A stretch of 58,627 nt of DNA, filler included, from Thelocarpon superellum (lineage: Eukaryota): NCBI GenBank assembly GCA_026025795.1. It is 2 parts of 2 records of this genome, joined end to end, with 100 filler letters (N's around TTAATTAATTAA, not from the genome) between each part and the next. Parts side by side here need not be neighbours in the genome. Positions count along the whole stretch, not along the records: positions 29,400 to 58,627 come from JAPEUG010000224.1; 1 more part is not named here. One strand, given 5' to 3'. The translations under genes were made by a program, and so were the position numbers. The notes beneath the pieces were generated by a model. It searched no databases, was not told the origin of the DNA, and saw only the letters and a program-made list of their open reading frames with translations. Shown in pieces: positions 1 to 58,627 of this stretch. Each line of letters opens with the position of its first letter. Positions within the stretch are counted from its first letter, which is position 1.

Positions 1-827
1 TCGTATGCTTGTACGGTCATCGCGCTTGAGCCTTGATCACACTGGCAACTGGGTCGAGCAGATTTAATAGCCTGCTCCAGCTCAGACATCGTCTTGAACC
101 CTTCCCGCCAAGCCTGGAAGACGATCTCGCCAGAAACGGGATCCCCGTTGGTCGAGGGGAAGTCGCCATCAATGAGCATCTTGACGACATCTGGTCCAGC
201 AAAGGTGTAAAGAGGCTCATGCCCGATCCGCATGGTATAGGTGCATGATCCCATAGCGAACTGCTCGCTTGCTGCCCCTGCAATCGGCAATTCATACTTT
301 GCCTTGATTCTGTCAAACGGATATGAAGCAGCTGGAAGCGGTTCCCCAAGCCTTGTCGTACACCCAAAATCGCAGAGCTTAACGTGACCTGCTTGGTCGA
401 GGAGGATATTCGATGGTCGCATGTCGCCATGAAAGTCGTCGAACTTCTCGAGCCAGGCGGCTGCACTGGCCAGCTCTTTGATCTACCGATGCTGCTTTGG
501 CTCCTCAATCCCACCATCGTGTAGACGACGAGCGAGTGAATCGTCCAGCCGCTGCATGAAGATTCCGTCCTTTGTGCAAAGGAAGCTCTGAACGAAGCTT
601 GGGTGCCGGTTGGACATGAGCAGTTTGTGGATCTCTTTCTCATGCTCGACCATTTGGACGGCCTCGTTGGATTCTGCCTTCTGTTCCGCGCTGCCATTCT
701 CGAGCCGCCTTGGTATCTTGACTACCACAGCAGGGGACACGCCGAAGACGAATGCTGTGAGACCACCGGCGAGTAAAGTAACAGATCGAAATGGAACGAT
801 CAGCGTCGCATATGCTTGAATAGACAT
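1..827 (-). pseudogene. Ser/Thr protein kinase-like gene with an in-frame premature stop; runs off the left edge of the window
   Basis: ATG at 827. Reads VVVKIP (subdomain II Lys) and HEKEI, then PKQHR*IKELASA (TAG at 483-485 where a Trp is expected). The same frame continues with HGDMRPSNILL (catalytic loop), KLCDFG and SEQFAMGS, with no further stop to base 1. Confidence 0.75.
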
Positions 828-1941
828 GTCCAAGCTTCGAGAGGGATACGAGGATCGACGTTTGGTGAGCTAAGTAGTCGGCGGGTCGTGTTGGAGGATG
901 ACATAATCAGCAGTTCGAGGTTCTTGGTTCGGGCTGGCGACGGTACGTCACGATCGGCTTTACAACTTGTTGTCGCCGCTGCGGTTGGTCGTAGGAGGAA
1001 TTATGAAAGTCGGCGTATGGATCCTATCCCTAAGTACAGCAAACTTGGTAGCTCAAAGGGTCTTACTGGAACATGCTGAACCCTTATTTGAAAAGACCAA
1101 ATGAGCGTCGAAAGACCAAGCGACCGAACGCTGAGCCCAAGTGACCCTGTTCTGGCCGGCGATCTCCGCAGGTGTACACCTAAACACACTGACACGGCCA
1201 GTGACGAGAGGCGCGTTTGGAGCTTTAGTCACACAATGCTTGAAGCTCCTCGATCGAGACGACCTAGATCGACCCTCGGCATAACGAGCTGTCGCCACGC
1301 CCGTCTTGTCCTCGGTCCTGTTATCATATTAGTCACCGCAGGCTCCTCACTATTTGTTCTGTGCCTTCGTCTCCGTGGACGGGAAGGTGGCACCAGCAAA
1401 CATGATGGAGCATGATGATGATTCAAAATATCTGGTGCCTGGACGGTTGCATAGACGCGAGATAAAGGTATGAGTTGCAGGAAGATGAACATGATCCAAA
1501 GTCTAGAGGCGCAGCGAGCGACAAAATCGCGCGAGCTTGGGATCAGTGTGGGGGAGACAAGCATTGGTGCGGCACGGTCGGTACCGACTCGGCATTGCTG
1601 CCATTATTGGCCCAAGGCGAGAGCATCGCGACGGCCGCACCGGTGTGCCCCGGCCACACATAATGACGTGAATCCTTCGCAATCGCCCGAGCGTTCCTCG
1701 GAACTTCAGGGCTCTGGGAAATTCGAGCTCAATGGAACTCGCGGTCTGTCCCGCGATGCTTTCCACCCTGTCTGGGTTGTCGACCGAGGCTCGCGCGGCT
1801 GCCTTGGGCAGGTCGTTGCACGGTGTTCCGCACATGACAGATGGGACTGCTAAACTGGGCAACGTCGCGTGCCTTGGCGACGCTCTATGCCCGCACGCTC
1901 CACATGTGGGAGCGATAACGCCATCGCGGGCCTCAGGTCAT

Positions 1942-1997
1942 TTGCCCTTTGCCACTTGCCACTTGCCACTTGCCTCTCGCTACTGGCCACCTGCCAC
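1942..1997. repeat. 7-bp tandem repeat, consensus TTGCCAC, 8 copies (3 perfect)
   Basis: Read directly: ttgccct ttgccac ttgccac ttgccac ttgcctc tcgctac tggccac ctgccac. Confidence 0.85.
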
Positions 1998-2625
1998 TGA
2001 CGTCGACCCTCGTCACCACCATCCCGAGGCTGCTGGGGAATGAGCGTCTGCATGGCACGAGCGTCAATTACCTTTACGCCAGACCTGGCACTTGCCACGC
2101 CTCATATTCACCCGCCAGAATTGTGCCGCGCTGGTGCATCGGGGCGCGGCTATCCTCGTGCCCAGATGCTCCGTCGGACCAGCGTCATCCATGATCTCCT
2201 CGCATCTCACGTCGTGAGATCTGTCCGATCGTCCCTGGGACGGCAGTCGAGCCTGAAGCAGGAGCTAGAATGATCTCCGCATTCTAGCTCATTTCCTTAT
2301 CGTGATGCATCATGCTAGCGACTTGCCCAAAAGGACGTGGTGATACGCTCTCGCTCTGTGCACGCTCCAGGCTCGGCATGGTCTGTCCGAGGTTCCTCCC
2401 ACCGGGCCTCGCCAAACAGTGCCCATGCGGCCGCACCTCCGTTCGGAACCAGAAACGACCGGAAGGAAGCGACTGGACCCCGGAGGCGGCGCTCCCGCGA
2501 CCAACCAGTGCCATCCTGGTCTCGTGCCTGAAGACGGAAGGCCAAGCAGATGCGCCGAAGAACCACATGTGGCCGTGCGTCTAGAGAGCCCGCCTGAGCT
2601 CGGCATCCCACCCCCCACGGCCCGC

Positions 2626-2649
2626 GGCGATGGCGATGGCGATGGCGAT
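2626..2649. repeat. (GGCGAT)4 hexamer repeat upstream of the OPT gene
   Basis: Four perfect copies, about 40 bp before a TATAAT element (2687) and about 140 bp before the ATG. Confidence 0.85.
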
Positions 2650-2786
2650 GACCCCAGGGCCATGGAAGGCCCATCGCTCGTCATGTTATAATACCCGGCT
2701 CCCGTCACCGAGTCCTGATCTCGAGCTGCATCCGTGTCGACGGCGTCTTCCTCCCTCTCGCCTCTTCCTCAGATCCCTCCGTCGCC

Positions 2787-5338
2787 ATGGCCTCTCTACG
2801 CACAGGCTTTGAGCCCGAGGAGAAGGATGGCAAGAAGTCCCCCTCGCCCGTCATCGTGTCCGAGCGTCCTGTCCGCTCGGACACGAACAGCACGGAGGGA
2901 ACCTCGAGCGGGGTGTACGATGAGAAGCATGCGGAGAAGACCACCGGCCTCGGCGTCGTTAGCGATCTACACGACGAAGAGCATGCGGATCTCCAACGAC
3001 CCATCAGTCAGGTAGCCACCCCGGGAGAGATCGTCACCCAGGTCCTGGCCGTCGATGATGACCCTACCCTCAACCCCTGGACGTTCCGCATGTGGTTTCT
3101 TGGTACGTGCTGGCAATCCCATCCTCCACCATCCGCGTCGACGCGCCGCTGACCCTCCACGAGGCATTGGGCTCGGCCTCTTTGGTTCGGTTCTCGCCAC
3201 CATCTACTACTTCAAGCCGCAGACGCTCAGCGTGTCCGTCATCTTCTTGGCGGTGATCAGCTACGTGATCGGCATGCTGATGGAGAAACTCATTCCCAAG
3301 CATGGCTGGGTCGGCCGCTGGTTCAACCCGCATCCCTTCAACCAGAAGGAGCACGCGGCCATTGTCATCATGGCCTCGTCCGCCTCGACCTGCGCCCTGG
3401 GCACGGAGGTCCTGGCCGTGCAGCGGCTGTGGTACACGTCGTCGCCCAACGCGGGCGTCTCCATCTTCCTCCTGTTCTCCTCGCAGCTCCTCGGGTACGG
3501 CATCGCGGGCCTGCTGCGGTCGACGCTCGTCTATCCCACCAAGATGCTCTACCCGGTCAACCTGCCGCTGAATACCCTGCTCGAGATGCTGCACCGCGAC
3601 AAGAAGGCGGCGGCGGCGAAACTCCGCTACTTTTACTGGCTCTTTGGCATTCTCTTTGTCTGGGAGGTCTTCCCGCAGTACATGATGCCCGTCATGACGG
3701 GCGTCAGCGTCTTCTGCCTCAGCAACCGCAAGAGTTTGCTCTTCACCAACCTCTTCGGCGGCAGCAACGGCAACGAGGGGCTCGGCTTTCTTTCCCTCAG
3801 TCTGGACTGGCAGTACATCGCCGGCACGGCGTCACCCCTGTGGTTCCCGCTGCAGACGCTCGTCAACAACTTCATCGGCTACCTCCTCTGCATCGTCGTC
3901 TTCATGGGCGTCTTCTACGGCAACGTGTGGCGCGCGCAGGACTTCCCTTTCCTCTCGCAGCTGCTCTTCTCAAGCGCTTCCAACGCGACGGAGTATGTGC
4001 AGTACAACCAGACGGCCATCCTCGGGCCCACCAACGAGCTCGACCCGAGCAAGCTGGAGGCGCAGGGCATCCCCTACTTCGCCTCGACCTACGTGACCTA
4101 CCTGATCTCGACCAACCTGGCGATCATGGCCACCTTCACGCACTTGATGCTCTGGAACTACGACGACATCAAGCAGGCCTGGTCCTTCATTACGCTGGAC
4201 AACCTCAAGACCGCCGTGCGACCCTCAACCTGGACCTCGCCGTTCAAGAAGAGTGAGCCACGCGTCCTGACGCAAGCCGAGGCTGACGAGCTCGACCCGC
4301 ACTATCGGCTCATGCTGGCATACGACGAGGTGCCCAACTGGTGGTACATGCTTGTGCTATGTTGCTCCATCGTCGTTGGCATCATCTGCCTCTACCAGGC
4401 TGAATCGACCCTGCCGTGGTGGGGCTTCCTGATCGCCTGTGCCCTCTCCGGCCTCTGCATCCTCTTCTTTGGCGCGCAGTTTGCCATCACCGGCTTCACC
4501 TTCATCATCCAGCCCATCATCCAGATGCTGGGCGGTTATCTGCACGCTGGCAAGCCCGTGGCCAACATGTACTTTACGCTGTTTGGGTACAACTCGGTGT
4601 CACAGGGCATGCTGCTGCTGCGAGATCTTAAGCTGGCGCAGTACTCCAAGCTGAGTCCCAAGTGCACGTTCACCGCCCAGTTCACCGGCACCATCATCGG
4701 CTCCATCCTCAACTACATCATGATGAGCAGCATCGTGAGCAATCAGCGCGAGATTCTGCTGTCGGTCGAGGGTACCAACATTTGGTCGGGACAGAATGTG
4801 CAACAGTACAACTCGCAGGTAAGTCTTTCTGCCTCGACGCGGGCACACCCGGATCGATGGTGGACCGGACTGACGCGGTGCATCACAGGCCATCGCGTGG
4901 GGTGCGCTTGCCAAAGAGATGTTCTCGGTGGGCGGCCGGTATCAGTGGGTCACGCTGGCGTTCCTCGTCGGCTTCGCTGTACCCGTGCCCTTCTACATCC
5001 TGCACCGCCTCTTCCCGCGCGCCGGCTTCCACTACTGGAACACGGCCATCATCGCGTACAACATCGGCTGGCTCTGTGTGGGCATCAACTCGTCCATCAT
5101 GTCCTTCTTCATCGTCGGCTTCTTCAGCCAGTTCTACCTGCGCAAGTACCGGCCCGAGTGGTTCATCAAGTACAATTACATCACCTCGGCCGCCATGGAC
5201 GGCGGCACGCAGGTCATCGTCTTCATCCTGACCTTTGCCGTCTCCGGCGGCAGCGGCAAGGCCGTCAAGTTCCCGCTGTACTGGGGCAACAACGCCGGGG
5301 GCAACTTTGACTACTGCATGCAAAACCCCGCCAACTAA
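2787..5338 (+). CDS. OPT-family oligopeptide transporter; exons 2787-3102, 3164-4818, 4889-5338
   Basis: OPT motifs DDDPTLNPWTFRMWFLG, NPHPFNQKEHA, DPHYRLMLAYDEVPNWWY, DLKLAQYSKLSP and KYNYITSAAMDGG, with many TM segments. Introns 3103-3163 (GTACGT..GCTGAC..GAG) and 4819-4888 (GTAAGT..CAG) restore the frame. Confidence 0.95.
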
Positions 5339-6053
5339 TAGTGTGGACGTCGTTCGAGAGCGCTGGCGCTGGCGCATGGTGTCTGACGGCGGCTGCGTTG
5401 GGGAGCGAGGGCGTCTGGGGAGGGAGGATGTCGCGACGTCGGTGCATTTGGTCATGGCTGTCATCCAACGTTATTCTTTTTCATCTCTTTCCGTTTTTCG
5501 TCCGCCCATTCTTCTGTTGGTTATGACCGGTGTTCTGCATGGGTTGAGGCCGATGGGTAATATGGGCCGTCGCTGGGGCGCAACTCTGGAGGATCTAGAT
5601 CATGTAAGCGAAAACAAGAAGCCATCTCCAGGGCAAGGCCGTAATCAAAGCAAACTTCTGTTTTCCGAGACGTGCGGATGGTGTCCGTCACGGCACCAAC
5701 AGTGCGTTCCGCTGGCCCCAACAACTCCAAATGTGTGAGAGGCAACCGGCAGCAAAAGTAGGCGAGCATACCACCATGTATCAGTGGTGCTCACGTGTGC
5801 GAATATTATTACGCCACTCAAGCTTGTGGCAAGCGAGACGTCGGTTTGCCGCCTCTTGCAACGAGCGTGCTGGGAATAGCAACACCACGATTCTTCCCCA
5901 CGAGCCATCTGACGCCAGCTGGTCTACGGGAGAATCACACGACGCGGAGGACTTGGATTGTGTGCTGCGACCACCGTGCCGACTATCACCTTTCTTCCTC
6001 CCCTTCCCTCCTCTCACCTTCCTCGACCCACGGGCCCTAGGCGGCTTGTCATC

Positions 6054-7405
6054 ATGTCGCTCGACAGCTTCTTCCACAACAAGATCGAGAGTATGAAACT
6101 CGAGATCATCCAAGGCCAAGCGGTGCTGCGACGGTTAGAGGCGCAACGAAATGACTACAATTCAAGAGGTGCGTGCATCGTCCCGTTCGTGCGGCTCTGC
6201 CGACGTTTTGAACTCACGCTGGCTGTAGTACGACTGCTCCGTGAAGAGCTGGGACTGCTGCAGCAACCAGGATCCTACGTGGGCGAGGTGGTCAAGGTCA
6301 TGGGTACCAAGAAGGTCTTGGTTAAGGTTCATCCCGAGGGAAAATACGGTAGGCGGACGTTGTTCGGCCAGTCGAGGTCATGGCTGATGCCCGCGCAGTG
6401 GTAGACGTCTCGGACAGCGTCGACATCTCCAAGCTGACCGTGGGAAAACGGGTGACCCTGCTGTCGGACTCCTACAAGCTTGAGAAGATGCTTCCGAGCT
6501 CGGTGGATCCCTTGGTGTCCCTCATGATGGTGGAGAAAGTGCCCGATAGCACGTACGACATGATCGGTGGGCTGGATCAGCAGATCAAGGAGATCAAGGA
6601 AGTCATCGAGCTCGGTCTGAAGCACCCCGAGCTCTTTGAGTCGCTGGGGATCGCTCAACCCAAGGGTGTGCTGCTCTACGGTCCGCCGGGGACAGGCAAG
6701 ACCCTTCTGGCCCGCGCCGTTGCCCATCACACCGACTGCCGCTTCATTCGCGTCAGCGGGTCGGAACTGGTGCAGAAGTATATCGGCGAGGGCAGTCGCA
6801 TGGTACGCGAACTCTTCGTCATGGCGCGAGAGCACGCACCGAGTATCATCTTCATGGACGAGATCGACAGCATCGGCTCCAGTCGAGTGGAGGGCAGCAG
6901 CGGCGGAGACTCGGAGGTGCAGCGCACCATGCTGGAGCTCCTCAACCAACTCGACGGCTTCGAGCCCACCAAGAACATCAAGGTGGTCATGGCCACCAAC
7001 CGTTTGGACATTCTCGACCCGGCGCTGCTGCGACCGGGCCGGATCGACCGGAAGATCGAATTTCCCCCACCGACGTAAGTCGTCTCGGTGCCACTCTATC
7101 CCCTGGCCGAGTGCCCATGATCATGATGCTGACTCTTCGTCCACAGCGTGGAAGCCCGCGCCGACATTCTCCGGATCCATAGCCGCAGCATGAATCTCAC
7201 AAGAGGCATCAACCTGACCAAGATCGCCGAGAAGATGAACGGCTGCTCCGGGGCGGAACTCAAGGGCGTATGCACGGAGGCAGGCATGTACGCGTTGCGG
7301 GAACGACGAGTACACGTGACGCAGGAGGACTTTGATCTCGCGACGGCCAAGGTGCTCAACAAGCATGATGACAAGCAGATGAGTTTGAGCAAGCTTTGGA
7401 AGTGA
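6054..7405 (+). CDS. RPT6: 26S proteasome regulatory AAA-ATPase subunit Rpt6 (regulatory subunit 8); introns 6169-6228, 6349-6398, 7075-7146
   Basis: [34 protein letters not shown], Walker A GPPGTGKT, Walker [10 protein letters not shown]-terminal MSLSKLWK. All three GT-AG introns join in frame. Confidence 0.97.
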
Positions 7406-7903
7406 TACCGTCCGGGACGGACCCGCTTTTCAACGTCTAGCAGCTTTCCGTGCCCGGTGTATCGTATCATACGTGGAGGATGGGCCATCTATAGGACTAT
7501 TTTCGACTACGGTGCCGACGCATACTTGCTTCCGGGAGACCAGGAAGCGGTCGCCGAGACCGCCTCAGCACCCGCCGCACTGCCCGCCACACCACCGTCG
7601 CTTTGGCGTAGATTGGTCAAAGCAGAAGAAGATAGTTAATGGGAAGCATGCTCCGTAAATCTGGACAGTAACAGAGCCCATCATCAGTTACTAATGGAAT
7701 GCTCCGTTGCTGTCGCTGGAATTCAATGTTGAATCGTGCGTGTTGTGTCGAAGCCCCGATTAGGACTAGCTTTTCACGCCGCTTTGTAAAGTTGGAATCT
7801 GTTGGAACCCGTCACTGCAAGTCAACCGTCACTCACGTGCAGCACCACCTTCGGCTACCATCATCCACGTGATTGCACTCAAAGCAGCGACACAGCACGG
7901 ACC

Positions 7904-9978
7904 ATGTCTGCCGAAGCCATGGACACTTCCGCACGGAACAATAGTTCCGCCGATCCGCCGTCGGCGGCCGATGATAACCAGGGAATCCAGGCCCTGCTCG
8001 ACGAGGTCGAAGCCATCGAAGCCGAGGGACCCATCACCGTTCACGCGAGCGTGGGAAGTCTCAACCCGCCGACTGTCCTGCCCTGGAATTCGGTGCAGGT
8101 CTTTGGCTACTACACCCCGCCCTCGTCGCCAGAGTCGGTGGCCGCGGACGAATTTGACATTTCGCCGCTGTCGCTCGTGGACCCCGACCTTTCGCCTTCG
8201 CCTACGTATTCGGAGCGCCTGGAGGAGCTCCTGAACGTCGAGGAAGATCCGGCGGATGACCACGGGCACGAAGTAGCGGAGGACGGAAAGGCCGTCGAGC
8301 ACGCCAACGACCACTACGACGAGCCGGACGAGATCGACAGCATGACGTCCAACGCAGCCTCGAGCCGTCAAGGCTATCACCAGGACTACATTGCACGGGT
8401 CCGCTACGCCAATGGTCTGCCGCCGCCTGACATGCCGCCCAAGCTGCTGCAGGTGCCGGGCGAGGGCCTGTCCTCGGGCCAGTACACCTCACCGAGCTTC
8501 GCCTCTCGTCTGGCGCGCGAGCAACCATTGAACATCGAGGCCGATGCCGAGCTGGGGATGCCGCTGGATCTGGTGGGCATGCCGGGGATCTTTGACGGCG
8601 ATGAGAGCTGTAAGTCATCCTCCTCCTCCTCCTCCTCCTCCTCCTCCTCCTCCTCCTCCTCCTCCTCCTCCTCCTCCTCCTCCTCCTCCTCCTCCTCCTC
8701 CTCCTTCTCTCCTCCTCCTTCTCCTCCTCCTCCTCCTCCTCCTCCTCCTCCCCCTCCTCCTCCTCCTCCTCCTCCACGCCCTGCTCGGTTCACCTGTCCA
8801 CGACTCACGCGACGGCCACGATAGCGATTCAAGCCCCCGACCAGCCGCCGGCGCCCCACCCTCGCGACAAGCCGCTCCTGCGTCCGCTCTCGTCGCTGGG
8901 CAAGCCGACGTCGATGAGCTCGGGCGTCAGCTTCTTGCGTCGCACCGAGTACATCTCGGCCGAGTCGGGCCGCACGCGCTTTGACTCGAGCGCGTCCAAC
9001 AAACCGTCCAAGGCGATGCTCGAGGCGCAGAAGCGCCGCGAGCGCAACGCCGAACGTGAGGACCCCGTGAACATCGTGCGCGCGGTGGAAAAGAGCTTCG
9101 ACGTGGCCAATCCCGACTCGGCCTACACGGGCCCGGATACCAGCAAGCGCTTCCGTGGCCATCCCGTCACCCAGGCGGAACGTGATGCCTGGGCCCATCC
9201 CAAGCACCCGACCAAGGACGATGTGCTCCCTGACGGTATCTACCCCATCCTCCCCGACCTGTCGGCCTTTCCCGACAGCGGCGGATACATCGTGGTCACC
9301 TACACGGCCAACCCGTTGAAATCGGGCGTGATCCAGACCGATACGCGTGCCCAGGTGGCCTTGCTCCGCCCCAAGGAGCCGCAGCGTGCGGAGGTCATGG
9401 CCGCCTACCAGGCGCAGATTTCGGCTCATCAGGCCGACCCGTCGAAGCCCGAGCCCGGGCCGCCTCCGTTCGACTACGACCTGTACCTGCCCAAGGACCC
9501 GCACTTCGTCGAGGCGATCAAGAAGAAATACAACATCCGCGACCCGCAGCGCGACGATCCCAACCTGTTTACGCATGCGAACAAGGAGACGGGCGAGAAG
9601 AACTTCCGCTATGACTTCCAGCGCACATATGAGACGGCGTCTGGCGTACAGCATAAGGATCGATACCAGGAGGTAGCCCTCACCCTGTACGACCCGAGCA
9701 CGGAGAGCACGACGGACGGGGGAGCGAAGAAGCAGAAGGGCGCCTACTACTACCCAGTTCTGCAGAAGCTCAACCTTCGTCCCCGCCGCCAGCTCAATCT
9801 CTCGCTGATGGGGAGCCAGCCGGCGGCGGCGGACATGGACAAAGTCGACTTCCTCGACATCGTCCCACGCGATCCCGATCAGGCCGAACTCGAGCGCCGC
9901 GAGGGGTTCAAGAAGCAGTACGACCGTGGACCGGCGCCGGACGAGGATGACGCGGACGCCCCGGGCGAGGCCGAGTAG
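7904..9978 (+). CDS. PAF1: RNA polymerase II-associated factor Paf1; intron 8610-8824; start at 7904 or at the conserved-position ATG 8342
   Basis: HQDYIARVRYANGLPPP, LAREQPLNIEADAELGMPLDLVGMPG, post-splice SIQAPDQPPAPHPRDKPLLRP, VSFLRRTEYIS, KGAYYYP. Confidence 0.92.
8618..8775. repeat. (TCC)29 perfect microsatellite plus imperfect CCT extension; 158-nt pure pyrimidine tract inside the PAF1 intron
   Basis: Perfect TCC repeat 8618-8704. No purine on the + strand from 8618 to 8775. Confidence 0.95.
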
Positions 9979-10353
9979 GCTCCCGTCTGTCGTCCGCATC
10001 GATCGGCCCCCTTGGGTAGCAGATCGATCCAGACGACCGAGAGGGTCGGCCCACGGCCGACAGGAGATTCACCACTCAACATCCAGGTCTTAGCTGGACC
10101 CAAAAACATACGGAAAACATGAATAGGTGGAGCCCTTCCCACCCCCAAAAAGATGAGAACTCTCACATGTATTTTCTCCATGGTCTCCGTGACCCTCTCG
10201 ACTCCAATTTCCCTTTCTCTGACTTGAGCCACATGGATGACGAGATGGATCACTTCCACTTTCTGATGTCCTGTGCGCTCGGCAGCAGATAGCGAAATGA
10301 AAATGAAATGCATTCTGACTACACAATCTCGCTGGCTTGCCTGTGACGTGCTC

Positions 10354-11244
10354 TCATTTGCCCGCTGTCGAGACAGTTGGGTTGATTCTCCCACAGAAGA
10401 CGGCGTCACTACCCATGACGGCCCAAGACACGTCGACAAACGTAGTCGCTGCCACCCGTCTCCCTTCTGGCTGCGTTTCTCTCCGCTGGTCTGGGCTGAC
10501 CACGACCCCCCCCTTGCCAAGGTATGTTGGCGCGATGGTAATGATAACAGAGGTAATGTGCGCGTCATTGCCCGGTCGTAAGAGATCGTTGATCACTGCC
10601 CCGCCGCCCTCGACCATGACGGTGTGAATGCCCTGGGCCCCCAGCGTGACGAGGATGTCAGTCCACTTGAATCTACGCTGCCCATCTCCCGCCGACGGTA
10701 GGTGAATGATCTTCCCGCCGCCCTCCTCGATCACTTGCCGTCGACGCGCGGGGTAGGGCGTCCCCTCTGCCACCAGGACCCACACGCCCTTGCCCTCGCC
10801 CAGCCGTGCGGTGTGCAGCACTCGCGCGCTCTCTTGCACGTCCCACCGTGCCGCGTGGTCTAACACGACCGGTCGGGGCTGATGTGCGGCTCCCTCCAGA
10901 CGACAATTCAGGCCCGGGTCATCGGCTATGGCGGTGCCCGCCCCGACTAGAATGGCATCGTGTCGAGCGCGGAGGAAGTGCGTCATCGCTTTTGACTGTG
11001 GTCCCGACAGCAGCGTTTGCGTGCCGGGCGATAGCGACAGCGACGAATCGAGCGACGCAGCATAGGTGAGCGTGAGGTGTGGGAGCACCCTGAACCCTGG
11101 AGGGGAGGACCCCGGGATATACGGGGCAATTGGGGGGCGCAGATGCTCCGGAAAGACCAAGGGCGAGGAGGGAGGCGTGGGGCCCGTGGGGGCTTTGGAG
11201 GCGTTGGAGGCGTTGGGAGCACCAGCGACCATTTCTTGGCTCAT
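10354..11244 (-). CDS. RIB7: 2,5-diamino-6-ribosylamino-4(3H)-pyrimidinone 5'-phosphate reductase (RibD_C family, riboflavin synthesis)
   Basis: PHLTLTYAASLDS, SKAMTHFLRARHDAILVGAGTAIADDPGLNCR, QPRPVVLD, VMVEGGGAVI, TIAPTYLG. First ATG at 11244; single exon. Confidence 0.93.
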   Translation of the reverse strand: MSQEMVAGAPNASNASKAPTGPTPPSSPLVFPEHLRPPIAPYIPGSSPPGFRVLPHLTLTYAASLDSSLSLSPGTQTLLSGPQSKAMTHFLRARHDAILVGAGTAIADDPGLNCRLEGAAHQPRPVVLDHAARWDVQESARVLHTARLGEGKGVWVLVAEGTPYPARRRQVIEEGGGKIIHLPSAGDGQRRFKWTDILVTLGAQGIHTVMVEGGGAVINDLLRPGNDAHITSVIITIAPTYLGKGGVVVSPDQRRETQPEGRRVAATTFVDVSWAVMGSDAVFCGRINPTVSTAGK

Positions 11245-11409
11245 GATGTGGAACGCGCCTGGAGAGCCCCCGTCCAAGGCGGGGTTTGCCCCGTCGGATT
11301 CCTCCGACACTTGCTGTGAATCCCAATATTCGGCGCCCTGTGCTCATCCGACGTGGCGGGGAAGGCACCATGGTGGGTCCGGAGAGCCCCTCAATGGTCC
11401 GAGGTCTGC

Positions 11410-11455
11410 GTGACGACTGACGAGTGACGAGTGATGAGAGACGAGTGACGAGTGA
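11410..11455. repeat. 7-bp tandem repeat, consensus GTGACGA, about 6.5 copies, in the RIB7/RCC1 divergent promoter
   Basis: gtgacga ctgacga gtgacga gtgatga gagacga gtgacga gtga. Confidence 0.85.
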
Positions 11456-11907
11456 AAAAGGGTTCACCTCTAGGAAGGGGAACGATTGGTCGAGAGCTCG
11501 TCCGGGTAGCCGAGCTGTTTTCCCAATCGGTAAAATTCGTCAAAAGGTCGAGCGAGAAGTAGCGAGGCGAGGAAGCGCGAGTAGTGTAGTGGCCGGTAAA
11601 TGGCTTTGGCCGTAACACAGTTAGCACGTCCTCATTCCAAAAACAAAGAAATCACCAATCTTCAGAGCCCCGAGCTTGTTCTCCAGCCATCCGTGCTTCC
11701 CATCGACCTACTTCTTCGGCTTCGTCGGCTTCGTCGGCTTTGCCTTCGTCTTCGATAGATCATTTCATCTTCCGACGACATCGCTCTGTGCGCCCATCCA
11801 CGCCTGCTTCCAAGTCGCTCAGCCGGCTTCGTGTCCCTCTACCGTTTGCTCTACCTCGCTCGTCTCGCTCATCCCCAACCTCGCTTTCCGCACCATCTTC
11901 TCTCACT

Positions 11908-13772
11908 ATGGCTGCCAAAGCCTCGATCAAGCGCAAGTCCAGCAAGGACGAGGCTCCGGCCTCCGCCCCTCCTGCAAACCCCTCTCTCAAGCGTAAATCC
12001 AAGGACGAAGTCCCGGCCACCGCGCCTCCTACCAAAATCGCGGACACGCGCAAGTCGTCCAAGGACGAACCCGCTTCCAAACGCAAGTCCTCCAAGGAAG
12101 AACCCTCTCTCAAACGTAAGTCCTCCAAGGAGGAATCCCCTGAGGTGTCCCTTCCCGCGGCGCCTCCCGCCAAGAAAGCCCGTGTGGCAAAACCTGCCCT
12201 ACCTCCGGCCGGCAAGAGCACGGCGACGAAGTCCAAGGTCACCAAGGCCGCCGCCGCCAAGTCCACGGTCACCAAGGCCGCCGCCGCCAAGTCCACGGTC
12301 ACCAAGTCCTCGGCCGCACCGACCAAGATTGCCAAGGCCACCAAGGCAAAGGTCATCATCAACCAAGCGCCCACGCGTCGACTCGATGTCTACGTCTTCG
12401 GCGAAGGCTCGAACGGGGAGCTGGGCCTTGGTGCCACTGGCCACGTGATTGGCGTGAAGCGCCCGCGCCTCAACCCTTTCCTGTCGGCGGAGAAGGTCGG
12501 CGTAGTGCAGATGGCCGTTGGAGGCATGCATTGTGTGGCCCTGACCCGCGACAATCAGATCTTGACCTGGGGCGTCAACGACCAGGGTGCGCTCGGACGC
12601 GACACCACGTGGGAAGGCAAGATGGTCGACGCCGACGCGAGCGATGACGGCGCGTCGGATTCCACCAGCGACACGGGACTCAATCCGCGTGAGAGCACGC
12701 CCACACCCATCGACGCCACCTGCTTCCCGCCCGAGACGATCTTCACTCACGTTGCGGCTGGCGACAGCATGACCTTTGCCGTCACGGATGAGGGCACCGT
12801 GTACGGATGGGGCACCTTTCGCGTACGTATGCCGCTCCCTGATCGAGTGGGTGGTGACTGACGGGTGGCAGAGCAACGATGGCATCCTGGGCTTTACGCA
12901 GGACAGCCACATCCAACGCACGCCCCTGCTCCTTCCGGAGCTGAAGAGGATCACGACGATTGCGACGGGCGACAACCACGCGCTCGCCCTGGACGACAAG
13001 GGCAGCATCTTCGCCTGGGGCTGCGGCCAGCAGAACCAGCTGGGCCGTCGGGTCATTGAGCGTACGCGGACCAACGGGCTCGTGCCCCGCGAGGTGGGCG
13101 TGCGCCGCACCAAGTTCCGCTCGGTGGCGTGCGGGGCCTACCATTCGTTCGCGGTGGCCAAGAACGGGAAGGTCTGGTCGTGGGGCCTCAACAACTATGG
13201 CGAGACGGGCATCGCGGCCGGGGCGGGCGGTGAGGACGCCGTCATCTCGACCCCGACCCAGGTGAGCCAGTTGAACGCGTACGCCATCGCCCAGATCGAC
13301 GGCGGGGGCCACCACTCCGTCGCCGTGACGGAGGACGGGCGGTGTTTGGTCTGGGGCCGGATCGACGGCATGCAGGCCGGGGTCAAGCTGGACGAGCTCC
13401 CGGTGGAGGACGTCGTCTTTGACGAGCGGAAGAAGCCCCGCATCCTCACGAAGCCGACGCACGTGCCGGGTGAGTGATGCCTTGCTCCATGAGTGATGAA
13501 GGCCGACGGAACTGACACACGACCCGATAGGCTTCAAGGCCACCATGGCGACGGCTTCGACGGCGTCGTGCCTGGCCGTCACGGCGGATGGGCAAGCGTA
13601 CTCCTGGGGCTTCTCGGAGAACTACCAGACGGGGCAGGGGACGGACGAGGATGTGGAGGTGGCGACCCTCGTGAATAATACGGCCGTTCGCGGCAAGATG
13701 TTGACGTGGGCGGGCGCCGGTGGCCAATTCTCGGTCCTGGCCGGCCTTGCCGGGGTCGACACTACTTGCTAG
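11908..13772 (+). CDS. RCC1: RCC1-family Ran guanine-nucleotide exchange factor (Pim1/Srm1 type); introns 12823-12871, 13470-13530
   Basis: RCC1 repeats VYVFGEGSNGELGLG, GGMHCVALTRDNQILTWGVNDQGALGR, GAYHSFAVAKNGKVWSWGLNNYGETG and WAGAGGQFS. Basic low-complexity N-terminal tail. Confidence 0.93.
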
Positions 13773-14174
13773 CGGATGCCCTGTGATCACGAGGATCTCC
13801 ACATCCTCGTCCGTTCCCCCCTCACGACGGGAGGGGGAGATGAAAGTGGAGAGGGGAGGTGTAGGTAGCCAGGGGAGGGGAAAGGTGGAAGGCCTCCAAG
13901 ATGCTAGATCTTGGCGATGTTGTCGTTCGGGGAAGTCATGACGACGCTTGGGCGTGCCTCTTGCTTGCTTTTGATGCCTTTCCCACCGTCTGAATGCGAG
14001 TTTTCGTCTTGCTTCCTGCCTCTGCATCTTTACTTGGTCGCATTTGCGTGTGGTTTGACCCACGGCGTTGTATGATACACGTTGGGGTTCGATGCTCCTA
14101 TGCGCCGACATGGACGCATCGAAAAGAGGATAGAAACAGCAGAACTGCACTCGTCTCGTACTGGTGATCACGGT

Positions 14175-15326
14175 TTAATCGGTCGGGTATCTAGGATCAT
14201 AAGGCTCGTAGTCAAGCGATCCGTCTTCGGAGCCACTCCAACTCGCACGGCCACTGCCTCCCCCAACTGCCTGGCCATCATACACTTTATTCTCCTTCCC
14301 TCGCGACGACGTCACCGCCGCAGGGAGGACAGGAACAGGTCCAGAGGTGTCCTCTTCCAGCTTGACGTCCGGACCCACCGCCACTCCCGGCTCCACCATG
14401 GTGGTGAAGGCATTCTTGAATCCTCCTTTTTTGAACCCGCCGCCGATGTTTCCTGTTCCTGCCCCTGCCCCTGCCCCTGCCCCACCTCCCATACCTGCAC
14501 TTCCAGCATTCGCAGACGACATCTTGAAACCACCCGGCGCACTCGACACGGTCAGCTGGACACACCGCAAGGAGGGCTCGACGAGGCAAACTTGGACGGT
14601 CCACCACCACCACCACCACCACCACCACCACCAGGCTTCGACGAGGAAGACAGCTCTAGCTTCAAAGGCTTGATGGTAATCAGGCCCGACTTCTCATCTG
14701 CTTTTCGCTCGGCACGGCGTGCTTTGCTGGATGCGAGCGGATCGCGCTGCATTTGTTTCATTTCTTTGAGGCGCTGGACGAGAGGAAACACGACCGGAGT
14801 TAGACCAGGTGTGCGTATATCATGCGACTCCACGGCTCTACCGACCTTTTTATGCTGGTGGTCATAGGATGATTCGTGGGCGTCGAATTCGTTCATTCGA
14901 CTGTATCCCTGTGGACATGGTGGGAAGAGTCAGTTGGGTTCCATGTGATGGTGTGTGCCCTTCCTTTTCTCGATGCTTGGTCTCATAGCGTCAGGAGTGT
15001 CGTGGAAGGGTTGCCACCTTTTGACAAAGTTCACCTGGTAGAAGATCAATTTCTGGACGAGGGAAGCGAACGCTTAAAGACATCTGGGAAGAAAAGAAGG
15101 GAGCAACGGACAGAAAAAGGACTTGCGTGCTTCCCGAGCACTCTCCGTCTGTCGACGACATGATCAGGGTCAGAGTTCCGATCATTCGGGTCCATCTCCA
15201 TCCTTGTGATTCAGGATGAGGCGAAGAGCGGACCTTGGGAGCGGGGTTGGTTAGACCTCGCTTTGATGGATTAGCATCATCATTGCGAGGTACGTAGTGA
15301 GAAGCTGGAGGCCTTACCGGAGGCAT
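14175..15326 (-). CDS. C2H2 (JAZ/GPATCH8-like) zinc-finger protein; predicted introns 15233-15149, 15111-15035, 15017-14909, 14845-14774, 14591-14542
   Basis: The spliced model reads NPAPK-TESAREARKSFF-CELCQK-GYSRMNEFDAHESSYDHQHKK-RLKEMKQMQRDP, then a Gly-rich linker, GGFKKGGFKNAF and C-terminal YEPYDPRYPTD. It includes a 17-nt microexon (15034-15018). Confidence 0.82.
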
Positions 15327-15582
15327 CTTGGAGGTGTAATGTCCGACCCGGAAGTAGCACCTGGGGCTAAAGGAGTTGAGGATGATAGGCCGTCAGCTGT
15401 CTCGTGAAGCCCAGGTACCAGGTGTGGTCCATGCGTTTGACCCGGGTGGGCAACGATGTCGTGCAGCTGGAGCCGCGCCGGAGCGGCACCGGGAGCTTCA
15501 TTAGTCGGGGACATCGACCACATGTTCAGTCCCGTGTCAATCATATCCTACCACCCACCAACCTCCCTTACCAGGAGCCGCA

Positions 15583-16604
15583 ATGGCCGACCCAGACATT
15601 CCCCTACAGCAGCTGGACCCCTCCCCGATTGAATCCCCGGCCGATGCTTCCAAAGAGGGCTACTTTCCACCGCACGTGGCACGATCCTCAACGCTAGGTC
15701 TGGGTGGACACAGCGCAGCATACTATCGTACGATCCCCCCACACATGACACTCGTGAGGTTCAAGTCGCTGACAAGAACCCGACAAACACAGTCACGCGG
15801 ATCCAGCGATACTCCAGCTACACATTCAGCGTGTTCCTTGCCTTCCACATCACCAACACGTCTCTCATCCCACTGGCGACGGGCTCCGTCTCGGCGTCCG
15901 AGCCCTACCTCCTCCTCACGAGACCCTACTATCAATCCACGATTGCGGAGCCGGCCATCGTGATCCTCCCTTTACTCCTACACATTGGGGCGGGCACCGC
16001 GCTGCGACTCTTCCGACGGCACCAGCTCGCGGTCCGGTACGGCTCGGGCGAGACCTCTCCCTTGCTTCCTGTCCACCACCACCACTCCACCTCCAAGTCC
16101 AACTCCGGCCACAGGCCGCACCAGTCCACCTGGCCTCTTCTAAGCGGCACCAGCAAGCTCGGCTACGCCATCATCCCGCTGGTTGGGATCCACGCGCTGG
16201 TGAACCGCGGACTACCGCTGTGGATCGAGGGAGGCAGTTCCAGCATCGGCCTGAGCTTCGTCTCGCATGGTTTCGCGAAACATCCTGCTGTGGCGTTCGT
16301 GGGGTACGTGGCACTGATTGCGTGCGTGTCGGGCCATGTTGTGTGGGGCTGGGCGCGGTGGTTGGGCGTTGCGCCGAGGAGCGTGAATAGGACTGCGGAC
16401 GTGGGGGTGGGCCGAGGTGCGGACAGGGCCTGGCGCGCCAACAGAGCTTGGTATGCTGCCAATGCCGCCGTCGTTCTCGTGGCGGGCGTATGGATGGCGG
16501 GGGGTCTGGGCGTCGTGGGGAGAGCAGGGGAGGTGAAGGGTTGGTTGGGTAGGGTCTACGATGAGATCTACGCGCGTGTTCCGGGTCTTGCGTGGTGGAG
16601 TTAA
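15583..16604 (+). CDS. MCP1: Mitochondrial outer-membrane adaptor Mcp1-like transmembrane protein; intron 15728-15792
   Basis: Post-splice LTRIQRYSSYTFSVFLAFHITNTSLIPL, YLLLTRPYYQ, HALVNRGLP and GLSFVSHGF, with several TM helices. Confidence 0.8.
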
Positions 16605-16678
16605 TGGGCGAGATACCATGTCTGCGTCCTTGGGGTGTGTTTGTATGTACGATGTGGCATGGGATGGTAAATCTGCGC

Positions 16679-18379
16679 CTAAAGAGAAGGCCTGCTCCAC
16701 CCTTCCAGCATCTCCGCCACATCCAGGACCAGCGCATCATCGCCGTGTTGTCCGATGATTTGCATCCCGATGGTGCTCTCCCCCTGAGAGAGCCCCTGCT
16801 CGTAAACGGGCACGCTGATAGCCGGCAAGCCCGCCAGGCTCGCCGGAACGGTAAGGACGTCCGTTGTGTAGGCGTCGAGCGGGGACAGAGTGGCCACGGA
16901 CGAGAGGGTAGGGGGCGGCGTGGCGGCCGTGGGGCACACGAGGACGTCGACGCCGCCCTTATGCTCGTGCTCGTCTTGTTCTTGTGCCCGCGCCCGTGTC
17001 TGTGGTTGCGGGTGTGCTTGGAGCGGATTCGGCAGAGCAAAGACCGCATCATATTCTTCCCTGACTATCCGGCGTACCCTCTGCGCCTGCATGAAGTAAT
17101 TGTCCATCGCGTCAGCACTGAGGCTGTACGCGCCCAGCAAAATACGCCGTTTGACTTCTGCTCCAAACCCCTGACCGCGCGTGCCTGCGTAAAGGACTCC
17201 AGCTGCCGTGTCATCGTGGTTGTCGTCCCGGCTGCCGTACCGCACGCCGTCGTATTTGGCTAGGTTGGACGATGCCTCGGCTGGTGCCAGGACATAGTAT
17301 GCAGACAGCGCGTGCCGAGTGCTAGGGAGAGAGACGGCGTGGAGCGTGTGGCCTCGTTGCTGGAATCGTTGCAGTGCTTGCACCCATCGCTGCTGCACTT
17401 CCGGATGGAGCTCCGCGATGTTGTAGTCTGTGGGTACGCCGATGCGTACTTTCGTGGGCCGCCCGCGCTGCGAGGTCAGGGTGTTGATGCGTAAGCGGCT
17501 TGCTGTGCTCAGATTGGTCGGATCGCGGTTGTCGGGGGCGTTGATGATGTCTGGATCTGTCAGAACGAATTAATCATGAGGAGGGTCGGGTCTGACCGAA
17601 GACTTCTCGTGTTGACTGCACGGTGCGAGCAAGGATCCCCACGGTGTCCAGAGAATTGGCATACGCCACCACGCCCCACCGTGATACTAGGCCATATGAC
17701 GGTTTGAAGCCGACGACGCCGGTGTAGGCAGCGGGGAGGCGGACTGAGCCACCCGTGTCTGTTCCCAGTGCCCTGGTCGGATGTCAGAGGTCGGTCTCCA
17801 TTGGCCGAGAGCACGAGTGCAACGCACGCATGGCACTGTGAGGTGGCAACAGCTACAGCACTGCCTCCCGAGCTGCCTCCAGCAGCAAGTCCACCGCTCC
17901 GATGCTTCACGGGACCAAAGGCGGAATGCACCGAATGGGAACTACCTCTGTTAGCCGGGGTCAGGTCACAAGATGATCTACGCACCCCATGCCAAATTCA
18001 TCGAGATTGGTCTTGCCCGGCACGACCGCACCGGCGGCAGCCAGTCGCTGAATCACCGTGGCATCATATGGGCTGGTGTAATTCTGGAGTATGTTGGAAG
18101 CACACGTCGTGGGGTAGTCTTTCGTGCAAATGTTATCTTTGATAGCTACGAAGTGGCCATCGATGGCAGACCTGCTCATCCCTATCGCTCATCAGCGCTT
18201 GCTTCCACAGCCCATCGTTGTGTTGGTCGATCAAAAGTACCCTGTCGAGCTCGTCCATCCGCCTGTGCCGCCGCGTCGAGTAATCGACCACTGTCTTTTG
18301 CGTAGGAGATGAAAGCATTGAGCAGTCGATGGACCGTCTGCTTCTTTAGGCAGATCTCAGCCTCATGTAAGAGCGACAT
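16679..18379 (-). CDS. HER2: Mitochondrial glutamyl-tRNA(Gln) amidotransferase subunit A (amidase signature); introns 18240-18182, 17985-17942, 17827-17773, 17596-17551
   Basis: [71 protein letters not shown] and [15 protein letters not shown]. All four introns are GT-AG and join in frame. Confidence 0.93.
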
Positions 18380-18672
18380 GCGTTCACCGACCGTAGTCGC
18401 GGGCGGTTCAGTTGCACGTGTCGGCGCTCCGAATCTCATCCGTCTTGACCGGTTCACGGGCGCGTCCGATTGTAGCTGGATGTCGCCTCGTCACGTGCTG
18501 GTCGTCATCGGCCGTCAGCAAGCCGCGTCGGCCCGCAACGCTCCACCACCAAACGTTGGTTCCATGGTTCAACCCCCAACCGCCCGCTCCTACTCGATCT
18601 TCCAACGAGCATGTCTAGGTGGTCCGGGTTGTTGACTCATCACAACTTTCGTCACAATACATCATTTCCACC

Positions 18673-20578
18673 ATGATCGGTCGCAGTTTGGTCCTGGTCA
18701 CGGCCCTGGCCGTGGCTGGTCACGCCGCCCAGCCGTCGGCACCGGCGCCCGTAGCCGCCCCGCTTCGAGAGCTGCCCTGGGGCCAGCTGAGCTTCCTCCA
18801 CACGACCGATACCCACGGCTGGCATGGCGGGCATCTGCAGGAGTAGGCGCACATGATGAATGAGCGCCACTTACGACGCTAACGGTCCCAGGCCCTCCTA
18901 CTCTGCCGACTGGGGCGACTACGTCTCGTTCGCCGCACACATGAAGAGCCTTGCCGAGGTGCAGGGCAATGATCTCCTTCTGGTCGATACCGGGGATCGG
19001 GTGGAGGGAAACGGGTTATACGACGCATCCAGCCCCAAAGGGCGCTTCACCTCCGACGTCTTCAAGCAGCAAGAGATCGACATCATCTGCTCGGGCAACC
19101 ACGAGCTCTACAAGAAGCACACCTCCGACCGGGAATATCTGGTGACCGTGCCCAACTTCAAAGACAACTACATCGCCTCAAACATCGACATCCTCGATCC
19201 CCACACGGGCGATCGAGTGCCGCTGGCCCCACGCTTCCGCAAGTTCACCACCGAGAAGCAGAAGATCCGCGTGCTCGCCTTCGGCTTCTTGTTCGATTTT
19301 ACGGGCAACTACAACAACACCATCGTGCAGCCGGTAGAGAAGACCATCGAGGAGACGTGGTTCCAAGATGCCATCCGGGACGAGGAGATCGACCTGGTTG
19401 TCGTCGTCGGACATGTCGCGCTGCGGTCAAAAGAGTACAACGCCATCTTCAAGACCATCCGAGACGTGCGGTGGGACATGCCCATTCAGTTCTTTGGCGG
19501 CCACACTCACATTCGAGACTTCACCAAGTACGACTCCAAGTCGTCTGCGCTCGAGAGTGGCCGATACATGGAGACGATTGGCTGGTTGTCCATCGATGGG
19601 TTGAGTACCGCAGACAAGAAAGCCCACGCGACAGCTGGCCTGTCGTTTCAGCGGCGATATATCGACAACAACTTATATTCCCTCCATCATCACACCAATC
19701 TCAACGCATCCACCTTCCCCACCGCGCACGGAACAAAGGTGTCAAAGGTCATCGCCGAGGCACGCACGGCGCTGGGCCTCGACAAGATGTTCGGATGCGC
19801 GCCGCGGGATCTGTGGCTCAACCGGGTCAAGTATCCGGGCAAGCACAGCATCTTCTCCTGGCTGCAGGAGAGTGTGATACCAGATACGGTGACGGATCCA
19901 AAGCGAAAAGACCAGGCCAAGATGGTCATTACCAACACGGGCGCCATCCGCTTCGACATCTTCAAGGGCGCCTTCACCCGCGACCACACGTTCATCGTGT
20001 CGCCTTTTGAGAGCGAGTTTCGCTTCATCAAAGACGTGCCATATAACACGGCGAAACGTCTGCTACCACTCTTGAACAGTCAGGGGCCCGTCCTCAGCGG
20101 CGGTCCAGCCAAGCTCCAAGCGTCGGAACTGGCTCCTCCCGAGCAAATGTCCATCACGCACGACATCGTCTACGACGAGGGTCAGATGGACGAAAGCGCC
20201 TTCTTCCGTGACCACTCCCAACAGCACTTGGGTCCCTCTCCGCTCGGATCCGCGTCGAAGCTCATCCCGGGCTACACCACGCAAGACGATGGCGGCAACG
20301 ACGGCGACGACACGATCCACTCGACCATCAACTTCTACCGCGTGCCCAACTGCATCCAGTCGGAGGTGGGATTTCCCAATACCACCGCGGACGGTGCAGA
20401 GACGCCGGAAAAGGTCGATCTGATCTTCATCGACTTCATCGAGCCGTGGATCCTCCTGGCGCTGCAGTTCCTCGGCTCCGATTTTGAGGCCAGCGACGTC
20501 GATTCCTATGCCCCTGGCAAGTCGTTTACCGTCATGATCTCGGACTGGATCCAGGCCAATTGGGGCCGGGATTGCTAG
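18673..20578 (+). CDS. Secreted calcineurin-like metallophosphoesterase / 5'-nucleotidase (yeast YHR202W-like); intron 18843-18891
   Basis: Signal peptide MIGRSLVLVTALAVAGHA. Metallophosphoesterase motifs HTTDTHGW, DTGDRVEGNG, GNHEL and FGGHTH, plus NTGAIRFD. Confidence 0.88.
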
Positions 20579-20712
20579 TCGTGTCTTCGAGGTTTGGGAG
20601 AAGGGGGCGTTGGTGTCTTTCGAGTCAAGTGGTATAATACATGGTCCATTCCATCCCACGTAGCTCTAAAATATCCTGAAGAAGCAGAGCAACGATGGAT
20701 AAACGCGCCCCA

Positions 20713-21965
20713 TCAATCCTCAAACACGAAAACGCCCTTGCCCTTTCTATAGCCCTCCAGGGTAGTCTGAACAGCCTGCACCAGGTCCTGCTCTGGGGTG
20801 TCCCAGCCCCACTGGACCGGCTGGAAGGGCGTATCGACAAAGAGGCCCCGGCGCGTCAGGTCCAAGATCTCATTCAGCGTGTCCCGTTTCGCGTCCGGAT
20901 TGGCATCGCTCCACCGACTGACCCAGAAGCCATGAAACGCGACGTCCGAAAAGATCAGCAAGCCCGCCGGCAGAACGAGTGGCTGTTTCGCCATCGCGCC
21001 GTACGTGACCATGTGCGCGCCCGCGCCAGGCGCCAGCTGTTTCGCGAGCGCCGTCGCCGCCTTCCCGCCCACGCAATTCAGCGCCAGGCGGGGCAAGTCG
21101 CGTCCGTTGCGGGTGTGCGGAGCCAGGAGGTCGCGGACGGAGGGCGAGAGGAGCTCAGAGTCGGTAAGTACCACGTCGGCCCCGAGCGACTCCAGCTCGC
21201 CCTTCAACCGGGCGCTGTCCGCCTCGTCCGCCCGGTCCCGTACCACGTTGATGCTTCTCAGGCCCCAATGCCGCCCGAGCTGGATGGCGGCGCGGCCGAC
21301 GCCCGAGTTGGCCCCGTTCTGCATGAACCAGTCGCCCGGGCGCAAAGAGACAAAGTCGCGCAGCATGCGGTATGCCGTGCAAGGATTGACGCTCACGGTG
21401 CCGGCTTGAAGCGGCGTCAGGTGGCTTCGGTCGTCGATCTTGAGCACGTCGTGCTCGTCGGCCTGCGCGTGCGTGCGCCATGTGCCAAACCCTGTGCGCC
21501 GCATCACCACCCAGTCGCCCTTGCTGACGCTCTTGACTCCCGAGCCGGCCGAGACGACTTCGGCCACGCCTTCGTTCCCGCCAACTGCCGACGGCTGCGA
21601 CGTGCCCAGAGTAGAGGTGAAGGGGGGCCGGTTGGGGTACACGCCCTGGATCTGGTTCACGTCGGCGGGATTGATGGGCGACGCGAGAAAGCGGAGGGTG
21701 AGCTGCGTCGCGTAGGCGGGCGAGATCGAGTGGCCATGGAGACTGTGCATGATCTTTCTCAGCAGCTATTTGGCGCTTGTGTGCGTGCACCTCCCCCCGC
21801 CCCCACATACCTCAGTACGTCCCGCGGTTCTCCATGTTTGGAGTAGACCAGCGCCTTGGCTTGCGTGTAGCCGTATGCTGAGACGTGTCGTCGTCCATCC
21901 CAAACTAGTCTTCTCACCGCACGGAGGGTTCGGCTTCCGGCGGGGGCCGTAGACCGGATGATCAT
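20713..21965 (-). CDS. ETR1: Mitochondrial 2-enoyl thioester reductase (MDR family); intron 21810-21743
   Basis: Arg-rich presequence; ASPINPADVNQIQGVYP, GNEG, SVNPCTAYRML, QNGANSGVG, LALNCVGGK, VTYGAMAKQP, GFWVS. Confidence 0.93.
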
Positions 21966-22113
21966 GATGATGAAGAATGCCGAGCTTGATTACTTCCAAG
22001 AGCTCGAGTCATCGCCCGCTGGGAGCCCCCCAATGACGTTCTCTCATCGTCGAGCTTACTAAGCCACATTTCGTACGTTGTAGGTCAGGGTAGGGTTCCC
22101 TCTTGAACTCAGC

Positions 22114-22128
22114 TGATTGGACCAATCA
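22114..22128. promoter_or_regulatory. Inverted CCAAT-box palindrome TGATTGG-A-CCAATCA upstream of ETR1
   Basis: Perfect 7-bp arms with a 1-nt spacer, about 150 bp upstream of the ETR1 ATG. Function is inferred only. Confidence 0.4.
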
Positions 22129-22149
22129 CAATGGAGGGTAAAGAAGATA

Positions 22150-22620
22150 AATTAAGCTATCTGCGAGACGACCCTTTTTGTAGTAAAGGGCTCCGTCTCG
22201 GTAGGCACTACTAAGTAATAGATGATTGGGTAAGAAAGCACGTGATCGTCCATATCCTCCACAGCGTGGCTCATCCATGTCACATTTCCAGGGGAAGCTC
22301 ACGCTAACTGCATGCTACTCACTAGCGTCGGGGTTAAAGGCGCCACATATGCACGATCCATACGACGTGTCATTTTTGAATGAGCCTGACTTGCGACGTT
22401 CGACGATAAACTTAGCGTCGTTTTGGCCGCTTACCTCACCCTTGACTAATCACTGCCCCGAGCCCCGCGGCCCAAAATGCCTATCGTGCGTGTCAAATAT
22501 TTTAATCGGATTATAATCTCTTCTCGATGGGCGACACTGCTGCCTCCGAAGAGAGAAGAGGTCTCGGCCCTTGGTCTAACCTGATGCGAAGTAGATTAAG
22601 AACTGATGAAAGGGGGATTT
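22150..22620 (+). ncRNA. Candidate spliced, structured non-coding transcript (family unidentified; ends approximate)
   Basis: Two complete intron signal sets on the + strand (22230-22325 and 22486-22594), several hairpins, and no convincing ORF. Confidence 0.35.
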
Positions 22621-22705
22621 CAAAACAATCGTCATCAAATGGAATGAATTCTTCATTGTTGTCCAGTGGCAACATCGAAATCATTAATTAATTATTCTAA
22701 TTTGA

Positions 22706-24260
22706 TCATGATCCATCTACCATCATCATCGTATCATCTCCACCATCGCCACTCGCCTCCTCGATCCACACTCCTCGTGCTCGCCCTGCCAGAAGCTCCC
22801 TCCGCACCTCAGGCCCTATCGCACCATGGCCCTTGGCTAGTAACAGATCAAGCAAAGCCTCCCGCTGATCCTCCGTGATGTCGTTGCGATATCGTTGGGA
22901 GAACGCCAGCAGACACTGATGCCATAGCACCGGTAGTTTCCCTTCGCGATCGGACGGAGTCTCCCCCACAGCAGCATTCCCACGGAAACGAAGGAAATGG
23001 AAAACGAGCGCATCAATGACTTTGTAGGGGAGCGCATATTTCTTCTCCAACAAGACCTGGATGAAGATGTTGGTGGCGCCTCCGGCTTCGGTGGAGACTG
23101 ACGTTTGCTCTGCCGCAATGTCGCACAACCGTAGCAAGGCCGCGGCCGAATGAAGCACGGGGACGGACACGCGAGCGAGGACCGACGACACGATGTGCGC
23201 TTCGCGGAGCGTGCACTCCCGCCCGACCAAGGGGAAGAGAAATCCCTTGAAAAAGGCCGCGGGCTTGTACAAGGCTTTTTTGAGCGCTTGGTAGAGATGC
23301 ACGTTCAGCTTCTTCGTTTCGTGAATATCTTCTCGTACCCGCTCGAGGATGACCATTTCCAGGAATCGCTGCGTCATCCACGGCTTTCCCGACGCGAAGA
23401 TCTTCGTGGCCTCGTAACAAGCGTTTGGTGTCCACGACTCGGGACGCGTCAAAAAGAGGAGATCTTCCCAGTTGGGCAGAGTTGGCAGAACCTTGAAGGG
23501 TTTCGGCAGTTTGCCTGATTTGTACCGCGAGAGAAGAAGGCCAATCCTACATCGCTTTTTCAGAGGAGCACGCCCACCAGGGGGAGGTATTGACCTACTG
23601 GGTAAAGACCTCGACGACTTTGGCCGGCAATTCAATCGCGTCTTCTGGCGGACCGCCTCCCAAGATGGCCGGATGACCGGCGTCCGCAGCTTCGGCAGCT
23701 TCATGAGCGGCAATCTTCTCGAGTATCAGATCCGCGAGGTTTGTAGCCTCGCCCTGCGCTGCTTCGTCCGTCTCACTCCTCCCTCGTGGGGCGCCCGTTC
23801 CATCGCCAGTCGGCATGAACCGATTGAAGAGTTCCATGTCATTCGGATCCATGTCCTGGTGACGAAGGTTCATTAGCTGGATGAACATGGCCAATCTACA
23901 CATCTCATGGCATACCTCTTCTTCTACCACCTCCTCGTCACCCCAGCCATCGTCTTCGTCTCGGGACGGATCCGCCTCTTGAGCGGATCCATCCTCCTCC
24001 AGTCTCGAGTCAAAGGTGAAGGCATCGTAGAGAGGTTTTGCGGTCGTATCTCGGCCATTGTGCTGATCTTCGTCGGCCAGCTCACGGCCAATTTCCAAGA
24101 TTCTTCTCGATGACTTTGAATCGACGTAATTTTCGTCCGTGGCGTCCTCCCGCCGACTCGTTCGTGGTCCGGTCTTGTTGCGCTGTGGGCCAGATGCGAC
24201 GAGATCCTCCGACAGAGGATTGTGTCGGCGCACGGCGCGCGATTTGGGAGACTTGGGCAT
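22706..24260 (-). CDS. ENP1: Bystin / Enp1 (40S ribosome biogenesis); introns 23915-23856, 23598-23547
   Basis: RRHNPLSEDL, NLADLILEKIA, LLSRYKSGKLPKPFKVLP, KKALYKPAAFFKG, LLEKKYALPYKVIDALVFHF, LPVLWHQ, IGPEVRREL. Confidence 0.95.
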
Positions 24261-24498
24261 GGCAAACGCCGTGGACAATCATGGAGGATGTTGGTCGTTC
24301 CGTGAGCCCCACGCCGATAACTCGATTTTCCCGGAAGAGAAGCGCCGATTCTCCGACGGGCCAATCATTGACCCACCGCCAAATCGCGCTAAGCTCCATC
24401 GATGATTTTGGTGCGCGGTTGGGCCCAGCGGCGGACAGCTGACGAGGGAGCTCCCAACTGTGGTAAGTTACCGTTCACGCGCTTCCACACGCCCAACA

Positions 24499-26232
24499 AT
24501 GGCCGAGACGCCTTCCTCGTCCAGCATGCCGTCGGTCACCATCGGCCAGAAGCGTCCGTTGGAGGACGAACATGCACCGCAGGTCTCGTCGCCGCTGAAT
24601 CCCGACCCACCAGCCAAGGGCCGAGGTGGTAAGGAAAAAGCACCGATGCATCGGGAGCCACGAGAGAAGAAGGAAAGCCTGAAGAAACGCGAAGCTAAAG
24701 CGTCATCTGTCCCCGCTGAGGCGAGAGGCACACCCGATCGTAGCGTTGGCCATGGTGCGAAGACCCCCGTCACGCCGGCTGAGACGGCCGTGGCACCGCT
24801 CCGCTACAAGCTACCTCCGCCCCGGACGCTTGACTACCAAGTCCCCAAGGGTCCCGTCTTGACTCCACACTCCCTCAAGCCAGTCCATGGCGGTGAGGTG
24901 CGATTCTACGAAAGCTCCGAACATGTGTACAACCGCAAAGGCTTCCGGTACACGCACTGCATCGCGGATCCTACCTTCACCTCCTCGCTCTTCTACCGGC
25001 AATCGGAGACAGAACCCTTCCATCCCCGGATCAACTACGAAGACACCTCGTCCCACATCCTCGTTGATCAATCCGCGCGCCAGGTGACGACCGAAAAAGG
25101 ATTTCGCATGGCTCGTGCCAACGTGGGCGTCCGCGAGGGTCGGTGGTATTGGGAGTGCCGGATCACCAGTGGCATTCGCCCACGGCCCGACGGGACGGCG
25201 ATGGAGACGGGTGGTGGGCGGAATGCCAATGGGATCGAGGAGCCACGGGGCCATGTTCGTCTGGGCTGGGCGCGACGGGAGGCCAGCTTGGATGCGCCGG
25301 TCGGCTTCGACGCCTACAGCTACGGGCTGCGGGACGTGGCGGGACAGAAGATGCACATGTCGCGACCCAAGGACTTCTTCCCTCCTGGTGAAGACATCCG
25401 CGAAGGGGACGTGATTGGCGTCGAGATAAACTTGCCATCATTGGCCCTGCACCGAAAGATCGTGCATGGGCAGTACAACCCCGCCGTCGACGTGACCGAG
25501 GATGCAGCTGCGCAGGGACAGACGGGCCCAGATACCATCCGCGACCGGGTGCCGATTCATTACAAGGCGCACCTCTACTTTGAACAGTTTGAATATCACT
25601 CGACCAAGGAGCTGGAAGAGTTGATGAACCCGTCCGCCACGGCGACGGGGGCCCCGGCAAATGGCGCCCTACAACACCCCAACCCAATCCATGCTACCGT
25701 GGCGCTGCGCACGTTACCACAGTCGTGGATCAAGGTGTACCGCAACGGGCGATACATGGGCACGCCCTTCACCAATCTCCTTGCCTTTCTTCCGCCCGCC
25801 TCGCGGCCCCTGACGCAAGTCGGCGCCCGCGACGGTCTGGACGACGGCATGCTGGGCTACTTTCCCGCCATCAGCGTCTTCCGTGGCGGAGCCGCCGAAG
25901 CCAACTTTGGGCCGGATTTCTGGTACCACCCGCCGGATGACGAGGACGTTGAGATGACGGATGCCGGCGCCGCGCCATCACTGCCACCACGTCGACCGGT
26001 CGGGGAGCGGTATAACGAACAGATCGCCGAGGACGTGACGTACGACCTCGTGGATGAGGCCGAGTTCTGGCTGCAGGACGGCGGCTCGACCGACAGGGCA
26101 CCGGGGCTCAATGAGGTGACACCGCCGGCGATGGGATCTGGCCTTCCGGCTTCGTCAACGGCTGATGTGGCCATGGCCGACGCCGCGCACTCCACCGGCG
26201 AGATCAAGGAGCTCGTCCAAGAAGAAGAGTAA
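24499..26232 (+). CDS. ASH2: COMPASS/Set1C subunit Ash2/Bre2 (SPRY domain)
   Basis: YNRKGFRYTHC, GFRMARANVGVREGRWYWE, HVRLGWARREASLDAPVGFDAYSYGLRD, DDGMLGYFPAISVF, RYNEQIAEDVTYDLVDE. Single exon. Confidence 0.92.
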   Translation: MAETPSSSSMPSVTIGQKRPLEDEHAPQVSSPLNPDPPAKGRGGKEKAPMHREPREKKESLKKREAKASSVPAEARGTPDRSVGHGAKTPVTPAETAVAPLRYKLPPPRTLDYQVPKGPVLTPHSLKPVHGGEVRFYESSEHVYNRKGFRYTHCIADPTFTSSLFYRQSETEPFHPRINYEDTSSHILVDQSARQVTTEKGFRMARANVGVREGRWYWECRITSGIRPRPDGTAMETGGGRNANGIEEPRGHVRLGWARREASLDAPVGFDAYSYGLRDVAGQKMHMSRPKDFFPPGEDIREGDVIGVEINLPSLALHRKIVHGQYNPAVDVTEDAAAQGQTGPDTIRDRVPIHYKAHLYFEQFEYHSTKELEELMNPSATATGAPANGALQHPNPIHATVALRTLPQSWIKVYRNGRYMGTPFTNLLAFLPPASRPLTQVGARDGLDDGMLGYFPAISVFRGGAAEANFGPDFWYHPPDDEDVEMTDAGAAPSLPPRRPVGERYNEQIAEDVTYDLVDEAEFWLQDGGSTDRAPGLNEVTPPAMGSGLPASSTADVAMADAAHSTGEIKELVQEEE

Positions 26233-26245
26233 TATTGGGCCGGCG

Positions 26246-27544
26246 TCAGAGTGCTAGTGCCTCGATCGTGACCGATGTCGGCCGGCCCTCGACGAGCTCG
26301 GCCAGCACTTTTCCCGTTCCCAGACTGAGTGAGATGCCCCACGGACCATGGCCCGCCGCGATGAAGACACCACCGTCACGGCCAGCTCTCGTCGTCACGC
26401 CCGCGCCCAGCTGCTCGTCGGGTACGCGGAAGAGAAAGGGGTGGCCGGTCGCGGAGACGGGTCGGAAACAGACACCCTCCCGGACGACCTCTAGCTCATC
26501 ACCCACATGGGTAGGGGCCGCACCCTCTGATTCCACCAAGCGGGCGGCGACCTTTCGCAGTTGCACCATCGACGCTGGATCTACCTGTGCGTCGGTAGCG
26601 ATGGCGGGCAGCGAGATGGTGGTGGAGTTGAGCCCACTGACATAGATCTCACGGCCGATCCGACTGAAGAGCTCAGGGGAAAAGCCATCAGGATCGGTGG
26701 CGAAGACGGCATGGCACCCCGCGCGCTCATCCCTCTCCGTCCAGCGCGGCGAGCGCACGATCAAGGAGTGGCCAGCGTAGGGGGAAATCGGGAGGTGGAT
26801 CGTCGAGGTGGGAAACAGGGCCGAGAAGACCTGTGGGGTCCATGCACCTGCGGTGATGATGAGGTGTGTACAGGGCAGGTCGGTCTCGGTATCATTGTCA
26901 GCAAGAATACGAACGCTGGCGAGCTCGCCGCGCAGATCCCTCGCGATGCTCAGGACGCGTGCGGGATGGTGCAGCTGAACGCCGTGGTCCTGGCATTCAC
27001 CAAGGAGGAATCGGCACAAGCGGAGGGGATCGCTGCGATGAAAATGAGCACGTCGGGCGCGGTGGCGGGAACAGGGGGGGATGTCTGACAGCTGTGCGGT
27101 GGTCCCTGTTTCGCCGACCACCTCTACGTCGCCAGCCTCGGGGCGAAGCCAGGCTGGACCGTGCCCAGGATGGAAAGGGTGATCGGCGGCGACCTCGATT
27201 CGGCTTCTGCCGTCACTAAGCCACGTCGATGGCCCCTGCTTCTTCCGCAGGGATCGACCTGTGATAGACGTCGCCGTGCTCGCGCTGTATCCCCACCTGT
27301 CGTCTCCCCCGTATTGCTCGGCCAGTTGCTGGTGCAGGGCGAAGGAGAGCGCACCCAGCTCCGCGAGACTTGCGTCGAACCAATCCCGGGCCAAGAAGCC
27401 GGCGGCGAAGCCCGACGCGGATGCGAAGAGGCGTGGCGAGGTCTCGACTAGGTGGATGGCGTGGTGAGGTGGGGCGCCAGAAGAGGCAAGGTAGTACGCA
27501 GTGGAGACGCCGATGATCCCAGCGCCGACAATGACCGTCGCCAT
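26246..27544 (-). CDS. FAD-dependent oxidoreductase, DAO family (yeast TDA3-like); in-frame intron 27089-27033
   Basis: VIVGAGIIG Rossmann motif, ASASGFAAGFLA, ITAGAWT, CFRP, AAGHGPWGISLSLGTG. A 57-nt GTCAGA..CAG intron gives TTAQL-DPL. Confidence 0.88.
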   Translation of the reverse strand: MATVIVGAGIIGVSTAYYLASSGAPPHHAIHLVETSPRLFASASGFAAGFLARDWFDASLAELGALSFALHQQLAEQYGGDDRWGYSASTATSITGRSLRKKQGPSTWLSDGRSRIEVAADHPFHPGHGPAWLRPEAGDVEVVGETGTTAQLSDIPPCSRHRARRAHFHRSDPLRLCRFLLGECQDHGVQLHHPARVLSIARDLRGELASVRILADNDTETDLPCTHLIITAGAWTPQVFSALFPTSTIHLPISPYAGHSLIVRSPRWTERDERAGCHAVFATDPDGFSPELFSRIGREIYVSGLNSTTISLPAIATDAQVDPASMVQLRKVAARLVESEGAAPTHVGDELEVVREGVCFRPVSATGHPFLFRVPDEQLGAGVTTRAGRDGGVFIAAGHGPWGISLSLGTGKVLAELVEGRPTSVTIEALAL

Positions 27545-28679
27545 GGGGACAACGTGCCTACGAGGATGGTTCGAGGTACCGCCCTGCAATAGCACCGGTC
27601 CTATTGGGGGTATGCAAGAGCAAGTGCCGCTCGATGCGCCAGCTTCCCCGACAGGTCATGTCGGGGCCGAACGGCGATGGCTACGGAAGCACGACGTCGT
27701 AGCAAGATCTCTCGGGCGCCGCGCTATTTTCGTTCCGCTTGCCCACTTTGCACTCGTCGGAAAGTGTGACGCGAGACCGAGATCTACTCGACGATACCCG
27801 TACAAGCACTAGACAATGTTCTCGACTCTGTGCAGTGATATTTCCGTTCCTGTCCCAGCCAATCCGGGAGTTTTACCGGTAGTGTTAGTCTCGTCGAGTC
27901 GTCGAGGCCGTCCCGTACGATCAGAGTGGATGGAGAATGTTTCATGCCGTTGACCTGAAAAAGAGACCTAGTTGCTGGCAAATGCATGAATTTCCTGTCA
28001 GCGGATGGGGTTTCTCGCGACCGGCGTGGACGCTTTCGTGCCTCATCTCATGCACCTAGCGTGGGACATCTCGCTTGCCAACCGGGTCTCTCGGTGATCG
28101 GCTACTCCCGCTTCAACTGAAACTGGCCAGTCGTCCACTCAGCCCACAGGGCCACAGGGGCTCTCCCACTGATGCTTTAACCAATCCTCGCTCCGACGAT
28201 CGTGCCCAACAGTGTGCACAGTGGGCCGATCCCTGCTTCAGAGAAGGCCTCCGTCGAACGTTGGACTTTCCTCGGCCGCGACACGGGCCGCAACATGGGC
28301 CGCGGGGCCCAGACTCGACCTAGCTCTCTTTGCTCGCGGACTTGCAGCATTGCACTGGCAGCAGCGGTGCTCGATTTCTTTCCAGTGCGCTAGCACAGCA
28401 CTTAGTTGTGCATCAGACGAAATCTCCATCATCCGTGTTGATCAGGATGTCATCCACCGGTCTCATCCTTCCGCCACACTGTCTTGTGTGCCCGGGACGA
28501 TCCTCACCATGGGCTGTGCTGGCTGTGCTCGGCCATCCCTCGAGCATCGTCGAAGCTGTTTGCGTCGTGTATATAATCGCGGTCCGCATCTGCATCACAG
28601 ATCAGCGCAACAGCGTTGAACGCTCCAAGCGGTTTCGCGACGACAAGTTCTCGCCCTTCTTGTCGTTCGACTCTCCGTC

Positions 28680-29299
28680 ATGTTTGCCTCTCTTCGGGGC
28701 TCCTCGGTCGCCCTCGTCACCGTCTCGCTCTGCCTCACTCAGACCTTTGCTGCCCCGCGGCCAATCCACGTCCTCCGACCCCGCTCTGCTCCGCCGAGCT
28801 GCGTCGTCCAGACGGTGCCCGATAACAACAATAACGGCGCACCGCTCGACGAATATCACATCGTCTTCCCTGATACCGAGGGCTCTTCTGGTGTTCCTTG
28901 TGGTCAGGGATTCGCCAATGACCTTAGTCAGCGGGAAATCAGTTTCAAACAGTTCAGCTGTCTTCCGGACAATGCTGGCAATGACGATGTCTTGCTTGTG
29001 ACGGACTCGCTCAACCAAGACAGCAACGTTGCGCAGGCTATCACGGACGGAGGATTCGGCCAAGTCAATTGTGACCGACTCGACGAGGGAGCGGCGGGTG
29101 GAAATGTGAATTCGGACAACGATGACGGTTTTGACGGGTCGGGGCCGGACGGTGAACCAGAGGACGGTGGCCCGCTTGGCAGCGTCAACGTTGGCGGACC
29201 TGGTCTTGGAATTTCAGTCCCCATTCCACCTCCGAGCGGCGGCCCGAGTCCTGGCCCAGGACCTGATCCCGGCCCTGACCCGGGTCCCGCTCCTGGCCC
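28680..29299 (+). CDS. Secreted protein with a 4-Cys domain and Gly/Asp/Pro-rich tail; 3' end truncated by the assembly gap
   Basis: Signal peptide MFASLRGSSVALVTVSLCLTQTFA; Cys in SCVV, PCGQGF, FSCLP and VNCD; (PGPD)-like repeats running into the Ns. Confidence 0.65.
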
Positions 29300-29399
29300 N
29301 NNNNNNNNNNNNNNNNNNNNNNNNNNNNNNNNNNNNNNNNNNNTTAATTAATTAANNNNNNNNNNNNNNNNNNNNNNNNNNNNNNNNNNNNNNNNNNNN
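29300..29399. other. Artificial scaffold/contig linker: 44 N + TTAATTAATTAA + 44 N
   Basis: Exactly 100 bp and symmetric. The core places stop codons in all six frames and truncates genes on both sides. Confidence 0.97.
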
Positions 29400-32300
29400 T
29401 TGCCGTATCGTAGTAACGGCGTGTGATCCGCCAACGAGACGAGCGAGAGCGCATCGATGGGCGTGAGTGGGCTCATTCTCACTTTCACCCGCGTCCTTTC
29501 CATTTCACCCTCGCTATTTGTGGTACGAGTGGAGGTGGTCGAGTGCAACGACGTGTAGATGATGTATTCGGGTAGGGCCGATTTAGAGGAGGGCGTGTGG
29601 GAGTGAGCGAGCACAGACGACGGGTGGATATATACCGCCTTATCCTCCCCCCTGGTCATCGTGGATGGGAATAGAGGAACGTAGGGCATGTTTGTCGCTT
29701 TCATCTTCTTCTTTCCACCTCCACCTGCTGCTGCTGCAGAAGTCTCTGTCGAGGAGGCGGCCGTCGGGAGCAAGTCCCATCTAATGGCGACCTGGTCGAC
29801 GAAGCCACTCGCGATGACAAATTTGAGATATGCGACCTGCTTGGATGACGGGGCGGGTAGTGTGAGTCGAAAGGCGCCGTTGAGGAGGACGTCGTACTTG
29901 GGGTCAGCGCGGAGGAGACGGTGCAGTTGTGCGCGGAGGAGCTGTGTTTCGCGCATGGCTTTGGGACGGAGGAAGTGGGCGGTGCAGAAATCGTCCGGGG
30001 TGGTGCTTGCCGCGTGTCCGAGGACTGCGCAGAGGAGCTTGAGCCCGTCGCTGGACCTGTCGAGTGATGAGAGCCGATGTTGCGCTGCGTTGTAGGCTTT
30101 TCGTCTTGCAGTTCGCGCGTCGTCCTCGAGGTGTTGCGCGTGTGTGTAGATCTGTGATTCGGTGGACGGTGCAGGGGCGGATAGATGGAGATGGCCTTCT
30201 GGGATGAACACGTCCGGGATGGATAGGGCGGCTACGATCGCGATGATATAGGGCAGGCAGTTTTGTTCGTGACCCGTGAGCAGAATCTTGGCGAATCGCG
30301 GGGACAGGGGGAGGTTGGACATGCGTCGCCCAAGGTCCGTCACGACGTGTGCTGGTGTCAGGGCTCCGAGATAGGTGAGGAGCTGAGTTGTTAGACAGGG
30401 GAATCGAAGGAGACATTGGGAATTTACCTTCTGCGCCTTGATCAACCGCTGTTGATCTGGTGGCGTCGGAAAGGGGAATTTGTCGATGATTCCTGGCACA
30501 TTCATCGCGGAAAGTTGTAACACCACCCCTGGATGATCAGTTTGGTCCGATCTGTTTAAAAGACGCACGTACCCTCCATTGGCGTTCTTAATATCTCTGG
30601 GATGGCATATTCTGCAAAGTCCCGCTCATACACCGCCGACGAATACAATCGATAGCAATGTCCAGGTCCCGTTCGACCGGCGCGTCCCGCTCGTTGCTTC
30701 GCACTGGCCTTGCTGATCCAATCCACCTCGAAACTCTGCACTCCCGTCACATCGTCGTACTTTCGTTGCTTGGCCCGTCCACTGTCAAACACGTATCGAA
30801 TTCCCGGAATCGTCAGACTCGTCTCGGCAATGTTCGTGGCCAGCACCACCAAACGTGATCCTTCCGGTGGGCTCTCAAATACCCGTAGTTGCTCTTTGGT
30901 TGGAAGGAGAGAGTAGAGTGGCAAGACATGCATCGGCGTATCCGGGGCGTCTGCTGGGGGCGAGTCGTCCATATCAAAGTCATCTTCGTCGTCGTCAATC
31001 TCGAGCATATCCGAGCCGGAGTCATCGTCGTCTGCATCAGACTGCTCTAGATCCGAGTTCACCTCCATATCCTCCGTCTCCATCGGAGCTTCGTCCGCCG
31101 AGATCCGTACTGGCGGTCGTGCTCGTGTATTTCGCTCCGCCAGTCCCGTCAACGTCTTGGCTAGCGAGAACGTTTTTTCGAATCGTCTCGATAGTTGAGT
31201 AATCTCGTTCTGCCCCGTGAGAAAGATCAAGATGCCACCGGGCGGAAGTCGTCGATGTCCCCGTGACACCTTAAGGTACATCTCCTCGAGATATTCTCGT
31301 TTAGTCTTTCGTGCCCAATGCATAGTCACGGAGTGCTGTCGTCCTTCGGCTTGGATGAGAGGTGGTGGCGAGGAGAACAGGGCCGTGTTCTGGGTGAAAT
31401 CAGACACCTTGAGCGTGGCCGACATGATGATGAGTCTCAGCGGAGACACCCTCGGATCTTCTCGGCTCAGCTCCTCCCTCAATCGAACAATTCGACTCAT
31501 CATGCCAATCAGAATATCGGTATCTTTCGTTCGCTCATGTACCTCGTCGATGACAATGGCCGAGTACTTGCCCAGTGTGATGTCTTCTGATGCTTCTCGG
31601 AGAAGTATGCCGTCCGTCATGAACTTGATGACCGTCTTGTCACTGACTGTAGCCTCGAATCGAATCTGCCATCGTAAGTCTCCACCGGATTAACAGGGTG
31701 ATGGATACACGCCTTGTATGCCACCTCGGCAGATGCCCCTCCCAATTCGTTGCCCACGCGCTTCGCCATACTGACAGCAGCCACACGTCGTGGTTGCGTG
31801 ACGCCAATCATGCCCGGCGTAGGACCGTCTTTACTCCCATAGCCAGCCTCATAGAGGAACTGCGGCACTTGTGTCGTTTTTCCACTCCCCGTCGCACCCC
31901 AGATGACAACGACGGGGTTATTGTGGACCGCCTCCATAATCTTCTGTTCTTCCGCCACGACAGGCAAGGCTAGACGTGCTTCCATCGCCTCCGCTGTCCT
32001 CTGCACCTGTCGGCTGTACGCTTTGCGTGTGGTGTTGGTGACTTGTAACTCTGGCGGTAGCGGATCTTCTTCGACTCGGGGGGTAAATGTGAGAGCGGCG
32101 TGATTGGTGACTGTTTCGGCATTTGCGCTGGGTTGAAAGCCCAAGGCTTCGTTGAGCTGCTTATTTGCCCATGCCTTGAATGCAGAGGAACGCTGTTGTC
32201 TCGAGCCATCGTCATCTGGCGATTCAGAGTCGCTAGATGAATCTGGTTCGTCGGAGGACTGGGAAGCCGTCTCATCGAGCGAAGGCTCGTCCTGGTCGTC

Positions 32301-33033
32301 TGGATCCTCTCCAGTCTCTTCATCGGATTGAATCCCCTCCCAAGTCGATGCTTGAAATTGTGGAGGAGCTCGTAACGGGTTGTTCTTTCTTCGTTTCCTA
32401 GTGGCAATGATCGGCTGACCATCGTCTCCGATCTCCAGTGGACGTTTCAGCCCACTTCCGACAACCAGAGACGGCGGTGCTGCAGATGACTTGACCAAGA
32501 TTGTCTCGGCTTGGCCATCGTCATCACTGATGTCCTCGTGCTCCGAGCCCGTTCCGTGTCGATGTTCAAGCAAGACCTCATTATTGCTCTCGACATTGAT
32601 CCCCGCGGCACGTTCCTTCAAGGCGCGGGAAAAGACCTCTCTCTTGGACTCCTTGGCCGCACCCAGCGTCTTGGAGCTCTTGAGCAAGGTGGTATCAATC
32701 TTGCTCTTGGCCAGCCGTTTGATGAGCTCCAGATTTTCCTCTTTCTTGAGCTTGGTATCCTACGGTCTGTCAGTCGATTTGTCTCTATAACCTAGGTAGG
32801 TGCCAATAACTCACGATGTACTTGTCGAGACGTTTCTGTTTCTTGCTCGAGATCTTGGGCTGTTGTGCTCGTAGCTCCTCTCTCAACCGTTGCCGCTTCT
32901 CTTCTCTCTCCGCCTGGGATGGAGGCAGTATCTCCGTGGCATTTGGATCACCGCGAGGCGCTTGGGTATTGCTAGAGGGAGCTTTTCGTTGCCTGACTTT
33001 ATGCTTTCGTTGACGAGGGACAAATTTGGGCAT
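29400..33033 (-). CDS. DHR1: DEAH-box RNA helicase Dhr1/Ecm16 (DHX37), 3' end truncated by the gap; introns 32814-32760, 31712-31666 (GC-AG), 30572-30529, 30427-30383
   Basis: MPKFVPRQRKHK, ISSKKQKRLDKYI, GATGSGKTTQVPQFLYEAG, TQPRRVAA, DEVHER, MSAT, ATNIAETSLTIPG, QRAGRAGRTGPGHCYRLYS, LPLSPRFAK. Confidence 0.95.
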
Positions 33034-33174
33034 GATGGATGGGCTAGAATCATGAGTAGCTTGTTCAAGATGATGGAGATGTTTGCGTGGGAACATCCGA
33101 AATACTATGGGAGCGATTCAAGATGTCTGGGGTGCCCCACGTTCGATAAATTTCCCAACTAGCGCCGGGTGTTG

Positions 33175-33184
33175 CCGATGAGCT
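33175..33184. promoter_or_regulatory. PAC-like element (CCGATGAGCT) upstream of the ribosome-biogenesis gene DHR1
   Basis: The GATGAG core resembles the yeast PAC motif GCGATGAG, about 140 bp upstream of the DHR1 ATG. The match is short and could be chance. Confidence 0.25.
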
Positions 33185-33301
33185 TCGCTGCCCCTCGCAA
33201 TTATCGGGAGAGCTCCAAAGTATTTCGGACGCGATCCAGGACGCAATCGACAAATCAAGCTCGATCTGGTCAAGGTCCACTCATGACCAGTAGTAGCCTC
33301 A

Positions 33302-33847
33302 ATGCCGATCCCCATGCCACAAGAGGAACCAGTGTCACAGTTGCCTGCACCCAACGATGTCATCGACGCTCCATACCCTGCCGGCACCAAACAAGCGGCG
33401 GGGGAGATCAACGGCCTCCTCACCGACGTCATGTGTCTTTCATTCGACGACAAAATCATCGTGACGATTACACAAGGAGGTCGTTTGGCACAATGGGCAA
33501 GCAGTCATCATCGGCCATGGATCTGATTGCTTTTTCCTAATCTCGTCCAGATCCATGTCCCCTTGGACACCGCCAATCCCACCTACGCCGAACAGCATCT
33601 CCCGGTGGAAGAGGGCGACCAGGATCTCCTCCCCATGTCCCATCTGACGCCCACGACTCTCCTCGGGGGCACGGTGCCGGAGCGGGAGACGATGGGACAG
33701 CTCTTTGCGACGCAGGTGGCGAGCACGATAGCCACGAAATATCCCGAGGAAACTCGGATGGTGGTGGTGGGTCTAGGGTTGCACAAGGCGGACACAAGCC
33801 GAGAGTCATTTTTCGATATTGTGGAATTGGTGATGAAATGCTTCTAA
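33302..33847 (+). CDS. Proteasome assembly chaperone 3 (PAC3/PSMG3)-like protein; GC-AG intron 33497-33550
   Basis: YPAGTKQAAGEINGLLTDV, FDDKIIVTITQGGRLAQW-IHVPL, HLTPTTLLGG, QLFATQVAS, RMVVVGLGL. Confidence 0.8.
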
Positions 33848-34251
33848 TGCCCCCTGTAGAACCAGTAATGTTCTTTCGGCCACTTTACTTCCACGTGTCA
33901 TAGCTTGAGGTCGATAGAGAGACGCACAGCCAGGCGGAGAACATGCATCATGGGATGGCGGAGGAATCCAAACGCCGGGATGCAGTCAGCACAGCCGCGA
34001 GCCCCGACATTACTGGCAACCACTGTCATGAGTGACTGTTCCTCCCTGCATGATCGTATCCTGCACCTTGCATTAGGTCCCACGTCATCTTTCCCACTGC
34101 ATCTGCTCTACCGCACGTCGATTATAATGTCTTATATGGAATGAATGCGTCCCATTTGACTTCGTTCTCATTCGACCAGTCCGCTTTCGAAAGAATCATC
34201 AAGTTTTGCAAGTTATCCTCCCCGTCCCTCGATTCCGTCCTTATCCCCAAA

Positions 34252-35095
34252 ATGTCCGCTTGTGACTCCACGCTCCACGCTCCAATCGCGCCCCATTTCC
34301 CGTCGAAGAATGCTCCAAGTGCATCCTCTTCCTCTTCCTCTGCTACCGCTGGTGACGAAGCCCAGGAACCCACCAGCATCGCAGCCTTGATCCACACACT
34401 GGGCCTGCTCAAACACCCCGAAGGCGGCTACTTCGTCGAGACGGACCGCGACGCCCGACGCGTCCCGAACCCGTTCCAGGACGACTCATCCTACGTCCGG
34501 CATGGCATCGTGCCCACCGCGGCGCAGACGCGCGATGGGGACGACACCACCCGCTGCGCGAGCACGACCATCTACTATCTCCTCACCCCCGGTAATCCCC
34601 AGGGCGTCTTCCATCTTAACCGCGGCCGCACGGTGCATACCTTGCATCAGGGCCGTGGACGCTATGTGATTATTCATGCGGACGAGGTGGATGGAACAAG
34701 AGGGAGGAACAAGGCGAGGATCGAGACGTTTGTCGTGGGACATAATGTCACGCGCGGCGAGAAGATGCAGTGGATCGTGGAAGGGGGAAAGTTCAAGGCT
34801 AGTCTTTTGCTTCCGGATCGGGCGGACGAGACGGGGAGTGAGAACGGGCTGTTGATCAGCGAGGTGGGTGGTGTGTGTGTTGCTTGAACCTCCCCTCCTT
34901 GCCTCCCCCGCTCCGCTCCGCCCCGCCCCTCACATCCCATGTCTCTTCTCTCCTGGATGATACAGCTGATCCATGTAGACCGTCATACCCGGCTTCGAAT
35001 TCCGCGATCATGATTTCATGACTAACGACCAACTCATCGCCCTGCTCGATGAGGATCAAGCCAAGGAGCTAGGGTGGTTGGTGAGAAAGACTTGA
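34252..35095 (+). CDS. DUF985 / Cupin_5 protein (yeast Cff1/YML079W-like); intron 34864-34978
   Basis: LGLLKHPEGGYFVETDR, STTIYYLLT, FHLNRGRTVHTLHQGRGRY, QWIVEGGKFKAS, LISE-TVIPGFEFRDH. Confidence 0.88.
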
Positions 35096-35155
35096 TGAGA
35101 GAACCAGACTACAAGTACATGATGTAGTTGTTTGCTCAAATTTTACACGACACAT

Positions 35156-35663
35156 CTACTCACTCGACTCCTCCCCTTCCCTCCCTCCCTCGTCCTCTCC
35201 CTCCCCCTCTCCCTCGCTCTCGTCGCGGTCATGTTCATCATACGCATTGATCAGACAATGACTGCGTGCGTACCATACTCGACGCACGCCCTCATCACCC
35301 AACGGCCGATCCATTACGGCTGTCTTCTTCGGTTCAACTGGCCCATCGTCCTGCCACACGCGCACCTCCTCCACCTGTGCGCCAATCTCGTACTCGCCGC
35401 GACAGAGGACGCAGATGCCCAGACTGGCTTCGACCACGTCGCCCGGCGCCAGGAGAGGCAGAGCCTGCTGGAGCACGCCGTTCCAGAGCAGACGCTTGGA
35501 CACGTCTAGCGCGACGTTGTGCGGCTGGTGGCGCAGACTCGGCTGCAGTCGCAGCATGGGGTAGATGGGCTTGCTGCTGCGGTTGCGGATGCGCGTCGTC
35601 AGAGAGAGGAATCGTTCCGTGGGCACCGCGGTCGTCGAGCGCGCCACCGTCCGTACGGCGTGT

Positions 35664-35708
<45 letters not shown>

Positions 35709-38700
35709 GCCAGCCCCTCGATCGACATGTCAATCTCGACGTCTGGGATCTTGAATGCCTCGACCATCCGCGCGCTCAGTCGCAAGTCGCGCAGCTGGAT
35801 CTCGCCTCGTCGGCTGCTCGAGTCCTCCACCCATCGTGCCCGGAGGTGCGTGCGGATCGCTTCGCCGTACCAGAACGCCTCCCGACTCAGCCGTTCTGCC
35901 TCGGGAGAGAGCTTGCTCGCGCCATAGATGAACTGTCGCTGGTTGGCCCGGTTGAGAATGGGGATGGGCGCGTGAGCGTTGGGCAGGAAGATACGTGGCA
36001 GGGGGATCATCATGCGTGCGGTGTGTCCGGCTTGGACGGTCTCGGTGAAGGTCGAGGCGTCGGTCCAGGCATCATCGGAAGATGATGATTCGGGTGGCGA
36101 CTCAACATCGCATAGCTGCAACGTCACCGTGAGCGAGCTGGGCCAGGAGTTACGCAGGTCCAGCAGGAGGAGGCAGCGCTGGTCGTCGTCTGGTGTGGCG
36201 ACGAGATCTGCCCGCACCATTTCCACGCTGGCGTTGACCGTGACCGTGATCGGGATGGTGAGCTGCCGGGTGTAAAAGGACCCCGTCACTTCCTCGCGAG
36301 GGACGCCCAGGTGCGCATAGTCCAGCTGGACCATGCCGTCAGTCAGGCCTGGCTTGCCAAGGATCTCCATGTCAAACGTGGCCGACGCCCCAGGTTCGAT
36401 GAACGGCTCCGTCGCATCGGTCCGCCGCCAGCGCAAGGCCTCGCGGCGCAAGCAGAGGAGCTCCAGCTCGTAGAGTTCCGAGGGCAAGAGGTCCTTCTGC
36501 TTCATCGCCGCCTGCAACGGACCCGTGGTGGAGTCTTGAAAGGCAAAGAGCAACAGATCGACCGGCGTCGTACGCGACACATTTTGCAAGGTGATGGTGA
36601 AGTGATGCACCTCGCCTTCCAACAGCATCACGGCGGACTGGGGTAGCCCGACGGACTGCACCACCACGATCGGCTGCGTCCCAATCACCGTCAGATCGAG
36701 CGCCGACGGACGAGGGCCCGAGGTTGTGCTGGACGCGGAAATGGAAGCCTCCGACGCGGCCAGCCCGAGGCGCTTCATCTTGACCTCGCGCGCGGGTGAC
36801 CAGGGCTGAGTGAAGATGGGGAAGCGCCGCTCGCGACAGCCGCGGATCTTGACGATACACCCCGTGATGGTCAAGGCGCCCGCGGTCTTGGGGATGCCGA
36901 ACATGGACAGCATCTTGGTGCGATATGCGCCGATGACGGTGTTATGCTCGATCGAGTCAAAGGCGACACCGCGGGACTCGAGCCGGATGCGCTCAATCTC
37001 CATCTCGAACTCAAAGGGGTTCTGCATCGTGATCTTGAGCTCGGCGTACTCGCCCGCCACCAGGATCTTCGTGGCCACCGCGGCGTCGGGCCGTTTGAGG
37101 AAGGGGTTGTAGATGAACGGGCTCTTCTCCTTCTGCTCCTGGAGCGCCTCGACCGACGCGAGCTCGCTCTTGGCGTGGGCAATGGGCATCTTCCACGTCG
37201 GCGGGTCAATCACGTCGACGCCGCGCGCGAGAAACTCGTCCCAGTACTCGGCCGTGATCTGACGCACGCCGAGCTTGGCGGCGGCGTTGACCGTGCGGGA
37301 GATGTTGGTCGCCAGGCGCACCTGCTCTTCGCGCGCCAGGTTGGTGGACCCCTCGTCGCTGTCGACGCGTGGTGCGACGCCACTACCGGCCGTGCGCAAC
37401 AGCTCCGTGGTGAAACGTAGCACGCCGTGAAAGTCCGGCAGAGCCTCGCAGAGGTTGATGCACTGACGCAGGATGATCAGCTTCATCGTCGGACTCCCAA
37501 AGGACCGGCGTGCCGCATCATGATTGATGCGGGCAATGATGACCTCATCCGTGTCATCCGCGACCGTCGACGGAGCCGGTGCGTCATCCGGGGTGCCCTC
37601 GGCCGTTGGGCGGCGCGCGCCGTCGACCGATACGACGCCGTAGACGCTGCCCAGGATGCCGAGGACGTGATCCAGCCCGGCCTCAACATCGCCCACGCCC
37701 AGGTCGAGCGCGCCGCCTCGTCCGCCGCTGGCTTTGAGCGCGGCCAGCCCCGCGGCAGGATGTACCCCCATGGCCGCTGCGCCCAGCTTTCGCGCCTGCA
37801 CTAAGCCCGGGGTGAGGACGCTGATGAGCTCGCGCATGACAAAGGCCTTCTTCCGATGGAGCCCGAGCCGGGACAGGACGGCCGTCATCCCGGCCAGGAT
37901 GAGGACTCGATCGGTCACCGACTGACTCGGGGCGGCGGAGGGCCCGGGAAAGGCGCGAAAAAGCATCGATGCAATCTCCGTCCGAGTCGGCGTCACCGCC
38001 GTTCGAGGGACCCCCAGGCGGGGAAGCGGTTGGCTCGACGCATTCAGCACGAGATGCTGCAAGCCGTCCTCATCCAGCTGGCCACCCGCGAGGTGGGCGG
38101 CCGTCAGTAGCTTGGAGAAGCGGACGACGGACTCGGCAAAAGCGAGGGGTGGGAGCGACTCGCCGGAGAAGTTGGAGGCCCGGGCGTAGAGATTGAGGAT
38201 ATTGTTGAGGAGATCGGGGAGGAGCGCGGTGAGGTTCTGTAGCGAGATGAGCCGATTCGGCGCGGCGGAGGATCGTGGCGCATGCGAGTCGGAAGATCGA
38301 TCAGGCGCCTTGTCGGCGACGGGATAGCATATCTGCGGGATCTGAAAGTCCATGCCCGCCCAGGCACTCATCACGAGCCCCACCATGATATTCTCGAGTG
38401 CTTTGGCATGCCAGAGGTGGTCGCTATTCGCCTTGGCGATCGCTGCGCCCTCCACCAGCTCCCGCACCGCGTCCGGCCATCGGCCGGCCTGGAGATAGAG
38501 GGCGCCGATGACGACGCCGACACGACTCTTGCCGCGATTCCTCGCGCGTTCGCTGAGACTTCCCGAGCCAAAGCCGTGGACGGCGATGCGATCCCGACTC
38601 GGATCGCGTATCTCGCCGCCGGCGCTCGAGCGTGTCACGGCACTGGGTCGGGGCGCCTTACCGGGCGAGTCGCCATACCCGCCATGGTGATCTCCCACCG

Positions 38701-39676
38701 TCGGCGGGGGGGTTCCGGGTCGGCTGGGGGGCGAGCGAGACCGCGTCCCAGGTCCCGCGCCGGCCATCTCGCTTCCCGCCGAGGGTAAGGGGGTGGGCAT
38801 GGACATGCGGTAGTGGACCTTGTCGGCGATAGTGGCGGGCGAGCCCGATCGCGAGCTCTGCGTCGTGCCCGACGTGGTGCTGCGCGTCCAGGCGTCGGAC
38901 GGGGCAGAGTAGCCATTGGAGAGATGGCTGCCATCCGACGTGCTGGGCGACTCGATCGAGGGCAGGCCTTGAAGGGACTTGGCGAAGGTGGTCATCTCCG
39001 CCAGGAGGAGGGAGGTGAGATCGCACATGAGCGTCTTCATCGTCGTCGTTTGGCATTGTTCCGGCGGGGGAATGGGGAAGATGCCCTTGGGGACGCGATC
39101 TGGAGAGGTGCCGGGGAGATGGTCGAAGAGCAGGAGTTGGTGCACCAGGGCCTTGGGATACTGGTCACGCAGGTCCTCCAACGCATCCTGTAAACCGTCC
39201 CAGTCGGCGTCACCCTCCTCTTTCGATCTCTGCGGCATGGACGCCACGCCATTTGCACGTCCATGTCGGCCGAGCTCATGCGCGTCCACGATGCCCAGAA
39301 CCATCAGGGGTTCGCGGAAGAGTTCGAAGGGAAACAAGGATGACTGCGAGCCGGGAGGAGGGGCGGTCGCGTGGTGATAGAGGATCAAGCCGGTGGGGAA
39401 GGCCAGGGGCGAGAACATATCTAGAGGGGACACGCAAGGTCAGTGGGGGGAATTGAAGTCGCACGCCTGGCAGCATCGGCGGCAGCGGCGTCCAGGGCGG
39501 GCATGCGTACTTCGATTGGGTCGAGCATCGGCGCTGACATCGCCGAGTCGGACCACGCCTTGCGGCTCGACGCGCTCGACCTGCTCGAGGAAGCGGGCGC
39601 GGGTGATGCGGCCGACGGGGAGCAGCAGGGTCCGGACTCGCGCCGGCGCGATCGGTGATAGAGGGTCAACGCCCAT
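35156..39676 (-). CDS. TRS120: TRAPPII complex subunit Trs120 (Aspergillus HypA); intron 39510-39421
   Basis: DPLSPIAPARVRTLLLPVG, MFSPLAFPTG, LQAGRWPDA, DHLWHAKALE, RKKAFVMRE, EYWDEFL, PFIYNPF, QNPFEFE. A (GAC)n poly-Asp run lies near 35665-35707. Confidence 0.93.
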
Positions 39677-39943
39677 GATGACATTGGGCCGTAGTGGCGG
39701 TGACGGAGGGGGGCCCCGCGAGAGGGACTATGCGCCGGGGGCACGCCAGCTTGATCCGCATCGAGGGGCGGCCGATGGGGGACAGTGATGTGTGTACATG
39801 GCCTTGGGCCCACGGTGCCCAGACTACGAGGGTGCGAGGGCGTGTGCGTGGACGGGGGTGCAAGGAGGGCGACGTGCGGACAGCATTGCAGCTGGATCAC
39901 CGTGGTCACCGTGGTGTGCTTGAGGTCGGCGTCCGAGCTGAAC

Positions 39944-39975
39944 GTCTGAGTGTCTGAGTGTCTGAGTGTCTGAGT
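39944..39975. repeat. (GTCTGAGT)4 octamer repeat upstream of TRS120
   Basis: Four perfect copies, about 270 bp upstream of the TRS120 ATG. Confidence 0.85.
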
Positions 39976-40292
39976 GGCCTCGCGTGCACTTGCCGTCCGC
40001 CCGTCGTCCCTGACCGATATCGCCAACCGGGGAGCCCCCCGATAAACGACGACACCGCCAGCTATCACGGTGACGGAAGCGACTCCAGCGACGACGAAAT
40101 CTATCGCGTATCACGGGGCCCTCCGTCATATTGAGCTTGATGTCTACCTCATCGCTACTCTACATTCTGTCTATCCTACATCCCGCGCCATCGATTCCGC
40201 CGACGTATGATACCATGAGGCCGCGCAGAGCGCCCCCCGTCTAGATGTGACGCACGCTATGCTCCTCCCCGAACCCATTCCAACGCCCTCGA

Positions 40293-43200
40293 CTAGTCAA
40301 GCAAGGAGGACGCCGGCATCTGTGTCGTCGATGCGCCTGCTGAGCCACCCGTCGGCGTGTTGTAAGTGACCAGCTTCGTCACGGCCTTGCCAAAGTATTG
40401 CGCTACAAAATTCTCACTGTCATGCGTCAGTCATGGCGGCCGGGAGGAGGTCTCGGGGCCCAGGGAAGGGGCAGCACTCACGTCCAATAGCTATGCTCGG
40501 CGCTGTGCACCTCGACCAGATTGTGCGCCAGCTCGTGGCAGAGCACCACCCACCAATAGATCAACGCCTCACCCTTCAGCTCCGCGTTCTGCGCCTGCAC
40601 CCCAGCCAGGTGCAGCTGCTCGAAGAACCGAAAGTTGCAGAAGAGGCTGCCTTGGCGGTTGAAGGCGATGGTGCTGCCCGCGTCGTCGTAGTAGATGTGC
40701 AGGGTGCCCCGGGGCAGGGCGAAGATCTCGCCACAGTCCACCAGGAGCCGGGCAAACAGATTCAGCGAGGAAGAGTGCGTGGCGAGAAAGCTCGACTTGT
40801 CCGCCAGCGCGTTGGAGAGAAAAATCTTGATCCCGACGGTCGAGTCGGCGGCAAAGGAGATGTCGTGCCCAGGCCGCTCGTCACAGTATGAGCTGGTCTC
40901 TTTCACATTGGACGCATCGGCTCGCGAGTAGAGGTGCGCGCTGTCATGCGCCCGCGACGCGTTGATGGCCGACACGAGGTTCTGCCGCAGACGAAAGGGC
41001 GCCGTGACAGAATCCGGCTGGTGTTCCGCCGGCCGGGTCGTTTGGGGATCCTTCGTGGCGTAAGGGGGAGGCGGTGCCGGCTGGTGGTTCGGGGCTACGT
41101 CGGGCCGGGGGACGTGGCCCATCAAGCTGTGCAGCTGTTGCGCCGATGGACCACCGTCATCCAAGCCGAGGTGTTTGGAGATGGAGGAGAAGAAATTGTT
41201 GCGCTTCTTTGACGCTGGCTCACGGGCGCCGGTGCCCGCCCCGGGTGCGGCAGGCTCCGGCGAATCCTCAAAGGCCCCAGGCATGGCCGGCAAGGCCTTG
41301 GGCGTTGGGGGAGCGGCGGCCGGAGTCGGGTGTGTCGCCGTCCACGCCTGCTCCTGCTCGCGAATCTTGCGCTGCTCCTCTTCCAGCGCCTGCTGCCGCT
41401 GATCTTCGGAGATTCGCGCCTCGGCCGCCTTGGCCCGGAGGATGCGATCCACATTGTAGCCTCGCGTCCGAAGCTTGAGCAGGTCTGTCCCGAGCAGCAT
41501 CTCCAGCATGATCGCCGACTGCGGCTTGGGGCGCGAGAGGAGGAGCCCCACAAGGGCCTGGCTCACCTGAAACAGATCGTACGACGCGGCCGAGATCCAC
41601 AGCGTCCATCCCTTCCGCGCGACGTACGTCACCGCCGCCGTCCGGGTCTCGGTGTGCGACAGCTGGTGTCCACGCAGCATCCGTCGCAGCGAGATGGACC
41701 GCACCGCCTGCACCGTGAGGTTCTTCTCCAGCCAACGTGCGTCGTGCTTGATCGCCTCGGCCGCGTTGTCGTGCAGAAAGAGACGGGCACGCTCGTACAC
41801 CAGCTTCTGCAGCTTGGCCGCCGGTCGTTGGTCCGGCACCACTGCCCCAACGCGGGGTTCTTCCTCGACGAGCGAGCTAAGCAGGGAGGAGCCAAGGCTG
41901 TAGTAGAACTCCTCGATCTTCTCCTCTTGCGGCGCCACCTTCAGACGCTCGCGGAAGAGATTATAACTCAAAAAGTCGTCCACCAGCACGATCTGGCTGG
42001 CGCTGGCGAGCGACCATTCCTTGATGCCGGCCGCCTCATCCTCGTCCGCATCCTCCCACGGATCTTCGGTGGACTTGGTCTCCTTGGCGCTCGTTGAGGC
42101 CGTCGTGGCTGGAATCTCGCGGTAGGCCAACAGAAAGGGCACGCGCCGCATCTCTTTGAAGAGCGCCTTGTCCTTCCGAAGCGTCGCGACATGGTCGGCC
42201 AGGCTTCGGAGCACGCCCAGGTACCGCTCCGGGCTCTGGAAGACGCTCAACAACCGCGCCGGCTCCTGCACCAGCATGGTGGCGAGCTGGATCTTCGTCG
42301 GCTCGTGCTTGGAGCCGCACTTGAGGAGGAAGGCGTTGGCCTCGGAGCCGAAGTCGACGAAGTCGAAGACGTCTTTCAAGTCCGGGCTGTCCCCGAGGAA
42401 GACCATCCGGGGTGCCGCATGCCGGACGCCGCCCGAGGCGGGGCGTGCGACCGAGCTCGGAGGAGCCGATGGTCGCGCCGTGATGGGCACTATCATGGCC
42501 TGCCCGAGTTTCTCCGCATGTTGCCCGCTGATCTCGTGCAGCCGGCTCGCCAGGTAGGCAAAGACCAGCACCGCTTCCGCTCGGTTCAGCGGCGGCTGCT
42601 TCAACAAATAGCGCACGCACTCGGCCATGGGGGGATCTGACTGTACCCCAAATTTGTGCGCATGCGGGTGTAAGTCGCGGCGTAAGATGGGGAAGCCCAA
42701 GACGGCGGCGCGCTCATTGGTGAAACACTGCGACGGCGGCAGCAAGGTCGCCTTCTCGTCCCCTTGTAGCGGCAGGTAGGCCTGGGGCATGCTCGAGAGC
42801 GTGGGGAAGCGCGCGTATCCGTTGATCTGATGGTTGGCGATGAAGTAGGTCATAGCGCGGTCGCGCAAAGCCAGGTCACCCCGGGCTGGCGCGGTCGCCA
42901 TGATCTCCACCAGCTCTGGCACGGTGGGGATCGCGCGGAGGCCGAGAAAGGCGAGAAACTTGCCCTCGGCAGTCCCTGGTCGGTAGAGACCAGGCCACTG
43001 CAGGATGGGCAGCCCCAGACTCCGCAGAGAGTCTTTGGGTTCGTAGAGCTCAACCACTCGGTATCGCTGCCGGCTGGGACGGGCCGGGTTCTGGTTCTCC
43101 TCCGCCGGGCAGATCGCCGTTTGCTGCAAGCGCTTGATGTCTGCCGCCGGGATATCGTCGCGCACCGCGGCTAGATAGCGGATGAGATCGACATGGCTCC

Positions 43201-45646
43201 ACCGGCCCTCCGGCGTCGTCGAGGCCGCTCCAGGGGCGTCCGCATCGGACATCAACCGACCAAATACCACGCTGAGCTCGACCGTCTTGCGCACGCCCAG
43301 GGCGAGCAAGATCTTGTCCTTGACCCCGTGGAGGCCACTGGCGATGGGGAGATCTTGGAAGAGCTTGACGGTGGGGAAGTAGGCCTCTCCGGGCCGCTTC
43401 ATACCCATCTTGGTGGGGATCACGGTCCGGTCCTCGAGGAGGCTGACGACCGTGCCTCGCGATGACTGGCTCAGCGCGTCCCATTGCTTGGAGAGCACGG
43501 CGAGGACTTGGGCCGCAAAGGTGGGTGAGCGCGTGATGTCCTCGTCGGCCTCTCGCGCGCCCGCGCGCTCGATCAGATCGCGCAGCCACGGGACGATCTG
43601 GAGCTCCTCCCAGCCGAGCGCCTCCAGCTCGGCCTTGGTGAGGTGCTTGGTGTATTCAAAGGGGATGGTGGTGCCCGGGACGGGGACATCGACCGGGATC
43701 TTGGAGGCATTCACAAAGGAAGTGATGTTGGCCAAGACCAGCACCTGTCCGTCCACCGTGGCCACGGCGACATCTAAGAGCGATCGCGTCGTCGGCCGCG
43801 GCACGTCGAGGGCGAAGGCTTGCCGCGCTAGCCACTTTAGGAATTCGGTGAGCTGGCTGCCGTCGAGGGCTTTCGCTTCCAATTCCTTTTTGACGTCGGC
43901 GGTGGTGATGGCGGTCACCAGGCCGTAGTCCTTTAGCTTTCCGACAAGCTCAGGGGCGCCCTGAATCAGAGCGTCCGGCAGCACGGGGATGCCCTCGACG
44001 AAGCCACTGAGATCCTCGGACGCGAGGCGCACCTGGTGACTGGGGAGCACACCCTGTGTGGAGACGACGTCGATGGAGGCCTGCGTGGTCGAGGTCCAAA
44101 AGGCCTCCTCGATGAGCTGGCCGACCTTGGCAGATGGGGTGGCGTCGAGGAAGGTGAATTGCTTGAAGACGTGGATGGCGTCCGGCAACACGGTGGCCAC
44201 GTCTTCTTTCCTCATCTTCCCTTTGCCTGACGCAGCCACGGCACGACTCAGCTTCCCCTTGATTTCCATGAGCTCGTTGGCCCACGCGACGCGACAGACG
44301 ATCCCGGCGGCGCGGAGGACCTCGACGTTCCATGTGCGGACATAGCGCGCGTTGAGGTCAATCGCCTCGCGCTCGACCGTTGGGATGACGGAAGGGGCGG
44401 AGACATGAACCCCGGTGACCCCGGTCGTCTGTTGGGTGGGGAAGCCGATGAAGACCTTGCCGCTCTTCTGCGGTAAGACGGTCGAGAAGATTTCGACGCC
44501 CGTGAGGAGGGGAAGGGCCCCGGACAGAATGGCGACCTTCATGCCTTGCGCCGGCTTCTTCTTGGTCGCTCGCTCGATTTCCCGGGCAAAGGAGGTGTCG
44601 ACGGAGACGCGAATATGACCCGTGGTGACGCGTAGGAAGATGGTCGCCGTCGAGGCGGCCAGCAGGTTATCGGCGACCTCGGGAGCTGGCGGTCGGTCGT
44701 CGCGCAGTTGCGTCGTGCTATTGTTTGCGCCGGTCAAGCGCGAAAAGAAGCCGCGCAAAGAGGGGGCGGAGGTCGACGAGGCGCCATGATCCGTCGCCCC
44801 ACTATCAAGCATCCTGGACCACGAGGGTGGCGGTCTCCAACGCACAATCTCCAGCCATCGTGCTTCCATCTGCACCATCTCCGTGTCCACCTGGTGCACC
44901 TTCATCAGGCGCTCATGCGTGGTCCGCTCGACGTCCCGGGGTAGGGCGACGGGCGAGGAAGGGGCGGTCTTCTTAGATAGGGCCAGCAGCTTCCAGCCGT
45001 CGAGCCAGAGCTCAATCTCCTTGAGCCCGACGAACGTGAGGCTGGTGGCCAGAAACTGACACAAGGGCAGTAGCGGAGGTACCGGCGAGGTCTTGCTCCG
45101 ATAGTCGAGCACGAAGGTGGTGTCGGATTGGGCATCGGCCAGACGCGAACGGCGGGTGAAGAGGGCGTTGCCTTTCCAGTAGAAGGCCATGGCCTCCTGA
45201 CCGGAACTGACAAAGGGCTCCTCGCAGTCAGCGAAGACGCTATAGAACCCGACGCCAAAGGCGCCAATCTTGGTCTCATCCGGGTTGCCCTCGGCGATGC
45301 GTTTCAAGCGTGACCAGTCCGAGGCACCAAAGGGCTGACCGTTGTTGGCCACGACGAGGCGATGAAGGGTGTGGTGGAGCACGGTATGCTTCAGGCTCGA
45401 CGACTCGTCGGTGGCGGTGGGCGCCGCTACGCTGAGGGAGGGCGTGGTTTCGAAGCGGATGGTGACCTTGTCGGCCGAAGCGTCGGCCGCATTCTGGAGC
45501 AGCTCACGCAGGGTCGTCCATTCCCCCGAGTATCGCGCAAGAACCTTGTCGATGAGCGCGCGTGTGTTGACCGTGACGGCCTCTTCATCGTTGCCCGATC
45601 CCAAGGTCTGGGCCTTTAAGGCGTTGTAGTCGATCGCGGCGGCCAT
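40293..45646 (-). CDS. Large GHKL (sacsin/Hsp90-like) ATPase - DUF3684 - C-terminal HExxH protein; intron 40481-40417
   Basis: Bergerat motifs RELLQNAADA, NNGQPF and IGAFGVGFYS; PTVEREAIDL; C-terminal TIAFN..SLFCNFRFF..WWVVLCHELAHNLV..HSAEHSYWT-ENFVAQYF; stop at 40293-40295. Confidence 0.85.
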
Positions 45647-46808
45647 GGCGACCGTCTGCGTAGTGATGCTGTCGGTTTTCTTTCGTCACCGCATGATCTT
45701 CAGAGACGAGAGATCATAGCTCCAAGCAGGGGAGAGACGGGGACGAGGAGAGGTAGGTGTCTGTTATCTGGTGGTTGGGGGAAGTTTGACGGTTTGCCTG
45801 CATAGGCGCAGCCTGATGTCAATGATGACGACGACGAAGACGACGATGCACGGGGAAGCTTCTAGCAGGAGGGGACCGTCCGACGATGGAATGCCAGACA
45901 AGCGACACAGTGGCCAAAGACGTCAAGAAACAGCCCAAGAGAAGAGAGGCGTTCAAAAGACAAGACGAGGCCTGTCCAATCACCGGGTCGAGTTCCTGGA
46001 CGTTGGCTCATCAGAGTTGATTACGGTTTAGGCACCATCGATGCTGATTACGTGCCATCAGACTTGGAGAAGTGCGAGTCCTACGGGCCGGACTGTGGCG
46101 AACGTCCGGGGTCGAGACTTAACTAAACAAACGAATATTTAGTTAGAGCACCAACCGAGAGTTGGTCCGATGTACTAACGAGCACGCCTGCACGGCGCCT
46201 TTGTGTGGCGTGTGGCGCGCTGTGCACCGTCCCCGTCTCGGCGTGATCCTTCTGCAACAACTGGTTGTGGTCACTAGTCCGCGTAACCGTGGCCCCCAGG
46301 CCTGGACTGACCACCCTTCGTACCAGCACACGAGCACAGCCAATGGGGGCTCCCTCAATTACTCCGTCGGGAGTCTGGAATACTATCTCTTATACTAGCA
46401 CAGGTATTCAAAGAAGTATAGGGTCCCTCCAAGCACAATAAGTGTCCCTCGAAACTGGATGTTTAGGGCCATGGAGAGCTCGACCCGTCGACCTATTAGC
46501 CCGTCATGTTCCGATGCCCGTTGACTCATAATCTTGCACGTATGACGTTGGGGCAAATTCGACGGTCAGCAACCCTTACAGTGGGCGCTTTATAGTGGAT
46601 CTGAGATGTGTTACCCGCGGGCCAGCTACGCTCGTCCGGTTCACGACGACAACCGGTCCGCAGTATCGCAACTAGAAAGAGCCCAGTCGTTTCAACATGT
46701 AGTATTCAGGGCGCCGATGCGATGTTAGATGCTAAATATGTACGACAGCATGGTCCAGCCGGGTAGCGGCCCTATGCGTCCTTCTCTACCAACTCCCTGC
46801 CCACGCGC

Positions 46809-48270
46809 CTAGTATGCCTGACCAGGCATGCTATAGAATCCGTGTCCTGGGTCCATGTTGGCGCCAATGACTTGATAATGCTCTGCCTCGCCAGGTGGTC
46901 CGACGTACTGGGCCGTCGTACTTGACGCACCTGGATGGCTGGTCGCACCAACAATCCCCAGGCCGCTACTCGCCGGTCCGGGCAAGGTTGCGCTCGTGCC
47001 CGCGGGGGCCATCATATTGGGTCGGGCGTCAGGAAGGACGGCACGCGCGGGGGGAGCCGGACTTGTGGCCAGGTTCCTCATACTCGCGGGGTCGGCGAGC
47101 GGCTGGCCCGATGGGAGATTATCGTACTCGTGCTTGACGGGTACGGCCCAGGGGTCGGAGGCGTAGTCGGTCTTCAGATCTGTCGACTGAAGCTGCCGCC
47201 GCCGTCGACTGCGGCGAGCCAGAACGAGACAGGCGACGACGGTGGCGGTGAGGATGGCCACGAAGGCCAGCCCACCAAGGGCAACACCGACGATGGTCCC
47301 AGCTGATAGGTTCATGCTTTGCGATGCAGATGCAAACGACGTCGCCGACGACGCCGTCACCGTCGCCTTACTAGTGACGTTGCGCGAGGCAGAGGGTCCG
47401 ATGGCAGTGCCGGAGCCTTTCGCCGCTACACCGGACGAGGTAGAGGAGCCGCTCTTGAGGGACTGCGTCGAGGTGGTGACGACCTCGGGGCCAGCCGAGG
47501 TCACGGTGCCGCTGCCCGATGCCGATCCGGTCGAGACAAAAGCCACACTTTGCGTCAAGCCCGATGCCGTGGCACAGTTGAAGTTCGCTGTGCCGCTGGC
47601 GAAGGTGTATGCTGCACAGTAGGGCGTGTCCGTGTTGCCGCTATACCTCGCGCCGCGTCAGTCGAAGTCACACGGGGGAGGAGCAGCATAGATGACGGGG
47701 GTATGCCGCACCACTTCAAGATGCTCGCATTCAGCTGGCAATCGTTATCACAAGGGGCGGTGAAATCCAAACACTTGGTATAGAGTGCGGTGCAGGCCTC
47801 GATCAGACCGGGCTCACAGCATCCCACCGCCGTATCTAGTGCCAGTCAGCTTCCGTGTCCCCCTCCTTGTCGTGCATGCCTCGATGGAGGGCCCGTACTG
47901 GAGTAGACGCAATCTTTTCCTAGCCCGCACGACAGAGGGGAGACTGTGAGGGGGTATTAGGACGATGTTCCGCTTGCTACCCCATGGTCGTCGACTCAAC
48001 CCAGATGTACTCACGAGTATTCCCACCGATATAGCCACACCAATTCAGCGGGACGATGTCAGTACCAAGCTGCCGTCGCAACTCTTGCGGCGCCCCCGGA
48101 AAATCCGCGGGGAGTCGGGGGGCGTCGGTCGGCTTCAGGGAGAAAGCGGCCCCCATGGCCATGAAGCCCGTCGGGGTTGGCGACGGCTCCGGCCAGGCAA
48201 TGGCGGCAGTCCTGCCGGCTAAGGCCACGGCCACGGCGGCCCACCATATCGCACCTCCAGCATGACGCAT
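46809..48270 (-). CDS. Single-pass cell-surface protein (Cys-rich ectodomain, Ser/Thr stalk, TM, cytoplasmic tail; Mid2-like architecture); introns 48014-47944, 47898-47836, 47711-47641
   Basis: Signal peptide; spliced WCGYIGG-LSCGLGKDC-VGCC..C..C..C..C..KC..PYC..FNC; S/T-rich stretch; LSAGTIVGVALGGLAFVAIL.. followed by RRSRRRR. Confidence 0.82.
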
Positions 48271-49121
48271 GACGACGAGAGGGGGGGAAGAAGTCGGGGT
48301 CACGCGGCGTGGAGTGACGATGCCGTCAGACCAAGGTCATCTTCTTCAATTAATGCCCAGCGTACGGGGCAAACACATGGACGATGGACGTGAGTGGCCA
48401 CTGGGATGAGGACTGATCCTCCGCCCCTCTGAATAATAATGTCCGACGACGGCCCGGGTCGGATGACCTGGGTTGCATTGCCACGTCCCCATCCCACTAC
48501 ATGGCACAGGAATGGGGCTATTAGTAGTACATCCTCCGACTCCGATCGGCGCAGGCGGCGAAGAGCAGGCGTTGGGAGCAGCTGCGACGATGCAGATCTT
48601 TCCACCATGGGATTAAGTGTCGCGGCGCAAGAGGGCGTTGGGACACGGGCTCGAGGCAGGGGGAAGCTACAGGGCTGATGAAACAGGCGAGACAGATCAC
48701 GAGTTAGTCGTACACCAGAAGTTCGGCCTCGTCGAGGTGGATCGAAGAATCGAGGAATGGGTGATTAGGTAACCAGCCAACGCCCAGTCGCGTGTCCTGC
48801 AGCACTGGTAATTGCCAAGCGGCACTGAACCGACAGCTCCCCCAACCTCAGCACCAGGGTCTCGTTTGACGGTTTGGAAGGAGCAGCGAGGAGTGACAAT
48901 ATGGATGGTCAACGGTTAGGCTTGACAAATTTTCTACGTGATGCGATGGTCGGCATTCGGCTGTGCTCTGCTTTGCTTGGATAGGGATGCCGAGCCTCTT
49001 GGTTGTAGTTAATTGGAACAGCAATATTTCGTCTTGCAGCAGCGAGCTTAGGCTGACCGTTGGAGTAGAACTCCACCAGCGTCGTGAGGCCGGGAGCTCC
49101 GCGCCTCGCAGTGAGGTTAGG

Positions 49122-49158
49122 GATAGTCATGTGATAGTCACGTGATAGCGCACGTGAC
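49122..49158. promoter_or_regulatory. Three ~11-bp tandem units containing E-boxes (CATGTG, CACGTG, CACGTG)
   Basis: gatagtcatgt gatagtcacgt gatagcgcacgt gac. bHLH binding is an inference. Confidence 0.45.
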
Positions 49159-49569
49159 ATTGCCCGCTGTACATCGAGTCCCGCTGCGAGCTAGCAGAGT
49201 CCCAGCGTTCAACTCGAATAACATGAGGAGGCTAGGAATAGGTCTACGAGCCCTAAGGAGCCACAACGTCAATTTCTATTAACTATGTCTACTGTTTCCG
49301 CCTAGCTGTAGGCCTTGTCGTCACACCATTCCATCCTGATCTAGGCTAGATCGGGATCTTCTCTTCAAAATCCGTGCCGTGCCGTTCCAACGGTCAGCCT
49401 AGGCAAGCTTGAAATGTGAGATCCACAGGCCATGACAGGAGCCGCGGGCTCCTAATCCATCTCTGCAAGCGCATTACCCGTACCGACACCAACGTTACAT
49501 GTTAGTTAAGTACTACAGGTATGCCCATAGACGCACCGCTGGGTAGTATTATGTGTTTTTATCAAGGCC

Positions 49570-50919
49570 TTAGGGGATTGGGCCGATACGGTGTATGTAC
49601 ACTTTGCCACGACATTCCCTCTCAAACCCCTGCCGTGCCTTTGCACTTTGAAACACCCACTGCACAGCACGTTTCCACTCGCCACCAATGCACACCATCA
49701 GAAGTGCTCTCTCCTTTATCAACTCTGGGCCCTTGAGCTTTGTGAACTTGTTGTTGATGCCCGATGCAACGTGACCAACGAGAACATCTGAACTCTCCAG
49801 CTCCTGCAGCTCAGGTGGGAATTCTTTGATCTTTCGACTAGCCCAGATAAGCTTTTTCCAGTCATCGCCAAACCAGACTTCAGCGATCTTGAGAGTGGCG
49901 AGGAAGCTGTCCGGCACAAAGACTTGCAGAATGGCAGCCGGCTCAAAGTCCTTTCTGGACATGGCAAATCGAGCGTATCGTTCTGCTGTCTCCTTTTGTG
50001 GTGTCCAGTAGGTACGGCGAATTGGACCACAGAAATCTCCAGGACTCATGGAGATCGCATAGAGATCAATCTTTTGCGTCGCTATGTCGTAAAAACTTGT
50101 GGCGCCCGATAATGTGCCTGCTCTCCAAAGGGTGGTATGTCCGGGAAGGCTGAGTGGTGTCTCGACTGTTGTCGCAACAGCAGGGGCGGACGGGGTGGCC
50201 GAGGATGTGGGCATGGACACACCAGAATCGTCTCCGGCTTGAGGTGGCGTGGCAGGGGTTGCCAAGGACGACGATTGCGAGAATGATGCGGCTGGCTTGC
50301 GACGCTTCGCTCTCTCGCGGATGCTGTGCATCGTCGCGGTTCCGTCACGGATGCGCTCTGGCATGTCCAGAAGGAAACTGTATTTGTCGCCCATGGTATC
50401 AAGAAGCCAGAACTTGCAGGACTGGGTGAACCGGATCTCCTCATATTCTGGGTTTAGGATTGCATCCTGAAGGGTCTGGTTGATTCCCAGCCCATCCATG
50501 CACGCACGCCAGTCATCGGACTCGGTGTAGGCATCCTCGACCTTGGACCAGGTCAATTGGAATTCTGCCACATAGTAGAAATCTTTGAGTTGATCATCGT
50601 CCGGGACTTCGGTGAACCACTGATAAAGCTCGGCAGCTTTGGCTGCGGTAAAACCAAGCCATTCGTAGGTGGTGGCACTCTCAATGTGCGTCGGGATCTC
50701 GATCGACTCGACTTCTTTGCCGGCGAACGTCACCCTGGAAATGGCAGAAGTGGTGGATGCACCTGAGGATGAGGACGAAGACCGCGATGTGTCCGAGGTG
50801 GGAGGTGTCGTGAGAACGGTGGAAATTTTGCGTTTGTTGTTTGTCGCTTCGGACAGCAGGCCCTCGCGTTCGAGGAAGCGGGAATCTTCCGGGGCAATGA
50901 TAGGCTCTGGGCTATCCAT
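49570..50919 (-). CDS. Hypothetical 449-aa protein with a C-terminal DUF3990-like (putative ADP-ribosyltransferase fold) domain
   Basis: Uninterrupted ORF. A 54-nt 5'UTR intron (50975-50922, GTAAGC..ACTAAT..TAG) ends 2 nt before the ATG. Motif series TLWRAG, DFCG..TYWTPQKETAERYA, WKKLIWASR, DVLVGHVA, QWVFQS. Confidence 0.7.
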   Translation of the reverse strand: MDSPEPIIAPEDSRFLEREGLLSEATNNKRKISTVLTTPPTSDTSRSSSSSSGASTTSAISRVTFAGKEVESIEIPTHIESATTYEWLGFTAAKAAELYQWFTEVPDDDQLKDFYYVAEFQLTWSKVEDAYTESDDWRACMDGLGINQTLQDAILNPEYEEIRFTQSCKFWLLDTMGDKYSFLLDMPERIRDGTATMHSIRERAKRRKPAASFSQSSSLATPATPPQAGDDSGVSMPTSSATPSAPAVATTVETPLSLPGHTTLWRAGTLSGATSFYDIATQKIDLYAISMSPGDFCGPIRRTYWTPQKETAERYARFAMSRKDFEPAAILQVFVPDSFLATLKIAEVWFGDDWKKLIWASRKIKEFPPELQELESSDVLVGHVASGINNKFTKLKGPELIKERALLMVCIGGEWKRAVQWVFQSAKARQGFERECRGKVYIHRIGPIP

Positions 50920-52238
50920 GGCTAAACCTCGCATTAGTCTCACTTGATAAAGTTTCGCCAAGTACTGGAGCTTACTGTGAGGAGATGTCAGGTGAGATCG
51001 CCCTCAATACTTGTACGTGCTGGCGTCTTCTCGTGCTGACAAGGCTGAAGGTCTTTCGAAGGGAAAATGGTGTTGATAGTCTTGGTGGTGGCAGCGGCAG
51101 CGTCGAGTGAGAGATGACGAAGAAAGGTTGTGGGCCGCTCAGCGCTGGGCCTTTCAGGTCGCTTGGTAGGTGAGACGGTCGTTTTCAACAGGGTGTAGAC
51201 CCTAAGACTCAGGGCTGAGTCATCACGCCAACGCTCTAGAACTACCGAGGTATCTAGCACGCGAGTGACAAAAAAAAGCGAGAATGCCACACCAGTTCTC
51301 GCTGTAGTTTTGACCACTGTGGCCCTTGTTACGACGGCTACGCAGCAACCAGCAACGCAGTGATTGCAATCATAATTAGCTAGATAGAAATTTCTAATGC
51401 CCCAGCCATTCTGCCGTTCACAGTAAGTACATATCTTTGCTCTGTGGAGGTTCGGGTCGTGGTTTTCAGAACTGCACCCAAACTGGTTTAGCATTCTTGC
51501 TTTTTGTGTCCCTCGCGTGCTAGGTAGAGCGACAACGTCTGGGCGAGGTGAGGGTGAGGGGCGGACGTTTCTACCTTCTATTAACCTAGATACACGCTGT
51601 GAGGGCCACTCCTGCTACCTGCTGTACCCCGTACGTGTACCGTGGAGTGTACTGGTGTAGTAACTTACACTAATACAGTGTACGAGTACTTTCGTACCTC
51701 CCCAAAAAGCCCGCGCATTATTGTCGTTGAGGGCGTTGCTGACGGCGCTCCATGAGATGGTAACTTAGGCTATAACTTCTAGCGACAAGTGTAAGCCCGG
51801 GTCGTACTTTCAATCCCGCTCAACATATAAGACGCCACCACTCGTCTGACAGGTCGATGTCTCACCTCCGGAATTGTGGAGTTGAAACACCATGCGTGCA
51901 GTTCATGCAAAACAATGCGACCCGCGATTGGTGGCACGTCGTCTGCTGAGCCTCCGAGCCTCAATGTCCAGAGACACAGGCCTTGTGGCAGACCTCGCCA
52001 CCGGTCCTATAAGTCCGTTCGCATACCCTCCCGCTCATAGCGATCCTTCGGGCATTCGCACACTACAATTGTAGTACAGAACTCCACTCTCTCCCCTCTA
52101 GACGATTTATACCTCAACTGTTCCTTTCACATCCCGCAGTGCATCGTCCCTAACTGGTAGGCTCCAGATGACCATCTCCAGCCAGCTGAAAGCAACTAGC
52201 CATCTGCAATCCGCAGTGCACAATCGCAATATACAAAG

Positions 52239-52991
52239 ATGCAAGCACTCATTCTCGCTCTCGCCCTGCTCTCGGCCCTCACGTCCGCAGTCCAGGCCCA
52301 AGGCAGCAGCACCAACACCCTCTACACCATCACCGTCGCGGCCCCGGGCAACGCGACCCTGGACGGCAAGTCGCTGCGCGCGGATATGAACGTTGATGGT
52401 AAAGCCGGCTCTGTGTGGCTGGACGGCGCCCCGGGGAGCAATTTCACCATCACGGCCCCAATCCCTGGAACCAATTCGTCGGCTCCTGATCCGGTGACTT
52501 GGGGTGTGCAGGTATGGCGGACCACGTTCTGACCTGCATTTTCTAGCCATGTCTCCCAATCATCTTCACCATCCCATCGTTATTGTGTCTCCGGGCTTGC
52601 TCCGTCCACGCTGACCCATGCACAGTTTAGCGACACGTCGCAGTTCCTCCACGGCATGCGCGGGGTCGTGTACGTATACACGACACCGCAGAACGACGGC
52701 AGCCTATCGTATCTCTCCGTGACCTTTGCCAGGAACGGCTCGACGCTGTATCCCTACCTGGCCGGGACGGATCCGACGGGCCCGCTACCGGCGCAGGACG
52801 GCGAATTCGTAGCCTGTCCCGACAAGAGCGGCCAGTACTTCCGCCTCGCCGTCCAGGGGCCCCCTGGATCCAGCTTCGCCATTTATCAGCCCGGCGAATG
52901 CGCTCCCCTTCAGCTGCAGCTGCATCCTCTCCAGTCCGGTGTCGTTGCGCCGGAGCAGAAGACGGTCCAGCGCTTGCGGCGCTCACGGTAG
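52239..52991 (+). CDS. Small secreted protein of 212 aa (PhiA / cell-wall-protein-like pattern); intron 52512-52625
   Basis: Signal peptide MQALILALALLSALTSAVQA; N-glycosylation sequons NAT, NFT, NSS and NGS; C-terminal FVACP...ECAPLQL Cys pair; GTATGG..GCTGAC..CAG intron joins in frame. Confidence 0.78.
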
Positions 52992-53135
52992 TCGCGGGCG
53001 TGACGCGACGTCGAGGTGCTGTTTAGGTAGAGAGAACTGCAATAAAGGTGCTTTGCATTTCCACGAGCGCGCCGGACCTCATGATCGTGACGAATGCAAC
53101 TACGACTAAAGATAGAGTTACAGCTACAGCTACAG

Positions 53136-54651
53136 CTATAACTTCGGCATCGCGCGAGCGGCGTCGGCCTGGTTCAAACCAGCGACGACGTCGATGCGCC
53201 GCTGCCGCGCCTCTCGCATGAGCGCGAGGATCTCGTCGAGCGTCAACTCTGTAGCGCTGACGACGTCCAGCGGACTCTCCGCAAACGACTTGGTGGCGAT
53301 GACGGTGCCCATGGTGCATTGCACCGACGCTGGATCCTCGACGGCCGCGCGGCAAAAGCCCGCCCACGACTTGAAACACCGCTTACTACTACCCAGCCAG
53401 GTCATGATCATCGCAAAGCAATGCGGCATCGCTTTGTAGTGCTCCAGCGTGACGGGGACGCCTTGGGCCGCGGCGCGCGAGGCGAGGAAAAAGGTCTCGT
53501 CGCTGAGCATTTCCTCGCCTGTGACGAGGAATAGGGGGGGCGCGTGCGCCCAGGATTGTGCGGTGAGCGGAGACACAAGCGGGTGGAGCAAGCAGCTGTC
53601 GTTGGCGTAGAGGTTGCACCGCGGCGGGTCGACGGGCCAGATGGAACACGCGGGTGGGAGAACGCGCGGCAGCGGCAGCGGCAGGTAGTCGTAGCGCGCG
53701 TTGGCCGTGACAGAGGGCAGGGCGTGCGTGGTGTCGAGCCAGGCGCTATTGGTGGCGACGCCTGCCGGCACGGGAAGCGTGACCGTCTCCCCGTACCAGA
53801 GCATCGTGCCGGGCTTGTCCGGGCCGTGGAGTGCCAGGATAAGCTGAAGCAGGCCGAAGGCGAGCCCGCCCCCGGCGCTATCCCCCGCAAAAACGATATT
53901 CGAGGCCGGCACCGTGTCGTGTAGGGCGCCTGGCGGGGGATAGATCAGGCTGAGATAGGCCACCAAGGCGTCGAGAAGCGCCGCTGGGAAGGGATTCTGC
54001 GGCGCCAGCCGGTATCGAATCGATAGGCATCGTCCGCCGCTCAGTCGGGCCAGTTTGACCGTTGCGGCTCGATGCGTGGCGGGGTCCATCAAGCTGTGTC
54101 CGAGTCAGCGCCATCTCATAGATGAAGCGTGGAGCTTCGCACTAGTATGCGCCGCCATGCATGTACAGAATGGTCACGTCGCTCTTGACCTCCGCCATCA
54201 TCATTTTATACTTCTCCTCCTCCGAGATGCGTGGCTGTGTTGCGATGCGCGACACGCCGCTTCGAAATCCGTTCCACTCGGCCTCGACCGCGCCGTCGAC
54301 CATCTCCGGCCGGCCGGTGGTCTGGTTGGTCCCATCACGCAGTAGGTCAAAGGCTGCGTAGAACGTCTCCACAAGGTTGCTCTTCTCAGGCTTGGGAAGC
54401 GTCACTTTGGAGACCCAAATGCGGCCTTGAATACCCGGGTCTCGGATGCTGATGGCCTGGGTCTTGGTCAGGGGCTGGGGGTGTCGTGTGTTGAGCAGGG
54501 AACGAAGGAAGCGCGTCACCAGCTCGGTGAGGAGATCCCAGTCCTTGCTGGTGGGCGAGACGGACAACGTGTGGGCCCAGAAGGTGTAGACGAGGAGAGG
54601 GACATGGGTGACGAAGATGCGAAGCATGGGCAGAGGGTTGGCCGGACCCAT
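53136..54651 (-). CDS. Alpha/beta hydrolase, hormone-sensitive-lipase family esterase; intron 54142-54094
   Basis: ILYMHGGAY, YRLAPQNPFPAALLD, nucleophile GDSAGG, HPLVSP, GEE, MPHCF. Confidence 0.92.
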
Positions 54652-55453
54652 GGTGGTGGATCTGTCCTGCCTCTGCAATGTAGCACGACCAGCGTCAAAC
54701 GTCACAGACCATCAGAGGGACAGAGAGAGAGGGAGGAGACGGGCGCAATGGAGATGATATGGATATCTATAAACATGGCCACACACGGGCCATGCACACG
54801 ACCCACAACGTCTAGCTGTGGGGTGCAGGAGACTGGCTGTGAGACCCAGACGGGCTGGCCCCGCTACGGAGGATATACCACTCTAGTGGTAGTCGATCGT
54901 CAGGAGTTATCATGCGACAGCAATGTAGCGGTCATATGACGCCCCATAACGCCCCTAGTGGTGGCTCTACTGACATTGCTTACTAACGCTGCATACGGTG
55001 CGCCTACCGCGGCTGCACTCTCCTTCGTTAGTGAGGTCTCCAGCGGATGTACAGCTGCTCATCGAGTTGACGAGACTGTAGGATCCACGCGAGTCAGAGA
55101 CCCAAGGTGCCCAAGAACTTGTCATGTTTCTCAACTTGACGAGTTTCTGGGTTGACGGAGCCTTGCAGCCTGCCGAGGGCGGAGCATCTCGAAGCTGGTG
55201 CGCAGAGATGGCGAATTAGAAACTCGTTCTTCTTCCTCATGGTACGAGTAGCGCCTTTTCCCTCGGGCGAAATAATTGAAGTCGTCTGGGTCTACCTTCT
55301 GCTGCCACAGCTGCCTGCCGGGTAACCGTGGTTTTCGCAGTGTGCGATGTCAGCGTCCGAACATTAAAATCCGGCTGCTGTGCTATCTAACACGTACGGT
55401 TCCCTCTGGACCGTCTGGAGACTTCTCAATGCCAAGCATTCCTCGGTGCACCT

Positions 55454-56782
55454 TCAGCGTTCACACTGGATAGTCTTAGTACTGGACAGCCTGCTAGGCT
55501 GACCCCACCGAAATCGAATCTCCGCCCCGCTGAAAGCCAAGAGGATCTTCTGGACGAGATCGCGAAAGGCAAGACAGTTGTTGCATGGCGGCTTGCTGAT
55601 GAAGACGATGACCCTCCGTGCAGGTTGTTGAGGTTGGATGTCGGACAGGCCAGCCAACGATCCGTCCGTGTTGCTCCCCAGACAAGAAAAGGTGTGATGG
55701 TCAAGGTACCACGCAATCAGCTGCTTCTCCACATGATTCGCCCCATGTCTTCCGTCCTGACCGTTGTCTTTGAAGGTCCGTGGCAGATCATGGCTGATCC
55801 ACTCGCTGATCTTCAGTACTCGGTCGGTCCAGTACGCCCCGTTGATGACCGAGACATCTTGAGTGTCGCTCCATCCACTGATGGCGCTGACGAGCGGAAA
55901 GGCAGCACCGCGAAGGAGAACCGCCACCGCTCGTCTCGTGTCTTCCGGGGGATAATCCATGCTATTGAAGAAGAAACGACAGGCTTGGTAGTTATCTGGA
56001 CCAAAGGGGCCAAAAATGGTGCGCGCCTTGTTGCACTGGCCCGTTAACTGCAGCGTGCCTGGTACCATCACCATGTGGCCAGTCGGCGCTCTTCGCTGGA
56101 CTGGTTTCCTTCTCGCTCCGGACTGAGATGCGGAAGTATGGGTCATTGCTACAGCCTTGGGCAACTCGTCGGCATCGATCACCACAGGAAACGTTGAGCT
56201 GATCAGGGGTGTCGCGGTGTAATCACTGATGTGGTTAAGGGCATCTTCACGAGACAACAGCACGTGGACCTGTTCCGGCTTCGGCGTTTTAAGAATCACC
56301 AGCGTCGACATCAACGACGCGTCTTTGTTGCGAATAAATCTGTCGAGGTTTCCGGGCCGCTGCAGGATCTTGGAAAGTGTGGAGGTTTGCACGACAAAGG
56401 CATGGGGCTGGAAGACAAGGATCTCGTCGCGCCTGTCGTCGAGATTGGGATCTACTGATTCTCCCAGCTCCACCGCATTATCCCCAGCCTCCAGGATCAG
56501 ACCGGTGACGTCAACCAGAGGCTGTGCTGACGGCTGAATGCCCACGGTCCGAAACAGCCCACGGCTCCGGTCGACTTCATACGATAATTCGAGCGTCGTG
56601 TTGTGGACGGGAAAGCGAATGGAGTACGAGTCCCCGATGCATTTCGATGATCGAGTGTTAAGTTCTCCATACTTGAGGCCGAGAAACTCGTGGGTGTGTA
56701 GCTGCTGGCAGAAGGGGCAGAAGACATCGACGTTCCTTTGGTCCCACGACACCACGACTGCGAAAGGAATGTGGGGATTCAT
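55454..56782 (-). CDS. 442-aa protein with an N-terminal CPFC/His Zn-binding module and a C-terminal SsdA/DYW-type zinc deaminase domain
   Basis: Single long ORF; CPFCQQLHTH (CPFC at 56708-56719), ISGWS (SGW at 55871-55879), HVEKQL (55718-55735), PPCNNC (55574-55591). Confidence 0.78.
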   Translation of the reverse strand: MNPHIPFAVVVSWDQRNVDVFCPFCQQLHTHEFLGLKYGELNTRSSKCIGDSYSIRFPVHNTTLELSYEVDRSRGLFRTVGIQPSAQPLVDVTGLILEAGDNAVELGESVDPNLDDRRDEILVFQPHAFVVQTSTLSKILQRPGNLDRFIRNKDASLMSTLVILKTPKPEQVHVLLSREDALNHISDYTATPLISSTFPVVIDADELPKAVAMTHTSASQSGARRKPVQRRAPTGHMVMVPGTLQLTGQCNKARTIFGPFGPDNYQACRFFFNSMDYPPEDTRRAVAVLLRGAAFPLVSAISGWSDTQDVSVINGAYWTDRVLKISEWISHDLPRTFKDNGQDGRHGANHVEKQLIAWYLDHHTFSCLGSNTDGSLAGLSDIQPQQPARRVIVFISKPPCNNCLAFRDLVQKILLAFSGAEIRFRWGQPSRLSSTKTIQCER

Positions 56783-57263
56783 TCTGCCAGCCGCTTCAGG
56801 CTATGAAGATTACAGGGAACAGAGGAGGAAAAACAGAAAGCAGAGAACTGGAGAGGCAAGAGGTAGAACGAGCCTTGACCGAAATCAGGTCAGAGCAATT
56901 CGAAATTCGTCGTTGGGGAATTTTAGGTCAAGTTCACGACTTGCCTCCCATCCTTTCGACCGCCAGGCGCATCCACCCGCGGCCTTCCTTCGAGCGGATT
57001 CATCGTCTGTTCGTATCACCGTCGGTGGGGGAACGGCTGGTTTCATTCGATTCCTATCAATCATTCTCCGTTACTCTACTCACCGCCCATGGCTCTTTCA
57101 CGAGTCCCAACTTATCGGGTGTGATAATGCTTACCTAAGCAAGTGCCTTTCTCCTCTCAGCTTCCCCGTGGGCGGCGCAGCGAGCATGGGGATGTACCTG
57201 CACAGTCGAGCCATTCTGCTACTTCCGGGCCAGGCGTGGGTCTGACATCTGCGACGCCGACGA

Positions 57264-58379
57264 CTACGTCGGACTTGCCGAGGCGTTGGGCACCTTGCTC
57301 TTCTTTCGTTTCGGCTTGCCGGGGCCGCCGGCGCTGGCTGGACTCTTGATCTCGCCCTTGCTCGCCTTTCTCCCCGTCGTCGCTGTGGGCGAAGTGGTGG
57401 ATGTCGATTGTGCCGCTTGCGGAGCCGCGCTTTTCTTGACAGGTGGAGCTCGCGCCTGTGCTCGTGCTGGCGCGGGGACCGGAGCCTGAGCGTGCCCACG
57501 CGTGGACGAAAGCAAGAAGGAGCCCGGCTCCCCGACGAGCGGGTTTTCGTCCATATACTCCCCCTTGAAGCGGAGGGCCAAGCTGAACGAGTCGGCCAGT
57601 GAGCGGGCTTCTTGATCACTTTTGCTCTGAGTACTGCCGCCAACCACGCCTCGAGGACCCGGACCCCCGTCCGGGGCCGGCGTGCTCTCTTTGCTCGCTT
57701 GACTGGGTTGCGAACCGGCAGGAGGGTTGGATGTCTTGGACGCTGGTGCAGCATACGTATAACCGCCAGACGGCGAGAAGGTGGGGAGGGTAGAGGCCAA
57801 GGAGAGGAACTTTGTCAGTGACGTGACGGTTGATAACTAAGCTTGCATCAGTCTCGACGACATTCCTTGACACAGCGGGCTCTTCTAGCTTCCTCACCAC
57901 TCGGCTTCCAATGACATCGCCCACCGACGGGCCAGTGTAGATGGTCTCTCCCACGATAAAGAAGGTACTCAAGACGGTGATTTCGTCTTCCAAGCCCGAC
58001 CTCTTCCGCCGGAGCTGTTTTCGGATGACCCAGGCGCCCGCCTGCGGCGGCTCGTGGGCGACGACGAATTCCAGCCCCTGCATGGTCCGCAATTGGCCCT
58101 CAAAGGCCTCACGCGTCTCGACATACTTGAGCAGTGACGGGTTGTAATTAGCCTGCGTCGTCAGGGTCGCATTGTTCGACGTGGCATCGTAAAAGGGCGA
58201 ATGGGCGAAGTAGTGAAGCACTGGAGGGAGCTTGCTGTTAGATCCTGATGGGCAAGCTGAGGGAAAGCGGGGGGTGCCGCGGGCATACCCGTGTTGGTGT
58301 GCAGACCACCGAGGAATTCGACCAGGCGAGGATCATTGAAGAAGCGCTCGTCCAGCGGGATCTCCGCGACGTCGGCCAT
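57264..58379 (-). CDS. MED6: Mediator of RNA polymerase II transcription subunit 6; introns 58288-58221, 57897-57837
   Basis: PLDE, LHTNT-VLHYFAHSPFYDATSNN, LRTMQGLEF, WVIRKQ, YTGPSVGDVIGSR, EYMDENPLVGEPGSF. Confidence 0.93.
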
Positions 58380-58627
58380 GCTGCCCCAGGTTTGGGCACA
58401 TTATTTGATGGAAGGGCGTCGCTTAAAGCCACTGATGTCGCGCGTGAGGAATAAAGTATGTTAGGTATCGTAGAGTGCCACTCGTGGTCACGGGCACTTA
58501 GCACCGCCAGTTGGACGGAGCGAGCCTACCACGCTTCCGCGCGGGCGCACTGACAACATAGATCTGTCCGACGAGGGAAAATGCCGCGCCGAGCCACTTG
58601 GATGTCCATTACTGACGGTAAATGGGG

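Follow-up and report, generated by a model that had tools for sequence, protein, structure and literature searches.

An SsdA-like zinc deaminase domain in an intronless gene of the ascomycete Thelocarpon superellum

What a deaminase domain resembling that of a bacterial DNA-mutating toxin is doing in a fungal gene, and whether it is likely to work as an enzyme there, are the questions raised by one locus in the window analyzed here (the whole stretch of 58,627 nucleotides from Thelocarpon superellum, two genome parts joined by filler). The original prediction for this locus was an SsdA/DYW-type zinc deaminase domain. We consider it probable that the locus is an intact resident gene of this lichen-allied ascomycete, that it belongs to a Pezizomycotina family combining an N-terminal module, ankyrin repeats and an SsdA-like deaminase of bacterial-toxin origin, and that its product would act as an intracellular deaminase.

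The gene and its deaminase domain

Positions 55454..56782 hold, on the minus strand, an uninterrupted open reading frame (ORF) of 442 amino acids that starts with ATG, ends with TGA and is preceded by an in-frame stop 6 codons before the ATG. The coding sequence (CDS) had been predicted to be intron-free, which agrees with the 0 intron candidates returned by a motif scan of the CDS and with the end-to-end alignment of the protein with its family relatives. Every motif quoted in the prediction was found in the translated ORF: the N-terminal C22-P-F-C25-QQL-H29-T-H31 with C48, AVLLRG (286-292), FP (295-296), SAISGWS (299-305), GRHGAN (344-349), the active-site residues H350-V-E352-K-Q-L and P399-C-N-N-C403, which starts 46 residues past E352. 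The coordinates of SGW, HVE and PCNNC were verified manually on the plus-strand letters. The predicted absence of a signal peptide also appears to be right, the hydrophobic residues 6-13 reading as a conserved beta-strand of the N-terminal module that in relatives lies 30-40 residues from the N terminus. No transmembrane stretch was found in a scan of the product, the first 25 residues (1 basic and 2 acidic) would be unlike a mitochondrial presequence, and the protein ends in KTIQCER, with no terminal DYW. The gene and its parts are as follows.

55454..56782, minus strand: complete intronless CDS, 442 codons plus TGA at 55454-55456, colinear over its full length with relatives
56528..56782, minus strand: N-terminal family-specific module, residues 1-85, modeled as all-beta with 7 strands and presumed to bind zinc from its Cys/His pattern
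56639..56719, minus strand: candidate metal ligands C22, C25, H29, H31 and C48, from the Cys/His pattern and conservation
56399..56527, minus strand: low-confidence linker, residues 86-128 (pLDDT <50 over 86-123 and 126-128)
56198..56386, minus strand: decayed ankyrin remnant, residues 133-195, with short helix pairs (pLDDT 67-82) and a match to the family ankyrin-region HMM
56012..56197, minus strand: spacer, residues 196-257 (family HMM positions 247-350 unmatched; pLDDT <50 over 196-254; helix at 248-257)
55496..56011, minus strand: SsdA-like (BaDTF2/DYW-like clade) zinc deaminase domain, residues 258-429, from Pfam SsdA_C, VIA-align and Foldseek
55871..55879, minus strand: SGW motif, S302-G303-W304, conserved among 102 relatives in 98 (S), 99 (G) and 88 (W)
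55727..55735, minus strand: H350-V351-E352, predicted zinc-binding His and catalytic Glu at the N terminus of helix 2 (351-363); H and E each in 101 of 102 relatives
55574..55588, minus strand: P399-C400-N-N-C403, two predicted zinc-binding Cys at the N terminus of helix 3 (401-417); each Cys in 96 of 96 occupied rows
55457..55495, minus strand: C-terminal tail, residues 430-442 (pLDDT <50 over 432-442), with nothing equivalent to the final beta-strand found in the bacterial toxins

The assignment of the domain is upheld by profiles, by profile-profile comparison and by structure. Pfam SsdA_C (PF24120) matches over model positions 1-56 of 56 with 58.6 bits (cutoff 27; E 9.7e-16), and a fungal deaminase-only profile, built since the full-length family profile was swamped by ankyrin proteins in the PDB, has SsdA (7jtu_A) as its top PDB sequence (E 3.5e-12). 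Comparison of the fungal and bacterial deaminase profiles with hhalign gave a probability of 99.4% (E 8.6e-22). A single-sequence phmmer search of the PDB returned just one chance match (E 0.86), NCBIfam only a chance match of 12.5 bits and PADLOC none, and Pfam APOBEC_N, at 15.7 bits, was under its cutoff of 25. Neither Pfam DYW_deaminase (PF14432) nor PPR was found in the protein at E<=10.

The AlphaFold2 model of the full protein has a mean pLDDT of 72.5 and a pTM of 0.64, with values of 87-98 for the deaminase domain and 77-78 for its insert. The modeled C-terminal domain (range 258-429) aligns to SsdA 7jtu_A in VIA-align, with Z 13.0 and an rmsd of 3.1 Å over 130 of 151 residues. The alignment ends at SsdA chain residue 392, four core strands being modeled and the fifth not, and the DPxxTRIFxPDG segment of the bacterial proteins is unmatched when the fungal protein is aligned with its bacterial relatives. 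Next in the fold ranking by Z are OTP86 DYW (10.2-10.3), PPR-DYW (9.9), APOBEC3H and DddB (both 7.9) and DddA (7.2); 139 of the 1000 re-aligned chains were at Z>=5, and the best 50 (Z 5.7-13.0) are all deaminases. Foldseek gave 9c63_A at E 3.7e-5, and E<=0.001 was reached by three SsdA chains only, the next entry being at 0.067. In the model, HxE and CxxC sit at the N termini of helices 2 and 3 of a CDA fold, as in the zinc-dependent deaminase superfamily. The C-terminal 170 residues are modeled with a deaminase fold that is closest to SsdA, and the predicted zinc ligands H350, C400 and C403, the predicted catalytic E352 and the SGW motif, which marks the SsdA/BaDTF2 branch (PMC7901873, PMC12494967), are intact. 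The net charge of the domain and of its substrate loop is typical for the family.

The N-terminal module and the ankyrin remnant

The full model gives the N-terminal module a pLDDT of 79-96 (residues 1-80), and a stand-alone model gives it 75-94. Its conserved set (W13, C22, P23, C25, H29, H31, R44, C48, Y53, P58 and D71) is invariant in 13 of 13 rows of one alignment and at least 95% conserved in the larger family alignment. The zinc binding presumed for it was accompanied by no significant match to a known fold: the module profile found the eL42 zinc ribbon alone among PDB sequences (E 0.021, not significant), Foldseek with the stand-alone model gave no match at E<=0.001 (best Kti11p, E 1.0), and VIA-align against 48,161 chains gave none at Z>=5 (best 3.2), with the small zinc-binding proteins Kti11, DESR1, Dph4 and ZitP at a nonsignificant Z of 2.3-2.5. 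A protein-atlas feature search gave only matches below 0.9 for residues 1-100 and nothing usable for the whole protein. A partial 16-bit match to the module at 51007-51138 on the minus strand was treated as chance because it is missing the CPxC..HxH core; apart from it, tblastn and a six-frame scan with three family HMMs found no second family member in the window.

The usual layout of the family is the N-terminal Cys/His module, then ankyrin repeats, then the deaminase. The prediction had placed central ankyrin repeats in the fungal relatives and had found them not evident here, and this is what the searches gave: among 48 relatives scanned (chosen from 149 listed), all 48 have SsdA_C and 39 have Pfam ankyrin, of which the T. 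superellum protein has no match. A family ankyrin HMM made without this protein still finds a remnant of about one repeat, at 8.7 bits (E 8.7e-5) versus a family median of 163 bits, the top of 500 shuffles being 5.1 bits. The median identity of the middle region to relatives is 0.17 versus 0.38 for the family, with 1 of 102 lower, and the region-wise medians among relatives (0.32 for the N-terminal module, 0.36 for the deaminase and 0.38 for the middle/ankyrin part) do not point to a hypervariable ankyrin part. The combination of module and deaminase without detectable ankyrin occurs in 18 of 168 stored proteins, this one included, and since such loss recurs in the family, it is compatible with family membership. 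The spacers of the other 17 have 7-148 residues, and the T. superellum protein keeps 185. It is nested in clades dominated by proteins with module, ankyrin and deaminase (aLRT 92.8, 87.4 and 82.4 along the path), and the sequence comparisons indicate that its ankyrin part decayed secondarily. The spacer carries a basic cluster, RRKPVQRR, at residues 224-231, for which a role in nuclear localization is only a guess.

A fungal family and its bacterial affinity

The Pezizomycotina family comprises 402 representative clusters (50% identity) at E<=1e-3, of which 127 reach E<=1e-10. A family HMM made without the T. superellum protein scores it at 241 bits, with 95.7 bits for residues 3-195 and 143.3 bits for residues 268-413. 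No relatives more than 50% identical to it are on record, no same-genus relative is found among the 20 relatives with an organism name, and a word-indexed homologue search near its length returned only the protein itself. Its terminal branch is long (1.39; family median 0.68), and only 3 of 102 branches exceed it. The insert between the zinc-binding His and the first Cys has 49 residues, versus a family median of 67 and 19-20 in 4 bacterial relatives; in SsdA, 20 residues separate H346 from C367 (numbering from PMC12494967). The novelty of the gene was overrated. Ankyrin-fused ascomycete DYW-like deaminases were described in 2011 by Iyer, Zhang, Rogozin and Aravind (PMC3239186), and both the bacterial origin and the ankyrin fusion have been in print since then; a Pfam model exists, and relatives are already named [quoted passage not shown] in databases. 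Literature searches found no experimental study of any fungal family member, and the accessible supplement text of PMC11789416 contained no fungal names that we could find.

Could the gene instead be a bacterial contaminant, or a toxin gene acquired by very recent horizontal transfer and not integrated in the biology of the fungus? Bacterial relatives are indeed 24-26% identical over the deaminase domain, but several features of the locus make this explanation hardly credible. The neighboring genes are ordinary eukaryotic ones (MED6, Trs120, Bystin and DUF3684), MED6 being a eukaryote-only gene on the same contig, and codon usage matches that of the neighbors (r = 0.78). The protein has the fungal-specific insert and the N-terminal module. 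In the tree, a single split separates all 159 fungal domains from the 4 bacterial domains, with the T. superellum domain nested deep among the fungal. Five prokaryotic loci hold relatives, and an Imm5 immunity gene follows the toxin domain in both loci scanned for neighbors (n=2); no Imm5-like ORF was found in the window (best tblastn E 0.76). No direct repeats surround the gene, two weak inverted pairs being the only repeats found, and scans of the window gave no Rfam family and no tRNA. The descent of the family from deaminases of bacterial polymorphic toxins is part of the joint reading that we consider probable.

The gene is under purifying selection. Three public sequencing runs contain 13 variant sites, 9 synonymous and 4 nonsynonymous, where about 68% nonsynonymous would be expected (P = 0.006), the polymorphism being mostly synonymous. 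At columns agreed among at least 90% of relatives, the protein retains the shared residue at 10 of 10 positions of the N-terminal module, at 16 of 18 of the deaminase and at 3 of 7 of the middle part, and it does so despite its long terminal branch.

The substrate pocket, alternative functions and known systems

Mapped from SsdA by sequence alignment only, together with a visual reading of the SsdA sequence given in a paper supplement, the substrate-contacting residues K289/T290 correspond to R284/A285, H332 to T336, Y334 to K338, R336 to N340, Y342 to H346 and F343 to G347, and a private one-residue insertion, F337, adjoins K338. In SsdA, alanine mutants of K289, H332, Y334, R336 and Y342 have their activity abolished or nearly so, and F343A has it almost abolished (PMC12494967). 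An enzyme that has kept its fold, zinc site and N-terminal module for a noncatalytic or altered role (binding of nucleic acids, action as a decoy or use of another substrate), with SsdA-type deamination of ssDNA gone through the changed pocket, would fit these substitutions, and none of the seven deviating states occurs in 85 of 102 aligned relatives. The long terminal branch points the same way, as do a GC3 of 0.66, under the 0.81-0.82 of the housekeeping neighbors, and modular decay elsewhere in the family: H-A-G replaces H-A-E in P0002 and P0151, and P0154, which represents 20 member sequences, has module and ankyrin without the deaminase. We nevertheless regard such a weakening or repurposing as rather unlikely. 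The H, E, C, C and SGW residues are all retained, and where the protein departs from conserved deaminase columns, the substitutions (K to R, T to A and A to V) are conservative. The A285 state is found in 10 of 102 relatives, 9 of which have the full catalytic set. H-V-E in place of H-A-E is common to the protein and its sister clade (P0077, P0126 and P0131), Arg at 284 recurs there too, and both therefore look like subclade traits and not decay. Since the fungal family is variable at the positions of SsdA H332, Y334 and R336, the residue requirements of SsdA may not transfer to it.

Editing of RNA, with C changed to U in cytosolic, viral or organellar transcripts as by plant PPR-DYW proteins, would be consistent with DYW domains being the second-best fold match, including a PPR-DYW-RNA complex, and with the loss of the residues that stack on ssDNA in SsdA. 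Iyer et al. proposed it for the ascomycete proteins with ankyrin fusions (PMC3239186), and some SsdA-like and related bacterial enzymes have RNA activity according to a 175-enzyme screen (bioRxiv 10.1101/2023.06.29.547047). Several features argue against it, and we think it fairly improbable: the strand 2-helix 2 insertion is SGW, the mark of DNA-targeting BaDTF2, and not a PG box; the DYW profile, a second-zinc CxC and a C-terminal DYW are missing, as is any PPR or other RNA-recognition tract; the N terminus would be unlike a presequence for mitochondria; and SsdA itself has residual RNA activity only (PMC7901873). A more speculative idea, which we consider somewhat less likely than either of these, is that the protein and its sister clade, with H-V-E, lost or decayed ankyrin and a rebuilt substrate loop, form an SsdA-like lineage that prefers a new kind of substrate (for example RNA, structured DNA or modified cytosine) and perhaps mutates mycoviruses, transposons or invading nuclei as part of an APOBEC-like innate defense, in which the N-terminal module might be a new zinc-binding targeting domain.

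In the reading that we prefer, that of an intact intracellular zinc-dependent deaminase, the protein would convert C to U in a single-stranded polynucleotide, either ssDNA or RNA. H350 and A285, a beta-1 residue that is Thr in SsdA, would flank the flipped-out base, the strand would take its shape from SGW and the 330-349 loop, and the N-terminal module, together with the ankyrin repeats in relatives, may target or restrain the enzyme. A role in genetic conflict (against viruses or transposons, or in non-self killing) is preferred on the grounds that the family descends from toxins, is patchily distributed and diverges fast, although by its reliance on analogy this is the weakest step.

If the SsdA-like enzymes of fungi are active, a eukaryotic cell would be running on itself the counterpart of a bacterial toxin that mutates DNA, which raises the questions of how the fungus tolerates such an enzyme without an immunity protein and what its target is (viruses, transposons, non-self nuclei or RNA editing). 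The SsdA pocket is already in use for compact base editors and footprinting, and the family could be of value as natural variation around this pocket. The T. superellum gene is a natural dissection of the architecture, since the N-terminal module and the catalytic core are kept while the ankyrin part decays, but it opens no new question in a family whose origin and fusion were published in 2011.

Comparison with known systems places the protein within this picture. With AID/APOBEC, the zinc-dependent polynucleotide cytosine deaminases of eukaryotic defense and editing, it shares a functional analogy and the general fold (Z 5.7-7.9), but these belong to another division of the superfamily, the helix-4 division (PMC3239186). 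The plant PPR-DYW proteins (OTP86 DYW, 7O4E and 7O4F; synthetic PPR-DYW, 9KFX) are closer in fold, yet their PG box, second-zinc H..CxC, DYW terminus and PPR tract are absent and SGW stands in the PG-box place. The ankyrin-fused ascomycete deaminases share with it the N-terminal module, the deaminase core and the large strand 3-helix 3 insert; it differs from them in the reduction of the ankyrin part to a remnant, in H-V-E for H-A-E and in its long branch. The best fold match is SsdA of Pseudomonas syringae (BaDTF2; PDB 7JTU, 9C63 and 9C64), a type VI secretion toxin that deaminates cytosine in ssDNA. The T. superellum protein and SsdA have in common H-x-E-K-Q, C-x-x-C, SGW, G-H-x-L, D-x-G-x-x-G and the K/R-T/A-V-A strand, and no DYW-specific features. 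In contrast to SsdA, the T. superellum protein comes from a eukaryotic intracellular gene, lacks any PAAR or secretion part and has no immunity gene of the Imm5/SsdAI type in its vicinity. Its stretch from the zinc-binding His to the first zinc-binding Cys is longer by about 29 residues, it is missing the last beta-strand, it differs at the substrate-contact residues, and it alone of the two carries the N-terminal Cys/His module and the ankyrin remnant. Because the gene is eukaryotic, with no Pfam trafficking domain and no Imm5-like ORF in the window, its product is not a strict BaDTF2 toxin but a eukaryotic offshoot of the SsdA-like/BaDTF2 clade.

Reading frame and locus of the query gene

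The deaminase gene, called the query here, is a single open frame with an ATG start, a TGA stop and an in-frame stop six codons 5' of the ATG. All motifs quoted in the original prediction were found in its translation, and three were confirmed against the plus-strand DNA letters.

55454-56782, minus strand: query gene, 442 codons
C22-P-F-C25-x3-H29-x-H31 plus C48: motif of the N-terminal Cys/His domain (N-module)
S302-G303-W304: SGW motif
H350-V-E352-K-Q-L: zinc His and catalytic Glu
P399-C400-N-N-C403: zinc Cys pair

The absence of an intron from the coding sequence, also predicted, was upheld: the frame aligns colinearly with relatives from end to end and a motif scan of the CDS returned 0 fungal intron signals, so the single-exon reading holds. 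The neighbours are ordinary eukaryotic genes (an Abhydrolase_3 gene, MED6, DUF3684/Sacsin, Trs120, Bystin, a DEAH helicase and others), and the DUF3684 gene has 68% identity to a copy in another Thelocarpon species (NCBI). Codon usage of the query tracks that of its neighbours (r = 0.78), and its GC3 is below that of the housekeeping ones. Pieces of the gene, with 0-5 differences each, are present in contigs of runs labelled moss metagenome. Three long ORFs in the window had no Pfam match, at E<=1e-3 for 49573-51003 (-, 477 aa) and at E<=1e-5 for 24406-26229 (+, 608 aa) and 20680-21843 (+, 388 aa), and are probably lineage-specific fungal genes.

The deaminase domain and its substrate pocket

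The original prediction of an SsdA/DYW-type zinc deaminase was right, as judged by Pfam, profile searches, an AlphaFold2 model and structure comparison. Residues 299-356 match the full length of the Pfam SsdA_C model, with 58.6 bits against a cutoff of 27; DYW_deaminase gave no match at E<=10. An APOBEC_N match fell under the Pfam cutoff and was rejected. SsdA, the ssDNA cytosine deaminase toxin of Pseudomonas syringae, was missed in a single-sequence search of PDB sequences; it was the best match (7jtu_A, E 3.5e-12) of a profile of the query domain and 29 short relatives, in an alignment passing through SGW, GH.L, D.G..G...HAEKQ and C.DC. Fungal and bacterial profiles aligned with a probability of 99.4% (hhalign, E 8.6e-22). 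The AlphaFold2 model, with a 103-row family alignment as input, has a mean pLDDT of 72.5 (87-98 across most of residues 281-430) and a pTM of 0.64. Three SsdA chains led its Foldseek search (E 3.7e-5 to 1.4e-4, all others at least 0.06), and SsdA was again closest in structural alignment. In the model, H350 and E352 begin helix 351-363, and C400 and C403 begin helix 401-417. We consider it almost certain that the deaminase fold and its zinc site are present.

Structural alignment of the query model (VIA-align), Z scores
SsdA: 13.0 (3.1 A, 130/151 residues, model 258-429)
OTP86 DYW domain: 10.2-10.3
PPR-DYW: 9.9
APOBEC3H and DddB: 7.9
DddA: 7.2

Whether the enzyme works is a separate matter. 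According to Yin et al. (PMC12494967), SsdA requires K289, S300, W302, H332, Y334, R336, Y342 and F343, and its T290 stacks on the target base. These residues were mapped by alignment, together with a by-eye reading of the SsdA toxin sequence tabulated in the supplement of PMC11789416.

SsdA residues and their query counterparts
K289 / T290: R284 / A285
H332: T336
Y334: K338, next to the private insertion F337
R336: N340
Y342: H346
F343: G347

None of the seven deviating states of the query occurs in 85 of 102 relatives. Three of the mapped positions are variable across the fungal family, and 9 of the 10 relatives (out of 102) that share the A285 state keep the full catalytic set, so the rules of SsdA may not carry over. 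The catalytic set and SGW of the query argue for activity, and we lean slightly towards an active polynucleotide cytosine deaminase, with ssDNA and RNA as unranked candidate substrates.

The fungal family and the loss of ankyrin repeats

HMMER, run exhaustively against 1.84 billion representatives, gave 402 clusters at E<=1e-3, none except the query itself reaching 1e-30, and no relative more than 50% identical to the query is on record. The ankyrin-bearing fungal relatives mentioned in the original prediction do exist: of the 149 listed matches, 48 were scanned with Pfam (the top 39 and 9 chosen for odd length or an N-terminal match). SsdA_C is present in all 48, and in 39 of these the deaminase is preceded by ankyrin repeats, which in turn follow an N-terminal region that bears no annotation. 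The genera represented among named members are Xylographa, Sclerophora, Pyricularia, Cladophialophora, Varicellaria, Coniochaeta, Fusarium, Aspergillus, Microdochium and Venturia. The residues H, E, C and C are kept in 144 of 159 fungal domains, and in 131 together with S-G-[W/Y/F].

Architectures among 168 stored proteins (local HMMs)
N-module, ankyrin and deaminase: 103
Ankyrin and deaminase: 22
N-module and deaminase (query included): 18
Deaminase only: 17
N-module and ankyrin: 7
N-module only: 1

The N-module (residues 1-85) is a seven-strand all-beta domain, of good confidence in both the full and a stand-alone model, in which W13, C22, P23, C25, H29, H31, R44, C48, Y53, P58 and D71 are invariant in 13/13 aligned stretches. 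Its profile, with 8000 candidates scored among longer proteins, found 25: 17 with SsdA_C (16 of these also with ankyrin), 5 with ankyrin only and 3 without a Pfam domain. As far as that search reached, the N-module is thus restricted to the query family. No solved structure clearly matched it; the best Foldseek hit was Kti11p (E 1.0), and the best Z against 48,161 chains was 3.2, with a few small zinc-binding proteins at 2.3-2.5. From the Cys/His pattern, a putative zinc-binding adaptor is a reasonable guess.

The ankyrin repeats have been lost from the middle of the query, where Pfam finds none. When a family HMM from which the query had been left out was aligned to it, residues 3-195 and 268-413 were covered and HMM positions 247-350 stayed unmatched. 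With the family ankyrin-region HMM, residues 133-195 reach 8.7 bits (E 8.7e-5; maximum of 500 shuffles, 5.1 bits) against a family median of 163. In the middle region, the median identity to relatives is 0.17 against 0.38 for the family (lower in 1/102); it is typical in the N-module (0.32 for both) and slightly low in the deaminase (0.31 against 0.36). In the model, residues 133-195 form short helix pairs (pLDDT 67-82), and confidence is low at 86-128 and at 196-254.

Trees were built from 159 fungal domains and 4 bacterial ones (FastTree, IQ-TREE). In them the bacteria fall on one side and the query lies deep among the fungal domains, nested within clades made up mainly of full-architecture members (supports of 0.85-0.93 in FastTree; IQ-TREE aLRT 92.8, 87.4 and 82.4). 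Ankyrin-less members are scattered, so the repeats were lost secondarily and more than once; the four bacterial sequences are too few for a donor to be named. The sister group (P0077, P0126 and P0131; aLRT 86.3) shares H-V-E-K and P-C-x-x-C with the query, has Arg at position 284 in one of the three, lacks a detectable N-module or ankyrin and bears unannotated extensions on both sides of the deaminase. Two Xylographa relatives, P0002 and P0151, read H-A-G for H-A-E; the best-scoring relative is among them, also has N-G-R for S-G-W and is for that reason probably inactive. The related P0154, representing 20 member sequences, has the N-module and ankyrin and stops before the deaminase. This lineage, with a decaying deaminase and a retained N-module and ankyrin part, is the mirror image of the query.

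The terminal branch of the query is long (1.39 against a median of 0.68, 3/102 longer; 1.04 against 0.44, 6/158 longer, in a second tree). Of the columns with at least 90% agreement, it keeps 10/10 in the N-module, 16/18 in the deaminase (departures K284R and A351V) and 3/7 in the middle. On a branch of this length, such a pattern would hardly arise unless the two end domains were under selection. Three public runs (X1-X3) yielded contigs with 13 variant sites, 9 synonymous and 4 non-synonymous; given 11 transitions and 2 transversions, about 68% non-synonymous would be expected (P = 0.006). Alongside the intact frame, both findings favour a working gene; the lower GC3 and the lack of any relative above 50% identity may weigh against it. 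All 13 lie within codons 120-249 (56036-56423, a 390-base patch), and a single X1 contig spanning 55302-56900 has all 8 of its differences there, so that polymorphism is directly silent on the deaminase domain. Because nine of the sites are synonymous, their clustering calls for more than a relaxed protein constraint as explanation, and the patch may be a recombination or haplotype tract.

Possible role and comparison with known deaminases

In a prokaryote-only genome collection, relatives of the query domain occur at five loci, and an Imm5 immunity gene directly follows the toxin domain at both loci whose neighbourhoods were scanned, a classic polymorphic-toxin pair. In a betaproteobacterium (L001:2389-3995) and an Oscillatoria MAG (L003:2899-4040), SsdA_C ends the ORF and the Imm5 gene lies within ~30 bases. 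The window holds no Imm5-like gene, no paralogue of the query and no repeats or mobile-element signs near it; nothing in it points to a partner.

Iyer et al. (PMC3239186) put forward two kinds of role: editing of organellar mRNA by the ankyrin-fused ascomycete versions and, in the case of a different clade of fungal deaminases, RIP-like mutagenesis, heterokaryon incompatibility or a defence against cytoplasmic elements. The query N-terminus appears unlike a mitochondrial presequence. A basic cluster, RRKPVQRR (residues 224-231; 56090-56113), lies within the disordered spacer and might be a candidate nuclear localisation signal. Purely by analogy, a conflict-type role is the one that we favour.

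The query adds a new, divergent member, poor in ankyrin, to a family that has been known since 2011 and already has a Pfam model and database names. No bench test of any fungal member was found in the literature searched. As a still unexplored source of SsdA-like enzymes from eukaryotes, the family is of greater value than the query gene alone.

The SGW motif, by which de Moraes et al. (PMC7901873) separate BaDTF2, the bacterial clade of SsdA, from RNA-editing DYW proteins, is intact in the query. Three features of the latter, the PG box, a second zinc site (CxC) and the terminal DYW, are all missing. Unlike the bacterial relatives, the query and most fungal members have no counterpart of the last strand (DPxxTRIFxPDG); ~24 residues follow CxxC in most fungal members, 35-42 in bacterial relatives and 39 in the query, and the fungal proteins seem to be without the last beta-strand of the C-terminal hairpin. 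The family is the ascomycete branch of the DYW-like clade of Iyer et al. 2011, described there (PMC3239186) as an independent, ankyrin-fused transfer from bacteria in which a large insert separates strand 3 from helix 3. The insert is present in the query as well: 49 residues lie between its zinc His and its first zinc Cys, compared with 19-20 for four bacterial relatives, and the family median is 67.
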